Assembly (NCBI GenBank): GCA_938009235.1 | Contig: CALLIK010000004.1 | Location: 365,725 to 429,724, forward strand | Source of the DNA: an uncultured Caulobacterales bacterium | GTDB taxonomy: Bacteria > Pseudomonadota > Alphaproteobacteria > Caulobacterales > Maricaulaceae | Length of the DNA: 64,000 bases | Direction: 5' to 3' | Shown here: positions 1 to 64,000 of the stretch, piece after piece | Numbering within the stretch: the stretch's first letter is position 1 | Layout: each line of letters begins with the position of its first letter | Program-made: the position numbers and the translations under genes | The notes under the pieces: model-generated | What the model was told of the DNA's origin: nothing | The model's input: only the letters and a program-made list of their open reading frames with translations | The model's database searches: none

Positions 1-266
1 ATCATCCAGATGTGCAAATGGCCGCGTGTATTGGTGTCAGGCATGAAAAATGGCAAGAGCGCCCAATGCTGATTGTCCAAGCTACACCGGGTACAACCCC
101 AGATCAGGCAGAAATTCGTAAATGTATCGAAGCGAAGTGCGCAAAGTGGTGGTTACCAGACGCCATTGTTTTCGTGGAATCTCTTCCGCTCGGTGCGACA
201 GGTAAAATCCTGAAACGTGAGCTAAAGAAGCAGTACAAAGACTTCGACCTTGAAGCTGCGAAGTAG
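1..266 (+). CDS. 3' end of an acyl-CoA synthetase / AMP-binding (ANL superfamily) enzyme, 5'-truncated by the window edge
   Basis: The reading frame is open from the window start. HPDVQMAACIGV ... LPLGATGKILKRELK matches the C-terminal subdomain pattern of adenylate-forming ligases (HPxVxEAAVIGV ... TxxGKIxKxxLR). Confidence 0.8.
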   Translation, partial: HPDVQMAACIGVRHEKWQERPMLIVQATPGTTPDQAEIRKCIEAKCAKWWLPDAIVFVESLPLGATGKILKRELKKQYKDFDLEAAK

Positions 267-963
267 CCTCTACGTCAGTTCTATCGCGGTTTTAATATCC
301 TGCCAAACGATAGAGCCCAATAATGCCATGGAGCAAACGCACATGTTGCGTTTGCAATGCGTTGAATCCGTTCAGGCCGTAGAGAAAAACACTCGCTCAC
401 GCATAGCCGTTCTGGATATAGAGCACCCTATTTATGACTTCGCGCTTGCGGCGGGTCATGCTGTTCCAACTGAGCGTCCCTGTAAGGTCAAAGACTTTCG
501 GGGAAATAGTTCTGACGTAGATCTCATCCGCTTAGCTGATAATTATGCGCCTGGCGCACAAACAGATTGGGCTATCATTCGGTTTCCAAAAATTAAAACG
601 CAGAATTTGGTGCGTTATAGATTAGAACCACTGGCTGATAATGAAAACCTAAAGGGCGTTGAGGTGAAATTTGCTCAAGCCATAGGGCTTCCAAAAAATA
701 CACAAATCTGCCAACTAAACACGCTCGAATTCAGCACTAAGCATAAACGTGTGACACATAATTGCAGCGTCATAGCTGGGCAATCAGGCTCGCCAGTTAC
801 GCGCACAGTTGATGGAGAAGATCGGTTAGTCGGATTAAACCTAGGTCAACTTTGGATGTTCCAATCCCCCGAAACAGGCAGGCCTGACAGAAAGGGTTAT
901 ATCAATTTATTAGATGCAGATACTCTTTTAGAGATTGAAACCTATATAGATGAGGCGCGTTAG
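250..963 (+). CDS. Lipoprotein-type trypsin-like (S1 fold) serine peptidase
   Basis: A TTG start gives KLRSSLYVSSIAVLISC with a lipobox-like L-I-S-C. Triad-like blocks are LAAGHAV (His), DWAIIRF (Asp) and GQSGSPV (Ser, GxSGxP). There is no ATG upstream of the signal peptide. Confidence 0.6.
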   Translation: MKLRSSLYVSSIAVLISCQTIEPNNAMEQTHMLRLQCVESVQAVEKNTRSRIAVLDIEHPIYDFALAAGHAVPTERPCKVKDFRGNSSDVDLIRLADNYAPGAQTDWAIIRFPKIKTQNLVRYRLEPLADNENLKGVEVKFAQAIGLPKNTQICQLNTLEFSTKHKRVTHNCSVIAGQSGSPVTRTVDGEDRLVGLNLGQLWMFQSPETGRPDRKGYINLLDADTLLEIETYIDEAR

Positions 964-2204
964 GTCTTCCCTTCACCGACACTGAAAAGTTTACCTTTTT
1001 CAGTGATGAGAATGACGATCAAGCTTGAGATACCGAGCAGCACATAGGCGATCAACAACGGACGAACCGTCCCGTCAAAGCTGCTGGCAACCATAAATCC
1101 AAGTGCACTGGAAAGAGTCATCGTGACAAAGCCGTAGACCGCGTTAGCAGTACCCGCAATATTTCCCATATATTCTAGAGCCAGACTAGAGAAATTGGCA
1201 CCCATCATACCGAAACATCCAAATGTCAGCATAAATAAAATATAAAATACCCAGAAGTTTTGACCCACAAATTGCATATAAAGAAGGTTCAAAATCGAGA
1301 GAAATATAAAGATCAAAACAACGACATGGCTGATCCTACGCATTCCGAAACGCTCGACGAAAAGGCTGTTAGAAAAGTTCATGACAGCCAACAGTCCCGC
1401 GATACCCGCAAAGTAAATGAAGAATGTGTCGCCACGGCCAAAGACCTCATCAAAGACCTGTTCGCTAGCTCCTATAAAGGCAAAGAGGCATCCAAATATC
1501 AAACCACTGGCCAACATATAACCTGCAGTAATTCTATGGCTTAGGACTTGTTTAAATCCGTCAAATATCTGCTCAATCGAAAACGGGCGACGATCCTGGT
1601 CTTCTAATGTTTTTGGAAGTCTGATTTGTGTCCACATGAAAAGAGCTGCTGAGAAAATACCTAATGTGCCAAATATCCAACGCCAGTCAGCAATGGCCAT
1701 AATCCCCGTTCCAATCGCAGGCGCTATAATCGGTACGATCATAAAGACTGTATATACGAGCGACAAAATACTCGCCATCGAACGGCCCTTAGACAGGTCA
1801 CGAATAATCGCGCCCGCTGAAACGCGTGTTCCTGCACAGCAGACACCTTGTAGCAAACGAAGCGCAAGTAGGCTGCCAAAACTCGGGGCTATCATGCAGG
1901 CAAAGCCCGTAATGAAGTACCCCACAAGGCTGAGTTGGAGTAATATTTTGCGACCAAAGCGATCTGAAAGCGGACCAAATAAGAGTTGAGGGAAGCCAAA
2001 GCCCAAGATGAAGGCAAAGATGATCTTTTGCTGATCATTCTCTTTTTCGATGACATAGTGGTCGCCAATAATTTCGAGGGCGGGCAACATGACATCAATG
2101 GCAAGCGCCTGAAGGCCAAAAATGGCCGCCATCATGGCAATGAATTCCCACCTAGAGATTGGCATGTTCGGAATGTTGGTTTTAGGTGGAGTCATCGGGC
2201 TCAC
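960..2204 (-). CDS. MFS transporter, Bcr/CflA drug-resistance subfamily
   Basis: 414 aa with about 12 hydrophobic segments. It carries the MFS TM2-TM3 loop signature GPLSDRFGRK. Confidence 0.85.
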   Translation of the reverse strand: MSPMTPPKTNIPNMPISRWEFIAMMAAIFGLQALAIDVMLPALEIIGDHYVIEKENDQQKIIFAFILGFGFPQLLFGPLSDRFGRKILLQLSLVGYFITGFACMIAPSFGSLLALRLLQGVCCAGTRVSAGAIIRDLSKGRSMASILSLVYTVFMIVPIIAPAIGTGIMAIADWRWIFGTLGIFSAALFMWTQIRLPKTLEDQDRRPFSIEQIFDGFKQVLSHRITAGYMLASGLIFGCLFAFIGASEQVFDEVFGRGDTFFIYFAGIAGLLAVMNFSNSLFVERFGMRRISHVVVLIFIFLSILNLLYMQFVGQNFWVFYILFMLTFGCFGMMGANFSSLALEYMGNIAGTANAVYGFVTMTLSSALGFMVASSFDGTVRPLLIAYVLLGISSLIVILITEKGKLFSVGEGKT

Positions 2205-2291
2205 GCGAGTTTCTATTTTCGCGCTATGCGCCTGCCTTTACAAACAGGCAAGCTAAGAAAAGTCATATGACAGAGTGACGCAATCGAAGCA

Positions 2292-2966
2292 TTAGTCCCA
2301 AATTTTGGCAATTTGCTCAAAGGTCTTTTTTTCTAACGCATGCTTTGGAACTGTGGCTGTCTCGGCAGGGTGTCCGACAACCAAAAGAACCAAAGGCTTT
2401 TCCGTTGAAGGGCGCTCGCAAATGTCGCGAAGGAAATTCATGGGCGCAGGCGTGTGTGTTAATGTGGCTAGTCCTGCGGAATGTAATGTCGTGATCAACA
2501 TGCCCATCGCAATCCCGACGCTTTCCGTGACGTAGTAATGTTTTTCTCCCTCAGGGCCTTTTTTCTGCGCGAAGATAGCAATCAACCAAGGCGCCGTTTC
2601 GAGGAAGGGTTTTGAGGCATCGGTCCCCAATGGCGTCAACGCGTCTAACCATTCGTCCGAGGCGCGACCCCCGTAAAAGGCACGTTCTTCTTCTTCGGCA
2701 GCTATACGTATGCGGCGTTTCATATCAGGATTAGAGATAGCTGCGAAGTGCCAAGGTTGTTGATTGGCCCCATTGGGCGCAGTCGCAGCGGCTTTGATCG
2801 CCATTTCAATAACGTCTTTTGGAACGGCTTTGTCAGAAAAATCCCGTATTGTGCGCCGCGTTAGAAGCATCTCAAGCGTGGCTTTTGACTTCTCGCTCAT
2901 CTCTGCGTCAGAGACAGGTGCATAACCCGTTAGAGGGATGTGGTCATCGCTCACAATTCCGTCCAA
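2292..2966 (-). CDS. Nitroreductase-superfamily flavoprotein, iodotyrosine deiodinase (IYD)-like
   Basis: The protein is co-linear with animal IYD as I recall that sequence. Matching blocks: [67 protein letters not shown]...[11 protein letters not shown] and ATVP near the C-terminus. It overlaps the tdh stop by 16 nt. Confidence 0.8.
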
Positions 2967-3997
2967 TCTAAAATGACCTTACCGGCTTTACGCGTTTCCA
3001 TTAGATCAAAGGCTTTCTGCCAATCGCGTGCGGGGAAACGATGTGTGACCATTTCTGTCATGTCTAATCCGCTGTCTAGCAAAGCAAGCATTTTGTACCA
3101 TGTTTCGTACATCTGCCTACCATAAATGCCTTTAACTGTCAGTGCTTTACCGACAATTTTGGAGAGGTCGACGGGATAGGGCACTGCGGGAATACCTAAC
3201 ATAGCGATATTGCCGCCCATGAGCATGGTATCGAGCATTTGCTCAAAGGCAGGCTTCGCGCCGCTCATTTCCATGCCCACGTCAAACCCTTCGGTCATAC
3301 CAATTTCATCCATAACGACGCGGAGGTCTTCATTCATGGTATTGACGACACGTGTGCGGGACGTCAGTTTCTTCGCGAAGTTTAGACGCCAGTCTTCAAT
3401 GTCCGTCAAAACAATACGCCTCGCGCCTGCACGTTCGGCAACCGCAGCAGCCATAATACCGATAGGGCCTGCGCCCGTAATCAGAACATCCTCACCAACC
3501 AAATCAAAGGCAAGCGCCGTATGAACTGCGTTACCTAGCGGGTCCATAATTGCCGCAATATCTAGGGGGATATTGTCTGGCAGAGGGATCACGTTGAATT
3601 CGGGCAGCGCCAAATATTCAGCAAAAGCGCCCGGCAGATTGACGCCAATGCCTTTTGTGTCTGGGTCCAGATGAAATTTGCCTGCTCTTGCATTCCGAGA
3701 GCGGCGTCCCACGACATGCCCCTCACCCGTAACGCGATCACCCACGCTCACGCGTTTCACAGTTGACCCAATAGCTGCAACGGTACCGCCATATTCGTGA
3801 CCCACGACCATAGGGACAGGCACATTATTTTGCGCCCATTCATCCCACCCATAGATATGCATATCTGTGCCGCAAATCGCCGTTCGCTCAATACGGATTA
3901 GGACTTCGTCTGGTGCAATCTCTGGAACAGGGACGTCCTGCATCCATAAGCCTTTTTCAGATTTGGCTTTAACGAGGGCTTTCATCATTTTTGTCAT
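2951..3997 (-). CDS. tdh: L-threonine 3-dehydrogenase
   Basis: 348-aa zinc-ADH fold with CGTDMHIY and GHEYGG motifs and a GAGPIG NAD-binding loop. It has a 4-nt ATGA overlap with kbl, the classic kbl-tdh arrangement. Confidence 0.95.
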
Positions 3998-5187
3998 GTG
4001 ATCACACCTAACTCACGGCCGACCTTTGTAAACGCAGCAATCGCCGTTTCAATATGTTCGGGCGTGTGCGCCGCGCTCATCTGCGTTCGAATGCGCGCTT
4101 GTCCTTTTGGAACAACAGGGAAGAAAAAGCCGATTACATAGACACCTTCATCCATAAGCTTCGTCGCCATATTTTGCGCGAGGTTCGCATGACCGAGCAT
4201 AACTGGAATAATTGAATGTTCCCCCGGTTTTAACGTAAAGCCTGCGGCTTCCATACCCGCTCTAAACTGTTTGGCATTCGCATTGATCCGCTCACGTAAA
4301 TGATGCCCCTCTTTCGCGAGTTCTATCGCTTTGAGGCTTGCGCCTACAATTGGTGGGGCCAAGCTATTTGAGAACAGGTAGGGGCGTGAGCGTTGACGCA
4401 GTAAATCGACAACAGATTTACGCGCACAGGTGAAACCACCCATCGCGCCACCTAGGGCTTTGCCCAAAGTTCCCGTCAAAATGTCGACACGGCCTTCAAC
4501 GCCGCAATGTTCTGGCGAACCGCGACCGCCTGCCCCGACAAACCCCGTTGCGTGGCAATCATCCACCATCAGCAGGGCGTCATATTTATCCTTAAGGTCG
4601 CAAATTCCAGCCAGATTAGCGATGGTGCCATCCATAGAAAACACACCATCCGTCGCGATCATAATACGTCGCGCGCCTGCGGCCTTTGCCTCTTTCAACT
4701 TCTCTTCGAGATCAGCCATGTCATTATTGACGTAACGAAAGCGTTTGGCCTTACACAGACGAATGCCGTCAATGATCGACGCATGGTTCAGAGCGTCAGA
4801 GATGATCGCATCTTCAGGGCCCAAGAGCGGTTCAAACACACCGCCATTGGCATCAAAACACGCCGCATATAGAATGCTATCTTCAAAGCCGAGCCAGTCA
4901 GCCAAAGCCATTTCAAGCTCGCGATGTTGACCTTGCGTACCGCAGATAAAACGGACCGAGGCCATGCCAAAACCATAAGTATCCAAAGCTTGCTTTGCAG
5001 CCGACACAAGCGCGGGACTATCGGCGAGGCCAAGGTAGTTATTGGCACAGAAGTTCAGAACGCTTTTACCGTCCACCTGAATCGTGGCGTCTTGCTCGCC
5101 CGAGATAAGGCGTTCGGTTTTATAAAGACCCTCGCGCTTTATATCTTCGAGTGTCTGGGCAATGTCGTCGTAAAATACGCTGGACAT
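3994..5187 (-). CDS. kbl: 2-amino-3-ketobutyrate CoA ligase (glycine C-acetyltransferase)
   Basis: 397-aa alpha-oxoamine synthase pattern: [14 protein letters not shown] and [10 protein letters not shown] (PLP lysine). It lies upstream of tdh. Confidence 0.95.
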
Positions 5188-5285
5188 AATGTTCTCCGTG
5201 CTTTTTTTCCGTCATGCCTCTAAGTTGCTGTAACGTCACGCACTATAAAATCGACTTTGCGCATTTTTAATCTGAAGGGCGTATT

Positions 5286-5888
5286 ATGACCGACATAATT
5301 TGCCCCATGTCTGACCTTCTCACAGATATACGTGGATGTACGGCCTGCGCTAGTAGTGTTCCGCCTTTGCCTGTGACACCGAACCCAATCATCCAAGCTA
5401 CAGCCCAATCTAAAATCAGGATCATCGGCCAAGCCCCAGGTGCGCTCGCCCATGCAAGCTCCCTACCCTTTACTGACCCGTCAGGTGTGAGGCTGCGAGA
5501 GTGGTTGGGCGTTGATGAGGCCACCTTTTACACGCCAGACAATTTTGCGATTACCCCAATGGGTTTTTGTTTCCCTGGTCAAGACAACCAAGGCGGAGAC
5601 TTACCGCCACGCAAAGAATGTGCGGTCCTGTGGCAAGACAAGCTCGATGCGGCCCTTCCGAATGTCGAGTTAACCCTCGTCGTCGGGATGTATGCGGTAA
5701 AATGGCATTTGGACGATCACGGTTATCGAAACCTGACCGAGACAGTCAAACATTGGAAAGTCTTCGGCCCCACGTTAATGCCTTTGCCACATCCAAGTTG
5801 GCGCAATAATGGTTGGATCAAACGTCACGACTGGTTCGCCGAAGAACTCGCGACTTTAAAATCCCGGGTGGCTGACATCTTGGCTTGA
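5286..5888 (+). CDS. Uracil-DNA glycosylase superfamily protein
   Basis: 200 aa with a motif-A-like IIGQAPG and a motif-B-like LPHPSWRN. The family number was not assigned. Confidence 0.75.
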   Translation: MTDIICPMSDLLTDIRGCTACASSVPPLPVTPNPIIQATAQSKIRIIGQAPGALAHASSLPFTDPSGVRLREWLGVDEATFYTPDNFAITPMGFCFPGQDNQGGDLPPRKECAVLWQDKLDAALPNVELTLVVGMYAVKWHLDDHGYRNLTETVKHWKVFGPTLMPLPHPSWRNNGWIKRHDWFAEELATLKSRVADILA

Positions 5889-7868
5889 GACGACACGGAA
5901 CCGACCTTTGGTTTTTTGTCCCTTCTTATCAATCGCCGTTAATTCATAAAACCCAGGCGCAGAGGGCTTGAACCTAAACCCGTCACGCGTTTTGTGAATG
6001 GGATCAGAGCCCACATAGAGCCGCACGTCACTTGCTTCGGTTTGAACAACAAGATCAATGCCTTCGGACGCTGCACCAAATACGGATACCGCAATCTCAA
6101 TGTCGTCCATTGGGAATAAGATAACGGGCGCAAATTCTTCGGCGGACTTTAATCGGTCCTGTGTCTGTTGCGGACGATTTACGCGGACGACTTGATCTCC
6201 AACCGCGAGACCATCTGCAATTTTAAACAAGAGCGGCGCAGCTGCAGCGCGGCCCGTAACCCCAGGCCTTGGCCCTCCATCGGGTCGTCCAATCCAGACA
6301 ATAATTACGTAGTCACCAGATACAGCAGCAGCCCAGCTATCTCTAAAACCATATGATGTGCCCGTCTTGTAAGCCACGTCAGGCACATCACGCCCCAAAT
6401 GCATTGGCATCACACCTGCGGGTCTGGGCGCGTCGGCCATAACGCGACGGAGCGCCTTGGCTGTGTCAGCTTGTAAAAGTTCAAACGTGGGTTGCGGCAT
6501 CTCATCGGCTAAGGTCCATTTCAATGGCCCCGCCAGTCCATCATTCGCGATGGCAGTATAGAGCATTGCAAGGTCAGTTGCGCGGAGGCCCGTTCCGCCC
6601 AAAGCCAATGCGAGACCTGCATCTGAGCCATTTTCATTCGGACCGGATTGCGAAGGCGAAGCGCCCGAAGCTCGCAGTGCAGCATCAAGGCGGCGACCTC
6701 CAACATGATCAAGAACACCAACGGCGGGTATGTTCAAACTATGTTGCAGGGCTTGGGCTACTGTAACGTCCCCATAGTAACGTCTGTCAAAATTCTCAGG
6801 GCGATAACTGCCAAATCGACTCGGCGCATCGCGAAGCCGCGTGTCGGGTCCGATAATGCCGTCATCCATACCCAAGCCATAAACAAAGGGTTTTAGTGTT
6901 GATCCCGGTGATCTCACCGCAGCCGTCATATCCAACCATCCGCCATCATGATCGCGCCGACCAATGGCGGCATGGGCGCGAACTTCGCGGGTCTTAGCGT
7001 GAACAACGATTGCCGATGCGTTGACGGGGTGCGGGAGTTTCTCAACTGTGGCGGCCAACTGGTTTTCGATATTCGTTTGAAGATGTGGATCTAATGCGCT
7101 GCGCGTGACTGAGCCCGTCGCCGCCAATTTGCGGGCCGTCAACCAAGCGCGCTGTGGTAGTTTTTCCTTTTTCGAAGGAATAGATACGGTATCAGCATTT
7201 ATATACTCATTAGCCGTGATCAGTTCCGCTGACGCCAAACGTTTCAAAATGCGCCTTCGCCCTATTTTTGCGGCCTGTGCATTTCGGTCTGGCCGTCTGG
7301 CTTCAGGCGCTTGAGGCAAAGCAATCAAGAGAGCGATTTCATCTGGAGCGAGAAACCGTGGTGACTTGCCAAAGTAAATACGGCTCGCGGCATCAATACC
7401 TTCAATATTTCCGCCGTAACTTACGCGGGTCAAATATTGTTCGAGTATCTCTTGCTTAGTATAATGAAGTTCAAACCGTAGTGCCTCAAAGCTTTCGATA
7501 GCTTTCGATTTGAACGTTCGCGGACGCGGTTTGTATTGACGGACAAGCTGCATAGTCAGTGTTGATGCGCCAGATGAAGCTACACCGCTTTGCTTCCACG
7601 TCTTTAACGCGCGCAAAATGGCGGCGCCGTCCACACCCGAATGCGAATAAAACCGCTTGTCCTCAATCTCAATCAAAGCCTCGACAAAGGCAGGATCAAC
7701 AACATCCAAATCGGTCTTGATGCGCCAACGACCATTTTCGACAGTTCGCACATTTAGCCACGTTCCGTTGCGATCCGCCAACACGGGTGATGTCGTGTTG
7801 AGGTCAGCGTTTGAAACAGGCGCTTGCGCGAACCACAGGCCCATCGCAGCCGTAGCTGCAAGCGTCAT
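5856..7868 (-). CDS. pbpC: Penicillin-binding protein 1C (bifunctional transglycosylase/transpeptidase)
   Basis: GT51 motifs EDKRFYSHSGVD and GASTLTMQL; transpeptidase motifs SPGSTLKPF (SxxK) and KTGTS; a C-terminal beta-rich PbpC-type domain. It lies 22 nt downstream of the macroglobulin gene. Confidence 0.9.
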   Translation of the reverse strand: MTLAATAAMGLWFAQAPVSNADLNTTSPVLADRNGTWLNVRTVENGRWRIKTDLDVVDPAFVEALIEIEDKRFYSHSGVDGAAILRALKTWKQSGVASSGASTLTMQLVRQYKPRPRTFKSKAIESFEALRFELHYTKQEILEQYLTRVSYGGNIEGIDAASRIYFGKSPRFLAPDEIALLIALPQAPEARRPDRNAQAAKIGRRRILKRLASAELITANEYINADTVSIPSKKEKLPQRAWLTARKLAATGSVTRSALDPHLQTNIENQLAATVEKLPHPVNASAIVVHAKTREVRAHAAIGRRDHDGGWLDMTAAVRSPGSTLKPFVYGLGMDDGIIGPDTRLRDAPSRFGSYRPENFDRRYYGDVTVAQALQHSLNIPAVGVLDHVGGRRLDAALRASGASPSQSGPNENGSDAGLALALGGTGLRATDLAMLYTAIANDGLAGPLKWTLADEMPQPTFELLQADTAKALRRVMADAPRPAGVMPMHLGRDVPDVAYKTGTSYGFRDSWAAAVSGDYVIIVWIGRPDGGPRPGVTGRAAAAPLLFKIADGLAVGDQVVRVNRPQQTQDRLKSAEEFAPVILFPMDDIEIAVSVFGAASEGIDLVVQTEASDVRLYVGSDPIHKTRDGFRFKPSAPGFYELTAIDKKGQKTKGRFRVVSSQDVSHPGF

Positions 7869-7890
7869 ATAACCGAGGCGGCGTCGCAGC

Positions 7891-10800
7891 TTAAAAATCT
7901 CCGCTTGGGGAAATTTCTAATTGCCCATACTCAGATGTGCCGACACGTGCAGGACGATACATGTCCTCGACAACGGCCCCAGGGAAGGTAAATGTACCTG
8001 CAGTCACCGCGCGGACAACATAGGCCGCCTTAAAGACATTACCCTTTCGGTCGTAACGAGATCGTCGACCCGAGGCGATAAATCTGTCATCTCGAGCTTC
8101 TTGCATATCGAATTTGGACAGCTCGCCGAGGAAACCATACGCCCCTTCACTTCCTGTATCTGCTGGGGTTAGAACAGTTTCAATTTCCAATCCTGCCGGC
8201 AATAAATCCGCGAGTACAACCATTCGATTAGATCTGTAGGTTGATTTAGCTGTGACGAGAATAATAGCACGATCACCGCGTTTGATCTCTGTGGAAATGG
8301 CTTTACCTTTCATGGTGTAGAGATGTTTTTCTACGGTAAAGCCACTGGATATGGCTTCAGGTGCCTGGGTCGGCGTGGAGGTTACGTCGATTGTGATATA
8401 GGCACGCGCGTCGCCCGTGTTTTCTATTGAAGGCTTACTCGCAATGTCGGTTCCGAGTAAATTCGCGGCGCCTTTTTCAAGAGACAGGTTTTTGGTCTTT
8501 ACGCTAACGTCGCCTTCACCAGAGCTAAGTTGCGCCATAGCTCTAATGATATAACTTTTTTCCTGAGTGTTGGTCCTGGATGGCTCAAGTTCTGCCAAAC
8601 CTAAAAGAATTTTCTCAGACACTTCGGCATCTAAGTTATTGCCGCCAATCGCTAAGAGAGCCGCGGCATTGCGCTCTGGCGAACTATAGTAGTTATAATG
8701 CTCTGTTTTAACGTCCAAACTGTCAGCGGCCCGTTTGAAGACAGCTTTTGCTGAGGCTTCGTCTCCTATTTTAGCCAACGCCGCGCCTAGATAAGCCAGA
8801 GAAATTGGGTCAGATATCCGATCCCCAAATGTTTTGTTGAGATAGCGAATACCAGAGGTATCTGCCTCACCCGCTAATGCGACGACATAATGCGCGTAAG
8901 CCGCCCGATTTGCACGCGCAACTTCGGCTTTTTTTTGCGAGTCAGAGTTAGGGAAATATAGATTCAGAGAAGAATGATTTTCCATACGAGAGAGTATTTT
9001 TGCCGCATTTATGGCTGACAACATGCTCTGTTCGTTGACGTCATATCCATTGCGGTCTGCCTCTATGAAGAACTCAGTGACATAAAGTTGGAGCCAAGGT
9101 CTTAAAGCTCTATCGCCCTGACGCCAGAGACCAAACTCTCCGGTCATATCCTGACGTGAGGATAGTTTCGCAATCGCGTCCTGAATACGGGTGCTCAGAA
9201 CTTTGTCCGATGTACCCTTAAACCCTCCGAGTGATTTCACGAACACAAGCGGCATTGCCTTACTGACGGTTTGCTCCGTACATCCATAAGGGTAACGGTT
9301 CAGTGACGCGAGATATGGCGCAACAGAAAGCCCAGGAAGGCGTGCCACGCTCAGGTCAATATCCGCGCCTGTAACACTGTAGCCGTCCATAAGGTCAGCC
9401 TTCAACGTATAGCTTTCGCCAGGTTCGATAGCTTTAATCGTGCGGTTCGTGATGGGCCTATAAGGGGACCGGACTTCAATTGGGTAGTCAGACTGAACCT
9501 TATAATCTTTGGGTCCAGTGATTGACGTTTTCAAATTATAAATCCCGACATCATCGGCATTCAAGGTGACACCCGTTTGGTCCCGCGTTCCTGGCGGAAG
9601 GTCAAACACAGACTCGATTGTTTTCAGCAACCCAACACCTTCAATAGATGTTCGGTAAACACCAGACGCTCCATCTATATTATCAAGCGCGAAGGTTGAT
9701 ACGGCTTGATCTCCAGGCGCGAGGAAACGCGGCAAGCCTAAATTAGCAGGAACAGCGTCCCTCACCTTTAAGGATGTCGACGCACTGCCGATTGACGACT
9801 TTGTCCAAGCCGTCGCCATAAGGCGCAGCTCTCCATTAAAGTCAGGTAGATCAAGCGTGATCACAGCTCGTCCATTTTTCACATCAACAGAGCCTTCAAA
9901 TAATGCGACAGTTTTGGTTGGAACAACAGAGAGTCCTGCGCCGCCAATCCCGTCACCGCCGCTTCGGGTTTTTCCATCGGCTAAGAACGGATTCAGGATG
10001 CGGCTGTAATCATCACGAATATCGAGCGCGAAAGCCTTCTTAGAAAAGAACGCATCAGAGGCATCGGGGGATTTAAAATTGGTCAGAGCTAAGATGCCCT
10101 CATCTACTGCGGCCAAACTCACCCACGCTTTTTCTCTCGCGCCGACGCCCGACAATTCGATTGGGACCTCCACTTGAGTTCGCGGTGACACGCGATCGGG
10201 TGTGTCGATTTTCAAATCAAGTGTTTGAGAAGAACGATCTAAAGCAATGTGAGTAAGACCAACGGCGCGTTTCACGCCTTTGCGTTTTTCAACATCAAGC
10301 GGCGTATAGAGAGTTACCATCGCATAGACGTCATGGCCCCAAGATGGATCATAAGGAATACGAACGGAGGACGCGCCTTCTGGGACATCAACGGTGCGAA
10401 TGGAGCGAACCGTATGGTCGGCAATCACAATATCTCCTCGGCCCGCATAAGGTGCACTCAAGTTTAAAGTCACAGCGCCGCCCGGTTTTGTTGGCAAGTC
10501 TGTTGCGCCAACTAAGATACGGTCTGGCGCATCACTGTCGCTATCACCCCAATTCGACCACCCCACACCAAAGCGATAAGAAGCGGTTTCACCAGTACTT
10601 GTTTTCACGTCCAAACGGTATCGACCCCAATTCAATGATCTTGACCAAACACTTAATGCTTCGGAGCCAATTGCCATTTCACCGCGATCAACAACTGTAT
10701 CTGTTGACTGGGTTCGGTACTGCCAACGATTGCGGGCGCGATACCAATTATAATCACGTCGTTCTTCATTTAGCGTCCAAGTGACCTGAGTAGAGATACG

Positions 10801-12843
10801 TTCACCCTCTGCATCAAGTGCTAGGAGTTCAATCTCAGCGGGTTTCAAACGAGACGCGCGTTCTCCAAATCGAGACTTAAAGCCTACATAGGTGTCTTGT
10901 CCGCGAATGGGGATGAAGATATTTTCTCTAACATATCGTCCGCCTGGTTCCGCGACGCCCGCAATGAATGATGCGCGCAATGGGTGAGAGGATTCTGCGT
11001 CGGATGCAGACAGCTTCACTTTGACAACGGCTTTACCCTCGTCATCTGTTTGCGGAACTTTCAGATCAATAACACGCTCACGGAAATCTTCTTTACTGTC
11101 ACCGAAGTCAAACTCTGCAAAGTCTTTGAACGGATTTGGATCTCTTTGAATTCTAAATTCAGATTCTGTCTCAAGGTTTGACCCTGGCGCGCCATAGTAA
11201 AACTGCGCATCAAGTGTAATTTCGCGCACTTCATCAGGGTGTAGAGTCGCTTGCTCTTCGGGACTAAGTGATAGCTTTAGTCTCTGCGGAACAAAGTCCT
11301 CCACCGAAATCGTTTCGTTGATTTTGGCATCTGTACCTTCAACAGACAGTTCAATGTCCCATTTACCGCGCGCGGCTTGAGATGGCAGATCAATGGATGT
11401 CACATATCCACCTGCATCCTCATCATCGAGCAAACGCGTTAGCTCTTCTACGCCGTCAGGTCGTAAAAGCTTTAGCGACAAGACACGGCCCTCTATCGCA
11501 TGTGCATAGGAATCGCGGAGCAACGCGGTTAAGTGAACGGTCTGCCCAGGGCGATAAATACCACGGTCAGTAAATGCATAGAGGTCGTAAGGCCCCGTAA
11601 CATCACGGCCCTGAACATCCATCACGGAGAGGTCGAGCGGAGCGCGTGACAGATCAAGCACAGCATAATCACCGTCTTCCCCATAAGCCATAATCATACG
11701 CGGTTTGAGCGGGCCAACACCTTCTAAGATCGCATTTTCAAAAACGGCGCGCCCTTGGCCATCTGTAATGACTTCTGCCAATTGTTCATTGTTACTGGCG
11801 ACAAGGTCCAATCGCACGCCAGATTTTAAGCGAGCATCTTTAATAGAGCGCACAGCCACATGAAGCGCGTCTGTTCCGCGATAACTCGACAGCGCAAGGT
11901 CGGTTGAAATAAGCCAGCGAATAGCTTGGGCGCTGCGGCGACGGGAGGTCCCTTCGACGACATGCTCAGCAATAAGAATATAAGCGCCGGGCCCCTGCTC
12001 CGTTATCTTGTCTTGTAAATCAAATGGCGTTTCGACGATGGCGTTGCGGTTTTCTAACACGTCGAGATCACCTGACCAGACTTCAACACGACTAGAACTG
12101 GCCTCATATGTACGTATATATTGACCGGCCGTACCGCCTTCGCCCTTGTTCGGCGAGTGTTGAGACAGAATTCGGTCGTTAACGCGAAACAATTTCAAGG
12201 AAAGTTGATCGACATTCACAGTCTTTAAAACAACCCGCGCGCCTTTTGTTTCAGGGAGAATAATACCTTCGCCTGAAAACCCGACAAAGGCAGGCTTATC
12301 TTCGAAGGTAAATATGACACGTTTGTTTGTCTGTAATGCGTTGCCCTCGTCAGACACGAGTCCTTTAAGGACGTCGGCACTGTAGCTTTGCCCATAGGCT
12401 AAACCCAAAATGCAAATTTTATTGGCCTTAGCATCAAGAGAGAATGGCGTCTTAGGCGTAATTCGGATGAAGGGTTTAAGTTGGGACTCTCTCGTCTCGA
12501 CGAAATCTGAATCAAAAGACAAACAGGCCTGTACGTCCCCATTCTGATCTTGAGTTTCCATTGAGAGGTAATGTAATGGATCGATAGTTGGTTCTTTGGG
12601 GGTTGGGTCGACAACGTCCACGATTGGAGGTTCAACACGCCTTGGAGCCTGCGGCATTCGTGAATCCTTAGATATTTTAGGTATCGCCGCGATAGGGTCG
12701 TCAATGACCACATCTACGAGTTGGGAACGCGCTGTAGTGTTATCACGAGCATTATGCGCGTCTGGAAATAGATGATACCCGACGACCCCCGCAAATATAA
12801 AGAGAAGAGCGCCCGCTAAAAACTTCACTACAGATATGTTCAT
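7891..12843 (-). CDS. Bacterial alpha-2-macroglobulin (YfhM/ECAM-type), membrane anchored
   Basis: 1650 aa with the thioester motif YPYGCTEQ (CTEQ codons at 9271-9282 on the minus strand). It has an N-terminal hydrophobic anchor and is paired with pbpC as in the known A2M-PBP1C operons. Confidence 0.9.
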   Translation of the reverse strand: MNISVVKFLAGALLFIFAGVVGYHLFPDAHNARDNTTARSQLVDVVIDDPIAAIPKISKDSRMPQAPRRVEPPIVDVVDPTPKEPTIDPLHYLSMETQDQNGDVQACLSFDSDFVETRESQLKPFIRITPKTPFSLDAKANKICILGLAYGQSYSADVLKGLVSDEGNALQTNKRVIFTFEDKPAFVGFSGEGIILPETKGARVVLKTVNVDQLSLKLFRVNDRILSQHSPNKGEGGTAGQYIRTYEASSSRVEVWSGDLDVLENRNAIVETPFDLQDKITEQGPGAYILIAEHVVEGTSRRRSAQAIRWLISTDLALSSYRGTDALHVAVRSIKDARLKSGVRLDLVASNNEQLAEVITDGQGRAVFENAILEGVGPLKPRMIMAYGEDGDYAVLDLSRAPLDLSVMDVQGRDVTGPYDLYAFTDRGIYRPGQTVHLTALLRDSYAHAIEGRVLSLKLLRPDGVEELTRLLDDEDAGGYVTSIDLPSQAARGKWDIELSVEGTDAKINETISVEDFVPQRLKLSLSPEEQATLHPDEVREITLDAQFYYGAPGSNLETESEFRIQRDPNPFKDFAEFDFGDSKEDFRERVIDLKVPQTDDEGKAVVKVKLSASDAESSHPLRASFIAGVAEPGGRYVRENIFIPIRGQDTYVGFKSRFGERASRLKPAEIELLALDAEGERISTQVTWTLNEERRDYNWYRARNRWQYRTQSTDTVVDRGEMAIGSEALSVWSRSLNWGRYRLDVKTSTGETASYRFGVGWSNWGDSDSDAPDRILVGATDLPTKPGGAVTLNLSAPYAGRGDIVIADHTVRSIRTVDVPEGASSVRIPYDPSWGHDVYAMVTLYTPLDVEKRKGVKRAVGLTHIALDRSSQTLDLKIDTPDRVSPRTQVEVPIELSGVGAREKAWVSLAAVDEGILALTNFKSPDASDAFFSKKAFALDIRDDYSRILNPFLADGKTRSGGDGIGGAGLSVVPTKTVALFEGSVDVKNGRAVITLDLPDFNGELRLMATAWTKSSIGSASTSLKVRDAVPANLGLPRFLAPGDQAVSTFALDNIDGASGVYRTSIEGVGLLKTIESVFDLPPGTRDQTGVTLNADDVGIYNLKTSITGPKDYKVQSDYPIEVRSPYRPITNRTIKAIEPGESYTLKADLMDGYSVTGADIDLSVARLPGLSVAPYLASLNRYPYGCTEQTVSKAMPLVFVKSLGGFKGTSDKVLSTRIQDAIAKLSSRQDMTGEFGLWRQGDRALRPWLQLYVTEFFIEADRNGYDVNEQSMLSAINAAKILSRMENHSSLNLYFPNSDSQKKAEVARANRAAYAHYVVALAGEADTSGIRYLNKTFGDRISDPISLAYLGAALAKIGDEASAKAVFKRAADSLDVKTEHYNYYSSPERNAAALLAIGGNNLDAEVSEKILLGLAELEPSRTNTQEKSYIIRAMAQLSSGEGDVSVKTKNLSLEKGAANLLGTDIASKPSIENTGDARAYITIDVTSTPTQAPEAISSGFTVEKHLYTMKGKAISTEIKRGDRAIILVTAKSTYRSNRMVVLADLLPAGLEIETVLTPADTGSEGAYGFLGELSKFDMQEARDDRFIASGRRSRYDRKGNVFKAAYVVRAVTAGTFTFPGAVVEDMYRPARVGTSEYGQLEISPSGDF

Positions 12844-12927
12844 TTCGGACCCCGACCTTTTCTTCTGTAAACTGAATATAGATGATTCGTGTCTAGATTA
12901 GGGCTAATCTTTGGCTTTAAATCGTTT

Positions 12928-12997
12928 GCTTTATGGTGACCCAGTCAAGTTCATAACAATAGGTTAACCTTTAATTTTCAGCTTTAGTTGACCCAGT
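12928..12997 (+). repeat. Direct repeat GCTTTA-N2/3-TGACCCAGT (two copies 53 bp apart) in the divergent intergenic region
   Basis: gctttatggtgacccagt lies at 12928-12945 and gctttagttgacccagt at 12981-12997. The 9-mer tgacccagt is exact in both copies. A third gcttta lies at 12914-12919. Confidence 0.5.
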
Positions 12998-13016
12998 TTC
13001 CTTACGTCGATGAAAT
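12988..13016 (+). promoter_or_regulatory. Candidate sigma70-type promoter for the 13092 gene (TTGACC-N17-TGAAAT)
   Basis: TTGACC lies at 12988-12993, followed by a 17-nt spacer and TGAAAT at 13011-13016. This is about 75 nt upstream of the ATG, and the -35 element lies inside repeat copy 2. Confidence 0.35.
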
Positions 13017-13091
13017 ACACCAATGTTAGCACAGTGGGGACCAGGTGGATGATCCTGATCAAAATGGGAAAAACTTTGGGAAATTAATAAA

Positions 13092-13958
13092 ATGTCTTTT
13101 AAAAAACTTGCTTTAACGGGCGGTGTTGCCGCTTCTTTGATGGCGTCTACGGCCTATGCATCCGTAATCGATCGTCCTTTCTTTCAAGTCTTAGGTGTCG
13201 TGGTCGTCTGGGGTGCAGATGACGCTGCATCTGCAGCACCTGTCGTCTCCGATTTCGTCTTACTGACCCCCGCATCTGGCAGCGCTGGCGCAGACCTTAT
13301 TGCAGGTAATGTAAGCACTGTTATTACAGGGTCTTTGACACCTGTTGCAGGCGGCTCAACTGCGGCCACATCAACGATTGACCCTATTACAGGCGAAACA
13401 AGCACAGCGACTTACGCAGACGCAGCGGGTGCTGGTGCAGGACTTCTTGATGCAACAGATACATTGTCTGCTTTCGGTATTGATGGAAATACAGATGTAC
13501 AAGCTTTGACAGCTTCACACACAAGCAGCTTCTTTGTCGCATCTAACGCTGCATTCGACATCTACGCTGTTGCTGGAAACCTAACTAAGACGGGTGACTT
13601 CTCTGCGGACGCAGACATCGGTCTTGAAGACATTACACTGTCTATGTCGCTACAAGCTGGTGCAGCTCAAACTGTCGGTACGCTAAATTATGGCGCTAAC
13701 TCACAGGTACCAGGTACATTTGATAATGGCCTCGATGTTGGTGAAACACTCGATAACCTAACGACGGCTGTTGCTGGCGCAAATGGCTTGAAAGTCTTTG
13801 ATGGTACGCAGCGTACTGCGGCTACTCCAGGGTCGTTGGCTGACCAGTCTGTTCGTTTCGACAACGTCTACGACTTCGGTGGACCAAACGGGTATGACCT
13901 TTCAATGGGTTCAGGTACAATTTCTGCCGACGTAACTTACACAATCTTCGTCCCATAG
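13092..13958 (+). CDS. Secreted acidic Ala/Gly/Thr/Ser/Asp-rich protein of unknown family (paralog of 21123-21968)
   Basis: Sec signal MSFKKLALTGGVAASLMASTAYA|S. There are no Cys residues and the composition is low-complexity but non-repetitive. It shares co-linear blocks with the 21123 protein: LLDATDTLSAFG, NTD, SHTSSFFVAS, TGDFS and YDLSMGSGTISADV. A rho-independent terminator follows. Confidence 0.7.
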   Translation: MSFKKLALTGGVAASLMASTAYASVIDRPFFQVLGVVVVWGADDAASAAPVVSDFVLLTPASGSAGADLIAGNVSTVITGSLTPVAGGSTAATSTIDPITGETSTATYADAAGAGAGLLDATDTLSAFGIDGNTDVQALTASHTSSFFVASNAAFDIYAVAGNLTKTGDFSADADIGLEDITLSMSLQAGAAQTVGTLNYGANSQVPGTFDNGLDVGETLDNLTTAVAGANGLKVFDGTQRTAATPGSLADQSVRFDNVYDFGGPNGYDLSMGSGTISADVTYTIFVP

Positions 13959-14015
13959 GCGACGAATAGACTTCATATAGACAAGCGTTTTCACGCACGC
14001 TTTGTTTCAATGATT

Positions 14016-14046
14016 GGCCGCTCCCTCGGGAGTGGCCTTTTCTTTG
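14016..14046 (+). terminator. Rho-independent terminator after the 13092 gene
   Basis: GGCCGCTCC-CTCG-GGAGTGGCC forms a 9-bp stem with one G.U pair and a tetraloop. It is followed by TTTTCTTTG. Confidence 0.75.
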
Positions 14047-14050
14047 CGTC

Positions 14051-14419
14051 CTATTCAGACCGTAAACGTCGCATATCGTCTTTATACTCCCATCGGATGA
14101 TTTCATCCAAAACGAGTGAGATACGGTATTCTAGTTTTTCGACGGCCACTTCACGTGCGCCTGGACGGCAATCATCACCAATCAGTGTTTCAGCGCCATC
14201 GCATAAAGTCGCAAGTTCCATTGCCCCTACGGCTCTGGCGGACCCTTTCAGGGAATGCGCGACACTTGACCAAACCACATCATCCGAATCCGCGCGCAGC
14301 CCACGGCCCCACATTTCAACTTGGTTCCTAAATAGGCCAAAGACTTCCCGAGTAAGATCGGGATCCCCGTCTACATATTGGTTCAAATGGTCGAAATCAA
14401 TTTCAGGTGAATCAGTCAT
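14051..14419 (-). CDS. Stand-alone histidine phosphotransfer (Hpt) domain protein
   Basis: Carries the Hpt phosphorylation motif AHSLKGSARAVGA. The likely start is MTDSPEIDF at 14419; the ORF-track start at 14449 adds 10 unlikely residues. Confidence 0.8.
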   Translation of the reverse strand: MTDSPEIDFDHLNQYVDGDPDLTREVFGLFRNQVEMWGRGLRADSDDVVWSSVAHSLKGSARAVGAMELATLCDGAETLIGDDCRPGAREVAVEKLEYRISLVLDEIIRWEYKDDMRRLRSE

Positions 14420-14449
14420 TACTGTAGATACTAGACATCCGCGACGCAT

Positions 14450-15628
14450 ATGTTAGCGGTTTTTATGGATTATTTTTCTCAGACAAATATTGGCGAATCA
14501 CGGTGGTGGTCATGGGTCGGAGTGACGTGGTTGGCATTTGTCGGATGGGTAATTTTTCAAACTATCTTACTGTTTCCATTTCCAATCATCGCAAATTTTA
14601 CAGATCCGCCTTTATTTGAAAGTCTAATGCAGGCTTTTACTGAGTCTGCTGCAACTGAAACATCGCCGGAACTCGGAATTTATTCGTTATTATTCGGCTT
14701 GTCTGCAACGCTAGCTGCTATGGTCGGTTTAGCACTTAACGGTAGAGCCAGAGTCATGACTATGATGTTCACACTCATGGCTATCGTCGGTTTTATCATT
14801 ACATCACGACTGGCATCACAAGGGTCTGAAAGTTCGTTGATAATGGATGTTATTGGCCAAATTATGGGCGCATCACCTCTAGCCTTCGGACTTTTCCTGC
14901 TGACCTTTCCAACGGGATTGATTGTTCTCTATGTCTGCCAGAAACACGTACATAAGCGCACGATCACCTCGCTTCATACAGCCGCGAGTAGCTTTAGGTT
15001 ACCTCGGGTTTTCGAAGGCTTCCTTTTGACATGGTTGGTTCTCGGTGTCTTTACATTCGTAGCGAATGCACTTGGCATCATTGAGGTAAAGTATATTTTC
15101 GCGGGTGGGACGTTCTGGATTTACGCCCTCGTCTCCCTTCTCTTCATTCCACTTCAATCAGCAACAGAAGAAATCGTGTTTCGCGGTTACTTCAACCAAG
15201 GCCTTACACATGTATTAAAAAACAAGTGGTTAGCGTTCGCGATTACGTCACTAGCTTTCATGGCCTTGCATCTTTCAAACCCTGAAGCCCTCCAAGGCTC
15301 AGCCTCTGGTACACTACCTATCGTGATGAGCGGCTATTTCTTCTTTGGCTTTGCGATGTGTTTGATTGTCTGGCTTGACGATGGCTTAGAGACTGCAATC
15401 GGAATCCACGCGGGTAATAACTGTTTTGCTGCGATTATCATGAATTATGAAAATTCAGTCCTGCCAACGCCTTCAGTTTTCTTGACGGGTACCGACCCGG
15501 TCAAAGACTCTATATCAACGGTTCTCGTACTCGGAACCCTCGTTGCGGTTATATGGTGGCGTCGCGGCGGGCCAAAACGTGACGACCCTGACTTGTCAAA
15601 CGACAAACCATCCATTGCGGACGCATAG
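14450..15628 (+). CDS. CPBP-family intramembrane glutamic endopeptidase (CAAX protease/Abi fold)
   Basis: Polytopic membrane protein with the three CPBP motifs: TEEIVFRGY (EExxxR), FMALHLSN (FxxxH) and IHAGNN (HxxxN/D). Confidence 0.85.
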   Translation: MLAVFMDYFSQTNIGESRWWSWVGVTWLAFVGWVIFQTILLFPFPIIANFTDPPLFESLMQAFTESAATETSPELGIYSLLFGLSATLAAMVGLALNGRARVMTMMFTLMAIVGFIITSRLASQGSESSLIMDVIGQIMGASPLAFGLFLLTFPTGLIVLYVCQKHVHKRTITSLHTAASSFRLPRVFEGFLLTWLVLGVFTFVANALGIIEVKYIFAGGTFWIYALVSLLFIPLQSATEEIVFRGYFNQGLTHVLKNKWLAFAITSLAFMALHLSNPEALQGSASGTLPIVMSGYFFFGFAMCLIVWLDDGLETAIGIHAGNNCFAAIIMNYENSVLPTPSVFLTGTDPVKDSISTVLVLGTLVAVIWWRRGGPKRDDPDLSNDKPSIADA

Positions 15629-15818
15629 GGCTTGAAAACCACGGTTCGGCAAGACCTTTTTCGATTGCAGACTTTACAATATTGGGATCAATGGGTTCAC
15701 CAAATTGATCAAATAACGCCAATCGACTGTCAGCTCGATTAAGGCCTCCTGACAGCCACGCATTTAGTTCCGCATCTGAAAAACGTGCAGCCGCACGCGA
15801 TCGATTGATCGTTACCAT
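15549..15818 (-). CDS. Possible small hypothetical protein (about 89 aa)
   Basis: ORF starting MVTINRSRAAARFSDAELNAWL.... It fills an otherwise empty 318-bp gap, but its 3' end overlaps the CPBP gene by 80 nt on the opposite strand. No motif was recognised and the RBS is weak. Confidence 0.25.
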   Translation of the reverse strand: MVTINRSRAAARFSDAELNAWLSGGLNRADSRLALFDQFGEPIDPNIVKSAIEKGLAEPWFSSPMRPQWMVCRLTSQGRHVLARRDATI

Positions 15819-15946
15819 TATAAAACCCAGCCCATTCACATTGCCGGAGACAATAAAAAATACGATCTTCGCCGCTTTCCCCGTACACAAGGCTCTGATA
15901 GGGCAAAGTATGAAATATCCCGTTAAACGAAAACATTTTAACGAGG

Positions 15947-17986
15947 ATGCAGAGGATTGACGTGTCAGATATAACTAAGAAAATTTTCTCTATTGAACCG
16001 GTTGATGCGGTTAAAGATGTGGAACCTAAGAGCCCAGACATCATTAAACCGGTCAGTAGGCCATCTCTGAGATTGACGGCTGTTGCGCCGAAAGAGGATA
16101 TTGCCACCGAGAAAGTTCCCGATTTTGTGACGCGAGAGGAGATCAAGCCCTTAACCCGGTCACCCGCTCCTGTTTGGGAAGAGGCTGAAACCAGGTCTAA
16201 AGGTTGGGTTTTTTGGTCAATTATAGGATTCAGTATCCTATACATCGCAGCAATTGGTTTGTTTTTTGGCATGCCCTTACTAAATATTGCGCCAAATTTA
16301 CTTACAATAACGGGCCTTGTTCTCCTGCTGATCCTACCCATTGTGCTCCTAATAGTGCTGGGCACAGCCCTTCGAAACCTAGGTCGGCTAAGTCAACAGA
16401 CCCTAAGGTACGCACAAGCTGCAGAAATTCTTGTCACACCAGAAACAGAGGCGCTAGGACGCGCGACAACACTGGCAGGAGCGATCCAAACTGAAATTTC
16501 AAAATTCAATCAACAACTCGAAACGACTGTAGGCGCCTTAAAAAAGGTTGAAACCTCTGTCTCTCTTGAGAGCCAAGCTCTCGACGCTGCGGGGTTGCAA
16601 CTATCTAGTCGCTCCGAAGATGTAGGACGCAACCTAACTTTACAAAGACAAGCCCTCGAAAGCATATCTGGGACATTTGATGCCCGCATGGGAACATTAT
16701 CAGCTCAAATTACTGAGACGAGCAAAGAATTAGAAAATGTCTGCGTCGAAGCAGAAACCCGTCTGTCAAAGGCTGGCGGAAGCTTGATGGAAACAACCGC
16801 TCAAACTGAGACCCATATTACTGCAAGTACGAAACAAATTACTGAGGAAATTGCTGCATTAGGTGAAGTAAACAGCAAAATCGAAACAACTTCAGAGACC
16901 ATGAGTTCAGATTTAGTAAAATCAGCGGAAAAGCTTCAAAAGCTTCAAACAAAACTGGATGAGCGCGCAGAAGCACTAGAAATGCTAAGCACAGGTACAG
17001 TAAGTCAGATTACAAACCTTCAAACAACACTCGACCATGGCAATCAAATGCTGTCTGATTTTCAATCGGCGGCTGATCTAAGGGAGTCTGAAATGACACA
17101 CCTTTATGATCGCTTGTCTCTTCAACTTAAAAAATCTGAAGACGACACCCTTGCGTCTCAAGGACAAACCGCACGTGTCGTTGAGGCCAATCTTTCGCAA
17201 ATGCGTCGAGATTTTGGACAAATGGAAACGGACCTAAAAACCCTTCAGGTTAAGCTAAATAATCTTAGAGAACATGCGGACGAATTACCTGCGCCCGAAG
17301 TCAAACCTTCCCGGTTAAATCTTACTCCGTTATCGTCTGATTTCCCACCTGTAGAACCTCCCCGTCAAGCCGTTAAACGTGAGCCACTAGGTCTAAGGCA
17401 TACACCCTTCGACCTTGATGCTGATATGGAGCTTGAAATACCAGCTGACGAAATCGCTGACATTATTCCTGAGGTTAACCCAGACGTTATTTCACGGCCA
17501 GGACAACCGGTTTCGTCAAAAAAGGGATTTGGTCGCAGAAATGACAAAGAATCTAGCGGATGGAAGTGGCGCGATATGTTGGGCGGATTAGAGAAGCCAG
17601 GATCTGTCCCTGGAGCGGCAAACCTTACATCACCTCAGACTGCAGACTCTACATCAATCAATATAGTTGAACGCCTCAACGCCTTAAAGTTATCACCGTC
17701 AGCTTTTGTTGATGAAGGTACAGTCATTGACGCAACACAAGCTAGAATTAACGCGGGCGCGGCAGGTCTTGCTTCAGTCGTGGTCGAACGTTTGCCAGAT
17801 GCCGTTGCGCATCTGAAGGGCCACATGTCTGTGAACATGAGCCTCGCAAACGAGGTCAAACACTTCGCTGACAGTTTTGCCACTACAATCGCGAGCACCC
17901 CGCCTACAGCTCCAGCCCTGAGGGCGGCTTTAGGTTCACCTGACGGAAGAGCGTACCTTCTGTGTGAAGCCGCTCTAAAGGGGTAA
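15947..17986 (+). CDS. Membrane-anchored long coiled-coil protein of unknown function
   Basis: 679 aa. The N-terminus is charged, followed by two hydrophobic segments (WVFWSIIGFSILYIAAIGLFFG and LLTITGLVLLLILPIVLLIVLG). About 300 aa of Q/E/T/S/L-rich heptad-like sequence follows, then a Pro-rich linker and a conserved-looking C-terminal globular part. Confidence 0.8.
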   Translation: MQRIDVSDITKKIFSIEPVDAVKDVEPKSPDIIKPVSRPSLRLTAVAPKEDIATEKVPDFVTREEIKPLTRSPAPVWEEAETRSKGWVFWSIIGFSILYIAAIGLFFGMPLLNIAPNLLTITGLVLLLILPIVLLIVLGTALRNLGRLSQQTLRYAQAAEILVTPETEALGRATTLAGAIQTEISKFNQQLETTVGALKKVETSVSLESQALDAAGLQLSSRSEDVGRNLTLQRQALESISGTFDARMGTLSAQITETSKELENVCVEAETRLSKAGGSLMETTAQTETHITASTKQITEEIAALGEVNSKIETTSETMSSDLVKSAEKLQKLQTKLDERAEALEMLSTGTVSQITNLQTTLDHGNQMLSDFQSAADLRESEMTHLYDRLSLQLKKSEDDTLASQGQTARVVEANLSQMRRDFGQMETDLKTLQVKLNNLREHADELPAPEVKPSRLNLTPLSSDFPPVEPPRQAVKREPLGLRHTPFDLDADMELEIPADEIADIIPEVNPDVISRPGQPVSSKKGFGRRNDKESSGWKWRDMLGGLEKPGSVPGAANLTSPQTADSTSINIVERLNALKLSPSAFVDEGTVIDATQARINAGAAGLASVVVERLPDAVAHLKGHMSVNMSLANEVKHFADSFATTIASTPPTAPALRAALGSPDGRAYLLCEAALKG

Positions 17987-18069
17987 AACACTGCCTCAAC
18001 TAAGCGGTAACACATCCCCTTCATCGCTATCGCCTTGCCCTTACTCAACTGTCGGCTTATGCCCGCGAC

Positions 18070-19113
18070 ATGACAGATACTGATGGCACATGGGAGACCC
18101 GCACAGCGGAAAATGGCGACGACGGACAGCGTTTAGATAAATGGCTGTCTAGCTGGACTGAATTGTCCCGTACGCGTATTCGCGCCCTCGTAGAAGGCGG
18201 ACACGTTCGAGCGAATGGAGACATCGTCCTCAAAGTCACGTCAAAAGTACGTCCTGAGATCGAATATGCCGTGCGCGTCCCGCCGCCTGTGGATGACACG
18301 CCTCTACCTGAAGACATTCCACTCGATATATTATTTGAAGATGACCACCTCATTGTCTTGAATAAACGATCTGGAATGACAGTTCATCCCGCTCCAGGCT
18401 CTCGCAATGCGACGCTTGTGAATGCATTGCTTTTTCATTGCGCAGATACCCTCTCGGGCATTGGCGGCGTTATGCGCCCCGGTATTGTGCATCGCCTAGA
18501 TAAAGACACCTCAGGCGTTATGATCGCCGCAAAATCAGACAAGGCACATCAAGGACTCTCAAAGCAATTCGCCAAACATTCCATCGACCGCATTTATACA
18601 TGCTTTGTCCGAGGCGTTCCTAAGCCTCGTTCAGGGCAAATCGCGTCTCGACTTGCGCGGTCTCCCAATGACAGAAAGAAACAGTCTGTTGTTCGCGGAA
18701 CATTTGACGACATTGATGCCTCAGAGGTTGGGCGCCATGCCGTCACCCATTATAAATTCATCAAAGGGTTCGGACAGGCTCAACATGCGAGCATTGGCAC
18801 CCCAAAAGTAAGTCAGCTGGATTGTCAGCTTGAGACGGGCCGAACGCATCAAATTCGCGTTCATCTAACACATATCGGCTGTCCTCTGCTAGGTGACCCG
18901 CTTTACGGCAAACAACGTGCCTATGCGTCATCAAATCATCCTGCTGAAGAAGCCGTAAGGATCGCCGTTGCAGCGTTCAAACGACAAGCTCTACATGCTC
19001 GACATCTTGGTTTCATACATCCTGTCACCAAGGAACATATGAGCTTTGACGCGCCCTTACCGCCTGACATGCAGCACCTCTTAGACGTGTTCACTGACCT
19101 ACCGATCACATAG
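18070..19113 (+). CDS. rluD: 23S rRNA pseudouridine synthase, RluA family (RluD-like)
   Basis: An N-terminal S4-like segment and the catalytic motif HRLDKDTSG, with the downstream pattern GRTHQIRVHL. Confidence 0.9.
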   Translation: MTDTDGTWETRTAENGDDGQRLDKWLSSWTELSRTRIRALVEGGHVRANGDIVLKVTSKVRPEIEYAVRVPPPVDDTPLPEDIPLDILFEDDHLIVLNKRSGMTVHPAPGSRNATLVNALLFHCADTLSGIGGVMRPGIVHRLDKDTSGVMIAAKSDKAHQGLSKQFAKHSIDRIYTCFVRGVPKPRSGQIASRLARSPNDRKKQSVVRGTFDDIDASEVGRHAVTHYKFIKGFGQAQHASIGTPKVSQLDCQLETGRTHQIRVHLTHIGCPLLGDPLYGKQRAYASSNHPAEEAVRIAVAAFKRQALHARHLGFIHPVTKEHMSFDAPLPPDMQHLLDVFTDLPIT

Positions 19114-19139
19114 TTGTTAAAAAGAGTTCAGACCCAAAC

Positions 19140-19168
19140 CTTTTAAACCTGTTATATATTCCCCATAT
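19140..19168 (+). promoter_or_regulatory. Candidate sigma32-type (heat-shock) promoter of rpoH
   Basis: CTTTTAA at 19140-19146, a 14-nt spacer, then CCCCATAT at 19161-19168. This is compared with the sigma32 consensus CTTGAAA-N13-15-CCCCATNT. A GAGGGAG RBS lies at 19178-19184 and the ATG at 19194. Confidence 0.5.
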
Positions 19169-19193
19169 TAGTCCGCTGAGGGAGCTTTTTCTA

Positions 19194-20150
19194 ATGACCA
19201 AAACTAAAAACAAGACGCTGACAACAAAGACATCAGCAAGAGATGCCACTTACACTGGTAATATGAAGTTGTCCGTGGCGCTCTCTCCAGAACAAGGCCT
19301 GAACTCCTACCTTCAAGAAATCCGCAAATTCCCAATGTTGGAAAAAAACGAAGAATTCCGCCTCGCGAAACGTTGGGTCGAAGATGGTGATACAGCTGCA
19401 GCAGAGAAAATGGTGACATCACATCTGCGCCTCGTCGCTAAAATCGCGATGGGCTACCGCGGATATGGCCTTCCCATTGGCGAAGTCATTTCCGAAGGTA
19501 ACGTTGGCCTCATGCAAGCCGTCAAGAAATTTGACCCTGATAAGGGCTTCCGCGTTTCGACATATGCAATGTGGTGGATTCGTGCCGCTATCCAAGAATA
19601 TGTTCTACGCTCTTGGTCCCTCGTCAAAATGGGGACAACTGCGGCTCAGAAAAAACTCTTTTTCAACCTACGCCGAATGAAGGGCGAAATGAAAGCCTTA
19701 GAAGAAGGCGACCTCCGTCCAGAACATCTAACAAAAATCGCGACAGATCTTGGCGTGAAGGAATCGGAAGTCACATCCATGAATCGGCGCATGTCTGGCG
19801 GCGGCGATAGCTCCCTCAATGTGACCATCGGCGGCGATGATGGATCCGCGCAATGGCAAGATTGGTTGACGGACGAGTCTGAATCTCAAGAGGAAACCCT
19901 CGGGCACAGCCAAGAGCATGAGGCACGCATGGCCCTCCTTCAGGATGCTATGTCAGATCTTAACGAGCGTGAACGAGACATCATTTCAAAGCGCCGTTTA
20001 GCTGAGAAGCCAATGACACTAGAAGACTTAGCTAAAATCTACAAAGTTTCACGAGAGCGTATCCGCCAGATCGACGCGCGTGCCTTTGAGAAACTCCAAG
20101 CCGCTATGGTCGCTGCTGCAGCAGCTGGCCCGGGATTGTTAGAAAACTAG
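19194..20150 (+). CDS. rpoH: RNA polymerase sigma-32 factor
   Basis: 318-aa sigma70-family protein with the RpoH box QKKLFFNLRRMK and region 2 and 4 patterns. Confidence 0.95.
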   Translation: MTKTKNKTLTTKTSARDATYTGNMKLSVALSPEQGLNSYLQEIRKFPMLEKNEEFRLAKRWVEDGDTAAAEKMVTSHLRLVAKIAMGYRGYGLPIGEVISEGNVGLMQAVKKFDPDKGFRVSTYAMWWIRAAIQEYVLRSWSLVKMGTTAAQKKLFFNLRRMKGEMKALEEGDLRPEHLTKIATDLGVKESEVTSMNRRMSGGGDSSLNVTIGGDDGSAQWQDWLTDESESQEETLGHSQEHEARMALLQDAMSDLNERERDIISKRRLAEKPMTLEDLAKIYKVSRERIRQIDARAFEKLQAAMVAAAAAGPGLLEN

Positions 20151-20185
20151 ACCTTACACTGCACGTAATGGCCACACAGGCCATG

Positions 20186-20210
20186 ACAATTTAATGCGTG
20201 ATTAAATTGT
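20186..20210. promoter_or_regulatory. Perfect 10-bp inverted repeat ACAATTTAAT-N5-ATTAAATTGT
   Basis: acaatttaat lies at 20186-20195, the spacer gcgtg follows, and attaaattgt lies at 20201-20210. The site sits between the rpoH stop and the 20300 gene, about 90 nt upstream of that ATG. Confidence 0.45.
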
Positions 20211-20299
20211 AAAGTCAGAAGCTACGGAAAATTAACCGAGACGAAAGCCTTTTTTGGCACCCTGATAAGACGATAACACGACTAATCTGGGATAATCAT

Positions 20300-21136
20300 A
20301 TGTTTCGCTCTCGAACGCTTTTGGCTTTGGCCTGTAGTTCTGCCCTAATTGCAGCCATATCATACTCGCCCTTAGCGAAAGCTTTTGGCGTAGGCGTTCA
20401 GCCTTCAACAGTAGAAATGACGATAAAGCCCGGTGACCGACAGCGGCAAATTGTTACGGTCGGGAATGTTCACAAAACTAAGACCATTAGCCTGACTATG
20501 GGTTTGGCCGATTGGTCCCTAGATGAAAACGGCAAACTGATTTTAGACGCGCCAGGTGACACAACTCGGTCTGCGGCCGAATGGGTTCGTTTTTCGCCTG
20601 CTGCCGTTACCTTAAAACCAGAAACATCTCAGGATATTACGGTCGAGATCGATGCGCCTTATAAAATCAAAGAAAAGGGAGATCATCGTTTTGCTCTTCT
20701 AGCAACGACCATGTTGCCAGAGCTTGATGATCGCGGCGAAGTCTCTGGTGTTTGGAACCGGTATCAGCTGGCCTCACTCTTCTATCTTACGCTTACGCCC
20801 TCCAAAAGCCTCCCTGAGGTCACAAGTGTGGCTTTGAGTTCTACTGAGCCTGGGCTTGTAACTATGCAGATCAAGAATGATGGCGATGCTCATGCCCGAT
20901 TGCAGGGCACAGCCGTTTTGAAGGACAACGAAGGCGAGGTCTTAGCAGAAACACCTCTAAACGCTGTCATACTTGATGGCGGCAAACGTACCTATAACAT
21001 CACCCTTAAAGACATGGCTGAATTAGACACAGGTGACTACACGATCGATTTTGATCTCAACAATACATTTGCGCCGCAGAATAAGTTTAGAGCTACAAAT
21101 GTTCCTGTTGATTCACTGAATTATGTCGCGAAGTAA
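20300..21136 (+). CDS. Secreted two-domain Ig-like beta-sandwich protein (PapD-chaperone-like / DUF916-like), function unknown
   Basis: Signal peptide MFRSRTLLALACSSALIAAISYSPLAKA|F. The first module is VQPSTVEMTIKPGDRQRQIVTVGNVHKTKTISLTM...WVRFSPAAVTLKPETSQDITVEIDAP. The second module is LVTMQIKNDGDAHARLQGTAVLKDNEGEVL...GDYTIDFDL. It overlaps the next gene by 14 nt. Confidence 0.7.
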   Translation: MFRSRTLLALACSSALIAAISYSPLAKAFGVGVQPSTVEMTIKPGDRQRQIVTVGNVHKTKTISLTMGLADWSLDENGKLILDAPGDTTRSAAEWVRFSPAAVTLKPETSQDITVEIDAPYKIKEKGDHRFALLATTMLPELDDRGEVSGVWNRYQLASLFYLTLTPSKSLPEVTSVALSSTEPGLVTMQIKNDGDAHARLQGTAVLKDNEGEVLAETPLNAVILDGGKRTYNITLKDMAELDTGDYTIDFDLNNTFAPQNKFRATNVPVDSLNYVAK

Positions 21137-21968
21137 GATAATATTATTGGCGGGGGTTGCCCTCGTCTCTATTGCCTCAAACGCACAAGCTAGTTTTTTG
21201 GATACAGACTTCTGGTGCCGCACATATGGTTGTGCGGTAGTCCATGACGGCCAAAATTACGACATCTACGATAACTATCTATTTTCCACGAGTTCATGTT
21301 GCGTAGCTGTTGGAGGGCAAATGATAGGTTTTTACCTGAGAGCAGACAACACGAATATAACAGGAGAGATAGGTGGGAGTGGCTCAAATGGCCCAAACTC
21401 AGACCAGAGCTTCATGTTGGGTATATCCCAAGACGGTGAGAACATTAGTCTATCTGGAAATGATGATGGCGACGGATATCTCGATGCAAGTGATACATTT
21501 GGCGCATTTTCACTTAACCCGAACACAGATATCCTTCTAGATGGCCCTGGAAAATCTTACTCGCACAGCTTCTTTATATCGTCCCGTAATTCTGAATTTA
21601 GCCTTAGAGCCTTGGCTTCAATTGCCACTGTGACAGGCGATTTCTCTAGTACCATCCAACTCGGCGACATCAAATTGACTCCTAGCATTTCAGCGTCAGG
21701 TAATGACGGTGGATTTCAATATGGCGCAAGCGCGAATACGGCGAATATCATGATTGTAAGCGGTGTGGATGACCTTGGCGACCTCACAGGTATTCCTACG
21801 CAAATTATGAATTTTGGTCGAGCAGAAGGCATTCGCAACGGTAATGGCGACATTAATGAGCAAGCCATCCGACTCGACTTCCTCTACGAAATGCCAAACT
21901 ATGATCTCTCAATGGGTATTGGCAGTTTGAACGTAGATGTTGCGTTTGATTTCTACCGCGAGAATTAG
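21123..21968 (+). CDS. Secreted acidic Gly/Ser/Asn/Asp-rich protein, paralog of 13092-13958
   Basis: Signal peptide MSRSKIILLAGVALVSIASNAQA|S. It has a 4-Cys N-terminal segment. Shared blocks with 13092: YLDASDTFGAFS, NTD, SHSFFISS, TGDFS and YDLSMGIGSLNVDV, at nearly the same residue numbers. Confidence 0.7.
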   Translation: MSRSKIILLAGVALVSIASNAQASFLDTDFWCRTYGCAVVHDGQNYDIYDNYLFSTSSCCVAVGGQMIGFYLRADNTNITGEIGGSGSNGPNSDQSFMLGISQDGENISLSGNDDGDGYLDASDTFGAFSLNPNTDILLDGPGKSYSHSFFISSRNSEFSLRALASIATVTGDFSSTIQLGDIKLTPSISASGNDGGFQYGASANTANIMIVSGVDDLGDLTGIPTQIMNFGRAEGIRNGNGDINEQAIRLDFLYEMPNYDLSMGIGSLNVDVAFDFYREN

Positions 21969-21969
21969 G

Positions 21970-22374
21970 CTAACCGAACTCATGAGGTTCTTCAGTTTTG
22001 CCATCGTGTAAGACTTTTGGTTTTACAAACGCAGTGAATATTGCTGCCATGCCAAGTATAGCTATTGCCATAGATACAGCATCTCTTTCAATCATTCGAA
22101 AATACATCACGCCGCCGATTACAGCGGCAAAAACACCCACACAAATACTTGTCCAAAACTTACGGTCATAAACACAGTAAGTTTTGCCAGAAGCAAGTTT
22201 GCCCTTAAGGTCATCAGATAGAGCCATCACAAAGACTTTTGGTGTGAATGCAAAGTATAGCAAAAACAAAGCTACTACCCCAAAAAAACTAGGGTCAAAA
22301 AAGTAAGCGTAAGTGATACAAAGTACGCCTACGAAGACGCAGGAGAGTGACCCAATCAAGAATGCTTTTCTCAA
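21970..22374 (-). CDS. Small polytopic membrane protein (last gene of the suf-strand array)
   Basis: 134 aa with about 4 hydrophobic segments. It needs a TTG start that overlaps the sufA-like stop (TTGA). No motif was recognised. Confidence 0.45.
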   Translation of the reverse strand: MRKAFLIGSLSCVFVGVLCITYAYFFDPSFFGVVALFLLYFAFTPKVFVMALSDDLKGKLASGKTYCVYDRKFWTSICVGVFAAVIGGVMYFRMIERDAVSMAIAILGMAAIFTAFVKPKVLHDGKTEEPHEFG

Positions 22375-22757
22375 AGCGTTGAAGGTATAATCGTCACGCT
22401 CTCACCGCAACCACAGGCATCTGTCTGGTTCGGGTTACGGAATGTGAATTTGGACGACAAGATGTCGACTTCATAATCGACGACTGATCCTAAAAGAAAC
22501 AGCACTGCCTTCGCATCCACGACAATTTGCACGTCTTTGTCTTCTATGACCTCGTCGAATTTCTCGGGTTCAGCTACATAGTCCATGATGTATTCCATGC
22601 CTGCGCAGCCGCCATTTTTAACGCCAACGCGCAAATAACCTTCGCCGCGTTCCGCTAGAATTTCACTGACGCGTTTCGCCGCTTCGTCCGTCAAAGTCAC
22701 AAGTTTTGGACGTGGACGGCGGGCGCGTTTTGTTGGTGTTGTGATCGTGTCGGTCAT
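22371..22757 (-). CDS. HesB/IscA-family Fe-S cluster carrier (SufA-like)
   Basis: GGCAGMEY and the C-terminal CGCGES cysteine signature. The likely start is MTDTITTP at 22757, abutting the upstream stop. Confidence 0.85.
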   Translation of the reverse strand: MTDTITTPTKRARRPRPKLVTLTDEAAKRVSEILAERGEGYLRVGVKNGGCAGMEYIMDYVAEPEKFDEVIEDKDVQIVVDAKAVLFLLGSVVDYEVDILSSKFTFRNPNQTDACGCGESVTIIPSTL

Positions 22758-23224
22758 AACATGTTCAATTCTAAGCGCGCTTCGTCGCTCATACGGTCTG
22801 GAGTCCAAGGCGGTTCAAACGTCATGCCAACTTCGACGCGGCGAACGCCTGCCACAACTTCACAAGCTTCTTGCACCCAGACAGGCATTTCGCCCGCAAC
22901 GGGACAGCCTGGCGCGGTGAGCGTCATTGTGATTTTCAGTAACCGGTCATCTTCCAGTTCCACTTTATAAATCAGGCCTAACTCATAGATATCAGTAGGT
23001 ATTTCTGGATCATATACGGATTTCAACTGACCAATAACATCCGTCGTGATGCGTTCAATCTCTTCATCGGTCGGCTTGGTAATCGGCGCGCCAGACACAT
23101 CAAGCATATCACGCTTAGACGCAGCAACAGGTGCGGGCGCCTCTTTGTGGCTCTCAAGTCCCGGAATTTGTGAATTCGCGAGGGCTTCGGCTTCTCGTTG
23201 TCGATCTGTCATCGTGGTGTCCAT
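22754..23224 (-). CDS. SUF-associated DUF59/PaaD-like Fe-S assembly protein (SufT-like)
   Basis: VYDPEIPTDIYELGLIY and LTAPGCPVAGEM are the DUF59 hallmarks. Its position after sufS fits. Confidence 0.8.
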   Translation of the reverse strand: MDTTMTDRQREAEALANSQIPGLESHKEAPAPVAASKRDMLDVSGAPITKPTDEEIERITTDVIGQLKSVYDPEIPTDIYELGLIYKVELEDDRLLKITMTLTAPGCPVAGEMPVWVQEACEVVAGVRRVEVGMTFEPPWTPDRMSDEARLELNML

Positions 23225-23247
23225 GGCTTAGATATAGGTCTTGTAGA

Positions 23248-24465
23248 TCAAGATAGAAAGAGCGCAGCTTTGCGCACCGCTTCAACAAAGCGGTCAGCCT
23301 CGTCTAATGTGTTGTAAATTCCGAAACTCGCGCGGGCTGTCGAGTGAATGCCGAAACGGGCCATCAAGGGCTGCGTACAGTGTTGCCCTGCTCGAACTGC
23401 AACGCCGTATTTGTCCATAATCTGCGCGACATCATGCGCGTGCGCGCCTTCGAGCGTGAAGGAAAGAACAGGGCCTTTGTTAGCTGTCGTGCCAACAATA
23501 CGAACGGAATTCATGTCGGTCAAACCATCTCGCGCGGCATGATAGAGCGCCATTTCGTGCTGACGTATATCTTCGCTCGAATACTGGCCAACCCAATCAA
23601 TCGCAGCCCCAAGGCCAATCGCTTCTAGGATAGGCGGTGTGCCGGCTTCAAATTTATACGGCGCGTCATTATAGGTCACGCGATCTTCGAACACGTCTTC
23701 GATCATCTCGCCGCCGCCATTAAACGGCTGCATCTTATCAAGGATATCTGACGTCCCATAAAGCGCGCCAATCGCGGTTGGACCGTAGAGCTTATGCCCC
23801 GTCATACAGAATAGATCGATACCGAGATCTTGCACATCAATATCCATATGAACCGCAGCTTGTGTGCCGTCTGCAATGAAAATTGCGCCAGCAGCATGTG
23901 CCCAAGCGGCCATGTCTTTGATCGGGTTAACCGTCCCGAGGACGTTGGACATATGCACGATAGACACGATCTTGGTCTTCTCGCCCAACATAGATTTATA
24001 GACGTCTAGGTCGAGTGCGCCCTCGTCTGTGACGGGTACAAATTTTAGGACCGCGCCGTATCGTTCGCGTAGGAAATGCCACGGCACGATGTTGGAGTGA
24101 TGCTCCATCTGCGAGATGATGATTTCATCGCCCGGCTCGATCATATGCGCGAGGCCATAAGCGCAAAGATTCAAGGCTTCGGTTGCGCCGCGTGTGAAGA
24201 CGATGTTCTTGTCGGACGGTGCGCCGAGGAAGCTTGCGACCTTGCCACGTGCAGCCTCAAAAGCCTCAGTCGTCTCATTTGCCATCGTATGCAGGCCGCG
24301 ATGCACATTCGCATAGGCACGCTCTGTCTGCGACTTCATCGCGTCCATAACGGCTGTTGGCTTTTGCGCCGATGCAGCATTGTCGAGATAGGCGAGCGGA
24401 TAGCCGTTTATCTCACGTGCGAGGACGGGGAATTGGGCGCGAATGGATTGAACGTCAAAAGTCAT
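23248..24465 (-). CDS. sufS: Cysteine desulfurase SufS (group II)
   Basis: 405 aa with the PLP lysine in TGHKLYGPTAIGALYG and the catalytic Cys in RAGQHCTQPLM. Confidence 0.95.
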   Translation of the reverse strand: MTFDVQSIRAQFPVLAREINGYPLAYLDNAASAQKPTAVMDAMKSQTERAYANVHRGLHTMANETTEAFEAARGKVASFLGAPSDKNIVFTRGATEALNLCAYGLAHMIEPGDEIIISQMEHHSNIVPWHFLRERYGAVLKFVPVTDEGALDLDVYKSMLGEKTKIVSIVHMSNVLGTVNPIKDMAAWAHAAGAIFIADGTQAAVHMDIDVQDLGIDLFCMTGHKLYGPTAIGALYGTSDILDKMQPFNGGGEMIEDVFEDRVTYNDAPYKFEAGTPPILEAIGLGAAIDWVGQYSSEDIRQHEMALYHAARDGLTDMNSVRIVGTTANKGPVLSFTLEGAHAHDVAQIMDKYGVAVRAGQHCTQPLMARFGIHSTARASFGIYNTLDEADRFVEAVRKAALFLS

Positions 24466-24635
24466 CTTAGGCCAAACAAGTTTAAAACTAACGTCAGAAT
24501 AAAGACTAAGAGCAACGTGTAACCTAGACTCCTAACAAGCGCTAAAGTCTTTCTATCGCCATTTCGGCGAGACCTTATTTGAAGGCCAAAAAAGAGAATT
24601 AGACCAAAAGCTAAAATTAAATAATCAGTATTCAT
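24462..24635 (-). CDS. 57-aa two-TM small protein translationally coupled between sufD and sufS
   Basis: MNTDYLILAFGLILFFGLQIRSRRNGDRKTLALVRSLGYTLLLVFILTLVLNLFGLR. Its ATG overlaps the sufD stop (ATGA at 24632-24635) and its stop overlaps the sufS ATG by 4 nt. Confidence 0.5.
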   Translation of the reverse strand: MNTDYLILAFGLILFFGLQIRSRRNGDRKTLALVRSLGYTLLLVFILTLVLNLFGLR

Positions 24636-25672
24636 GACCGCGCTAACCACCCACGCAGCTTATCCAACAAACTCTCACGCATAACCTCATCCTCAAGCGT
24701 ATCGAATACACTCGCGAGGAAAGCTTCCGTTAAGAGCGCTTTAGCTTCTGCCAAAGGAATGCCGCGTTGACGCATATAGAACAACGCGCTGTCATCTAAT
24801 GCGCCAATCGTATTGCCATGCGCGCAAGCCACATCATCCGCGTAGATTTCCAACTCAGGCTTTGACCGAATCTCGGATAAATCAGACAGCATGATCGCAT
24901 CATGACGCATCTCTGCATCAGTCTGTTGCGCAGGACGGCGAACGTGGAATTTACCTTGGAAGACACCGCGAGATTTATCAGCGGTAACACCTTTGACGGC
25001 TTGGCGAATATGCCCATCAGGACAGGCCAAATCGATATAGCTCGTCATGTCGCAATGACGTTTCCCGTCGAGGAGGTAGGCCGCATTGATGGTCGCTTTC
25101 ACGGCCTCGCCCATGCCTGCCAAACGTGTTTCGAGGCGTGTGAGTTTTCCGCCGAACGCCAATGTGTGCTGACGTAATTCAGACTTCGCCCACGCCGTGA
25201 CATTCGTTGTCGCGATACGGACGCAATCGTCTGGGTCAGTTTGGACAATCACGCGATCAAGAACCGCGCCTTCGCCAAGTTTGATGTTCAGATGCGAGTT
25301 ACAGAAGCTCCCCGCCTGCCCATCATAATGCTCCACGAGAGAGGCGCGTGCGCCCTTGCCGAGCGTGAGCGTAATCTGGGCATGACCCTGCGTGAGGCCT
25401 TCGATTTGAATAACCTCATCGGGCGTAAAGCCTGCGGGAACATTGATATCCCAGCTCTGGCCCGCAAATTCAGTCGCGAGTTTTGAGAGTGGCACATCAT
25501 TGGCCGCCGTCGTTAAGGCGGTTTGTACAACCGTCACGCCAGTGGGCACAAAGACTTGCACAGGCGAAGCCGTTTCTGAGCCGCGTGTGTCGTCAGAGAC
25601 GGCGCGGCTGACATCTGACCATTTCCAGGCCTCGTCGCGTCGTGTGGGAAGCTTATGTGGCATATGCGTCAT
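24632..25672 (-). CDS. sufD: Fe-S cluster assembly protein SufD
   Basis: Typical N-terminus LPTRRDEAWKWSDV and the C-terminal SufBD beta-helix. The start was chosen at MTHMPHKLP (25672; alternative 25663) rather than the ORF-track 25771, which would overlap sufC by 119 nt. Confidence 0.9.
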   Translation of the reverse strand: MTHMPHKLPTRRDEAWKWSDVSRAVSDDTRGSETASPVQVFVPTGVTVVQTALTTAANDVPLSKLATEFAGQSWDINVPAGFTPDEVIQIEGLTQGHAQITLTLGKGARASLVEHYDGQAGSFCNSHLNIKLGEGAVLDRVIVQTDPDDCVRIATTNVTAWAKSELRQHTLAFGGKLTRLETRLAGMGEAVKATINAAYLLDGKRHCDMTSYIDLACPDGHIRQAVKGVTADKSRGVFQGKFHVRRPAQQTDAEMRHDAIMLSDLSEIRSKPELEIYADDVACAHGNTIGALDDSALFYMRQRGIPLAEAKALLTEAFLASVFDTLEDEVMRESLLDKLRGWLARS

Positions 25673-26399
25673 ACCCTTCGCTCTCGAGTTTCTTTGCGAA
25701 GTCTGCGTCGCCACTGGCCGCGATTCCACCTTTGGCAAGGACGTGAACGCTGTCAGGTACGATATAATCAAGCAGACGTTGGTAATGAGTGATGATCAGC
25801 ATACCGCGATCAGGGCTACGGAGTTTGTTCACACCATCAGCCACAATCCGAAGCGCATCTACATCAAGGCCAGAATCTGTCTCGTCCATCACGATCAAGT
25901 TCGGCTCGAGCATCATCATCTGGAAGATTTCCATACGTTTCTTCTCGCCGCCAGAGAACCCAACATTCAGCGGACGTTTTAGCATTTCAGGTTTCATCTT
26001 AAGCTCGGCTGCCAGTGCGCGAGCTTTCTTGAGGAACTCAGGCGCTTTCATTTCCTCTTCACCGCGTGCGCGGCGTTGCGCGTTCAACGCGGTTTTGAGA
26101 AATGTCATGGTCGGAACGCCAGGGATTTCCAGCGGATATTGGAACGACAAAAAGACACCCGCCGCCGCGCGTTCTTCAGGCTCCATATCCAGAAGGTCTT
26201 TACCGTCCAATGTGACGGTGCCGTCTGTGACTTCATATCCATCACGCCCCGTCAGGACATAAGACAACGTCGATTTACCTGCCCCATTCGGACCCATAAT
26301 CGCATGAACTTCACCCTTAGGCACATCAAGCGAAAGTCCCGTCAGAATAGGTTTCTGTCCCTCATCAACGGACACGTGGAGGTTATTGATTTTTAACAT
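25653..26399 (-). CDS. sufC: Fe-S cluster assembly ATPase SufC
   Basis: MLKINNLHVSV start, Walker A GPNGAGKST, ABC signature FSGGEKKR and Walker B LIVMDETDSGLD. Confidence 0.95.
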   Translation of the reverse strand: MLKINNLHVSVDEGQKPILTGLSLDVPKGEVHAIMGPNGAGKSTLSYVLTGRDGYEVTDGTVTLDGKDLLDMEPEERAAAGVFLSFQYPLEIPGVPTMTFLKTALNAQRRARGEEEMKAPEFLKKARALAAELKMKPEMLKRPLNVGFSGGEKKRMEIFQMMMLEPNLIVMDETDSGLDVDALRIVADGVNKLRSPDRGMLIITHYQRLLDYIVPDSVHVLAKGGIAASGDADFAKKLESEGYDAYAT

Positions 26400-26755
26400 T
26401 ACTTTTCCCAAACCAATTGGTCTTTTGAATATTTTACTATGACTTCGATTTCGCCGATGATTGCCGCGTTAAACGCTTCAAGTTCTTCGGCTGGAACCCA
26501 AATTTCTTCGTGCATCTTGGCACCAACAACTTCAGGCTTGTATTTCTTTGCTGTCTCAACAGTGACCGCGAACCGAGTGACATACCCAATTTTGTCATCG
26601 TTCAATTTCGAATTCCAATCCTTAGCAATCTGGCGAGCATAAGCCTCGTTAAGAACGGGGTAGAAAATTGGCTGATCAGGCAAACGCGGTGGGTAGGCCT
26701 TAAATCCGCTATCCTCAATCAATTTAAGTTCAGCAGAACCAACTGGGCGGAACAT
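26399..26755 (-). CDS. Conserved small protein of unknown function embedded in the suf operon
   Basis: MFRPVGSAELKLIEDSGFKAYPPRLPDQPIFYPVLNEAYARQIAKDWN.... I recall this pattern as a widespread uncharacterised family. A GGGAGA RBS precedes ATG 26755. The stop overlaps the sufC ATG by 1 nt (TAATG). Confidence 0.6.
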   Translation of the reverse strand: MFRPVGSAELKLIEDSGFKAYPPRLPDQPIFYPVLNEAYARQIAKDWNSKLNDDKIGYVTRFAVTVETAKKYKPEVVGAKMHEEIWVPAEELEAFNAAIIGEIEVIVKYSKDQLVWEK

Positions 26756-26827
26756 GATTACAGTTTCTCCCATCACACCCACTCCCCAACAAGAGTGCGA
26801 TAAAGTGAGTTGCAAAGATCATCACAT

Positions 26828-27178
26828 CTAAGCATCTTTCTTTTTCCTTTTCGCAAGGATTTCCGCGCGGTCCTCATCAGAGGCGTTCAGCCAGACCAGT
26901 TGATCGATTTTATCGACGGCAAGTGAAATCATCCATAAAACTACAGCATAGAATAAAATTCCAATCGCGCCCCAAAGTACCTCATCAGCCATATATGATA
27001 GATTTAAGGCAACGGAGTCTCCGTCCGAAACAGCACCATTAAGAGCATAAGTATCTACTGCTTCAAGGGCCATTGAGCCAATCCACATAATGACACTCAA
27101 TGTTGTCGCTAAAATTGCGACCCACTTCATAAGCTTAGGCAGCCACCATTTTGGTCGATCAGAGAGTTTATAAATCAT
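26828..27178 (-). CDS. Small two-TM membrane protein embedded in the suf operon
   Basis: 116 aa from MIYKLSDRPKWW, with two hydrophobic segments and a Lys-rich C-terminus. Its start overlaps the cupin stop by 1 nt (TGATG). Confidence 0.5.
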   Translation of the reverse strand: MIYKLSDRPKWWLPKLMKWVAILATTLSVIMWIGSMALEAVDTYALNGAVSDGDSVALNLSYMADEVLWGAIGILFYAVVLWMISLAVDKIDQLVWLNASDEDRAEILAKRKKKDA

Positions 27179-27549
27179 CACACCCACTCCCCAACGGGCG
27201 CGTCATAGACCGCGTCTACGTCTGCATCGCCATTGTTCTTCACGCCCTGAGGTTCGATCAGGAAGATGTGGCATTCCTCAGTTGCGCGAGGTCTGTGGCG
27301 CACGCCTTTAGGCACAACGATGCATTCCCCAGCTTTGACGGGAACGCTTTCGCCCCCTTCAAAGTCTAGAATAAACTCGCCTTTCCAGCAGAAGAACATC
27401 TCGTCCTCGCCCGCATGGGCGTGGAACGGATATTCGCCTTTGATCTTGGCGAGTTTGAAATCCTGCCCGTTCAGCTCGGCAACGATCTTTGGTCGCCAGT
27501 GTTCGCTGAACTTCGAGAACTTCTCATCGATGTTGATAGGGGCTGTCAT
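27178..27549 (-). CDS. Cupin-domain protein
   Basis: 123 aa with a cupin_2-like core: YPFHAHAGEDEMFFCWKGEF...GECIVVPKGVRHRP. Confidence 0.8.
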   Translation of the reverse strand: MTAPINIDEKFSKFSEHWRPKIVAELNGQDFKLAKIKGEYPFHAHAGEDEMFFCWKGEFILDFEGGESVPVKAGECIVVPKGVRHRPRATEECHIFLIEPQGVKNNGDADVDAVYDAPVGEWV

Positions 27550-27941
27550 TAGCCTTTAAATGCCGTCACTTCGATTTCGATCTTGCCTTTTGGGTCGACC
27601 ATATCAGCAATAACCATTGTCGCAGCAGGTAGGATTTTGTCAAAATGCGCTTTGATGATCGGCAGAACTTCGTTGACATATTTACGGTCAGAGACTGTGT
27701 ACTGAACGCGGACTGTGTGGCCCAGTTCAAATCCTGCAGCGTCGAGCGCTTGGCGGATGTTCGTGAACGTGTTCATCGCCTGCTGTGCTGCGCTTTCAGG
27801 GAGTTCTTGTTTCTTATAATCATAACCCATTGTGCCAGACACAAAACACCAGTCGCCTTGCACGACCGCGCGAGACATAGCGTAATTCAGCTCGCCTTCG
27901 GAGATTTGAATGAATTGACGTGTTGCTTTTTTAGTAGCCAT
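27549..27941 (-). CDS. RidA/YjgF/UK114-family protein lacking the canonical catalytic Arg
   Basis: 130 aa with a family-like C-terminus LPAATMVIADMVDPKGKIEIEVTA. The position equivalent to PARS in canonical RidA reads PAAT. Its stop overlaps the cupin ATG by 1 nt (TAATG). Confidence 0.8.
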   Translation of the reverse strand: MATKKATRQFIQISEGELNYAMSRAVVQGDWCFVSGTMGYDYKKQELPESAAQQAMNTFTNIRQALDAAGFELGHTVRVQYTVSDRKYVNEVLPIIKAHFDKILPAATMVIADMVDPKGKIEIEVTAFKG

Positions 27942-27953
27942 TGGAAATTTCCC

Positions 27954-28445
27954 TTATGGGCAGAGGTTGGTCTGCCATTCCGTTGTGTTTTCACCGCGAT
28001 AGCATTTGATACGCATACCGTAAGCGGCGAGTGATTGATTGAATTTGTCTGCGCCGCCCGTTCCAGAGAACACGACATAGACTTCTTCGGCTTTTACAGA
28101 ATCATCCTGCAAGCCTGAGCTTGCAAATATCATGACAGACCCATCATCCCGCTCGAAGGTTGATGAGGTTGTGTTGACGATATGACCACCTTTGGTTGGC
28201 GCGAAATATAGACGTATCTTGTCGATTGAGTCCAAACGGCTCTCACCCATCTTGAGGTCGAAGGCCCGTGCGAGGTCTTGGGAATAGTCGTTGAAGTCGA
28301 TATCCTCAATAGACCCAGCGGGTAAGTTTCGCGTTGCTGGCGGCGTGGGTACATCAACGTTCACCGAAGGGGCTTGCACAGTTTCAGAGGCTTGCTGACA
28401 TGCAGTCAGCATCACGAGTGCAGGTATGAAGAACAGACCGCGCAT
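27954..28445 (-). CDS. Lipoprotein of unknown function embedded in the suf operon
   Basis: Lipobox in the signal [16 protein letters not shown]. 163 aa. Its ATG overlaps the sufB stop by 1 nt (TAATG). Confidence 0.6.
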   Translation of the reverse strand: MRGLFFIPALVMLTACQQASETVQAPSVNVDVPTPPATRNLPAGSIEDIDFNDYSQDLARAFDLKMGESRLDSIDKIRLYFAPTKGGHIVNTTSSTFERDDGSVMIFASSGLQDDSVKAEEVYVVFSGTGGADKFNQSLAAYGMRIKCYRGENTTEWQTNLCP

Positions 28446-29953
28446 TACCCAACGCTACCCTCTAGGCTAATTGCGACAAGCTTCTGCGCTTCGACCGCGA
28501 ATTCCATTGGTAGGTTTTGTAGGACATCACGGCAGAACCCATTGACGAGCAACGCGACTGCGTCTTCTTCGGATAGTCCGCGTTGGCGGCAATAGAATAG
28601 TTGATCATCGGAGAGTTTCGATGTTGTCGCTTCATGCTCAAATTGTGCACTCGGCGTGTTGCTCTCAATGTACGGAACAGTATGCGCGCCGCATTGATCA
28701 CCGATTAGAAGCGAGTCACATTGCGTGAAATTCCGCGCGCCTGTCGCTTTCTTGTGTGCACTAACGAGGCCGCGATAGGTCGAGTTCGATTTACCCGCGC
28801 TGATGCCTTTAGAGATCACGCGTGATTTCGTGTTTTTACCCAAATGGATCATTTTTGTGCCTGTGTCGGCTTGCTGATGACCATTTGTGATCGCGATGGA
28901 GTAGAACTCACCTTGGGAGTTATCACCGCGCAGGATGCAACTTGGGTATTTCCACGTGACGGCAGACCCAGTTTCAACTTGTGTCCAACTCACCTTGGCG
29001 TTCACGCCGCGGCAATCCGCACGTTTCGTGACGAAGTTATAAACGCCGCCTTTGCCGTCTTTATCACCCGGCCACCAGTTTTGAACCGTTGAGTATTTCA
29101 CTTCGGCGTCGTCATGGACGATGATCTCAACAATAGCGGCATGAAGTTGGTTCTCGTCGCGCATCGGAGCCGTACAGCCCTCGAGGTAAGACACATAAGA
29201 GCCTTTGTCTGCGATGATCAGTGTCCGTTCAAACTGCCCTGTACCTTGGGCGTTCATGCGGAAATATGTCGATAACTCCATTGGGCAGCGCACACCCGGC
29301 GGGATGTAGACGAATGATCCGTCAGAGAAGACAGCATTGTTGAGCGTCGCGTAATAATTGTCCGTCACAGGTACAACGGAACCCATATATTTACGCACGA
29401 GTTCTGGATGCTCTTTAACGGCCTCAGAGAAGCTACAGAAGATCACGCCATGTTTGGCAAGTTCTGCCTTGAATGTTGTCACGACTGAAACCGAGTCGAA
29501 TACTGCATCAACGGCCACGCGCGGCGCACCTTTAACGCCAGCAAGAACTTCTTGCTCTTTCAATGAGATACCGAGCTTTTTGTAGATTTCAAGAATTTCA
29601 GGATCAACTTCGTCGAGCGAGTTGAGTTCCTTCTTCTTCACGGGAGACGCATAATAATACATGTCTTGGAAATCGATCTTTGGATAATCAACCATCGCCC
29701 ATTCAGGCTCTTCGAGCGTCAACCAACGCGCATAAGCCTCAAGACGCCAATCTAGAAGCCATTGCGGTTCGTCTTTCTTGGCTGAGATGAAACGAACGAT
29801 ATCCTCATTCAGGCCTTTCGGCGCGAACTCTTGTTCAATATCGGAGTCGAAGCCGTATTTGTACTTATCCGCTTCAAGCGAGCGTACGCCTTCGACGGTT
29901 TCGTCGTCGATACTGTCTTTGACATTGACCTGTTCATTCATAGTGATGCTCAT
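28445..29953 (-). CDS. sufB: Fe-S cluster assembly scaffold SufB
   Basis: 502 aa with highly conserved SufB blocks: [23 protein letters not shown] and [14 protein letters not shown]-like. Confidence 0.95.
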
Positions 29954-29956
29954 GTT

Positions 29957-31102
29957 CTAAACTTGCTTCATGCGAAGCGGAGCTGTTGTTTCGGCAACAG
30001 CAGACTTATTACGTATGCGCGACCATACATGGAGGAATTTTTCTGCATCTTCCGCAGTATGTTTGTGACCGAAGCTGACACGAATGGCGCCCTTTGGTGC
30101 TTTATCAGCCAAACCCATAGCGGTTATCGCGCGGCTTGCGCCGACTTTGCCCGATGAGCATGCTGTGCCTGTGCTGACCGAAACACCATTTAAATCCAGC
30201 GACATCATCAATGTCATAGAACTCGCGTCTGGTACGGCGAAAAAGGACGTATTTGGTAAGCGTTCAGCCGCCTCACCGAAAATCGTAAGCTCTGGCTCAA
30301 GCTCTTTAAGTCCCGCTTCGAGATGATCTCGCGCGTCAGACGTTAAGGCTTCAAGATTGATATGACTCATTGCGGCCCCAAACCCTGATATACCAAGAGC
30401 ATTTAGAGTGCCTGCGCGGCGATTACGTTCTTGCCCGCCGCCTTGAATAAGCGATGTGAAGGGTGCGTCTGCAGACACATAGAGCGCGCCAACACCTTGC
30501 GGCCCGCCCACTTTATGAGCTGACACGACCAGATAGTCTGGCTGTGCAACCATAGGAATTTTCCCGAAGGCTTGGACCGCGTCCACTAAAATCAATCCGC
30601 CAGCTGCATGGGTTAGCTCAACCGCAGTCTCTATGTCTTGGATGACGCCCGTCTCGCTATTGGCGGCCACGAGTGACACAAATGGACGACCTTGAGCTCT
30701 ATCCCATGTTTCTAAACGTGACTTCAGCCAACCTAAATCAGTGCGACCATGGGAGTCAGCAGGGATGAACTCGACTGTTTCACCAAATGTTTCCGCAGCC
30801 TTAATCGTAGCAGGATGATCCATGGCAGATATCAAAAGGGTTCGACATCCCGCTTGAACCGCAGAATAGATCGCCATGTTATCAGCTTCAGTACCGCTAC
30901 CCGTGAAGATCAAATCTTGCGAGCAGACACACATTTCTAAGGCCACGGCTTCTCTGGCGCGTTCGATCACGCCGCGCATGGCTTGACCGTCGCGGTGAAG
31001 CGCAGAGGCATTACCGCCCATTGCGATACATGCCCCAATGGCCACCTGAACATTCGGACGAATTGGCGAAGACGCATTATGATCGAGATACAAACGGGTC
31101 AT
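29957..31102 (-). CDS. Class V aminotransferase / NifS-IscS-type cysteine desulfurase
   Basis: 381 aa with the PLP lysine in SAHKVGGPQGVGALY and an active-site loop GTACSSGKV. It lies between the Rrf2 regulator and sufB. Confidence 0.9.
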   Translation of the reverse strand: MTRLYLDHNASSPIRPNVQVAIGACIAMGGNASALHRDGQAMRGVIERAREAVALEMCVCSQDLIFTGSGTEADNMAIYSAVQAGCRTLLISAMDHPATIKAAETFGETVEFIPADSHGRTDLGWLKSRLETWDRAQGRPFVSLVAANSETGVIQDIETAVELTHAAGGLILVDAVQAFGKIPMVAQPDYLVVSAHKVGGPQGVGALYVSADAPFTSLIQGGGQERNRRAGTLNALGISGFGAAMSHINLEALTSDARDHLEAGLKELEPELTIFGEAAERLPNTSFFAVPDASSMTLMMSLDLNGVSVSTGTACSSGKVGASRAITAMGLADKAPKGAIRVSFGHKHTAEDAEKFLHVWSRIRNKSAVAETTAPLRMKQV

Positions 31103-31533
31103 TCCGCTGCCTCAGTCATTGGTAATCGCCCATCAACAACGTCTTGCACACTGATCGACATCAGAAAGTCTTCGATATGGTTTTCCAACGCGCCCCACAG
31201 GTCATGCGTGAGACATCTGTCAGAACGGCCTGTGCAGGTAATTTTGGTTTCAGGACTACACCCGTGCGCCTTTGGCGCCGCATCAACCGCGTGTATAATT
31301 CCATCAAGCGAGATTTGCGAGGCAGGTTTAGACAATTTGTATCCGCCCTGTGCGCCGCGAACTGATTCCACGATACCTGCGCGTCTCAGTTTCCCGAAGA
31401 GTTGCTCCAGAAAAGTCACTGAAATCGCCTGACGCGACCCTATAGATGTGAGTGACTCGCACGCGTTTTCACCCTGTGCAGCCAAATCAGCCACAGCCAT
31501 AACAGCATAACGTCCCTTTGCGGTCAGTTTCAC
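31099..31533 (-). CDS. iscR: Rrf2-family transcriptional regulator (IscR-like), first gene of the suf operon
   Basis: N-terminal wHTH MKLTAKGRYAVMAVADLA and a Cys/His cluster C-x7-C-x6-C-x2-H (CSPETKITCTGRSDRCLTH). It has a 4-nt overlap with the desulfurase gene. Confidence 0.85.
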   Translation of the reverse strand: MKLTAKGRYAVMAVADLAAQGENACESLTSIGSRQAISVTFLEQLFGKLRRAGIVESVRGAQGGYKLSKPASQISLDGIIHAVDAAPKAHGCSPETKITCTGRSDRCLTHDLWGALENHIEDFLMSISVQDVVDGRLPMTEAAE

Positions 31534-31645
31534 GGTAGGTGTTCAACTCCAAATCGGCACTAAAGTGCAGGTTTTGTTGGCTTTTTGTTTATACCCTTGA
31601 TAGAGGCGCGCACGAAATCCAACTCATCAAGCGGGACCTATGTAT

Positions 31646-31664
31646 CCCGACTGATTTAGTCAAG
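31646..31664. promoter_or_regulatory. IscR type-1-like operator (CCCGACTGATTTAGTCAAG)
   Basis: The core matches YYGACTRWWWYAGTCRR at 17 of 17 positions of the E. coli type-1 IscR consensus as I recall it. The GACT-N5-AGTC dyad lies at 31649-31661. The site is 113 nt upstream of the iscR ATG and 57 nt upstream of the divergent hydrolase gene. Confidence 0.55.
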
Positions 31665-31720
31665 ATTGAATTACCGCAAATTTGCGTGACAATCTAGACC
31701 CATATTAAAAGGCTGCTCTT

Positions 31721-32401
31721 ATGCCAGAAGTCATTTTTAACGGCCCTGAAGGTCGTCTTGAAGGCCGTTATCACCCGTCTGATGACCCGCAAGCGCCATG
31801 TGCGCTCATCCTTCCACCTCATCCAAAGGCTGGCGGACATATGGATCACCGCATCCCTGTTGCGATGTATGAGCAATATAAGCGCCGTGGATTCTCTGTT
31901 CTACGTTTTAACTTCCGCGGCGTTGGCCGTTCCATTGGCGTTTACGACAATGGCCAAGGCGAGCTTCAAGATGCGGCTTACGCACTTGATTACATGCAGA
32001 GCTTCAACCAAAACGCACCCTTTAGCTGGGTTTCTGGCTACAGCTTTGGCGCTTGGATTGGGATGCAGTTGTTGATGCGTCGCCCTGAAATCGCTGGCTT
32101 CATTTCCATGAGCCTTCCGACCAACACATATGATTTCGCATTCTTAGCCCCATGCCCAGCCTCTGGCCTCGTGACATATGGTAGTGAAGACCCAATCGTC
32201 CCTGCGGATGACGTCGATCGTGTTGTGTCTAAAATTCGCGTCCAAAAAGGTCATGAGATCGATACGGTTCGTATTGAAGGCGCAGATCACTTCTACACCA
32301 ATCACCTCGAGCCAGCTATGGAAGTAATCGAAGACTATCTCGACGATACACTCGACCCACGCTACTCGCCGCCGCGCGAACCAAAACTCATCGAAGGCTA
32401 A
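31721..32401 (+). CDS. Alpha/beta-fold hydrolase (COG2945-like)
   Basis: 226 aa with FNFRGVGRS and the nucleophile elbow GYSFGA. Confidence 0.8.
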   Translation: MPEVIFNGPEGRLEGRYHPSDDPQAPCALILPPHPKAGGHMDHRIPVAMYEQYKRRGFSVLRFNFRGVGRSIGVYDNGQGELQDAAYALDYMQSFNQNAPFSWVSGYSFGAWIGMQLLMRRPEIAGFISMSLPTNTYDFAFLAPCPASGLVTYGSEDPIVPADDVDRVVSKIRVQKGHEIDTVRIEGADHFYTNHLEPAMEVIEDYLDDTLDPRYSPPREPKLIEG

Positions 32402-33495
32402 TCCTTCGGATAAGCAATACGCCCGCCCGTCATTGGGGCGGGTACGCCAGTTGTTTTCGGGAAACTGATTGGCAGCCCTTTTAGAGTACGAACGGCGAGG
32501 TAGGCGAAAGCCTGAGCCTCCAACATATCCCCATTCCAACCGAAGGCTTCAGCGCAGACGACTTGCGCATCCGTGTGCAATTCCAACATTGCCATGATGG
32601 TTGGATTTCTTCGGCCTCCCCCACAAACGACTACACGTTCTACACTGGCAAGCCCAAGGTCACGAGCAATAGACTGCGCGCAAAAAGCTGCGAGTGTAGC
32701 GGCGCCGTCTTTCAGTGAAACCCCATCCAAATCTGCCAGAACATCAAAATCATATCGGTCCGCGCTGCGCGGGACAGGACGCGCGAAGAAATCTCGCTGA
32801 TGCCATTTTACAATCAACGCATGGTCCACCTCCCCCATCAATGACAGACAGCCATCCTTATCGAAATCACCAGCCCCATTGGCGGACACCCAGTTATCCA
32901 ACGGCCCATTACCCGGACCGCAATCCGTCGCCCACTGAAGAACACCATCCTCAATCAATGTTACATTCGACACTCCGCCAATATTCAAAACAGCGACTTT
33001 GCCTTCTAACTTCGAATAGCGACATAAGGCTTCATGATAAATCGGTGCAAGCGGTGCACCCTGCCCACCTGAGGCCACATCGTCAGACCTGAAATCATAG
33101 ACAACAGGTATGTTCAGTTGATCAGCCAGCACTTGTCCACGTCCCAGCTGAAGTGTTTGGCCTCGCGCTCCATCCAGTGGAGGGTGATGCAAAATTGTCT
33201 GCCCATGATATCCAACTACATCAGCAGATAAGGTATTAATCGCCTCGATATGGACGCGATCGACTAACGCTTCTGCGTCTACGAAGCTATTAGGTACAGC
33301 GCCAGCAAACCGCCATTCAAGCGCATCCTGCGTCGCGGCCTGCAATGCGGTCTTTTCATTCGCTGTAAAAGATCGTTCACGACTTTCACCAAACCCGAAT
33401 ATATCAACGCCATCGGTCTCTATGACAGCCGCATCCACGCCGTCTAGAGAGGTCCCGCTCATCAGGCCCAATGCAATGTATCTGTCTTTGTTCAT
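32398..33495 (-). CDS. anmK: Anhydro-N-acetylmuramic acid kinase
   Basis: GLMSGTSLDGVD N-terminal motif and the overall AnmK pattern. The start was chosen at MNKDRYIALG (33495). Confidence 0.9.
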   Translation of the reverse strand: MNKDRYIALGLMSGTSLDGVDAAVIETDGVDIFGFGESRERSFTANEKTALQAATQDALEWRFAGAVPNSFVDAEALVDRVHIEAINTLSADVVGYHGQTILHHPPLDGARGQTLQLGRGQVLADQLNIPVVYDFRSDDVASGGQGAPLAPIYHEALCRYSKLEGKVAVLNIGGVSNVTLIEDGVLQWATDCGPGNGPLDNWVSANGAGDFDKDGCLSLMGEVDHALIVKWHQRDFFARPVPRSADRYDFDVLADLDGVSLKDGAATLAAFCAQSIARDLGLASVERVVVCGGGRRNPTIMAMLELHTDAQVVCAEAFGWNGDMLEAQAFAYLAVRTLKGLPISFPKTTGVPAPMTGGRIAYPKD

Positions 33496-33541
33496 AGGAT
33501 AGGCTTTGACACGACTCTCATGCTCGTTAGAAGCCAAAATT

Positions 33542-34813
33542 ATGACCAATTACGCTTCTACATTTATGCAAACCCTCGTCGGCCGAGGATTTCTCTACCA
33601 ATGCACAGATGAAGCGGGTTTGGATAAGCTTGCGACGACAGAGGATTTGACCGGATACATCGGCTTTGATTGCACTGCGCCAAGCCTTCACGTTGGTTCC
33701 CTCGTTCAGATCATGATGCTACGTCACCTTCAACAGAGCGGCGGAACACCAATCGTTTTGCTCGGCGGGGGCACGACTAAAATTGGCGACCCATCTGGTA
33801 AGGACAAGTCTCGGCAAATGCTGACACAAGAAAAGATCGATTCCAACAAAGAAGGCATCCGCCGTGTATTCGCACAGTTCCTGTCTTTTGAAGGTAAAAA
33901 TGCCGCCATCATGGTCGACAATGACGATTGGTTGTCAAAATTAGGGTACTTAGAATTCCTTCGCTTGGTAGGCCCGCAATTTACCATCAACCGTATGGTC
34001 ACAATGGAAACAGTCAAACGCCGCCTCGAGAACGAGCAGCCTATGACCTTCCTTGAGTTCAACTACCCACTTCTTCAAAGCTATGACTTCGTTGAGCTCT
34101 TCCGTCGTCATGGATGTCGTCTTCAACTTGGCGGGTCAGACCAATGGGGTAATATAACAACAGGTGTAGACCTCACTCGTAGAATGGAAGGCGGTGAATG
34201 TTATGGCTTTACCACACCGCTGATCACCACGGCGTCTGGCGGAAAAATGGGCAAGACAGCAGATGGCGCCGTTTGGCTGAATGGCGATCCATCTTTTGGC
34301 GCAGACTTCACACGCAGTCCCTATGAGTACTGGCAGTTCTGGAGAAACACAGAAGATGCTGATGTAGGCAAGTTCTTGCGTCTCTTTACGGATAAGTCAG
34401 AGTCTGAAGTTGCGGGTTTAGAAGCCTTAGAAGGCGCTGACATTAACACAGCTAAGATTGCGCTTGCTAATGCCGCTACCACCCTCTTGCATGGACAAGA
34501 GGCAGCTAAAGCTGCCGAAGCCACTGCACAACAAACATTTGTTTCAGGTCAAACCGCGTCGGGTCTTCCTTCGGTAGATGTCACCTTAGCGGAGATAGAC
34601 GGAATGGGCATTTTGGTGGCGGCAACGATGGTTAGTCTTGCAGGCTCAAATGGAGAAGCCCGCCGCCACATCAAGCAAGGCGCTTTAAAGCTTAATGATG
34701 TAAAAGTTGAAACACACGAGCTTACGCTCAAAGGGTCGGATATTGTAGATGGTGTGGTGAAGATATCCGTTGGGAAAAAGAAGCATGCCCTCCTCAAAGT
34801 AACGGACGCCTAA
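33542..34813 (+). CDS. tyrS: Tyrosine--tRNA ligase
   Basis: HIGH-type motif PSLHVGSL, KMSKS-type motif KMGKT and a C-terminal S4-like domain. The start was chosen at MTNYAS (33542). Confidence 0.95.
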   Translation: MTNYASTFMQTLVGRGFLYQCTDEAGLDKLATTEDLTGYIGFDCTAPSLHVGSLVQIMMLRHLQQSGGTPIVLLGGGTTKIGDPSGKDKSRQMLTQEKIDSNKEGIRRVFAQFLSFEGKNAAIMVDNDDWLSKLGYLEFLRLVGPQFTINRMVTMETVKRRLENEQPMTFLEFNYPLLQSYDFVELFRRHGCRLQLGGSDQWGNITTGVDLTRRMEGGECYGFTTPLITTASGGKMGKTADGAVWLNGDPSFGADFTRSPYEYWQFWRNTEDADVGKFLRLFTDKSESEVAGLEALEGADINTAKIALANAATTLLHGQEAAKAAEATAQQTFVSGQTASGLPSVDVTLAEIDGMGILVAATMVSLAGSNGEARRHIKQGALKLNDVKVETHELTLKGSDIVDGVVKISVGKKKHALLKVTDA

Positions 34814-37800
34814 GGCTCTGGAACATCTTCAACTTGACGCTTAGGTGCGACCTCTTCAATTTTTTGCCTTAAATCCTCATCTACCTTTGATCGGTCTCGT
34901 TTGAAAATTCGACGTAAAAAGCCCGGTGTTAACGCTGATAGTGGATTCACGGCAATCTTAGTTTGTTCAAAAGGCCCACTCACTGTGTAGGTCAAAGCGA
35001 ATAATCCTCCGTCTTTTTCTTGTACAAAAATATCCCCTAAAATCGGGATGTCACCCAATATAGAATTGGCAGTATAAGAAGGTACGATTGTCCCATCAAA
35101 ATCTAGCACTCTTAATTTCAGGTCAATGTCTCCGTCACCCGTCATACCTAGGGCTGGTCCATAAAGGCGTGCATCACGAATCGCGATCTCATCGCCCAAT
35201 ATTGTGAACGGGATTTTGAAACGGTCAAACTGCATACTTCCTCCCGACAGAGTGTCGGCCAACCCAGTTAAGGATGCTAACGAGAGAAGTTGAGCCATAG
35301 CAGGCGCCTTTACCATCCGAAAATTACGCATTTGGGCTTCACCAACGAATGCACCTATTTCACCCGCAGGAGGGAGTACAGCTTTTAGGCGCAGCTCACC
35401 ACCAGATGTAGTCTCCAGCCCTAGAAAGGCAAAAATAGCGTCAGAAGCATTGGGAACAACGGCGTCCATTTGCCTAGTAAAGTCTGGCTTTGTGAGGATT
35501 TCTATATTCAAAGGCTTGCCATCAACCGAAGCTTCAAGGCGGGCACCTTCAACAACTACCCCCGTGTGGGAGAAGAACATCTCTGCATTAGTAACGATAT
35601 AATCTGGATCCAGAACAAGAGTTTCAATTGAACCCTGCAATTTAAGTGGAACATCAAGGGTGGTTTCTCTGTCTTCGAAAAGATCTTGAGTCCATGGGCT
35701 CACATTAAGTAAACGCCCTTTTAAATCCACATTTAACTGTCCACGAATACGGTCTGGGAGTATTTCTAACGTGCTATCGATAAGGCCTTCAATACGCAAT
35801 TCATCTAGATTGAGTAACTTGAGCCTATAGTCAGATTCAAGCTCAATACGGCCTTTAACTGAAACCCCTTCACTGGATAGGTCAGTTACATCAATGACGA
35901 AGCCATCATTGTTATCAATTTTCATGTCTCCAACTAACTGAGCGGGAACTCCTATTGGTTTCGACCAAATGCGTTCCAGAGACAGCGCGGTCTCAGTCAG
36001 GTCCACATCAAGAGTAGCCGTTGATACATCCACTCCACGTCCCTCTGCATCGATAGTAACTTCAGCCACGCCGTCAAACCATCCTCGGGACGCGACGCCA
36101 ATTCCATCTAGTTCTGCGGCAGTGATAGGGCCAGATATTCGATATTTGGCAAGTGGGGCATTGGCACCGAAGGTCTCCGACCACTTCATGTCTGCACGCC
36201 AAGGTCCTATATCGACAGGGCCAGACAAGAGCATTTGATTTCGATTTACGTCAAGTTTGAAATCACCATTATCGACATCGAATCGACCTAAGGCGAATGG
36301 AGCCTTTGCATTCTTAAAGTCACCGTTGATTTGGTAGGTTATACGCTCGGGCGGAAAATCCACCAACAACGGACGTGTCACACGCAGGTCAATATTTCCG
36401 CTACCTGCCATAAGTTGGGGGTCTATCCCGTAACGTGTTGCAATGTTTAGAGGTGCATTATCTGCAATCTTAATCAGGTCTACAATATCTCCAGTGCCTT
36501 TTGCTGTGACAATCAAGTCACCTCCACGTGGGATTAACTGCGGAATTTCAACATGGCCACCGAGCAAAGTTACCCCCTCAAGACGTCCACCATTCCAATC
36601 CAACCCCAACATATTTCCACTAATGAAGCCTTCACCGCTCACATCAGTTGCGTCTGGCATCGTGGAAACGTAATTCACGCGTACATCTCTGCCGCCAAAA
36701 CGTACCTTCAGACGATCTGCTGTAAGACGGCGGTCCTTAAAGAAAGCTTCATCAAAACTCACATCGGTTTCAAACTTATCAATATTCCCATCTAATATAG
36801 ATCGCTCAAGCCAATTACGGGCACCGACTATGAGATCAACAGGCCAAAGCGTGATGAAATCTTGAGGGTGTATTGAACCAAACGACATGCGGGTTTTTAG
36901 CTGTAGGTCTTTCACGCTATTATCATCATACAACGCCATCTGCCCGCTGAATTGATGAACGGTATCGAAAAATGTCACCTCGCCCTTACGAATATTGAGT
37001 ACGCGGCTATCGACATCTGCCTGACCACGAAGGTTCAAGCGGTCCAATTTGAATGGTTTTATAAAAGTTGGCGTTATATCAAATTCTACGTCCCCAAAGG
37101 CTAAGTCAAAAACAGGTGAACTATTGTCATCACCGTCACTCAAATTCCCAAGTTCAGTCAAAAACCCCGAACTTTTGAAAGAGAGTTTAGGTGACCTGAG
37201 CTGCAAATTCTCAATTTTCATGCGCTCTGCGCCAGGGTCCAACGTACCGACTGCCTTTAACTCATTGATTATATGCACAGATGCGGGGATGTTCTTGAAA
37301 TTTGTAAATTGTCCATCAGCAACGCCCAAATCGACATAAGCGGATTGAAGGCCTTCAGATTTAGAAAAATCGATATTAGCACTAAGGTTCACGGGGGCAG
37401 CAAGACCCCGAAGGGCAGAAAACCGTCCCTTAACAGGCCCAATTTGATCAAGGCGTGCACCTTTAATATCTGTCTTTAATTTCAATTCACTAAGATCTGT
37501 TTGCGCGATTGTTTCTAAAGTAAACGGTGCAGACTCCTTAAACTGCTTCACGCCTCCATTCGCAGATAAGGTAAAGACGCCATTGCCGGAAAAAGAAGCT
37601 CGTAATAAATCAATATCCGTTAAAAGATTTATTCCAGATACATTATTTACATAATGGACCTTAGCATTTTCGATTTGAATGAGTTCAAAGTCCTGTAACG
37701 GAATTTTAGTGTCAATTTTGGCAGCTACATTGCTACGATATACAGGTCCAACTCGACCAACAGCATCAGGAGGACCAAGACCAATGGTAATGATACCCTC

Positions 37801-38322
37801 TTCGTCCTCAATATAGCTTATAACTCCGCCTTTAACTTGGGCACTTACAACACTTGGGTTAAAAACATCACCTTTCTTGATGGCAAAAGTTGTCGTAATT
37901 AAATCGAACGACTCCAATATTTCATCATTCTCATTTAAAATCGAAGCCTTTTCCAAGGTCATGACGATATGATTGTCAACGGGGAGCCAAGCTAAGTCTA
38001 AACGTTCAAATTCAGCACCTTTTCCATCAAAGGCATCCGCAAACCAAATTTTTATATTTGGCCGCAGTACTGTCAGCTCTGTTGATTGACGACCTAAAAC
38101 TGACGAGGCAGTCCAAGCTAATATAATGCCCAAACCCAATAACACCGCAGTTAGCTCACCCAATAGGCGGTACATGCGGTAAATCATTGCAGAAATAACT
38201 AGTCTTGCCTGTGTTCCACCCTTTGAATACCAAACATCACGCAAGCCTTTTGACTGCAGCGTAGTTATCTCGTGGGAAGTGTTTTTTGAAGAACTCATAA
38301 TCTTCCCATCAAGTATAGGCAT
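34810..38322 (-). CDS. AsmA-family / YhdP-like (DUF3971-type) giant envelope protein
   Basis: 1170 aa with a single N-terminal TM (LLGELTAVLLGLGIILAWTA) and a long beta-rich body. The AsmA-like C-terminus reads FDRFKIPFTILGDEIAIRDARLYGPALGMTGDGDIDL...YTVSGPFEQTKIAVNPLSALTPGFLRRIF. Confidence 0.75.
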   Translation of the reverse strand: MPILDGKIMSSSKNTSHEITTLQSKGLRDVWYSKGGTQARLVISAMIYRMYRLLGELTAVLLGLGIILAWTASSVLGRQSTELTVLRPNIKIWFADAFDGKGAEFERLDLAWLPVDNHIVMTLEKASILNENDEILESFDLITTTFAIKKGDVFNPSVVSAQVKGGVISYIEDEEGIITIGLGPPDAVGRVGPVYRSNVAAKIDTKIPLQDFELIQIENAKVHYVNNVSGINLLTDIDLLRASFSGNGVFTLSANGGVKQFKESAPFTLETIAQTDLSELKLKTDIKGARLDQIGPVKGRFSALRGLAAPVNLSANIDFSKSEGLQSAYVDLGVADGQFTNFKNIPASVHIINELKAVGTLDPGAERMKIENLQLRSPKLSFKSSGFLTELGNLSDGDDNSSPVFDLAFGDVEFDITPTFIKPFKLDRLNLRGQADVDSRVLNIRKGEVTFFDTVHQFSGQMALYDDNSVKDLQLKTRMSFGSIHPQDFITLWPVDLIVGARNWLERSILDGNIDKFETDVSFDEAFFKDRRLTADRLKVRFGGRDVRVNYVSTMPDATDVSGEGFISGNMLGLDWNGGRLEGVTLLGGHVEIPQLIPRGGDLIVTAKGTGDIVDLIKIADNAPLNIATRYGIDPQLMAGSGNIDLRVTRPLLVDFPPERITYQINGDFKNAKAPFALGRFDVDNGDFKLDVNRNQMLLSGPVDIGPWRADMKWSETFGANAPLAKYRISGPITAAELDGIGVASRGWFDGVAEVTIDAEGRGVDVSTATLDVDLTETALSLERIWSKPIGVPAQLVGDMKIDNNDGFVIDVTDLSSEGVSVKGRIELESDYRLKLLNLDELRIEGLIDSTLEILPDRIRGQLNVDLKGRLLNVSPWTQDLFEDRETTLDVPLKLQGSIETLVLDPDYIVTNAEMFFSHTGVVVEGARLEASVDGKPLNIEILTKPDFTRQMDAVVPNASDAIFAFLGLETTSGGELRLKAVLPPAGEIGAFVGEAQMRNFRMVKAPAMAQLLSLASLTGLADTLSGGSMQFDRFKIPFTILGDEIAIRDARLYGPALGMTGDGDIDLKLRVLDFDGTIVPSYTANSILGDIPILGDIFVQEKDGGLFALTYTVSGPFEQTKIAVNPLSALTPGFLRRIFKRDRSKVDEDLRQKIEEVAPKRQVEDVPEP

Positions 38323-38374
38323 GCTGCGTATAAATCCATAAGAAGCTCATTAACTTCCAGAGAGACTTAAGCAT

Positions 38375-38863
38375 ATGCCTGTAAATTTAACGCACTTAGA
38401 AGCCGGTAACACGGGCCCTGATTTCTCGATTCCAACAAGCGGTATAGAGAAAACGGTTAAACTTGGAGATTACCGTGGACGGTACCTGATTTTATATTTC
38501 TATCCGAAAGATGCGACGCCCGGCTGCACAACAGAAGCCATAGAATTTACAGCACAGAAGCAAGCCTTTGAAGCTCTAGATGCAGACATACTTGGCGTGT
38601 CTCGTGATACAGTTGAAAAACACAACAAGTTCATTGCCAAACAAGAACTAGGTATCCTTTTGGGAGCCGACATAGACGGCAAAGTCACAGAAGACTATGG
38701 CGTATGGGTTAAGAAAAACATGTATGGAAAGACTTACATGGGAATTCAGCGCGCAACGTTCCTAATTGGGCCTGACGGAAACATCGTAAAAGTCTGGCCA
38801 AAGGTCAGAGTTAAAGGACATGTTGATGATGTCCTACAGTCACTGCGTGATCACAAGGCGTAA
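38375..38863 (+). CDS. bcp: Peroxiredoxin Bcp (thiol peroxidase)
   Basis: YFYPKDATPGCTTEA peroxidatic Cys motif; 162 aa. Confidence 0.9.
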   Translation: MPVNLTHLEAGNTGPDFSIPTSGIEKTVKLGDYRGRYLILYFYPKDATPGCTTEAIEFTAQKQAFEALDADILGVSRDTVEKHNKFIAKQELGILLGADIDGKVTEDYGVWVKKNMYGKTYMGIQRATFLIGPDGNIVKVWPKVRVKGHVDDVLQSLRDHKA

Positions 38864-38864
38864 A

Positions 38865-39671
38865 ATGAGTGCCTTGCAATCGGCTCGAAACGTCCTCTTA
38901 ACACGCGACCCAAGGGCAAAAGCGGCCTGCGCAAGACAGATGCAGACCGATTGGTTGAAGACACACGACATCGGTGAGTGTGAAGGTGCCTTACCCAGTC
39001 AACCTGCTCGTCCTGATAAACCAAGCCTAGTCTCCCCCATGGACGTCCCTAGACGCCGTCTTGGATCACCAGCAGGTCGAGCCACTCTTTTACATGCTGT
39101 CGCGCATATTGAGCTTAACGCCATTGACCTTGCCGCAGATATGATCGCTCGTTTTACGCTGCACCCTATGGTTCATGCCTCAGATCGTGACGCCTTCGTG
39201 TCCGACTGGTCAAAGGTTTGCGATGATGAGGCGCGTCACTTTCTGATGTTAGCAGATAGGCTAGAGCAGTTAGGCGTGTCATACGGAGACCATCTTGCCC
39301 ACAATGGACTTTGGGAAGCCGCACAGTCTACGTGTGACAACTTTCCGGCACGTGTAGCCATTGCGCCACTTGTTCTTGAGGCGCGAGGATTGGATGTAAC
39401 ACCAAATATGATAAAACGCTTAATCAGCGCTGGCGACGCCAAAAGCGCGGATATTCTAAAAATCATTTATGAAGAAGAGATAAGCCACGTTGGGATAGGA
39501 GCACATTGGTTCAAATATTTGGCTGCTCATCAAGACAAAAGCCCCGAATCTTATTTCCACGACCTCGTCCGAACTCACTTCAAAGGACAGATAAAGTCCC
39601 CATTTAATGAGAGCGCCCGCACCTTAGCAGGGCTTTCAAAGCTCTATTATGAGCCACTTGTGACGAATTAA
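38865..39671 (+). CDS. Ferritin-like DUF455 family protein
   Basis: LLHAVAHIELNAIDLA ... DEARHF ... EEEISHVG fits a di-iron ferritin-like ExxH pattern. The start was chosen at MSALQSARN just after the bcp stop. Confidence 0.75.
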   Translation: MSALQSARNVLLTRDPRAKAACARQMQTDWLKTHDIGECEGALPSQPARPDKPSLVSPMDVPRRRLGSPAGRATLLHAVAHIELNAIDLAADMIARFTLHPMVHASDRDAFVSDWSKVCDDEARHFLMLADRLEQLGVSYGDHLAHNGLWEAAQSTCDNFPARVAIAPLVLEARGLDVTPNMIKRLISAGDAKSADILKIIYEEEISHVGIGAHWFKYLAAHQDKSPESYFHDLVRTHFKGQIKSPFNESARTLAGLSKLYYEPLVTN

Positions 39672-39806
39672 CCCTATTTTATGTAAAAAACAGGTTCGCA
39701 ATAAAGAAATTAAGTCTAAATTAACCGTAAACTCCCTCAAACGCACTTGCACACTGTTGTGAGGCTGTCATTAATGGGCCTAAGGCATGATAAAAACCGG
39801 GGAACT

Positions 39807-41018
39807 ATGATTAACGACTTAGTTGGCGACCTACGTTCATTCGTATTGCGTCATTTTCCAGAACGTCAAATCTATCTTCGCTCAGGTGGAGAGGTTAAGT
39901 ACTACGTGCTCTCAACTCGCCTTCAGCTTGCCGTAGTTTCTACAATTACCATCATGGCACTTTGGTGCTTGTACACAATGATTAACCTACTTGTGGGTCA
40001 CAACCCACTTCGGACATCAAGTCAGCAGATGCGCGTTGAGAAGGCTAATTATGAACGCATGATTGCAAACTCAAAGGCAAAAGAAGAAAATTCACGACTT
40101 ATGTTGGCGGAACAACGTAAGAATTTTGAGACTATGGCTCGTGAAATTCAGCAGAAACATCAAACACTATCGCAGATGATTGGAAATCAAACAGCGTCGT
40201 TCTCCACACCGGGTACTTCCAACGTTAAATACGTACCAAATAAAGTGCTAATGTCACCTATGACGAGAGACGCGACTCCACGAAAATCCCGTAGAGGCAT
40301 TATCAAAGAAGCTTCGCTTTCTACAGGTCTTGCTATAGACAATTCCCTACATGCGCTTGGCGACACGCAAGATGCTTACCTGATCTCAGCTGAGTTAGAG
40401 ACACTCAACAAAATTGAACGCAACCGCGCACTAATACAATCAACAGATATGGATGTAGAAACGGTCTTGTCCGAATCGCCATTTGGAAAAGGCGGACCAT
40501 TTATTTCGATGGATGGAATAACTACGAATGAAACTGGATTCGTATCAAGAGTTGCCGCCATTCAAGCGCGTACTGCAGAATCGGATGCATTAAATACGGC
40601 TGTCCAAGCTTTACCTTTGGGGCACCCAGTAAAGGGTGATACATACAGAACGTCAACCTTCGGATTACGTCACGACCCCTTTACAAAACGACCTACGATG
40701 CATCACGGGCTCGACTTCGGCGGGCAACGTCTTACTCCTATATTAGCGACGGCTGCAGGTGTAGTGACACGTTCAGGGCGTAATGGCACTTACGGTAAAT
40801 TTGTTGAAATCGATCACGGGCACGGTTTTAAAACGAGATATGGTCACTTGCATAAGACGTTTGTAAAACGCGGCCAAAAAGTGGATAAGGGCATCAAAAT
40901 TGGAGGCATGGGATCAACTGGGCGGAGCACCGCAACCCATCTCCACTACGAAATACATTTCCAAGGACGGGCCTATGACCCGAACAAGTTTCTGAAAGCT
41001 GGCCTTTATGTTCAATAA
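39807..41018 (+). CDS. Membrane-anchored M23 (LytM-domain) peptidase, LmdC-like
   Basis: One N-terminal TM, a coiled-coil linker, and an M23 domain with HHGLDF (HxxxD) and HLHYEI (HxH). A GGGGAAC RBS precedes ATG 39807. The gene overlaps the bactofilin gene by 11 nt. Confidence 0.8.
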   Translation: MINDLVGDLRSFVLRHFPERQIYLRSGGEVKYYVLSTRLQLAVVSTITIMALWCLYTMINLLVGHNPLRTSSQQMRVEKANYERMIANSKAKEENSRLMLAEQRKNFETMAREIQQKHQTLSQMIGNQTASFSTPGTSNVKYVPNKVLMSPMTRDATPRKSRRGIIKEASLSTGLAIDNSLHALGDTQDAYLISAELETLNKIERNRALIQSTDMDVETVLSESPFGKGGPFISMDGITTNETGFVSRVAAIQARTAESDALNTAVQALPLGHPVKGDTYRTSTFGLRHDPFTKRPTMHHGLDFGGQRLTPILATAAGVVTRSGRNGTYGKFVEIDHGHGFKTRYGHLHKTFVKRGQKVDKGIKIGGMGSTGRSTATHLHYEIHFQGRAYDPNKFLKAGLYVQ

Positions 41019-41445
41019 AACAAACAATCCAACAAGCACTGCATCAACACCTAGTAAGGCTCCGGCCGCGTCATCTGCGCCCCGCACTTCTTCTGGTTCT
41101 GCTCCATCTATTTTAGGTCGTGACATTGTTATAACGGGCGACATTACGACAGATGGAGACGTTCAAATTGATGGACGTTTAGATGGCAACATCATTGCAG
41201 GTAACATTACAATTGGTGAGCAAGGCGCTGTAAACGGTAAAATAGTTGGGCAAAATGTTCATATTCGGGGTAAAGTGACAGGTACAGTCGAAAGTCTGGT
41301 AGTTGAATTATCAGAGACCGCAAATGTTCAGGCTGACCTCATACAAGATCAGCTTACCATAGCAAACGGCGCGTTCTTTGATGGAAAATGCTCGCGTAAA
41401 ACTACAAGCCCTACGTCAACGAAAGCTGCTAAAAAATCAGCTTAA
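41008..41445 (+). CDS. Bactofilin (DUF583) cytoskeletal protein, BacA-like
   Basis: N-terminal MFNKTNN resembles the bactofilin membrane-targeting sequence. It is followed by a Pro/Ser/Ala-rich linker and then beta-helix repeats (ITGDITTDGDVQIDGRLDGNIIAGNITIGEQGAVNGKIVGQNVHIRGKVTG). Confidence 0.9.
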   Translation: MFNKTNNPTSTASTPSKAPAASSAPRTSSGSAPSILGRDIVITGDITTDGDVQIDGRLDGNIIAGNITIGEQGAVNGKIVGQNVHIRGKVTGTVESLVVELSETANVQADLIQDQLTIANGAFFDGKCSRKTTSPTSTKAAKKSA

Positions 41446-41467
41446 AAAAAAAACTGACTATATTTTT

Positions 41468-41497
41468 AAAAGCCGCTCTTTGAAGCGGCTTTTTTTA
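41468..41497. terminator. Bidirectional rho-independent terminator between the bactofilin gene and parC
   Basis: AAAAGCCGCT-CTTTGA-AGCGGCTTTT is a perfect 10-bp stem, flanked by an A-run upstream and T7 downstream. Confidence 0.8.
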
Positions 41498-41504
41498 TAT
41501 GCCC

Positions 41505-43781
41505 TCAAAGCCCTCGGGACGGATCAAAACTGGACTTCCGAGAAAACCCACGCGGCGCCATACGTCCCGCTTGAGCCCGCTTTCCTTCTAATAATGTCCA
41601 ATCAGGAACATCATTTCGGCGCATAGATGTATCTAAGAAAGTCAGGCCAGTTTCCGAATTGAAAGTTGTGATATCAGCCAATCCACCGTCTTTAAACTTC
41701 TGTAAACGCACACCTTTACCACGTGACATTACTGGAAGTTCATCGATAGCAAAGATCAATATTTTTCTATTGTCACCAATAGTAGCGATCTTGTCGCCAT
41801 TGACCTGAATGACCCGTACAGCCTCAGAATCGCCCTTAACGTTCAGTGTCTTACGACCACCTTTTGTACTCGCTATAATGTCGGCTTCAGACACTCTGAA
41901 ACCATAACCATCATTACTCGCAACAAGTAGCTGCCGTTCTGGATCATGCACAAACATTCCAATTGGGTCGTGGTCGTTCTCTAAATCAACAAGAAGGCGA
42001 ATAGGTTCTCCATTCCCCCTCCCACCAGGTAGCTTGTCAGCAGTTAGCGTATAGAATTTACCATTTGTTGCAAAGACAATGATCTTATCAGTCGTTTCCG
42101 CTTGTACAGAAAACCCTAACTGGTCGCCTTCTTTGAATTTAACAGAAGAAAGATCATCCATCTTTCCTTTCAACACACGTATCCAGCCCTTCTCAGACAT
42201 GACGACAGTTATCGGTTCTTTCGTAATAAATGCTGTCGCAAGGTCAACGTTAATTTCTGGAGCTATATCAAACGTTGTGCGCCGCTTACCGATGTCTGTT
42301 TTTGGTCCATAGGCATCACGTATATCACGGACCTGCGATGCAATAGTATCCCACTGAAGACTATCTGTTGAGACTAACTTATCGAGCCCATCTCGTTCAG
42401 CTGAGAGCTTATCATGCTCTGTCTGGAGTTCAATTTCTTGGAGTTTATTCAAGGCTCGCAAACGCATATTCAAAATAGCATCTGCTTGACGTTCTGTCAG
42501 ATTGAAGGCTTTCATGAGCTCTTGTTTAGGGTGATCTTCAAACCGAATAATACGAATAACTTCATCAATATTAAGGAAGGCAATCATGTACCCATCGAGA
42601 ACCTCTATCCGGTCAGCGATTTTAGCCAGACGTTGTTTGGAGCGCCTCAAAAGCACAACGCGGCGGTGATCTAGCCAAGATTGAATGACCTCACGAAGAT
42701 CCATCACACGCGGCGTACGCGTCGCATCAAGGACATTCATATTCAAGCTGACCCGGCTCTCAAGTTCTGAAATCTTGAATAGACTCTCCATTAGAAGCGC
42801 AGGATCAATATTCTTACTCCGAGGCTCCAGTACAATGCGAATATCTTCAGCGCTTTCATCTCTGACATCGATAAGGCCTGGAGATTTTTTCAATTCAATA
42901 ACTTCAGCCAATTTTTCAATCAGGCGTGATTTTTGTACCTGATATGGAATTTCTGTGATGATTATTTGGTATTGTCCGCGGCCAGTGTCCTCAACACTCC
43001 ACCTAGCACGAACCTTAAATCCGCCTCGGCCAGTTCTATAACTCTCAAGCATTGATTCTTGTGGCTCTACAATTATGCCGCCCGTAGGAAGGTCTGGTCC
43101 AAGAATAAAGTTCATCAAAGTCTCGACCCGAGCATTCGGAGTTTTGATAAGGTGCAGCGCTGCGCTGCAAATCTCGGCAGCATTATGCGGAGGAATAGAT
43201 GTCGCCATACCAACAGCAATCCCTTGAGAGCCATTCGCCAATAAGTTAGGGAAGCCAGCAGGCAGAACCAGAGGCTCTTCGTCTTCTTCATTATAGGTGG
43301 GTACAAAGTCGACTGCGTCTTCTTCTAAGCCCGCAAGAAGAGCTACGCCTGCCGATGTCATCTTAGCTTCCGTATATCGCATAGCCGCAGGGCTATCTCC
43401 ATCGATATTACCAAAGTTCCCCTGCCCGTCGACTAAGGGATAACGCGATGCGAATGATTGTGAGAGTTTCACAAGCGCATCATAAATCGATGCGTCACCA
43501 TGAGGGTGATATTGCCCCATAACGTCACCAACAATTCTGGCGGATTTCTTGTGAGAATTTTCGGGGCTAAGCTTCAACTGCCGCATCGCAAAAAGAATGC
43601 GTCTATGAACAGGTTTCAGTCCATCACGTACATCAGGCAAAGCCCGTTGCGTAATTGTAGACAAGGCATAGGCAAGATAACGTGACGACAAAGCCGTATC
43701 GAAATGCTCTTCAATAATAGCGTTTTGCGGAACGCCGTTATCACCGCTTTTAGGTTTTTTAGTTTTGGGGGTCTTCGCCAT
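41505..43781 (-). CDS. parC: DNA topoisomerase IV subunit A
   Basis: 758 aa with the GyrA/ParC N-terminal pattern [18 protein letters not shown], the catalytic AAMRYTE and a C-terminal beta-pinwheel. The alphaproteobacterial ParC-type length fits. Confidence 0.9.
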
Positions 43782-43856
43782 GGAACGGACGCGCCTTTCG
43801 AATCACTTGAACTACGTTACCAAAACAACGGGTCGCATGCGTAGAAAACCGCATAT

Positions 43857-44597
43857 TTATTGGGGATTAGCGACAAAACCTTTTGCCAATAGCCTATCCA
43901 TCATAACACGGCGTGCCTCGGGCAGGGTTCGGTTGACCTCCCATTGAACGCGAGTCTCCAAAAAGTAACCCGTTAAACGCAAGCCTGCAGAGATATCTTC
44001 TGGAGTTGCTTGTCCCTCGCCTCTCATAAAACCAGGCAGTCTCAGCATTTTATCACCATATGGCAGTGCAGATTCAGTACAAACGGCACGTCCAGACCTT
44101 GGCGATACATGTGTTAAGTTCTCTGTGGTTCCAGTCGCAGCGCAGGTGGAGAGATCTAAACCATAGCCAAGAGCGGCGAGGAGCCCTGCTTCCCACCGAA
44201 CATAAAGCGCCGGCCAAACCTCAGGATTATCAAGCTGAGAGACTACAATAGAAAATACGTCATGTAGTGCTGGGTACGCTTCTCTTTCGGGCAAGAGTTC
44301 TCGCGTCATAACGCAAAGTGCATTCAGACCTGCAAGACTAAGCCGGTCATCCATCAATTCAGCTGAGCGGCTGTCTATAGCTTCTAGGGTGTAATACCCG
44401 AGATGCTCTTCTAAACGCCCATGCCAATCTACTGTGACCCGATTACCTGGTTGTAGTACAGGACGTAACCTTCGCCCTGTTCCGCCTCTAACAAGTCCAG
44501 GGTGTCTGCCTTTTTCACGCGTAAAAACCTCGATTATCGCCGAGGTTTCTCCATGTTTCCGACTGCTAAGAACATACCCTTCGGCGGACCAATCCAT
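43857..44597 (-). CDS. recO: DNA repair protein RecO
   Basis: 246 aa with the N-terminal OB-fold pattern EGYVLSSRKHGETSAIIEVFT. It lies immediately downstream of era. Confidence 0.85.
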   Translation of the reverse strand: MDWSAEGYVLSSRKHGETSAIIEVFTREKGRHPGLVRGGTGRRLRPVLQPGNRVTVDWHGRLEEHLGYYTLEAIDSRSAELMDDRLSLAGLNALCVMTRELLPEREAYPALHDVFSIVVSQLDNPEVWPALYVRWEAGLLAALGYGLDLSTCAATGTTENLTHVSPRSGRAVCTESALPYGDKMLRLPGFMRGEGQATPEDISAGLRLTGYFLETRVQWEVNRTLPEARRVMMDRLLAKGFVANPQ

Positions 44598-44600
44598 AGA

Positions 44601-45563
44601 TTATACGTCGAACTCCAACCCCATTCCCGTATAACGGGCCTGATCGTCTTTCCACTTGTCACGCACCTTAACGAACAAGAATAGATGAACCTTGCGTCCC
44701 AACCAGTCTTGCATATCGCGTCGCGCGGCTGCGCCGATATCTTTGATCGTTTTCCCGCCCTTGCCTAAAACGATAGGTTTTTGAGAGTTGCGGCGAACAT
44801 AGATAACTTGCTCAATTCGAACGTCGCCGCTTTTAAGTTCTTTCCACGCCTCTGTTTCGACCATGCTCATATATGGCAACTCATCATGAAGTCGTAGGAA
44901 GAGCTTCTCTCGCGTAATTTCCGCAGCCATCAGACGTGAAGGAATATCTGCCGCTTGGTCAGTGGGATAAAGGAATGGCCCCTCAGGCATGGCGTTTGCG
45001 AGTGCAGATGAAAGCTTATCAATACCGTCGCCATTCGTAGCGGACGTCATGAATATCTGAGAATAGACCTCCATTTCATTGAATTCAGCAATCAGAGGCA
45101 GGACAATATCATGCGCAATTTCATCAATCTTATTCAAAACTAAATAGGCAGTCGCGCGTCTTTTCTTCAAGCCACTAGCCACGTTTTTAGTATCGTCTAC
45201 CGAAAGTCGGTCTTGCGCACCGCCAGTTCCATTTTGTTGACGCACCCAGGCAGGCGCATCCACAACATGGACAATCAAATTACTATCATCCGCACCGGTC
45301 CAAGCGGCATGCACCATAGATTTAGCTAGGCGGTCAGACTCGTTCGGAGAGAAAATACCGGGCGTATCAACAATGACCACTTGAGAGTCTTGCTGATCTT
45401 CAGTCTTCAGCATCGCAATAGCACGAATTTGAAAGCGTGTCGTTTGAACCTTATGGGTAACGATCGAGACTTTCTCTCCAACCAAGGCATTAGTTAGAGT
45501 AGATTTACCTGCGTTTGGAGCGCCAACAATTGCGGCGAAACCTGCTCGAGTCATGATGGCCAT
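44601..45563 (-). CDS. era: GTPase Era
   Basis: G1 GAPNAGKST, G3 DTPG, G4 NKID and a C-terminal KH domain. An alternative start at 45554 forms an ATGA overlap with the rnc stop. Confidence 0.95.
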   Translation of the reverse strand: MAIMTRAGFAAIVGAPNAGKSTLTNALVGEKVSIVTHKVQTTRFQIRAIAMLKTEDQQDSQVVIVDTPGIFSPNESDRLAKSMVHAAWTGADDSNLIVHVVDAPAWVRQQNGTGGAQDRLSVDDTKNVASGLKKRRATAYLVLNKIDEIAHDIVLPLIAEFNEMEVYSQIFMTSATNGDGIDKLSSALANAMPEGPFLYPTDQAADIPSRLMAAEITREKLFLRLHDELPYMSMVETEAWKELKSGDVRIEQVIYVRRNSQKPIVLGKGGKTIKDIGAAARRDMQDWLGRKVHLFLFVKVRDKWKDDQARYTGMGLEFDV

Positions 45564-46252
45564 CCTTCTAGGAGATGTGCGGCGGCGAAGCGTTCAGCAT
45601 CACGTTTTGATTTTCCCGTGCCTTGCGCACTCCCGATACCATCCACACTAACTTGGATGACAAATAGAGGGCGATGGTCAGGACCACTTCGTTCTTTAAT
45701 TTCGTATTTTGGTAGAGTTTGTCCCACCACCATTGCGCGTTCTTGCAATTCAGTCTTTGGGTCTTTGGCGGATTTCCGAACGACTTCAGCCAATATAGGT
45801 TGCCAAAATCTATCATAGAATTTCTTAGCTTCAACATAGCCCCCATCAAGATAAATAGCAGCAATAAGAGCTTCGCAGCCATCGCCGAGAATTGATGTTT
45901 TCTCTCGACCCCCTTGACGGTCCTCGGATGAGGATAAGAGCAGCGCGTCGCCCAAAATAACTTCCCTTGCGACTTGGGCGCAGGTTTCCTTGCGCACCAA
46001 TGCGTTCAAGCGCCGTGCAAGTGTGCCTTCAGCTTCAGATGAATAATGGTAGAGCGCTGCCGCTGTCATCAAACCTAAAACACGGTCTCCAAGAAACTCT
46101 AGACGTTCATTATCTGGAGCCGAGCGTTGGCCGTCTCCGTAAGAGCTATGCGTCATCGCTCGAACAAGTAAATCCGTATCCGTAAATGAGTAACCGATAC
46201 GATCTTCAAGACCTCGCAAACGCGGGTAACGACCTTCTCCAACTAAGCTCAT
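45551..46252 (-). CDS. rnc: Ribonuclease III
   Basis: Signature ERLEFLGDRVLGL and a C-terminal dsRBD. Confidence 0.95.
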   Translation of the reverse strand: MSLVGEGRYPRLRGLEDRIGYSFTDTDLLVRAMTHSSYGDGQRSAPDNERLEFLGDRVLGLMTAAALYHYSSEAEGTLARRLNALVRKETCAQVAREVILGDALLLSSSEDRQGGREKTSILGDGCEALIAAIYLDGGYVEAKKFYDRFWQPILAEVVRKSAKDPKTELQERAMVVGQTLPKYEIKERSGPDHRPLFVIQVSVDGIGSAQGTGKSKRDAERFAAAHLLEGWPS

Positions 46253-47013
46253 TTGATATCCTTAAACCAACGATCACTGCGCATGTTGGACCACGTCCAA
46301 GGTTTAAATATCACAAAATCATCATTCACAGACAGTAAAACGATTTCAGCCTTCCCGATAATGTTCTCTTTAGGCACCATGCCTACGCCGCCCTCATCAA
46401 AGGTTAAGCGACTGTCTAAAGAGTCATCACGGTTATCGCCCATCATGAAGTAGTAACCGGATGGGACAGGAAATGGTTTAGTATTGTCAAGGCGGTCGCC
46501 CTTCTGCAAGTTTAATACTTGATGTACGTTTCCGTTCGAGAACGTTTCAAGCTGCAACTCTCCAGTCCGAGCATTGCTATATTGATGTGTTCCGTCAATT
46601 TCGATTCCAACAGGTTTCCCATTGATATGCAATAATCCGTTCTTCATCTGAATTTGATCGCCCGGCAGTCCTATGACCCGCTTGATAAAATCTTTATCGT
46701 AACCTGCTGGACGAAAAACAATAACGTCACCACGCTCCAACTCTCGTTCAAATATACGACCTTTTCTTACAGGAAATGGAAATGGCGTCGCGGCATGACG
46801 ACCGTAACCAACGCTATATTTAGACGTGATAATATAATCGCCTTTGACCAAACCAGGCACCATAGAGCCCGAAGGAATATGGAATGGTTGAAATACAAAG
46901 GTCCTTAAAACGAAAGCAATTCCCAAAGCCCACAATATAGTAGAAATTGTTTCTCGAAAGCCGCCCTTAGCATCAGATTCGTCAGTATCCATTGTTTCAA
47001 TTACCTTGCTCAT
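46249..47013 (-). CDS. lepB: Signal peptidase I
   Basis: Catalytic Ser box PSGSMVPGL, Lys box KRVIGLPGD and GDNRDDSLDSR. Confidence 0.95.
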   Translation of the reverse strand: MSKVIETMDTDESDAKGGFRETISTILWALGIAFVLRTFVFQPFHIPSGSMVPGLVKGDYIITSKYSVGYGRHAATPFPFPVRKGRIFERELERGDVIVFRPAGYDKDFIKRVIGLPGDQIQMKNGLLHINGKPVGIEIDGTHQYSNARTGELQLETFSNGNVHQVLNLQKGDRLDNTKPFPVPSGYYFMMGDNRDDSLDSRLTFDEGGVGMVPKENIIGKAEIVLLSVNDDFVIFKPWTWSNMRSDRWFKDIK

Positions 47014-47423
47014 GACGCCTGTCTAACGCTTGGGGCAGCTTCGGCAATCGCAAATGCAGTCGCATATGGATAATCATCAGAAAGAGAGACGTGTAAATTC
47101 AACACATGGCCAGACGGACAGAGCGAAACAGACCGGGCAAGAGCATCTCCGAGTAAACTAACCACGGGGCGACCCGATGGATCATTCTGAATGGATACGG
47201 ATAACCAGCTCAAACTTCCTGTATCAGGTCCAGAAAGAGCCTTGGCGACAGCCTCTTTCGCAGCAAAGCGTTTAGCATAGCTCATGCCGGGACGGGCTTG
47301 AGCCTCGCAATAGCCCTGCTCTTCAGCCGTAAAAGTTTTGTTGAGAAACCGCTTTCCGAACTTATCTATAGATTGTTCAATTCTGCGAATATCGCAAATA
47401 TCGGTTCCCACACCTAAAATCAT
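47010..47423 (-). CDS. acpS: Holo-[acyl-carrier-protein] synthase
   Basis: [17 protein letters not shown]-terminus and FAAKEAVAKAL; 137 aa. Confidence 0.9.
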   Translation of the reverse strand: MILGVGTDICDIRRIEQSIDKFGKRFLNKTFTAEEQGYCEAQARPGMSYAKRFAAKEAVAKALSGPDTGSLSWLSVSIQNDPSGRPVVSLLGDALARSVSLCPSGHVLNLHVSLSDDYPYATAFAIAEAAPSVRQAS

Positions 47424-48175
47424 GACTCGCGACTATCCATGACAATACGGCGCATCTCGCTAATGGCGGGATCAAGGCCGAGGAATATAGCTTCACCAAT
47501 TATAAAGTGACCGATATTTAGCTCCATACATTCTGGAATATCTGCGATGCGAGACACATTTTCATAGGTGAGCCCGTGACCAAAATGAACCTCTAGACCA
47601 AGCGATGCAGCCAGTTTCGCAGATTGCGTGAACGCTTCAACATAGGCATCCGCTTTTATCTCATCCCCGTCATCCAGTGCATGCGCATAAGCTCCAGTGT
47701 GGAACTCAACGACGTCTGCACCAGATCTAGCGGCGGCTTGAATTTGAGGCTCTACCGCCTCAATGAAAAGCGAAACACGCGATCCATTGTCTTTCAATGC
47801 TCTAACGATGGGCGCTATTGTATTATGTCCAGCGGCGACATCTAAGCCGCCTTCAGTCGTCCGTTCTTCTCGGCGCTCGGGTACAATGCAAACGGCTTTA
47901 GGTTTGAGCTCTAAAGCAATTTTAAGCATCTCAGTCGTAGCTGCCATTTCCATATTCAATGGAATGTTTTCACTTTCACAAAGCAATTGCAAACGCACCA
48001 TATCTTCGTCACGCATATGGCGCCGATCTTCACGCAGATGAGCCGTGATCCCGTCTGCGCCAGCTTGTATAGCGGCGTAAGCTCCCGCGATTGGGTCTGG
48101 ATGATCTCCACCACGCGCATTACGGATAGTCGCGATATGGTCTATATTTATACCAAGTCGCGGCAGAGACTTCAT
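47420..48175 (-). CDS. pdxJ: Pyridoxine 5'-phosphate synthase
   Basis: [16 protein letters not shown] and HLREDRRH motifs. Confidence 0.95.
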
Positions 48176-48759
48176 GAGAGTCCTCGGCTGCCTGGTTTAA
48201 TGGCAGGAATATCTACAAGTTCAGCCGGCAAATCATTCGGGTCATAATCAGGGAAGCGTTTGGCGGCCAAACTCACAAGTGGCACACCAATATCTGCTTC
48301 ACCATTCGAGCGATCAAAAATGCACGCTCCTGCAATGATATTAGCGCCTGTTTCAGCCGTGATCGCAGCGATACATTCACGCGAAGACAACCCTGTCGTG
48401 ACGATATCTTCTACCATGAGTACTCGTGCACCTGGCTTAATTGTAAACCCACGGCGTAGCGTGAACTTTCCGTCCACGCGTTCGACGAACAACGAGTCGA
48501 TACCCATGTGCCGAGCTGTTTCATATCCTGGAATAACACCGCCCATTGCAGGTGCAATAATAACATCAGGTTGAATATCCAGCGTGGCATTCACCTTCTC
48601 AGCTAAGGCCTTACAGACCTTTTCCGTTAAACGCGGATTTTGAAATATCAGTGCCTTTTGAAGGAAAACTGAACTCCTTCTGCCTGAAGACAGGATGAAG
48701 TGTCCCTCAAGTAAAGCTCCCGCTTCACGAAAAACATCTAGAACATCATCAGTATTCAT
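48172..48759 (-). CDS. pyrE: Orotate phosphoribosyltransferase
   Basis: 195 aa with the PRPP-binding loop [13 protein letters not shown] and the N-terminal [11 protein letters not shown] pattern. Confidence 0.9.
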
Positions 48760-48762
48760 GGA

Positions 48763-50997
48763 TCAAGCTTTCAGGTGATTAGGTAGCGCACGGCTACGGT
48801 TGACTTTGACTACATATGCAGAGGCACGCAATGCAGCAATAATAGACATCAGGTGACGGTTATCCCTAACTTCAATATCTATAATCATATCGAAAAAAGT
48901 TGGGCTTCGTATAACTGTTTTAATATTCATAAGATTGCCATTTGAATCCCCAATAATCTTAGTCACATCCGCAAGTGCGCCCGGAATATGCTGCACTGTC
49001 AAAACCATTCTACCCGTCGACGCGGTTTGGTTAGCCGCCCGACGCCACCCAAGATCAATCCAGCTTTCAAGAGAATCCTCTTTAGCCGCAAGTTCGTCGC
49101 AATCTATAGTGTGAATGTCGATGCCGCGTCCTGCTTCTTGTAAACCTATTATCCGGTCGCCAAGTATAGGTGAACAACAGGGGGCAAGGTGTAAACCATG
49201 CCCTGGGTTCAAGCCATCGCCTTTAACGTAAAGACCAACACTGTCATCATCAATCAGGTCAAAATCTTGAACGTCGCCTTCTTCTTGAACGTCAGCACGT
49301 CCAGGAAAAACGGCTTCGACAAATTGATTCATAGACAGCTCGCCTCGCCCTAAAGTCTCGAACAATGTGTCTTCATCTGAAATCTTTAAGCGTTTCAAAG
49401 AATCCGTCAGCACAACATCATCTATAGATATGCCATTACGCCTGAAGGCGTGTAGAGCCAATGTTTCTCCGATACGACGAAACTCTTCAGACTCACCCGT
49501 ACGCGTTAAACGTCTTAATGCCTGTCTGGCTCTCCCCGTAACGGCTATACTTTCCCAACCAATTTGGGGTTCAGGTGCGCCGCCGCGAATAACCTTTATG
49601 ACATCACCATTTTCGAGCTGTGTTCGAAGCGGCACATCACGTCCATTTACGATGGCCCCAATGCAAGTGTCACCAACTTTAGTATGTACGGCATAGGCAA
49701 AATCGATTGGAGATGCACCGCGTGGCAATGCAATCAAATCACCTTTGGGCGTAAAGGTAAAAACTTGATCCGTGAACATTTCTAATTTCACATTGTCTAA
49801 GAATTCATCAGCATCACCACTGTGTTCCATCATCTCTACAAGAGGGCGGATACGGCGCAATGGATCGCCCCCTGAAGCATTGGCTCTAACTGGGTCGTAG
49901 GCATAGCTTTCATCTTTATACGCCCAATGCGCCGCTACACCGCGAATGGCAACATCCTCCATCCTTTCGGTCCGTATTTGAACCTCTACACGGCGGTTTT
50001 CAGATGTCTGAATTGTCGTATGTAAAGATTGATAACCGTTGGGCTTTGGTACGGAAATAAAATCACGAAAGCGAGCAGGCATCGCCCGGAACTCTCCGTG
50101 AAGTATGCCTAATACCTGATAACAAGTTTCCCTATTTTTGACGATTACACGAAAGGCATAAATATCAGCAACATCATCAAAGCTAATATTTTGACGTTGG
50201 AGCTTTCTCCAAATCGCATAAGCGCGCTTTTCACGCCCATAAACACGAACGCCCTCGACACCAGCTTTGCTTAATGTGTCCTTCAACGCTGTAAACACCT
50301 GACTGATGGCCTCATCTTGTGACGTACGCCAAACAACAAGGCGCTTTTCAATACTTTCAAAAGCGGCTGGATTAATATGACAAAATGATAAATCTTCAAG
50401 TTCCGAGCAAATTTTATCCACGCCGATACGTCTGGCTAATGGCGCAAATATTTCTAGCGTTTCGCGAGCGATCCGCTCACGAGAACTCTGCTTTGGATGA
50501 TGCTCAAGGGTTCGCATATTATGCAAACGATCGCAGATCTTTACGAGTAAAACTCGAACGTCCTTAGATACCGCCAAAATGAATTTTTGAAAATTCTCGG
50601 CTTGGGCGCTTTCGCGAGATAGGTTTGGACGAGACATCTCGACCTGGCCTAGTTTCGTTACACCGTCCACCAACTCAGCGATCTCAGGCGTAAACTCCTG
50701 CGCGAGTTCTTCTACTGTCGCATCTGTATCTTCCAAAACATCATGTAAAAGCGCTGTGCATATTGTTGCTACATCAAGATGCAAAGACGCGACAATGCCA
50801 GCAACCTCAATTGGGTGCGCGTAATATGGGTCACCAGAATGTCGGAGTTGTTTCCCATGCGCCTGCACGGAGTAAACATAGGCTTTGTTTAACAGTGCTT
50901 CATCTGCAGATGGGTCGTATTTTTTTACAAGCTCAACCAGCTCATACTGACGCAAAAAGCGCAATGGCTTTTTGGCGGGGGATATTTCAACAGTCAT
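48763..50997 (-). CDS. spoT: Bifunctional (p)ppGpp synthetase/hydrolase (RelA/SpoT homolog)
   Basis: HD hydrolase domain (HPIEVA...HDVLEDT), a RelA_SpoT synthetase domain, and TGS and ACT regions. The start was chosen at MTVEISPAKKPLRFLRQYEL (50997). Confidence 0.95.
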   Translation of the reverse strand: MTVEISPAKKPLRFLRQYELVELVKKYDPSADEALLNKAYVYSVQAHGKQLRHSGDPYYAHPIEVAGIVASLHLDVATICTALLHDVLEDTDATVEELAQEFTPEIAELVDGVTKLGQVEMSRPNLSRESAQAENFQKFILAVSKDVRVLLVKICDRLHNMRTLEHHPKQSSRERIARETLEIFAPLARRIGVDKICSELEDLSFCHINPAAFESIEKRLVVWRTSQDEAISQVFTALKDTLSKAGVEGVRVYGREKRAYAIWRKLQRQNISFDDVADIYAFRVIVKNRETCYQVLGILHGEFRAMPARFRDFISVPKPNGYQSLHTTIQTSENRRVEVQIRTERMEDVAIRGVAAHWAYKDESYAYDPVRANASGGDPLRRIRPLVEMMEHSGDADEFLDNVKLEMFTDQVFTFTPKGDLIALPRGASPIDFAYAVHTKVGDTCIGAIVNGRDVPLRTQLENGDVIKVIRGGAPEPQIGWESIAVTGRARQALRRLTRTGESEEFRRIGETLALHAFRRNGISIDDVVLTDSLKRLKISDEDTLFETLGRGELSMNQFVEAVFPGRADVQEEGDVQDFDLIDDDSVGLYVKGDGLNPGHGLHLAPCCSPILGDRIIGLQEAGRGIDIHTIDCDELAAKEDSLESWIDLGWRRAANQTASTGRMVLTVQHIPGALADVTKIIGDSNGNLMNIKTVIRSPTFFDMIIDIEVRDNRHLMSIIAALRASAYVVKVNRSRALPNHLKA

Positions 50998-51089
50998 ATT
51001 CACTATAAAATCTATAGGCCTAGCCGCCACAAACAACCAACAAAAAAGCCGCCTCAAAGGGCGGCAATTTCATCATATTTTAGTGCGAT

Positions 51090-51470
51090 CTAAAAGCGCG
51101 AAGAACTATCGTTGTCGCGATCACCTTGAAGGGCACGCAAGACATCTGCCTCGGACATTTCAGCTTTTGGTTCAGCGTCGCCATGACCAAGCGCCAATAC
51201 AGGCGCGTCTTCTTGCTCATCAGGTAGATCATCGTCTTGAATAACGCGCTGCAAGCCGACAACAAGTGACTCACGAAGGTCGTTCAACACAAGTGTTTCC
51301 TCTGCAAGTTCTCTCAATGAAACAACTGGGGTTTTATCGTTGTCGCGCTCAATCGTAAGCGGTGAACCCGCAGCAATATTACGTGAACGATGTGATGCAA
51401 GAAGCACAAGATCGAAACGGTTAGGTACTTTTTCGATGCAGTCTTCTACGGTAACGCGTGCCATGTTCAC
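51090..51470 (-). CDS. rpoZ: DNA-directed RNA polymerase subunit omega
   Basis: [28 protein letters not shown]. It lies upstream of spoT, as is usual. Confidence 0.9.
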
Positions 51471-51551
51471 TCCAATACAAAAAGGCCGTTACGAGACGAC
51501 CTAAGTTCTGGAGGCGCTTCTAATCACAAATATCAATTCAATCAACCGTAA

Positions 51552-52022
51552 TTACCACTGTCCGACATAGCGCGTCGCTCGTATCTCAACATCAGGCAAA
51601 GCTTCCACATATTGCAGCCATTTTTCGTCTATTTCACACGCCGGTATCATTACAAAGCCCCGATCTAGCATACGAGGGTGTGGCAAAGTCAGAGCCTCCG
51701 TATCGCGGGTCACCTGACCAAAGATCAAAAGGTCCAAGTCAAGTGTACGCGCCGCATTTGCAACGGTTCTTTTACGGCCAAGGGCGGTTTCTATTGCGAG
51801 CATCTGCCTCAAAAGCGCTTCAGGCTCACCGTCGAAATAGCCAGCCACGACAGCGTTCAGGTAATCGGGTGTATCAGATCCTGCAGGCCATGCAGGAGAT
51901 TGCCAAAGGCCTGATTTTTGCCGCAGGCTAAACCCACTTTCGCAAAGCATAACTAAAGCGAGTTGAAAGTTAACTTTAGGGTTGGATAGATTTCCACCAA
52001 ATGCGATAAGACACTCAGACAT
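51552..52022 (-). CDS. folK: 2-amino-4-hydroxy-6-hydroxymethyldihydropteridine diphosphokinase
   Basis: 156 aa with the pattern IAFGGNL...RTLDLDLL...LTLPHPRM typical of HPPK. Confidence 0.9.
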   Translation of the reverse strand: MSECLIAFGGNLSNPKVNFQLALVMLCESGFSLRQKSGLWQSPAWPAGSDTPDYLNAVVAGYFDGEPEALLRQMLAIETALGRKRTVANAARTLDLDLLIFGQVTRDTEALTLPHPRMLDRGFVMIPACEIDEKWLQYVEALPDVEIRATRYVGQW

Positions 52023-52056
52023 ATTTTTAAACTATTTCTACACAGAGTTTCATTGA

Positions 52057-52614
52057 ATGGCCTTTTATCCAGATGAGCGTATAGCGATCTTCGTTGACGG
52101 CGCAAACTTCCACTCTACTAGCAAGTCTTTAGATTTTGACATTGATTACAAGCGCATGCTTGAGCTTTTTAAGGGAAAAGGCCGTCTGATCTGTGCGAAT
52201 TACTACACTGCGCTTCTTGAAAACGCTGATTTTTCACCGATAAGGCCTTTAATCGACTGGCTCGATTACAATGGCTACAACGTCATTACAAAGCCTGCAA
52301 AAACCTACATAGACCGCGAAGGTCGTAGCCGCACGAAGGGCAACATGGACATTGAAATGGTCGTGGACATGCTTGGAATGGCGGAACATGTAGACCACAT
52401 GATACTCTGCACTGGCGATGGCGACTTCCGCGCCGCAGTGAAAGCGGTTCAAAGCCAAGGCACACGGGTTTCCGTTGTCTCGTCAATGAAAACGCGGCCC
52501 GCTATGCTATCTGATGATTTACGCCGACAAGCCAATGCCGTCATAGAAGTCGCAGACATGGAAAACCTAATCGGGCGCCCTCGCCGTGAATATGCGGACC
52601 ATGATGATGACTGA
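52057..52614 (+). CDS. NYN-domain (LabA/DUF88-like) protein, predicted RNase fold
   Basis: IAIFVDGANF, GNMDIEMVVDM and ILCTGDGDFRAAVKAVQSQG match the acidic-residue pattern of PIN-like NYN domains. Confidence 0.85.
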   Translation: MAFYPDERIAIFVDGANFHSTSKSLDFDIDYKRMLELFKGKGRLICANYYTALLENADFSPIRPLIDWLDYNGYNVITKPAKTYIDREGRSRTKGNMDIEMVVDMLGMAEHVDHMILCTGDGDFRAAVKAVQSQGTRVSVVSSMKTRPAMLSDDLRRQANAVIEVADMENLIGRPRREYADHDDD

Positions 52615-53248
52615 TGTAAACGCCCCATATAGCTGCCAAAAGTGCCCACGACTCGCAGGTTTTCTGGATGAACAACGCATAGCTCTTCCTGATTATTTTA
52701 ACGGGCCTGTGCCAAACTTTTACGCACCTGATCCAAAATTACTAATTGTTGGTCTCGCGCCAGGGCTGCACGGCGCAAATCAGACAGGGCGTCCATTCAC
52801 AGGTGATGCTGCGGGAGATCTTCTATATATGGCCTTAGATAAGTTCGGCTTTTCCACAGGGTCATACGACAAACATGCGGATGACGGCCTCAAGCTCAAA
52901 GACGCAATGATTACCAATGTCGTCCGTTGCGTGCCGCCACAAAACAAGCCTGTTGCAGCAGAAATCAACATGTGTCGAGATAGCTACCACGCACCTCAGC
53001 TTGAAGCCCTACCAAAACTCAAGGTTATGCTATGCCTTGGAAAGATTAGTCATGACAGTACTCTGCGCGCATTAGGCATGAGATTGGCGACTTATAAATT
53101 TGGTCACGGCACTGAATATGAAGACCCTGTAGGGCGCACAATTCTGTCTAGCTATCATTGCTCTCGATATAATACGAATACCAAGCGCCTGACCGAAAAG
53201 ATGTTCTTCGACATTTTCGCGCGCGCACGTGAGCTGTGCGACGCTTAG
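52586..53248 (+). CDS. Uracil-DNA glycosylase, family 5 (UDGb)-like
   Basis: Motif [29 protein letters not shown] (GLAPxxHGxNxTGRxFTGD) and the motif-B region SSYHCSRYN. The start is uncertain: candidates run from 52586 to 52607, and the last overlaps the NYN gene stop. Confidence 0.85.
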
Positions 53249-53739
53249 CCTTTTTCGCGCATCAATCGCGCTTTTTGCTTCTGCCAATCGCGTTTCTTTT
53301 CAGTGTCGCGTTTGTCATAATTCTGCTTACCAGTAGCCGTTGCGAGAAGAAGCTTAGCTATTCCCTTCTCGTTAAAGTACATTTTTAACGCTACAATTGT
53401 GCGGCCCTTACGCTGCGTATCACCTAGCAATTGGTTTATTTGCTTGCGTTTAAGTAAAAGCTTCCGTGGCCGCGTCGGTAAATGATTAAACTGACTGGCC
53501 GGAGCGTAGATCGGGATATTGGCATTGATCAACCATGCTTCGTTGTTTTCAACGGCAACGTAACTCTCGGCGATATTAGCTTGGCCTAACCTCAGTGCTT
53601 TCACCTCAGTACCAACAAGAAGCATTCCAGCTTCTACCGTATCCTCTACGGCATAGTCGTAACGCGCCTTGCGGTTTTCCGCTAGTGTGGTGTCCGTTGA
53701 CCCAGCCTTCTTCTTTCGACCACCCGCCTTACTCGACAT
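53245..53739 (-). CDS. smpB: SsrA-binding protein
   Basis: 164 aa with [17 protein letters not shown] and a basic C-terminal tail. Confidence 0.95.
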
Positions 53740-53740
53740 A

Positions 53741-54616
53741 TCAGTACTTTACGCCAGCCTGAGCCATAGCTGCTCGCACGATCTCTTTGGTCGACTCACG
53801 ACATTCGGTTATTGGCAAACGCACATTTGGCTCCATTTTCCCCATCAGCGACAAGGCATATTTTGCAGGGCCAGGACTTGGGTCAACGAAAAGGTCTTTA
53901 TGAAGTCTATCTAAGACAGCATTGATAGCTCTCGCCTCAACATAATTTCCCGCCAAAAGAGCATTATGGAAATTCGCATAAGCTTCTGGAGCAATATTTG
54001 ATCCGACTGAAATCGTGCCGCTACCGCCATGAGCGCTGTGCCCTAGTGTAGTTGGGTCATCACCTGAAAGCTGAATAAAGTCTTCGCCACACCTTACAGT
54101 GAGTCCAGCAACGCGTGAAATATCACCCGTTGCATCTTTGCATCCGATCACAGTTGGGAGCTTTGACAAACGCTCCATCGTGTCTTGTTCAATGTCCACA
54201 ACACTTCTGCCTGGAATGTTGTATACAACGATGGGTATATCGACTGCTTCAGATATCGCTTTAAAATGCTGAAAAATGCCTTCTTGTGAAGGCTTGTTGT
54301 AATAAGGTGTAACAACAAGAGCCGCATCAGCTCCCATAGCTTTCGCATGTTGAGCGTATTTTATTGATACGCGAGTCTCATTCGACCCAGCACCTGCGAT
54401 AACAGGCACCCGATCATTTGCAACTTCGGACGTCAAACGAATAACCCGTTGATGTTCTTCATCAGTTAAAGTCGCGCTTTCTCCCGTTGTTCCGCACGGC
54501 ACTAGTCCATGCGTTCCTGACGCGATTTGCCATTCGACAAAATCCTGAAACGCCTGTTCATCTATTCGATCATCCTTGAACGGCGTCACGAGAGCTGTAA
54601 TCGACCCTTTTATCAT
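53741..54616 (-). CDS. dapA: 4-hydroxy-tetrahydrodipicolinate synthase
   Basis: [17 protein letters not shown] and YNIPGRS motifs; 291 aa. Confidence 0.95.
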
Positions 54617-54735
54617 GTTTGTCTTTCGTTATGCGGTTATATAGGCCCGTATCATTTGTGGCCTGATAGCGTCGATGTGGACTTGGATTCAAGATATCGT
54701 TTCGAGCAGTTACACTACTTGATGGAAGAAAGTAT

Positions 54736-56805
54736 ATGTGGGTTAACGGTGAGACTGAAACGAGGCTTAAATTTGGCCTAAAATCGACCATTATTTCATT
54801 TTTCTGTGTTTTGTTTACGGCGACTGCGGCCTTTGCTGTGACACCTACGCCTCGTCTGAAGCCAACCCCTCCGCCTATGTCAGCGTTTCTAAGCGAATCT
54901 GATGCAAAAATATTCCGTAAGGGCTTAAGTGCTTCCAAGGCTCAACGCTGGACTGACCTGAACAAAGCCACTCTTTCGGTCAGCGACCCCGTTGCCAAAG
55001 ACACACTGAGATGGCTCAGAGCCACGAGGGACAGAAATGCGCCCATAGACACCCTGACATATGTTCATAAAAATATGACAGACTGGCCACGTATGACGAC
55101 CGTCCGCGCTGAGGCGGAACGAAGAATGTACGATAAGAACTGGACGACGCAGCAGGTGTTCAACTGGTTTGTTGGCACGGAGCCTGTCTCAGGTGAAGGT
55201 CGCGCAGCGCTTGCGCACGCCTATTTCGATCGCGGTGATGATGTCAGCGGCGAAAAATATATGCGTTTAGCGTGGCGTGAAAGTAAACTTACACGCGACC
55301 GTCAGAAAAAAATGTTCGCTCAGAATAGGAAAAAACTCACCAAGAGCGATCATGCCGCACGTGCAGACCACCTTATTTGGTCTGGATCACGACATTACGA
55401 CAAAGCCCGCGCCCTTCTTTCTCATATGAGCAAAGACGACAGAGCCGTAATGAACGCTCGCATGAAGTTAAACAGAAATGCCTCTGGAATGGATGCGGCC
55501 CTAAGGCTCGTCCCAGAAAACAAGTTAACTGACCCAGGTCTTCTCTATGAGCGCGCGCGTTGGAGAAGAAAGAGAAAAACCAAGACCTACGCCCTCCCTG
55601 TTTACATGACCGCTAGGACGGCCCCTACATCGGACCTTGGGAAAAAAGCCGTCTGGCGCGAGAAAAAGATAATGGCCTATTGGGCTATATCAGAAAAAAA
55701 AATGAAAGAGGCTTATCAGCTTAGTTTGCACCATGGCTTTGAGCGTGGAACTGAATTCGCAGAAGCTGAGTTTTTAGCTGGCTGGTTGGCGTTAACTGAA
55801 ATGCATGAGCCTGACCGTGCTCTACGGCATTTCACACGCCTTCGCGATGGTGTCGGCTCCCCTATCTCGCTCTCCCGCGCGCATTACTGGGTCGGAAGAG
55901 CTCATGAAGCTCAACAGGATGGTCAACAGATCGAGCATTACCGCCAGGCCGCTCAGTACCCGAATACATACTATGGAATGCTAGCGGGATTAGAGGCTGA
56001 AGGCGCAGAGCATCGTGTGGCTTTGCCGCCAGAGTTTATTGCCGCTCAAGCCAAGGCAGAGTTTGCAATCGATAACCGTGTCCGCGCGTTGCATCTTTTG
56101 GGTGAAGCCGGTGAACAGACTTATTTTTCTCAGATAGCTTTCTACTTAGACGACCAAGTTGATAGTCTTTCCAAGCTCTCTCTTATCTCGGAGCTAGCTG
56201 CAGATTATGGATTCATGCGTCCTTCACTTAGGGCGGCTAAACAATCAGGACGGTTCCAGTCTATGCTTACGGAAAGCGGTTATCCAACGGTGAGTGCTAT
56301 TGATGCCTTACCAAAGAACAAGTTTGAACACCCATTTGTTTACGCCATAGCACGTCAAGAAAGTGAATTTGCTACGAATGCCGTCAGTTCCGCGAAAGCC
56401 TTCGGTATGATGCAAATGATCAACTCAACAGCAAAAGCGACGGCGCGCAAACATCGCATTCCTTATGACGTCAACAAATTGGCATCAGATGGAGATTACG
56501 CTGCAAAAATGGGCGCACTACATTTAAACGACCTTTTGGATCGATGGGATGGGTCCTATATTTTGGCCGCAGTGAGTTACAACGCTGGACCACACCGAGC
56601 CAAACAATGGATTAAAAAATACGGCGATCCTCGTAGCGGCGAAATTGACGCTATCGATTGGGTTGAAAAAATTCCGTTTTCCGAGACTCGTAATTACGTG
56701 ATGCGCGTCATGGAGAACATGCAGGTTTACCGCGCAAGGCTAAATAACGATAATATTAAGAACCAGCTTGAACGCGATTTACGAACTGGCCAACAAGCTT
56801 ATTAA
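54736..56805 (+). CDS. slt: Soluble lytic murein transglycosylase (Slt70-like)
   Basis: A signal peptide, a long helical superhelix region, and a C-terminal SLT domain with ARQESEF, GMMQM and SYNAGP. Confidence 0.9.
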   Translation: MWVNGETETRLKFGLKSTIISFFCVLFTATAAFAVTPTPRLKPTPPPMSAFLSESDAKIFRKGLSASKAQRWTDLNKATLSVSDPVAKDTLRWLRATRDRNAPIDTLTYVHKNMTDWPRMTTVRAEAERRMYDKNWTTQQVFNWFVGTEPVSGEGRAALAHAYFDRGDDVSGEKYMRLAWRESKLTRDRQKKMFAQNRKKLTKSDHAARADHLIWSGSRHYDKARALLSHMSKDDRAVMNARMKLNRNASGMDAALRLVPENKLTDPGLLYERARWRRKRKTKTYALPVYMTARTAPTSDLGKKAVWREKKIMAYWAISEKKMKEAYQLSLHHGFERGTEFAEAEFLAGWLALTEMHEPDRALRHFTRLRDGVGSPISLSRAHYWVGRAHEAQQDGQQIEHYRQAAQYPNTYYGMLAGLEAEGAEHRVALPPEFIAAQAKAEFAIDNRVRALHLLGEAGEQTYFSQIAFYLDDQVDSLSKLSLISELAADYGFMRPSLRAAKQSGRFQSMLTESGYPTVSAIDALPKNKFEHPFVYAIARQESEFATNAVSSAKAFGMMQMINSTAKATARKHRIPYDVNKLASDGDYAAKMGALHLNDLLDRWDGSYILAAVSYNAGPHRAKQWIKKYGDPRSGEIDAIDWVEKIPFSETRNYVMRVMENMQVYRARLNNDNIKNQLERDLRTGQQAY

Positions 56806-56833
56806 GGCCGCACGGTTTATGTTGAGAACATGA

Positions 56834-57832
56834 ATGAAATATCAATCTTCAGACAGGGCTTTCCCGACAACACGGCTTATGCAAAGCAAGCTCAACTCTA
56901 GTTTCAGGACGACATCTTTGGCCATTCCACTTCCATCAACTGATATCCCTACAGATATTCAAACTATGCGTGGGTTGATTGAGGCCCGTCTTTCGGAAGT
57001 TGTTCCATCTGTCACGACATGGCCTGCCCGCCTGCACGAAGCTCAACGACACGCCCTACTTTCACCTGGAAAACGCTTTCGGCCTTTGCTTTGTATATTT
57101 ATCGCAAAGGGTGGTGGCATACGAGATACGGTAGAGCTTGATGCCGCTATATCGACAGGGTGTGTCGCAGAAATGGTTCATGCAGCATCCCTAATTTTAG
57201 ACGATCTTCCCTGCATGGATGATGCCGACCTGCGCCGTAACCAGCCTACAACTCATATTGCATTTGATGAGAGTACAGCAATTTTATCTGCAACGGCTTT
57301 ACTCAACAGGGCTTTCGGCGTTCTTTCACGTTTGGATCAAGTTAGCGCAGAGCGGCGCATCGAAATGATTGACCTTCTGTCTTATGCAGTTGGGTCAAAA
57401 GGGTTGATTGCAGGACAGATGGCAGACCTTGCAAATGTCGACAAAGGCACAACGATTGCTGAAATTGAACGCTTAAATACGCTAAAAACAGGTGCTCTAT
57501 TTGACTTTAGTGTTGAATCTGCTGCGATTTTGTCTGGAATGCGAGCCTCACAACGCGCTGCACTTAAAGATTTTTCTTATCATTTAGGCTTGGCGTTCCA
57601 ACTTTTCGATGACGTTAAAGACGTTGTCATGAGTGACACTCAAGCGGAAAAATCCGTAAACCGCGACGTAGGGAAAGCAACGATTTTAGCTATAGCAGGC
57701 TCAGCAGCCTCTAAAGATAAACTGCGTGATTATTTAGACAGTGCTACCGCGGCTTTACAACGTGCGGAGTTATCTAATTTAGAGAGTCTCACCGCCATTT
57801 TGGACAATCAATTTGCCTTCCTCCGCACCTAA
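56834..57832 (+). CDS. crtE: Geranylgeranyl diphosphate synthase (CrtE-type polyprenyl synthetase)
   Basis: First Asp-rich motif in the CrtE-typical context LILDDLPCMDDADLRRNQPTTH, and second motif FQLFDDVKD. The start is uncertain: 56834, 56879 or 56966. Confidence 0.85.
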   Translation: MKYQSSDRAFPTTRLMQSKLNSSFRTTSLAIPLPSTDIPTDIQTMRGLIEARLSEVVPSVTTWPARLHEAQRHALLSPGKRFRPLLCIFIAKGGGIRDTVELDAAISTGCVAEMVHAASLILDDLPCMDDADLRRNQPTTHIAFDESTAILSATALLNRAFGVLSRLDQVSAERRIEMIDLLSYAVGSKGLIAGQMADLANVDKGTTIAEIERLNTLKTGALFDFSVESAAILSGMRASQRAALKDFSYHLGLAFQLFDDVKDVVMSDTQAEKSVNRDVGKATILAIAGSAASKDKLRDYLDSATAALQRAELSNLESLTAILDNQFAFLRT

Positions 57833-58772
57833 AATAGAGCCACGTAAATTGGTCTTACAGGCTAAAAATATATCCGTTATGTATGGGAAACATAAGGCTC
57901 TAGACAACCTAAGCTTAGACATAAGTTCGGGAGAGCTAGTTGGCGTCATTGGACCTAATGGAGCAGGTAAAACGAGCTTCATCAAAGCTTTGTGCGGAAG
58001 AGTTGACGTGAAAGGCCAGCTAGTCATAGGTAACACTAATCTTCAACAAGGCACAGATCGCAAGCGTCATATTTCGCTCGTGCCGCAAGACATCGGGCTC
58101 TACTCACACCTAACGGCAAGAGAAAATTTATCAGTCATTGGGCGTTTAGTCGGATTGAAAGATAAACTCGCCATAACAGAGGCCTTAGAGGCTGTGGAAA
58201 TGACGCCGCATGCGAAAACACGCATATCCGAAATGTCTGGTGGCATGAAACGGCGCATCAATGTTGCAGCTGCCATAATGTCAGATCCTGAACTTATTAT
58301 TTTTGACGAACCGACAGCCGGAGTTGATGCACCCGCACGCGATACGGTTCACCGACTAGCCCGAAAATTAGCAAATCAGGGAAAAGCCGTAATCCTGATC
58401 ACCCACGAATTAGAACAAGCCGAAGCCCTTTGCGATAAGGTTCTTGTCCTGTGCAAAGGTGAACGACTGGCCTACGAAGCCCCTTCTCGCTTACTCGAAC
58501 GCAGTTTTAAATCCCAACGCGAGGTTATGGTCCGTTATGCAACGCCGCCCGCCTCTGAAGCTCTGACTGCCATGAGCCCGTTTTCTTTCGAACAAGGCGA
58601 GCTACCAACAATATGGGTCGCAATGACAGATGCGAATGAAGTTAGTTTTGTCTCGGCCTTCCTGACGTCCCTCAAGGGACAAGATGACCTTGTTCGGGAA
58701 ATCAGCGTTCGCAGGCCTGGCCTTACGGCGCTGATGCACCGCATAGAAAAAACAGGTAAACTTGCCGCGTGA
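57813..58772 (+). CDS. ABC transporter ATP-binding protein (ABC-2/DrrA-like) with a C-terminal extension of about 90 aa
   Basis: Walker A GPNGAGKTS, signature MSGGMKRR and Walker B LIIFDEPTAGVD. It overlaps crtE by 20 nt and the permease gene by 4 nt. Confidence 0.9.
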   Translation: MPSSAPKIEPRKLVLQAKNISVMYGKHKALDNLSLDISSGELVGVIGPNGAGKTSFIKALCGRVDVKGQLVIGNTNLQQGTDRKRHISLVPQDIGLYSHLTARENLSVIGRLVGLKDKLAITEALEAVEMTPHAKTRISEMSGGMKRRINVAAAIMSDPELIIFDEPTAGVDAPARDTVHRLARKLANQGKAVILITHELEQAEALCDKVLVLCKGERLAYEAPSRLLERSFKSQREVMVRYATPPASEALTAMSPFSFEQGELPTIWVAMTDANEVSFVSAFLTSLKGQDDLVREISVRRPGLTALMHRIEKTGKLAA

Positions 58773-59863
58773 TTAGAGCCATCTTTAAAATAATGTGGCT
58801 GCGGCTCTGGCGCGATAAAGGCGCTTTAATCCTAGCGTTTGTCTTGCCTGGATTCATCTTCGCTGTTTTTGCGGCTATATTCTCTAATGCATCAGGCGGA
58901 AACCTCGATCTACGGGTCGCACTCGCCAATATATCCGAGGTAGAAACGACAATATCATTCCAAGACCAACTAATCGAAACAGGTGTTATATCTGTTACCT
59001 ATGAAGCGTCTTGGGGGAGCGAGGATGTCATAAAGCGTGTCAGGCTTGGGCAAGAAGACGTAGGCATTATTCTGTCTGGGGACATTTCAGACCCCTCAAT
59101 ACCTTCCATCAAAATCATTGAAGACCCTAGCCGAAAAGTTGCTGCAACAGTCCTAAAGGGTCAATTGCGCCAAATGCTAGTGACAAATGCAGGCCTAAAA
59201 GGTGCAGACCTTTTTGAGACCACCTCAGCTCTAAAGGCCGATACGGCTAAAACTCTAGAAGACCCAACCGTCACCTATTATATAGGGGCAACCGCTATTC
59301 TCTTCTTACTTTTTTCTGCGATGCAAGGCGCTGCGATTTCGATTGATGAGCGCCGCAGCGGGATCAGTGATCGTTTGATGGTCGGTCCTGTGGGGGCAAT
59401 GAATATTTTATCAGGAAAATTTGTCTTTCTATCTTCGATTGGGTTCATACAAGCGGCCATAATATGTGCTGTTGCGCAGATATTTTTTGATGTTCCAATT
59501 GTACAGCACATTAGCCCAGTTACATTAGCTTGCTTAGGCACAGCCGTTCTCTCATCTGGCCTCGCGTTGTTAATTGCATCCCTTTGCAGTACCCAAACCC
59601 AAATGCATACCGTCAGCACATTCACGGTCCTTCTGCTATCATCGATAGGTGGGTCAATGGTTCCAAGATTTATGATGCCAGCATGGTTACAAAGATTAGG
59701 TATAGGGACGCCCAATTATTGGTCGATAGAAGCATTCTATGGCGTTTTGGCACGGGGACAATCCGTCATTGATCTGCTACATGTCTGGATAGTGTTATTT
59801 GGCGGTGGAGGCATTTGCCTCTTACTGGCAGCTTTTATGTCACACAAATTAATGAGGGTTTAG
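58769..59863 (+). CDS. ABC-2 type transporter permease
   Basis: 364 aa. TM1 is followed by an extracytoplasmic loop of about 130 aa and then 5 C-terminal TMs. This is the YhhJ/YbhS-like ABC-2 topology. Confidence 0.85.
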   Translation: MIRAIFKIMWLRLWRDKGALILAFVLPGFIFAVFAAIFSNASGGNLDLRVALANISEVETTISFQDQLIETGVISVTYEASWGSEDVIKRVRLGQEDVGIILSGDISDPSIPSIKIIEDPSRKVAATVLKGQLRQMLVTNAGLKGADLFETTSALKADTAKTLEDPTVTYYIGATAILFLLFSAMQGAAISIDERRSGISDRLMVGPVGAMNILSGKFVFLSSIGFIQAAIICAVAQIFFDVPIVQHISPVTLACLGTAVLSSGLALLIASLCSTQTQMHTVSTFTVLLLSSIGGSMVPRFMMPAWLQRLGIGTPNYWSIEAFYGVLARGQSVIDLLHVWIVLFGGGGICLLLAAFMSHKLMRV

Positions 59864-60583
59864 GTGCAATCCACCACAACTGAACATACGGCGTTAAATA
59901 TGGGTCCTATATATGGCGGCCTAATCGTGGTTGCTTGGGTTTTCGTACATGTCTTTAGCGTTTTTTTCCACTACCTCTCAGCGCCTATTTGGCAAACGGT
60001 TGCCCTTATAGCCCTTCAATGTTGGCTATATACGGGCATGTTTATTGTTGCCCATGACACGATGCATGGATCTTTTCTGCCAAATCATGAACGATTAAAT
60101 AATGCCATCGGAAGCGCTATAATGTTTGTCTACGCGGGCTTTAATTGGCGCTCCATGCGATCTGCTCACCATGCTCATCATGACAATTCTGGTACAGCCA
60201 ATGATCCTGATTTCAATAAGCAGAACCCATATGCATTTTGGCCATGGTATTTTAAATTCTTCACAACCTATTTTCGGTGGCGGCAAATCATAGTCTTAGT
60301 TGGCTTTACGGCTTTATACCTCTTGCTCGGCGCGAGTTATCTCAACACTATTGTGATGTGGGCTATTCCTGCAATTATGTCATCAGTTCAACTTTTTTAC
60401 TTTGGCACCTATCTAACGCACAGACATTTAGACGCATTTCCAGACCACCACAATGCCAGAACAATTAACTTCAATCGTTTCCTGTCTTTGATATCCTGTT
60501 TTCATTTCGGGTATCATCACGAGCATCACCTTTTCCCACATGAGCCTTGGTGGAGACTACCGTATTGTAAGCGGGAGACATAA
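59864..60583 (+). CDS. crtW: Beta-carotene 4,4'-ketolase (CrtW, membrane fatty-acid-desaturase fold)
   Basis: The GTG start directly abuts the permease stop (TAGGTG). The three His boxes are HDTMHG, HHAHHDN and HHEHHLFP. Confidence 0.9.
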   Translation: MQSTTTEHTALNMGPIYGGLIVVAWVFVHVFSVFFHYLSAPIWQTVALIALQCWLYTGMFIVAHDTMHGSFLPNHERLNNAIGSAIMFVYAGFNWRSMRSAHHAHHDNSGTANDPDFNKQNPYAFWPWYFKFFTTYFRWRQIIVLVGFTALYLLLGASYLNTIVMWAIPAIMSSVQLFYFGTYLTHRHLDAFPDHHNARTINFNRFLSLISCFHFGYHHEHHLFPHEPWWRLPYCKRET

Positions 60584-60585
60584 AG

Positions 60586-61089
60586 ATGACTGTCTTAATA
60601 AACCTCAGCATAGTCATCGCATCTGTAATCGGGATGGAGCTCTTCGCGTGGGCCGTACACAAGTACATAATGCATGGTCCGGGGTGGGGTTGGCATGAAA
60701 GCCATCATACAGATTCAAACGGGATATTTGAAAAAAACGATCTCTACGGAGTTGTCTTTAGCTTCATAGCGGCGGGCTTTTTCGTAGTCGGGTCTTTGCG
60801 ATATAATTGGCTTTGGAACGTTGGTCTCGGCTTGACCCTTTATGGCGCTCTATATGCTGTGGTTCATGACGGCCTAGTACATCGACGCCTTCCCTTTCCG
60901 CGTAAAACACGTGGCACATATCTGAAACGCCTTGTCCAAGCGCACCGCCTTCATCATGCCGCACATACAAAGACAGGCTGTGTGAGCTTTGGCTTCATTT
61001 GGGCCGAAGATGTTCGCAAATTAAAAGCCCAATTAAAGGTCAATATGGCTGAAACAGACCAATCCCTTCAATCTGACCCAACGGAGTAG
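60586..61089 (+). CDS. crtZ: Beta-carotene 3,3'-hydroxylase (CrtZ)
   Basis: HKYIMHGPGWGWHESHH, HDGLVHRR and HRLHHA histidine motifs; 167 aa. It starts 2 nt after the crtW stop. Confidence 0.9.
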   Translation: MTVLINLSIVIASVIGMELFAWAVHKYIMHGPGWGWHESHHTDSNGIFEKNDLYGVVFSFIAAGFFVVGSLRYNWLWNVGLGLTLYGALYAVVHDGLVHRRLPFPRKTRGTYLKRLVQAHRLHHAAHTKTGCVSFGFIWAEDVRKLKAQLKVNMAETDQSLQSDPTE

Positions 61090-61094
61090 TTCAG

Positions 61095-61682
61095 ATGTCG
61101 AAAGGCTTTGGGCCTAATGATTTAGTTAACTGCTATCGGCGCGGCGTCTTTCCAATGGCGGACAGCCGCGAAGACGATTTCTTTTATTTAGTAGAACCAA
61201 AAGAACGCGGCATCCTACCACTTGATAAGCTTCACATATCACGTTCAATGCAAAAATTTCGACGAAAGACAGACTTAAAGGTTACGTTCAACACGGACTT
61301 TTCATCTGTTATTCAAGCCTGTGCGGATGAACGGGACGACACTTGGATTAGCTTTGGTATAGAAAGCCTCTATACACTTCTTCACAGGCGCGGCGAAGCC
61401 CATAGTGTAGAGGTTTGGGACGCCGATGTCCTTGTCGGTGGCTTATACGGCGTAACGCAAGGCGGCGCGTTTTTTGGTGAAAGCATGTTCTCCCGTCGGA
61501 CGAATGCGTCCAAAATTGCGCTGATACATCTTGTTGAACATTTAAATGATAAAAACTTTAGCCTTCTCGACACACAATTTCTGACAGAACATCTCGCCTC
61601 ACTTGGGGCTATTGAGATCCCTCAATCTGAATATCTAGAAAAATTATTGTCAGCCTTAGAAATTGACGCCTGTTTCGATTGA
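61095..61682 (+). CDS. aat: Leucyl/phenylalanyl-tRNA--protein transferase
   Basis: YRRGVFPM N-terminal motif and a GNAT-like C-terminal region with GESMFS. It starts 5 nt after the crtZ stop, and its GGAG RBS lies inside crtZ. Confidence 0.9.
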   Translation: MSKGFGPNDLVNCYRRGVFPMADSREDDFFYLVEPKERGILPLDKLHISRSMQKFRRKTDLKVTFNTDFSSVIQACADERDDTWISFGIESLYTLLHRRGEAHSVEVWDADVLVGGLYGVTQGGAFFGESMFSRRTNASKIALIHLVEHLNDKNFSLLDTQFLTEHLASLGAIEIPQSEYLEKLLSALEIDACFD

Positions 61683-61713
61683 CCTCTTACCTTAGAATGC
61701 GCAGAACAATTAA

Positions 61714-63069
61714 ATGAAAAACTTACTCCCCCTTATCCTCCCTCTAACGGCTTTAGCTGCGTGCCAAGCAAAAGAGGATACAGCTTCAGATACTGATAAA
61801 TCCGAAGTGGCCTTTGCGAGCACATACGCACCTCAAGCCTCACCTGATATGTTGCTCAAAAATGCAAAGATCATTGATGGCGTTAGCAACGAAATACGTG
61901 AGGGTGACATCCTTATCTCTGAAGGCAGAATAAGCTACGTTGGATCTGGCAGCATACCAGAGGGAATAAAACAGATAGATGTAGACGGTCGTTTTGTGAC
62001 CCCGGGAATCATCGACATTCATTCCCATCTGGGAAACTATCCATCACCTGGTGTGCAAGCCAATGGCGACGGTAATGAAGTCACAAGCCCAATCACATCC
62101 GAAGTTTTTGCGGAACATGGCGTTTGGCCACAAGACCCAGGCTTTGATGAAGCCCTGCAAGGTGGCGTAACAACCCTGCACATTCTACCCGGCTCTGCAA
62201 ACCTGTTTGGTGGACGTGGCGTCACCTTACGCAATATGCCGTCACATACGGTTCAAGGCATGAAATTTCCTAATGCACCTTACACTTTGAAAATGGCCTG
62301 CGGAGAGAACCCTAAACGTGTCTACGGCAGTAAAGGTGGCCCAGGCTCGCGAATGGGCAATGTTGCGGGTTATCGCAAAAATTGGATTAAAGCAGCGGCC
62401 TATAAGGTAAAACGAGATAAAGGCGGTGATTATGATCGCGACCTTCAACTTGAAACGCTTGCTGATGTTTTAGACGGAAAAATTCTAGTTCAAATGCATT
62501 GTTACCGTGCGGATGAGATGATTCAAATTCTCGATATCGCCAAAGAATTTGACTACAAAGTTACCACTTTCCATCACGCCGTTGAAGCCTACAAAATTGG
62601 CCCTGAACTTGCCGCAAGTGATACATGTGCTGCGATGTGGGCCGATTGGGGCGCGTTCAAAATGGAAAGCTTTGATTACATCAATGAAAACGTTCCCTTT
62701 GTCCATGCAGCAGGTGCCTGCGCGATGATTCATTCCGATGACCCAAACAATGTCCAACGACTCAACCAAGAAGTCGCAAAGACTTGGGCTGACGGAAACC
62801 GCGCAGGATTAAACATTTCAAAAGCTGAAGCCTGGAAGTGGTTATCGACTAACCCAGCTAAAGCCCTAGGTATATTGGAAGAAACGGGAACATTGGAAGA
62901 AGGCAAGCGGGCAGACATCGTAATTTGGGACGGTGATCCCTTCTCCACATACGGTCGCCCAAGTACAGTCATGCTTGATGGTGCCATTCTGTTTGATCGA
63001 AAAACTGGACTTAAACCAATGAGCGATTTTCGTTTAGGCTATAGCGATCTATCAGGAGACTTGAAATGA
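61714..63069 (+). CDS. Secreted/lipoprotein amidohydrolase-superfamily metallo-hydrolase
   Basis: Signal with LTALAAC lipobox and the canonical metal motif VTPGIIDIHSHLG (HxH); 451 aa. Confidence 0.85.
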   Translation: MKNLLPLILPLTALAACQAKEDTASDTDKSEVAFASTYAPQASPDMLLKNAKIIDGVSNEIREGDILISEGRISYVGSGSIPEGIKQIDVDGRFVTPGIIDIHSHLGNYPSPGVQANGDGNEVTSPITSEVFAEHGVWPQDPGFDEALQGGVTTLHILPGSANLFGGRGVTLRNMPSHTVQGMKFPNAPYTLKMACGENPKRVYGSKGGPGSRMGNVAGYRKNWIKAAAYKVKRDKGGDYDRDLQLETLADVLDGKILVQMHCYRADEMIQILDIAKEFDYKVTTFHHAVEAYKIGPELAASDTCAAMWADWGAFKMESFDYINENVPFVHAAGACAMIHSDDPNNVQRLNQEVAKTWADGNRAGLNISKAEAWKWLSTNPAKALGILEETGTLEEGKRADIVIWDGDPFSTYGRPSTVMLDGAILFDRKTGLKPMSDFRLGYSDLSGDLK

Positions 63070-64000
63070 GAGCACTTCTAATCACATCCGCTTTGGTTTT
63101 TGTTGCGCCTTCTGCCTTTGCTCAAACACTATTCCTCGACAATGCCACAGTTGTGGATGCGAATGGCGCGCAAAGCCAAATGGACATTATCCTTAAGGAT
63201 GGAAATATTAGGCAACGCGGCGCAGAAATACCCGCTCCGGCAGGCGCAGATACCGTCACAGGCGCTTGGGTCACACCTGGGCTTTTTGCTTCCATGTCAT
63301 CCTTAGGTCTCACCGATATTGGATCGACAGGTCCTGGCAATGATGTCTCATCAGAGACGTCTAAGACAAATGTCTCGGAGCGCGCTGTAGACAGCTTCAA
63401 TCCACGCTCAATACATATTCCAAATGTTCGCCAAAGCGGCGTCACCCACGCTCTAGTAGCTCCCCGAAGCGGTGGTAATAGCATTTTCGCAGGCACAGGC
63501 GCGATTGTGTCTTTGACGGGCGAATTCGACTCCGTCTTAAAGTCAGACGCCTTTGTTATGGTAGACTTAGGTGAAACAGGAACGATACGTGCCGGCGGCT
63601 CTCGAGCGGCGGCCATGGCGCAACTTCGAGCAGCGATTTATGATGCTGATGGTTTTTTCAAAAGATATGCGAACGATCCAACGGGCGGCGATGTTTTATC
63701 CCGTCAAGACGCGTTAGCGTTCAATCGAGCCACACGTGGAGACATTCCGATGGTTGTGCGGGTTAATCGTGCAGCAGACATCATGCGCCTAATCGACATA
63801 AAACAAACATCCAAATCCTTAGACATAATCATTGTCGGCGCCGCGGAAGCTTGGGAAGTCGCGGACGCGCTTGCTAAGAACAACATTCGCGTCATTATTG
63901 ATCCATTAGAAAATTTACCTAGCGCATTCGAAAGCGTTGGAGCCAGACTGGATAATGTGGCCTTCCTTGAAAAAGCCGGTGTTGATTACGCCATTGCAAA
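63066..64000 (+). CDS. Second amidohydrolase-family paralog, 3'-truncated by the window edge, lacking the HxH motif
   Basis: This ORF is not in the ORF track because it has no stop in the window. My own translation from ATG 63066 (ATGA overlap with the upstream stop) is open to position 64000. It gives the signal MRALLITSALVFVAPSAFA|Q. The position equivalent to DIHSH reads VTPGLFASMSSLG. Confidence 0.7.
   Translation, partial: MRALLITSALVFVAPSAFAQTLFLDNATVVDANGAQSQMDIILKDGNIRQRGAEIPAPAGADTVTGAWVTPGLFASMSSLGLTDIGSTGPGNDVSSETSKTNVSERAVDSFNPRSIHIPNVRQSGVTHALVAPRSGGNSIFAGTGAIVSLTGEFDSVLKSDAFVMVDLGETGTIRAGGSRAAAMAQLRAAIYDADGFFKRYANDPTGGDVLSRQDALAFNRATRGDIPMVVRVNRAADIMRLIDIKQTSKSLDIIIVGAAEAWEVADALAKNNIRVIIDPLENLPSAFESVGARLDNVAFLEKAGVDYAIA

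Follow-up and report, generated by a model that had tools for sequence, protein, structure and literature searches.

Two paralogous exported proteins and a two-Ig-domain partner in marine Caulobacterales: a candidate usher-less cell-envelope module

The 13092 gene and its paralogue

The 64-kb stretch of DNA analysed here (the window) carries three genes, designated A, C and B in their order of occurrence, which together with their surroundings are listed in Table 1. The open reading frames of A and B are present at the coordinates claimed for them in an earlier note on this DNA. Upstream of A lies a gene for a bacterial alpha-2-macroglobulin (A2M) with the Pfam domains bMG3, MG2, bMG5, bMG6, A2M_BRD and bMG10, and five genes separate A from C and B.

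Table 1. Positions of the A, C and B genes and of neighbouring features in the window
Feature	Position	Strand	Remarks
PbpC, downstream of A2M	5856-7868		Pfam Transgly, Transpeptidase, BiPBP_C
A2M, 1650 aa	7891-12843	-	Divergent from A; context
Promoter-like block upstream of A	12988-13016	+	TTGACC-N17-TGAAAT; conserved in 7 orthologous upstream regions
Gene A, 288-aa protein, predicted exported	13092-13958	+	Very acidic, Cys-free; mature protein 26.3 kDa, pI 4.05
A signal peptide, predicted Sec-type	13092-13160	+	MSFKKLALTGGVAASLMASTAYA; putative cleavage site AYA/S, from sequence
A most conserved segment, residues 24-42	13161-13217	+	SVIDRPFFQVLGVVVVWGA; from block conservation
Separating block, 6.3 kb	13959-20299		Not part of the proposed module; Pfam
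Intrinsic terminator after A	14016-14047	+	9-bp stem (14016-14037), 7 GC pairs, 4-nt loop, T-rich tail
Hpt	14051-14449	-	In separating block; Pfam
CAAX protease	14450-15628		In separating block
679-aa protein	15947-17986		In separating block
RluD-like gene	18070-19113		In separating block
RpoH-like sigma factor	19194-20150		In separating block
Gene C, 278-aa protein, predicted exported, two Ig-like domains	20300-21136	+	Without C-terminal membrane anchor
Gene B, 281-aa paralogue of A, predicted exported	21123-21968	+	Cys 32, 37, 59 and 60 invariant

A and B align in BLASTP over their full lengths, with residues 1-286 of A co-linear with residues 1-278 of B at 72.8 bits, E=2e-19, 29% identity and 46% positives. 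The significance of the shared blocks had been chosen beforehand as the refutation test of the proposed paralogy, and at this E-value the similarity stands. The blocks are found at the residues quoted for them, namely LLDATDTLSAFG at A 118-129 versus YLDASDTFGAFS at B 119-130, TGDFS at 167 and 171 and YDLSMG at 268 and 260 in A and B, respectively, together with NTD. The sequence of A scores 77 bits against an HMM of the B group and B scores 106 bits against an HMM of the A group. An alignment of 131 sequences from both groups contains 22 invariant columns, among them L119, A121, D123, F128, Y268, D269, S271, G273 and G275.

The N-terminal thirds of the two proteins had been taken to be unrelated and to represent diversified, exposed regions, and neither description is supported by the alignment. 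A and B align with each other in their signal peptides and over the first ~20 residues of the mature proteins, D27 and G35 being invariant and F30, V38 and V39 nearly so in both groups, and this mature N-terminal block is the most conserved part of each paralogue (conservation of 0.97 in A and 0.90 in B). Divergence between A and B is limited to residues ~43-115; variability is found at residues ~81-115 and, for A, also at ~161-240. The earlier note speaks of a secreted family; what the sequences give is a Sec-type signal peptide on each protein, predicting export to the periplasm. The A-x-A site is kept in the consensus of the A/B family, with cleavage of A predicted at this site. Residues 37-42 of A form a strand in the AF2 model, an invariant Gly lies in the middle of the N-terminal strand of A and B, and the segment spanning A residues 24-42 is a candidate N-terminal donor or complementing β-strand. 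The compositional difference that had been pointed out between the paralogues is real: A has no Cys and is 48% Ala, Gly, Thr and Ser, whereas B has four Cys that are invariant in 57 of 57 B-group sequences, and a CxxxxC pair is kept in the B-type proteins of Henriciella and Hyphomonas. Each of the two proteins has one Trp and lacks a W-x-L motif. The analysis also corrects the gene calls for B in public databases.

A, B and C were searched as single sequences and as profiles against Pfam, NCBIfam, PADLOC and PDB sequences. These searches returned nothing for A and B and only sub-threshold Ig-type matches for C, and models for SCPU, DUF4402 and WxL matched none of the 131 A/B members, even at E<=10. 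With no match in Pfam, NCBIfam or PDB sequences, A and B do form a small family without an existing name, as had been suspected. A has 277 homologs, most of those listed with 100% coverage; at 50% identity, the A/B family amounts to 244 clusters out of 1.84 billion representatives, and its members are named 'hypothetical protein' wherever the sources give a name. The A-C-B set was found in marine Caulobacterales of the Hyphomonadaceae/Maricaulaceae type (marine stalked bacteria) only. Litorimonas, Fretibacter and Hellea are cultivable, surface-attached marine bacteria, and several of them have been described from macroalgae.

For the promoter that had been suggested for A, a strict sigma-70 scan of positions 12844-13091 was empty, but the promoter-like block TTGACC-N17-TGAAAT is conserved in seven orthologous upstream regions; the scan missed it because its -10 hexamer lacks A at position 2. 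The strong terminator was located at 14016-14037, and equivalent terminators lie 3' of A in loci L002 (10892-10917) and L034 (8923-8951), where A, C and B are contiguous. With a terminator in such loci too, there is no support for A being monocistronic on account of an orphan position. A search of the leader and trailer of A against Rfam gave no riboswitch or known RNA, with a sub-threshold radC match inside the coding region only. A hairpin considered for the 5'-UTR upstream of A was rejected, as RNAalifold did not recover it and there were 0 compensatory pairs. By eye, a GC stem of 4-6 bp is possible upstream of A in each ortholog.

The partner gene C and conservation of gene order

The last 14 nt of C are also the first 14 nt of B. 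The AF2 model of C (mean pLDDT 81.7) ends in β-strands, and the C-terminus of the protein (...NKFRATNVPVDSLNYVAK) has no hydrophobic segment. The top Foldseek matches of this model are WxLIP structures (9i1y/9i25, free and WxL-bound) with E ~2e-10 and TM ~0.4, followed by the chaperones CsuC, CfaA, EcpB, FimC, PapD and Caf1M at E 1e-9 to 1e-6 and target-normalised TM-scores of 0.46-0.57. All of these matches have a probability of 1.00, and their target-normalised TM-scores together span 0.42-0.57. At the level of sequence, Pfam gives weak matches of C homologs to fn3_5 (72/72) and to WxLIP_PGBD (PF06030; 38/72, best E 6.6e-5), the latter with no match in the window copy of C and with no homolog reaching the gathering score. 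PapD_N and PapD_C (PF00345 and PF02753) are absent from the Pfam matches of the window copy at E<=1 and are not in the 25 most frequent of the 34 families matched by the 72 C homologs at E<=0.1. The C profile recovered no chaperone and no WxLIP among PDB sequences, and JGI gives one C homolog the name 'P pilus assembly chaperone PapD'. C was also considered as a lipoprotein through Cys12, which was ruled out because this Cys is not kept in the family consensus and the residues preceding it do not fit a lipobox.

The invariant residues of C concentrate in the first strand (residues 29-40) and in a long hairpin (residues 127-159), the tip of which is poorly modelled, with a block mean pLDDT of 54 over residues 141-150 and values <50 at 149-152. 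The hairpin parallels the G1 strand of PapD-type chaperones. It also parallels the hairpin of WxLIP, which is predicted by AlphaFold2 to complete the WxL sandwich (PMC10599100).

A was earlier called an orphan, which does not hold beyond the window: of 39 informative loci, 18 have the three genes side by side as A-C-B, the most divergent loci among them, and in 56 of 56 loci the gene after C is B. In Robiginitomaculum, where the three genes are contiguous, C and B are 64% and 57% identical to the respective window proteins. A, C and B are three uncharacterised protein families, named and delimited here as a clear genetic unit. The genes for Hpt, the CAAX protease, the 679-aa protein, RluD and RpoH stand between A and C-B in the window and, in the same order, in six further loci (L005, L006, L007, L010, L020 and L030), so that all 7 split loci have the same five genes intercalated. 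In this lineage an ancestral contiguous A-C-B set has been split by a rearrangement that brought five unrelated genes between A and C-B.

No usher was found among the large open reading frames of the window (A2M, PbpC, YhdP, a topoisomerase IV/gyrase subunit A protein, SpoT and an SLT protein) or in the flanks examined around 73 loci. In the flanks of 13 diverse loci no other outer-membrane component was linked to the genes either, and no large neighbour was conserved other than an SdrD_B-domain protein, UvrA and similar. No signal peptidase is encoded next to A, C or B in the window or in these 13 loci. A link to anti-phage defence through the A2M neighbour was discarded, as there were no PADLOC matches.

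Predicted folds and known assembly systems

The AF2 model of A has a mean pLDDT of 74, with values of ~90 over residues 141-288 and low confidence for the N-terminal 130 residues. Its best PDB match in Foldseek is the TasA fibre 8aur (chain A; E=2.2e-4, probability 1.00), with pilins next; the TM-scores to 8aur_A are 0.27 and 0.32 with an rmsd of 8.9 Å, those to 5of1 are 0.29 and 0.38, and half of the model is of low confidence. The list of matches further includes TLP-1a/b, PapE, the Saci_0406 thread, the PapG pilin domain, FimG, CfaB, PapK, bundling pili, FimA and PapA, with the pilin-like matches at E 0.07-0.5 and β-sandwich domains of GH123 interspersed. The model of A resembles TasA fibres and pilins best, but weakly. 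An outer-membrane β-barrel was ruled out, since the model is a compact β-sandwich and the C-termini of A (...IFVP) and B (...YREN) have no terminal aromatic residue.

Donor-strand assembly relies on a chaperone and an outer-membrane usher in the chaperone-usher pili of diderms, and proceeds with no chaperone, or with TapA, in the TasA-type fibres of monoderms and archaea; the WxL/WxLIP complexes of Firmicutes are a third setting and are still poorly understood. A-C-B resembles chaperone-usher systems in several respects. C is predicted to have the two-domain, boomerang-shaped Ig-like fold of PapD, FimC, Caf1M, CsuC and CfaA, the fold matches of A include PapE, PapK, FimG, FimA, PapA and CfaB, and A and B have a conserved hydrophobic N-terminal strand with a central Gly as well as a conserved C-terminal strand. 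The order of A-C-B can be read as major subunit, terminator, chaperone and minor subunit, and in pilus operons the major subunit is commonly transcribed separately. A-C-B differs from these systems in the missing usher, in the absence of PapD_N/PapD_C from C and of pilin Pfam matches from A and B, and in subunits of ~260 aa, about twice the size of a typical pilin. PapD-type chaperones have an Arg8/Lys112 pair, which was not identified in C. A search of the literature yielded no usable report of usher-less PapD-like systems.

The TasA superfamily has as members B. subtilis TasA, archaeal bundling pili, Saci_0406 threads, AbpX and cannulae, and several of its structures (TLP-1a/b, Saci_0406 and bundling pili in addition to the TasA fibre at the top) are in the fold list of A. 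A and B likewise have a conserved strand directly after the signal peptide, and as acidic, Asp-rich proteins of marine bacteria they recall calcium-dependent members of the superfamily (bioRxiv 10.64898/2026.01.04.697558). On the other hand, no sequence similarity was detected, the TM-scores of A are only 0.27-0.38, and the sequence models for TasA (Peptidase_M73/camelysin and the SipW-cognate signal peptide) gave no Pfam or NCBIfam match for A or B. TasA-type systems use SipW and TapA or no chaperone and have no PapD- or WxLIP-like partner, whereas A-C-B has no SipW-type signal peptidase next to it and its signal peptides have ordinary A-x-A sites. The superfamily has been reported from Bacillota, Actinomycetota, Chloroflexota and archaea, with Pseudomonadota unmentioned in the survey (bioRxiv 10.64898/2026.01.04.697558).

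A proposed envelope module and its alternatives

We give an even chance to the reading that A-C-B is a lineage-restricted cell-envelope module without an usher, in which A and B, as paralogous, Sec-exported and very acidic proteins with a predicted β-sandwich fold, would be the subunits and the chaperone-like C would handle them. C is accordingly proposed to be a periplasmic chaperone or holder for both. The earlier suggestion that the product of the 20300 gene is a shared handling factor is strengthened by the contiguity of A-C-B in 18 of 39 loci, by the invariable order of C and B and by the chaperone/WxLIP-like fold.

After export to the periplasm, C would bind A and B, its first strand and long hairpin donating a β-strand or pairing at an edge so as to complete or shield the β-sandwich of the subunit. 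The conserved N-terminal strand of A or B may then displace C and join subunits to each other or to an anchor, leading to polymerisation. As to stoichiometry, A could be the abundant or major subunit, since it has its own putative promoter and a terminator, and B a minor subunit serving as nucleator, tip or anchor, since it is translationally coupled to C and has a conserved, putatively disulfide-forming CxxxxC pair. Because there is no usher, the cellular location of assembly may be periplasmic or wall-associated, or the product may leave the cell by another route. A chaperone-like partner without an outer-membrane pore points to an undescribed way of building an envelope structure.

Several findings count against this module. 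They include the low TM-scores of A to TasA, from a model with a low-confidence N-terminal part, as well as the missing PapD_N and PapD_C matches and the merely sub-threshold WxLIP_PGBD matches of C. C also resembles RbmA, a two-domain matrix protein that is not a chaperone, at lower TM-scores; no sequence link connects A and B to TasA (Peptidase_M73), WxL, SCPU or pilins; and with no usher or outer-membrane component linked to the genes, no route for surface export is evident.

A more specific version of the module is that A-C-B is an unrecognised, usher-independent donor-strand assembly system of diderms, in which TasA-like subunits would pass from C into a fibre or sheet, with calcium as a possible trigger. 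We put this forward only tentatively and consider it rather doubtful. If true, A-C-B would bridge WxL/WxLIP complexes, TasA-type fibres and chaperone-usher pili in evolution and mechanism. A diderm WxLIP/PapD-like protein acting with two TasA/pilin-like subunits would show that strand complementation by a chaperone can take place without an usher, and such a module would bear on where this type of assembly sits in the diderm cell and on whether WxLIP-type proteins are ancestral chaperones.

A-C-B could instead be a Gram-negative counterpart of WxL/WxLIP complexes that forms no filaments, with C positioned on periplasmic peptidoglycan and holding A and B as a wall-associated complex, which we think unlikely without being negligible. 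The WxL clusters of Gram-positive bacteria encode WxLIP, consisting of DUF916, DUF3324 and a transmembrane helix, together with two WxL proteins, one small and one large (PMC10599100, PMC9772566; PDB 9i1y, 9i25). They are defined by one WxLIP-type gene and at least two partner genes, and one Ig-type partner with two paralogs is the commonest layout (PMC10599100). A-C-B has the same gene content, with one C and two partners, A and B, in the form of one two-Ig-domain protein and two related β-rich exported proteins. All components have signal peptides and an usher is absent; in structure C matches WxLIP best, ahead of the pilus chaperones, the first Ig domain of either protein bears a long hairpin, and 38 of the 72 C homologs have the weak match to WxLIP_PGBD. 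Several differences oppose this likeness: the host, an alphaproteobacterium, is a diderm; C is without the C-terminal transmembrane helix by which WxLIP is defined, and its PF06030 similarity is sub-threshold; W-x-L motifs are missing from A and B, and PF13731 is absent in the 131 members even at E<=10; and the 50 best fold matches of A contain no WxL chain (9i25). The binding of peptidoglycan by WxLIP is itself a prediction (PMC10599100). A wall-associated complex of this kind might act with the neighbouring A2M/PbpC pair in envelope protection. A divergently adjoins A2M-PbpC in 23 of 40 informative loci, and in Henriciella and Hyphomonas C-B lies ~6-7 kb from an A2M gene. This adjacency is missing in the other 17 of the 40 loci, including the most divergent A-C-B clusters, and may therefore be synteny inherited within one clade.

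Somewhat farther from our expectation, and improbable, is that A has nothing to do with C and B and is a stand-alone periplasmic or surface β-sandwich, such as a coat protein resembling a surface layer or a module that binds carbohydrate or calcium, its adjacency being a relic of the tandem duplication that made the paralogs. A does have a promoter-like block and terminator of its own and is far from C-B in 14 loci (50 kb in Fretibacter), loci of Henriciella and Hyphomonas have C-B with no A-type gene nearby, and β-sandwiches of the GH123 N-terminal and CBM type appear in its Foldseek list at E 0.01-0.5. Against such independence, A-C-B keeps its order and orientation in 18 loci across deep divergence, A being only 37-47% identical to the window A, A and B share the segments that would be expected to interact, which are the N-terminal and C-terminal strands, and a major subunit with a transcript of its own is usual for pilus operons.

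That the similarity of A and B is a product of chance or composition, or that the A reading frame is no real gene, has practically nothing left to recommend it, for although A is biased in composition and overlapped by antisense reading frames, it was refuted by the BLASTP comparison of A with B, significant despite compositional adjustment, by the homolog search, with E-values down to 1e-138, and by the invariant columns of the 131-sequence alignment, and the synteny is kept.

Genes A, B and C

The open reading frames of A (the gene at 13092), its paralog B and C, a pilus-chaperone-like partner, were found as the earlier note described them and are compiled with the other features in the table. 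The paralogy of A and B that it proposed was confirmed by BLASTP, which aligned the proteins co-linearly across nearly their whole length (29% identity, E=2e-19), and by HMMs made only from the other's orthologs, against which A and B score 77 and 106 bits, respectively. The shared sequence blocks all lie at the residue numbers quoted, and the contrast in cysteine content also holds, with none in A and four in B that are invariant in 57/57 aligned B-type sequences. An alignment of 131 A-group and B-group sequences contains 22 invariant columns, including L119, A121, D123, F128, Y268, D269, S271, G273 and G275. Mature A and mature B are both very acidic (pI 4.05), and the N-termini of A, B and C read as ordinary Sec-type signal peptides with an A-x-A end, at which cleavage is predicted. 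The first ~20 mature residues (SVIDRPFFQVLGVVVVWG in A, SFLDTDFWCRTYGCAVVHDG in B) can be aligned with each other, with D27 and G35 invariant, and form the top-conserved block of each paralog group (0.97 in A, 0.90 in B), so that the N-terminal regions are not unrelated, and the earlier reading of a diversified N-terminus is not supported. The variable regions are residues ~81–115 and, in A, also ~161–240.

The database copy of window B (P0155) has only 215 aa, the public call beginning at ~21321, and its close relatives P0193, P0222 and P0229 are likewise short-called, apparently from Met 67. More than 100 homologs preserve the 281-aa form, with its signal peptide, invariant N-terminal motif and cysteines, and the short calls therefore seem to be errors in the start site.

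Features of the A-C-B module and its surroundings
Feature	Location	Strand	Remarks
A	window 13092-13958	+	ORF, 288 aa
C	window 20300-21136	+	ORF, 278 aa; 14-nt overlap with start of B
B	window 21123-21968	+	ORF, 281 aa
TATAGATGATTCGTGTCTAGATTAGGGC block	window 12877-12904	-	28 nt; 34-61 nt upstream of A2M start codon
TTGACC-N17-TGAAAT block	window 12988-13016		upstream of A
A-leader stem-loop	window 13041-13058		~35-50 nt before start codon
Strong terminator	window 14016-14037		3' of A
Hpt-domain gene	window 14051-14449	-	convergent to A
p679	window 15947-17986	+	679 aa; no Pfam match
Tandem A-type genes	L014:7998-8873, 9022-9834		Hellea chromosome, beside A2M
Inverted duplicate B-C/C-B	L053:263-3718		MAG contig; may be assembly artefact
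Large protein near B	L004:11046-14420	-	convergent to B
Large protein near B	L032:10906-14295	-	convergent to B
Large protein near B	L033:12625-16068	-	convergent to B
Large protein near B	L034:12261-15572	-	convergent to B
Large protein near B	L035:4830-6491	-	convergent to B
Large protein near B	L044:10884-14126	-	convergent to B
Large protein near B	L047:9607-12648	-	convergent to B
Large protein near B	L064:8569-11916	-	convergent to B

Neither A nor B has a match in Pfam or NCBIfam, in keeping with the earlier note, which did not recognise their signature from any named family, and PDB sequences searched with single sequences and with profiles gave nothing meaningful for the A/B family. 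SCPU, DUF4402 and WxL, whose folds had been proposed for comparison, have no counterpart by sequence: these and Peptidase_M73 were matched by 0/131 family members even at E≤10. When 1.84 billion representative proteins were searched with a profile, only 244 clusters were found at E≤1e-3. A one-genome-per-species scan, in which a single N-terminal peptide pattern was used and which therefore sets only a minimum for the taxonomic range, yielded 73 loci, each of them from a marine member of the Caulobacterales (Litorimonas, Algimonas, Hellea, Robiginitomaculum, Maricaulaceae and Hyphomonadaceae MAGs, Henriciella, Hyphomonas and a few Pseudomonadota MAGs); other searches added Fretibacter. A-C-B is a genuine module of three genes that is conserved, restricted to one lineage and as yet uncharacterised.

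Gene order and expression signals

In Robiginitomaculum, A is followed by a C ortholog (64% identity) and then a B ortholog (57%), in the layout A2M(-)/A-C-B, where A2M is a bacterial alpha-2-macroglobulin. Every fetched locus was classified by group-specific HMMs, and 39 A-bearing loci had enough downstream flank for classification. A-C-B is contiguous in 18 of them, including those in which A is only 37–47% identical to window A; A and C-B lie 5–9 kb apart in seven (the window, L005, L006, L007, L010, L020 and L030), and C is absent within at least 5 kb of A in 14. B directly follows C in all 56 evaluable cases, and the same five genes (Hpt, CAAX protease, p679, RluD and RpoH) intervene in every split locus. 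In Hellea and Fretibacter the halves are far apart, as PbpC-A2M/A-Hpt-CAAX-p679 and RluD-RpoH-C-B-SufA. The most economical history has the cluster contiguous in the ancestor and split later by a rearrangement, with the window at an intermediate stage, and A is not the orphan that it had been taken for. Tandem and inverted duplications were also seen (table), and p679 keeps its place next to the genes for Hpt and CAAX protease in loci of Litorimonas, Fretibacter and Hellea. In the fetched Henriciella and Hyphomonas loci only C and a B-type gene were found; within the fetched flanks this holds for L051, L054, L055, L058–L062, L070–L073 and L077 (Henriciella and Hyphomonadaceae), and the B-type proteins of L051, L054, L059 and L073 have two cysteines instead of four.

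On its other side A is flanked by A2M with PbpC. A2M adjoins A in 23/40 informative loci and is missing in the most divergent clusters, for which reason the adjacency was treated as possibly inherited synteny. It lies 6–7 kb downstream on the opposite strand in the loci with only C and a B-type gene, with PbpC adjoining where checked (L054), so that the linkage recurs in a different geometry. Unlike the DNA around it, the TATAGATGATTCGTGTCTAGATTAGGGC block is near-identical in the window, L005, L006, L007 and L012 (Algimonas), and it may be a promoter, operator or leader element of A2M.

The strong terminator that had been assigned to A is present, and in the contiguous loci L002 and L034 A is likewise followed by a comparable one, so separate termination belongs to the module itself and did not arise from the split. 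The candidate promoter fared less evenly: a strict sigma-70 scan upstream of A returned none, and the TTGACC-N17-TGAAAT block is kept in seven orthologous upstream regions. The overlap of the C stop with the B start suggests translational coupling. The order seen here, from subunit through terminator and chaperone-like gene to second subunit, is typical of pilus operons, in which the major subunit is made in excess. Just 4 nt separate the terminator after A (14016–14047) from the stop codon of the Hpt-domain gene, so that this one terminator may serve both transcription units. The short, GC-rich stem-loop possible in the A leader, which is followed by an invariant CTTTGGGA, can form with 4–6 bp in each of seven orthologs from differing sequences (CAGG/CCTG, CCGGG/CCCGG, CCGG/CCGG, ACGGGG/CCCCGT); RNAalifold did not recover it.

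Predicted folds of C and A

The AlphaFold2 model of C (mean pLDDT 81.7) has two β-sandwich domains. Its best PDB fold matches are the E. faecium WxL-interacting protein structures 9i1y and 9i25 (free and bound to WxL protein; E ~2e-10), followed by CsuC, CfaA, EcpB, FimC, PapD and Caf1M, chaperones of archaic, alternative and classical chaperone-usher pili, all with probability 1.00 and target-normalised TM-scores up to 0.57. Weak Pfam matches among C homologs (fn3_5 in 72/72, WxLIP_PGBD in 38/72) agree with these, and one homolog is named 'P pilus assembly chaperone PapD' by JGI. PapD-type chaperones bind the subunit by their A1 and G1 strands. The invariant residues of C concentrate in the first strand (29–40) and a long hairpin (127–159) whose tip is poorly modeled (mean pLDDT 54 over 141–150, below 50 at 149–152); the equivalent WxLIP hairpin is predicted to gain order and complete the WxL sandwich (PMC10599100).

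The AlphaFold2 model of A is confident only at residues ~141–288 (pLDDT ~90 vs 74 overall). Donor-strand-complemented fibre subunits lead its list of fold matches, with the TasA fibre 8aur at the top (E=2.2e-4); the TasA-like TLP-1a/b, PapE, Saci_0406 thread, PapG pilin domain, FimG, CfaB, PapK, archaeal bundling pili, FimA and PapA also appear, with GH123 β-sandwich domains in between. Because the TM-scores are low (0.27–0.38), the likeness of A to such subunits is suggestive and not proof.

A module with no usher detected

No usher-type protein was found in the 64-kb window or in the flanks of 13 diverse loci. The module resembles chaperone-usher pili in chaperone fold, subunit features and gene order but lacks an usher and sequence membership in those families. 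With the TasA superfamily, whose reported members come only from Bacillota, Actinomycetota, Chloroflexota and archaea (bioRxiv 10.64898/2026.01.04.697558; PMC9674648), it shares the top fold match of A and a conserved N-terminal strand, but neither sequence membership nor any accessory genes. Gram-positive WxL clusters are alike in composition and partner fold, but A-C-B has neither the WxL motifs that define them nor the membrane helix of WxLIP. A-C-B is therefore filed in none of the three; it appears to work most like a chaperone-assisted donor-strand system.

The best-supported reading, to which we give about an even chance, is an usher-less envelope module of chaperone plus subunits. C would hold A and B in the periplasm via strand complementation, after which A and B would use their conserved N-terminal strand to join subunit to subunit or subunit to anchor, A being the abundant subunit and B, with its conserved CxxxxC, the minor one. 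Paralogy, signal peptides, synteny, operon structure, the fold of C and the lack of an usher are what the analysis shows; strand exchange, polymerisation and location, like binding, are predictions. The earlier idea of C as a shared handling factor is strengthened by synteny and by the fold of C, with binding still a predicted step; the mechanistic evidence draws on fold predictions of moderate quality. The main rival, a non-filamentous WxL-like wall-associated complex possibly tied functionally to A2M and PbpC, we consider unlikely. That A acts independently of C is less probable still. Such partner and subunit folds together, with no usher and in a diderm bacterium, are an unusual combination that can be tested directly.

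In eight loci, which come from several genera (table), the gene for a large protein of ~1000–1150 aa lies immediately 3' of B and convergent to it. The window has no homolog of this protein; Cu_amine_oxidN1-like, SdrD_B and CarboxypepD_reg domains occur in all three that were scanned (L033, L034 and L047), and it could act as another partner of the module, e.g. as a large surface protein.

Follow-up and report, generated by a model that had tools for sequence, protein, structure and literature searches.

Our data show that protein A, encoded in the window (the whole 64,000-nucleotide stretch of DNA analysed), is a signal-peptide-bearing, two-Ig-domain member of the superfamily that holds the Gram-positive WxLIPs and the Gram-negative PapD-like chaperones. 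A and the overlapping gene B form a conserved functional unit, which is part of a conserved set of envelope genes in marine Proteobacteria that has no name yet. This set also includes B', a paralogue of B, and C8, a large secreted protein. We tentatively favour a reading in which B', A, B and C8 constitute a four-component envelope module, with A as a strand-complementing holder and C8 as its outer-membrane partner. The features of the window are as follows:

20300..21136, + strand: gene A (ORF list); 278 aa, secreted, two Ig-like domains, WxLIP/PapD-like superfamily
20300-20383, + strand: signal peptide of A, aa 1-28, read from the sequence
20396..20797, + strand: domain 1 of A, aa ~33-166; strands 36-165 in the AlphaFold2 model, collinear with WxLIP and FimC in hhalign
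20711..20761, + strand: domain-1 loop of A, aa 138-154, LPELDDRGEVSGVWNRY; invariant columns, low pLDDT
20813..21133, + strand: domain 2 of A, aa ~172-278; AlphaFold2 model and alignments
21123..21136, + strand: 14-nt overlap of the A stop and the B start; ORFs and junction sequence
21123..21968, + strand: gene B; 281 aa, secreted, acidic, member of an orphan beta-rich family
13092..13958, + strand: gene B', paralogue of B; 288 aa, secreted; tblastn with B, ORF
13161..13220, + strand: mature N-terminal segment of B', SVIDRPFFQVLGVVVVWGAD, from the B/B' alignment A4; N-terminal segment of B' SVIDRPFFQVLGVVVVWG
14016..14047, + strand: terminator-like hairpin, 9 bp stem with 7 G-C pairs followed by a T-run; found by a consensus scan only

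The earlier note on this DNA had read Sec signal peptides and a 14-nt overlap for both ORFs, and the ORFs and conserved alignments agree with it. In the signal peptide of A, a basic n-region is followed by a hydrophobic core and by an AXA site for cleavage (...PLAKA/FGVG), and the same elements are found in aa 1-23 of B (...NAQA/SFLD). These features are kept across the family in 33-sequence alignments. B' likewise starts with a signal peptide of 23 residues (aa 1-23, cleavage ..TAYA/SVID). A was also considered as a lipoprotein because of a Cys in its signal peptide; this was ruled out, as a lipobox is lacking and the Cys varies across the family. A has no anchor for membrane or cell wall, and its C-terminus (...VPVDSLNYVAK) follows directly on domain 2 without a hydrophobic segment. 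In the NCBI annotation, B comprises only 215 aa and is thus 66 N-terminal residues shorter. In the alignment, these 66 residues, among them four invariant Cys and the signal peptide, are kept family-wide; the long form of B that overlaps with A is therefore the real one, and the start codon of B needs to be corrected in several database records. The overlap itself is consistent with translational coupling of A and B, and an identical overlap geometry is present in Litorimonas-type loci.

AlphaFold2 models A as two beta-sandwich domains (pLDDT 81), in line with the two modules of the earlier note. In Foldseek searches with this model, ranks 1-3 were taken by the WxLIP structures 9i1y and 9i25 (E 7e-11 to 6e-10, TM ~0.41-0.45, ~250 columns); the top match is a solved Enterococcus WxLIP, and a WxLIP-WxL complex is among these structures. 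These were followed by the chaperones CsuC, CfaA, EcpB, FimC, CupB2, Caf1M and PapD with E 2e-9 to 6e-7 and target-normalised TM values of 0.46-0.59, and the matched structures include ones solved in complex with subunits. Domain 1 of A is read as the counterpart of DUF916/WxLIP_PGBD and PapD_N, and domain 2, which holds an invariant N193-G195-AHARL motif in the alignment, as that of DUF3324/WxLIP_HBD and PapD_C. The likeness of A to PapD and to DUF916-DUF3324 proteins, which had been noticed before, was thereby supported at the level of the fold and, by the profiles described below, of remote homology.

At the sequence level this relationship becomes visible through intermediates. We collected 391 homologues of A, and the wider family comprises 1,636 representative clusters. 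A itself matched neither WxLIP_PGBD (DUF916/PF06030) and WxLIP_HBD (DUF3324/PF11797) nor PapD_N (PF00345) and PapD_C (PF02753) at E ≤ 10, and no Pfam or NCBIfam model reached the threshold with A, B or B'. The PDB, queried by sequence or profile with A, B and the alignments A1 and A2, yielded nothing. Among 87 distant relatives of A, on the other hand, 31 matched WxLIP_PGBD in Pfam (best 6e-12) and six matched WxLIP_HBD. The Pfam search proposed for A and B was thus negative for the two proteins and positive for these relatives of A. The A-family profile A5 recognized 9i1y (EfmWxLIP1) with an E value of 2.6e-13 across both domains. Using the profile A6, which combines A of the window with intermediates, hhalign gave 84% (E 8e-6, 228 columns) against a six-sequence WxLIP alignment; the values were 75% for EcpB/E and 23% for the classical chaperones. 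The cleaned set of distant A relatives scored 100% against A1, 98% against WxLIP, 93% against classical chaperones and 88-91% against EcpB/E, compared with 13%, 1% and 0.5% for the controls (pilins, ushers and WxL, respectively). Profile A1 alone reached only 12% against WxLIP, 3% against EcpB/E and 0.7% against six E. coli chaperones, where the control comparison of EcpB/E with classical chaperones gave 54%. WxLIP and PapD profiles did not detect each other directly. Judged from these profiles, the homology of A to WxLIP is transitive and lies at the superfamily level.

A is not a bona fide PapD chaperone, a candidate that we ruled out given the missing Pfam match and hhalign values of ≤3% with A1. 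In PapD and FimC, Arg8 and Lys112 are conserved cleft residues that anchor the C-terminus of the subunit. Neither is conserved in A, according to an hhalign alignment of low confidence (23%) in which T-R-V of FimC pairs with P/T-T-V of A and the K of ..RIKLYYRP falls into a gap. A weak resemblance to 'choice-of-anchor' surface proteins was seen for some distant relatives of A, which is equally compatible with a surface scaffold and with a periplasmic chaperone. PapD-like chaperones are regarded as a hallmark of Gram-negative chaperone-usher pili. That a large unnamed proteobacterial family matches both WxLIP and PapD by profile points to a common origin of strand-complementing two-Ig 'holders' across the Gram divide.

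In the domain-1 loop of A (aa 138-154), R145, G146 and S149-N153 are invariant, and pLDDT values in the isolated model drop below 50 at residues 140-142 and 149-153. The loop is directly followed by a G1-like strand (aa 155-165, YQLASLFYLTL). Both elements align in hhalign with the hairpin of WxLIP and with the F1-G1 loop and G1 strand of the chaperones. By analogy, we propose that the loop may act as a partner-binding hairpin.

For B, 231 homologues were found, none of them named, and searches of Pfam, NCBIfam and PDB sequences gave no match. Mature B has a pI of 4.05, consists of ~54% G/S/T/N/D/A and contains four conserved Cys, so that its earlier description as acidic and G/S/T/N/D-rich holds. 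B' was identified when the window was searched with B by tblastn (29% identity along the entire protein, E 4e-12); it is Cys-free, with ~62% G/S/T/N/D/A and the same mature pI of 4.05. Common blocks run through the full-length alignment of the two. The most conserved of them is the N-terminal segment of mature B' listed above, which is near-identical between Alpha- and Gammaproteobacteria in alignment A4; it might serve as a donor or edge strand at the N-terminus. The AlphaFold2 model of B has a pLDDT of 67 overall and ~85 in its C-terminal half. Its sole significant Foldseek match was the TasA fibre 8aur_A (E 4e-4, 203 columns), with a TM of only 0.29-0.34 for this pLDDT-67 model; PapE, CfaB and FimG followed with E 0.06-0.25. 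Hence, the suggested structure search, which placed A with WxLIP and chaperones, linked B only weakly and only to TasA. Profiles of B and B' gave 6% in hhalign against 14 E. coli pilins and ≤0.7% against seven WxL domains, and no W-x-L motif occurs in either sequence. B as a WxL domain or as a chaperone-usher pilin was ruled out at the sequence-profile level (hhalign). The notion of B as a 'subunit-like' protein thus retains weak support from the TasA match, and similarity to WxL proteins or pilins is undetectable.

In the window, A-B is flanked by genes for an rpoH-type sigma factor, with the RpoH-box-like sequence QKKLFFNLRR, and by suf genes. Inspection of the ORFs and Pfam searches with the neighbours revealed no usher, sortase, secretin or ATPase within ±10 kb of A-B. 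Flanks and missing genes agree with the earlier note. Horizontal transfer of A-B or an island was considered as well, and the G+C content across the region shows no anomaly. B' is located 6.3 kb upstream of A. The hairpin 58 nt past its stop codon suggests a separate transcript for B' in the source genome, as far as can be judged from the sequence.

Comparison of related loci showed that A and B belong together, in line with the co-occurrence that the earlier note had proposed to test: B lies directly downstream of A in 73 of the 74 loci with room for it. Of 72 loci, 25 have B' directly upstream of A, and a further 11 have it at another position in the locus. Among the 34 loci that extend ≥6 kb to either side, only 12 contain C8. 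In Robiginitomaculum, Maricaulaceae and Fretibacter, B'-A-B occurs with a convergent C8. In Methylococcales, the order is C8-B'-(B'')-A-B on one strand with C8 upstream, and identity amounts to only 42% for A, 34-37% for B and 30% for C8. Several long loci from the metagenome scan, for which an alignment of five sequences served as query, carry A-B without C8 inside 8 kb. On the other hand, C8 is retained in genomes in which the cluster is split. The claim of an usher-less pair without an assembly platform is not supported. A second B paralogue is present in the window and in other loci, which makes the module not a pair but one A with two B-type paralogues; and the large gene C8 is consistently linked elsewhere, in Alphaproteobacteria and Methylococcales, a kind of linkage that the earlier note had named beforehand as speaking against its claim.

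In the Litorimonas/Hellea lineage, homologues of C8 share contigs with A; the contig of one of them measures 582,411 bp, exactly as long as the contig with the exact match to A of the window. A distance of ~46 kb separates C8 from A-B in the nearest relative, and the 3' end of the window is collinear with that interval. The genome from which the window derives very probably encodes C8 ~46 kb downstream of B, just past the end of the window. In the lineage of the window, the ancestral cluster would thus have been broken up, leaving 6.3 kb between B' and A and ~46 kb between B and C8.

C8 is a secreted all-beta protein of ~1,000-1,140 aa with a signal peptide, two Cu_amine_oxidN1 domains and two SdrD_B/CarboxypepD_reg beta-sandwiches (Pfam). 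Its central all-beta region of ~500 aa has no family match; it lacks Cys, is rich in strands and has ...GLxLxGxFxF at its end, immediately ahead of the C-terminal sandwiches. C8 did not match the Pfam Usher families (PF00577, PapC_N/PapC_C), and no link was found between the central region and the PDB. In hhalign, C8 scored <1% against ushers, yet the positive control itself reached only 3%. C8 as a sequence-level usher was rejected on the missing Usher match and the hhalign value, with the reservation that this control is insensitive. A home-made amphipathic-strand score did not separate the centre of C8 from soluble beta-domains. From its architecture, C8 is a putative outer-membrane protein that may form a beta-barrel. 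The arrangement of N-terminal domains, a ~500-aa beta-region and two C-terminal beta-sandwiches, as predicted from the domains, resembles the logic of an usher.

PapD-type chaperones complete or cap pilin sandwiches by strand complementation. [quoted passage not shown] By homology and analogy with WxLIP and PapD chaperones, we infer a donor-strand-type chaperone/subunit function for the A-B system. After Sec export, periplasmic A would bind the paralogous beta-sandwich proteins B and B' by strand complementation, whereby the hairpin at aa 138-154 and the G1-like strand at aa 155-165 may complete or cap the sandwich of the partner. C8, usher-like in architecture, might then export, anchor or assemble B' and B on the cell surface. 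If C8 is indeed an export or assembly platform, orphan subunits would be assembled in the envelope by a route of a new kind. In a more far-reaching version, the system would be a previously unrecognised donor-strand chaperone/platform pathway of diderms, a third branch next to chaperone-usher pili and the Gram-positive WxL complexes, in which the A family is the evolutionary bridge from WxLIP to PapD and C8, an outer-membrane protein of a new type, assembles the orphan, possibly TasA-like proteins B' and B on the surface; this version is possible but somewhat doubtful.

Each of the known systems shares some of these properties. Like the WxLIPs that Lactobacillales and Bacillales encode in WxL clusters (Hassan et al. 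2023, PMC10599100), A has the two-Ig-domain fold, shows remote sequence homology over both domains and possesses a disordered yet conserved domain-1 hairpin at the same position. As in these clusters, a single two-domain protein is encoded together with two paralogous secreted partners. However, WxL systems have been reported almost entirely in Lactobacillales and Bacillales, whereas the host of A is a diderm proteobacterium. A lacks both the C-terminal transmembrane helix found in all plasmid WxLIPs and the NQIDKxxxYFDLK motif. The partners in WxL clusters are dual Trp-x-Leu proteins, a feature absent from B and B', so that the layout of one A and two partners is only analogous, and instead of LPXTG proteins the A module is linked to the ~1,100-aa putative outer-membrane protein C8. 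With chaperone-usher systems, both archaic or alternate (CsuC-CsuA/B, EcpB, CfaA-CfaB) and classical (FimC/PapD), A shares targeting to the periplasm, the two-Ig fold, an amphipathic G1-like strand behind a flexible loop and an operon with secreted beta-sandwich 'subunits'. In contrast to these systems, A and C8 match no PapD_N, PapD_C or Usher family of Pfam, and no usher is encoded in the window or in related loci. Pilins, moreover, with an incomplete Ig fold of ~150 aa and an N-terminal extension, are much smaller than mature B and B' (~260 aa). B resembles TasA/camelysin fibres (8aur) as a secreted beta-sandwich of ~230-260 aa with a conserved N-terminal strand right after the cleavage site, but has no Peptidase_M73 match in Pfam and no SipW or TapA nearby. 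TasA also needs no two-domain chaperone, unlike the proposed pairing of B with A.

The closer similarity of A to WxLIP than to PapD, in Foldseek as well as in profiles, could also indicate WxL-type surface display. In this case, A would be exported together with B and B' and stay bound to them in a stable, non-polymeric surface complex, a Gram-negative equivalent of a WxLIP with its two WxL proteins, and C8 would serve as an adhesin or stalk dock anchored in the outer membrane. The combination of one A with two B-type proteins would fit, as would the SdrD_B repeats of C8, which are typical of adhesin stalks, and the distant A relatives that weakly match 'choice-of-anchor T', a few of which have C-terminal hydrophobic helices. 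However, A is not anchored to a membrane or cell wall, neither the WxL motif nor detectable homology to WxL domains is present in B and B', it is not apparent how a folded A-B complex would cross the outer membrane, and display based on peptidoglycan makes little sense outside an outer membrane. We consider such a display rather unlikely.

The module proposed above would also be unnecessary if A-B were a self-contained, usher-less pair and its linkage with C8 inherited synteny without functional meaning. A-B indeed stands alone between rpoH and suf in the window and in close relatives, and both the low share of loci with C8 and the long metagenomic loci that lack it point the same way. Yet C8 accompanies B'-A-B into another bacterial class in a different order and strand and is kept where the cluster is split, and the paralogue B' speaks against a pair, which makes this explanation improbable. 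Still less probable is a purely periplasmic module without any surface structure, acting for instance in envelope protection or in metal or ligand handling together with the neighbouring alpha-2-macroglobulin. B' and a gene for a bacterial alpha-2-macroglobulin always point away from each other in Alphaproteobacteria, and Ig-like relatives of A weakly match CopC and FixG_C-type domains; these matches, however, are of a generic Ig-fold kind and far weaker than the link to WxLIP. Since the alpha-2-macroglobulin gene is missing in the Methylococcales loci and in Fretibacter, its linkage looks like inherited synteny. A functional tie to alpha-2-macroglobulin was considered, and the linkage proved to be confined to one alphaproteobacterial lineage.

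The four-component module, our preferred reading, can be addressed experimentally, as the gene set B', A, B and C8 is testable in the cultivable marine hosts Litorimonas, Robiginitomaculum and Fretibacter. Furthermore, ~400 cluster representatives of A, 230 of B and 160 of C8, presently labelled 'hypothetical' or 'SdrD B-like', could be jointly annotated.

The earlier note had described two overlapping ORFs that both encode secreted proteins, and our analysis confirmed this. With a B-type gene located further upstream, they are the ORFs of the window considered here:

20300..21136, plus strand: A, two-Ig-domain secreted protein, 278 aa
21123..21968, plus strand: B, downstream partner of A, 281 aa
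13092..13958, plus strand: B′, paralogue of B (29% identity, tblastn), 288 aa

ORFs A and B overlap by 14 nt, and both proteins start with a typical Sec signal peptide that has an AXA motif at its end (PLAKA/FGVG for A and NAQA/SFLD for B). A collection of 5.8 billion proteins contained 391 homologues of A and 231 of B, essentially none of which was named; relatives that carried a label read 'hypothetical protein'. Conservation in the family alignments was high over the full length, with a mean column identity of 72% for A and 67% for B. The genera of the close relatives are Litorimonas, Algimonas, Hellea, Robiginitomaculum and Fretibacter, all in the alphaproteobacterial Maricaulales. The calculated pI was 4.9 for mature A and 4.05 for mature B, approximately 54% of which consists of G, S, T, N, D and A. 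The G+C content was not unusual.

In public records, B is annotated as a protein of 215 aa starting at an internal methionine (P0155; likewise the orthologues P0193, P0222 and P0229). This form drops the signal peptide and the N-terminal region with four cysteines (window 21123-21320). Because the 66 residues upstream of the annotated methionine are conserved, among them the signal peptide, four invariant cysteines and SFLDTDFWCRTYGC at the mature N-terminus, the overlapping 281-aa ORF represents the real form of B. The start codon of B and several orthologues has probably been mis-called in the public records.

A and B had been regarded as a pair. This has to be corrected, as the window itself and many related loci contain a second full-length B-type gene (tblastn). 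Straight after the signal-peptide cut, B and B′ share a hydrophobic strand-like segment (AS[VIF][IL]D.PFF.VLGVV.VWG); further common blocks are LDA.D....F, HSF[FY].[AT]S, QS[VI]RF, YDLS.G.G and a C-terminal strand. B′ is free of cysteines and is better conserved than B between bacterial classes. A strong terminator-like hairpin follows B′ in the window. No match was obtained for B in Pfam, NCBIfam or PDB sequences. Its structural model was mediocre (pLDDT 67 overall, approximately 85 in the C-terminal half), and with this model Foldseek returned the Bacillus TasA fibre subunit as the sole significant fold match (E 4e-4, TM 0.29-0.34); the pilins PapE, CfaB and FimG reached E values of 0.06-0.25 only. 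Profile comparisons of B with WxL domains (≤ 0.7%) and pilins (6%) were negative.

The gene neighbourhood of A was analysed in 53 genome-derived loci and 39 metagenomic loci from more distant relatives (sharing 33-67% identity with the query). Of the 74 loci that offer enough space for it, 73 have B directly 3′ of A. The lone exception is L098 from a high-GC organism, in which a 282-aa A homologue (7896-8744) has no adjoining B; a convergent maf-like gene directly follows this homologue. In 25 of 72 loci, B′ lies directly 5′ of A; 11 more carry it at another position within the locus. Clustering of all neighbouring ORFs revealed no further universal neighbour, and one family stood out, a secreted all-β protein of 1,000-1,140 aa referred to as C8. 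Robiginitomaculum, Maricaulaceae and Fretibacter have an alpha-2-macroglobulin (A2M) gene on the minus strand, then B′, A and B on the plus strand and C8 on the minus strand; guaA, rsmB and guaB come next. In the loci of Methylococcales and in gammaproteobacterial loci related to them, C8, B′, in some cases B″, A and B share a single strand, and the surrounding genes are unrelated. Identities between Alpha- and Gammaproteobacteria amount to 42% for A, 34-37% for B and 30% for C8. That C8 and B′-A-B were transferred together while their order changed speaks for a functional link between them. Thus, the view of the earlier note that no candidate platform exists does not hold, since C8 is linked to B′-A-B in Alphaproteobacteria and Methylococcales. 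Two Methylococcales-type loci (L050:7705-9472 and L069:2762-4538) carry two tandem B′-type genes 5′ of A and hence three B-family genes in total; in L050, C8 also has a divergent neighbour encoding a Crp-family regulator.

C8 is composed of a signal peptide, two Cu_amine_oxidN1 domains, a region of approximately 500 aa matching no family, two SdrD_B/CarboxypepD_reg β-sandwiches and a Pro-rich tail. The central region lacks cysteines, is rich in strands and ends in GLxLxGxFxF just ahead of the C-terminal domains. Fimbrial ushers consist of an N-terminal domain, a barrel of approximately 500 aa and two C-terminal β-sandwiches. The layout of C8, with N-terminal domains, a middle part of approximately 500 aa and two C-terminal β-sandwiches, resembles this arrangement, and its centre might form a barrel as well. 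C8 showed neither an Usher match in Pfam nor a link to the PDB. Its comparison with ushers by hhalign gave no match and was uninformative, because the EcpC control remained unmatched as well; a strand-periodicity score did not discriminate the C8 centre. In Alphaproteobacteria, C8 is co-operonic with c13, a small secreted protein with four cysteines (approximately 120 aa mature), which ends in ELPEC and overlaps the C8 start (L024:15066-15533, minus strand; L054:9576-10007, plus strand; 10 other loci). It matched nothing in Pfam or NCBIfam and was not seen in the Methylococcales loci.

C8 is absent from the window. A C8 query detected P0327 (1,120 aa), whose contig measures 582,411 bp, the same size as that of P0001, which is a 100% match to A of the window. 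Equal-size contig pairs for A and C8 were also found in relatives (220,583; 120,563; 2,739,246; 204,898; 235,692 and others). In the closest relative, C8 is located approximately 46 kb from A–B on the same contig, still adjoining guaA. From 57.9 to 64.0 kb, the window shows collinearity with the flank of this C8, so that the C8 gene of the window's genome is predicted approximately 4 kb past the 3′ end, on the minus strand. The ancestral cluster has been split in this lineage: B′ and A are separated by approximately 6.3 kb (Hpt, CPBP protease, a 679-aa protein, a 347-aa ORF and rpoH), and the gap between B and C8 is approximately 46 kb, including the suf genes.

For A, AlphaFold2 predicted two β-sandwich domains (33-sequence alignment, pLDDT 81). 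The top Foldseek matches in the PDB were Enterococcus faecium WxLIP structures (9i1y and 9i25, 'bound to long WxL'; E 7e-11 to 6e-10), WxLIP being the DUF916 + DUF3324 protein of Gram-positive WxL clusters, followed by the chaperones CsuC, CfaA, EcpB, FimC, CupB2 and Caf1M (E 2e-9 to 6e-7). Together with the profile links described below, this shows that the earlier note had assigned the right fold family (PapD/DUF916-like) to this protein. No Pfam or NCBIfam model exceeded its threshold (best fn3_5, 22.5 bits, cut-off 27.6), NCBIfam holds no model for the family ('choice-of-anchor T' matched weakly only), and neither A nor its family profile matched a PDB sequence. Used in an exhaustive HMM search, this profile uncovered an unnamed superfamily of 1,636 representative clusters at E ≤ 1e-3 (240 at ≤ 1e-10), mostly of 260-300 aa, with many tandem duplications of 510-580 aa. 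Among P0396-P0510, these long relatives contain the whole two-domain unit twice; P0430 (2,972 aa) has 13 matched stretches, and P0399 is fused to a dockerin. Pfam WxLIP_PGBD (DUF916) was detected in 31 of 87 distant relatives (best 6e-12) and WxLIP_HBD (DUF3324) in six; PapD_N and PapD_C were not among the families matched. The profile of distant members aligned with both domains of EfmWxLIP1 at E 2.6e-13 and with EcpB at 3e-3.

Reference alignments were built from annotated records of E. coli K-12 (eight chaperones, six ushers, 14 pilins) and Gram-positive plasmids (five WxLIPs, seven WxL domains). By hhalign, the window protein with 28 intermediates matched WxLIP at 84% (E 8e-6, 228 columns), EcpB/E at 75% (E 2.4e-5, 107 columns) and classical chaperones at 23% (E 9e-4, 203 columns). 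A cleaned distant set of 50-56 sequences, from which individual WxLIP or chaperone matches and members with a C-terminal helix were left out, matched the A family alignment at 100% (E 3e-47, 229 columns), WxLIP at 98% (E 5e-13, 230 columns), classical chaperones at 93% (E 3e-7, 153-198 columns) and EcpB/E at 88-91% (E 1e-6 to 3e-6, 163-165 columns); the controls gave 13% for pilins, 1% for ushers and 0.5% for WxL domains. WxLIP and PapD-like chaperones compared directly remained below 1%. On these profile comparisons, A is a member of an unnamed family placed between WxLIP and PapD-like chaperones, nearer to WxLIP. A bona fide WxLIP was ruled out, as A has neither the transmembrane helix nor the N-terminal motif, and so was a bona fide PapD chaperone, as PapD Pfam signatures are missing and the cleft residues Arg8/Lys112 are not conserved in a chaperone alignment of low confidence.

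Residues 138-154 of A (LPELDDRGEVSGVWNRY) are nearly invariant (R145, G146, S149-N153) and form the sole low-confidence stretch within the folded part of the model; they are followed by the amphipathic strand YQLASLFYLTL. In profile alignments, loop and strand are the counterpart of both the WxLIP domain-1 hairpin and the chaperone F1-G1 loop with the G1 donor strand. AlphaFold2 predictions show the WxLIP hairpin as disordered when WxLIP is free; in the model of the WxLIP–WxL complex, it turns into a strand plugging a gap of the WxL β-sandwich (PMC10599100). This suggests that A might complete or cap its partners with residues 138-165.

We tentatively favour a Sec-dependent chaperone/subunit system of the donor-strand type, to which we give slightly less than an even chance. 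A would hold B′ and B in the periplasm after Sec export, and C8, as their partner in the outer membrane, would display them on the surface or assemble them; B′ might polymerise. A non-polymeric WxL-like surface complex is possible and distinctly less probable; A stands nearer to WxLIP, and B showed no similarity to WxL domains in the profile comparison. A truly platform-independent pair, as initially proposed, appears unlikely, with C8 accompanying B′-A-B in two bacterial classes, and a purely periplasmic role for these secreted proteins is the least probable reading.

For the donor-strand-type system, we place the A module among the two-Ig-domain proteins that hold surface proteins by strand complementation; its partners are orphans in this case. 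The literature covered assigns WxL and WxLIP 'almost entirely' to Lactobacillales and Bacillales, and no link to PapD or Gram-negative bacteria was found in it. A plasmid record labelled Klebsiella pneumoniae (CP069367.1, 101758-102474) contains an unannotated gene with 75% identity to Enterococcus faecium WxLIP1, which may be a real insert of Gram-positive origin, or the record may be mislabelled or chimeric.

A 134-aa ORF of the window with several hydrophobic segments (21970-22374, minus strand) terminates 1 nt past the B stop codon, and its overlap with the next gene of the suf cluster is 4 nt. This ORF gave no family match and is kept in only three related loci. Between B′ and rpoH, the window encodes a 679-aa protein (15947-17986, plus strand) that matched nothing in Pfam. 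It is kept in 17 related loci and by eye has a hydrophobic N-terminal region and a long low-complexity, helix-like middle. Divergent from B′, a bacterial A2M of 1,650 aa is encoded (7891-12843, minus strand; MG2, bMG3, bMG5, bMG6, bMG10 and bait-region domains), and its adjacency to B′ is kept only within one alphaproteobacterial lineage. Directly 3′ of the A2M gene lies a 670-aa ORF (5856-7868, minus strand), which is found beside A2M in 11 loci.
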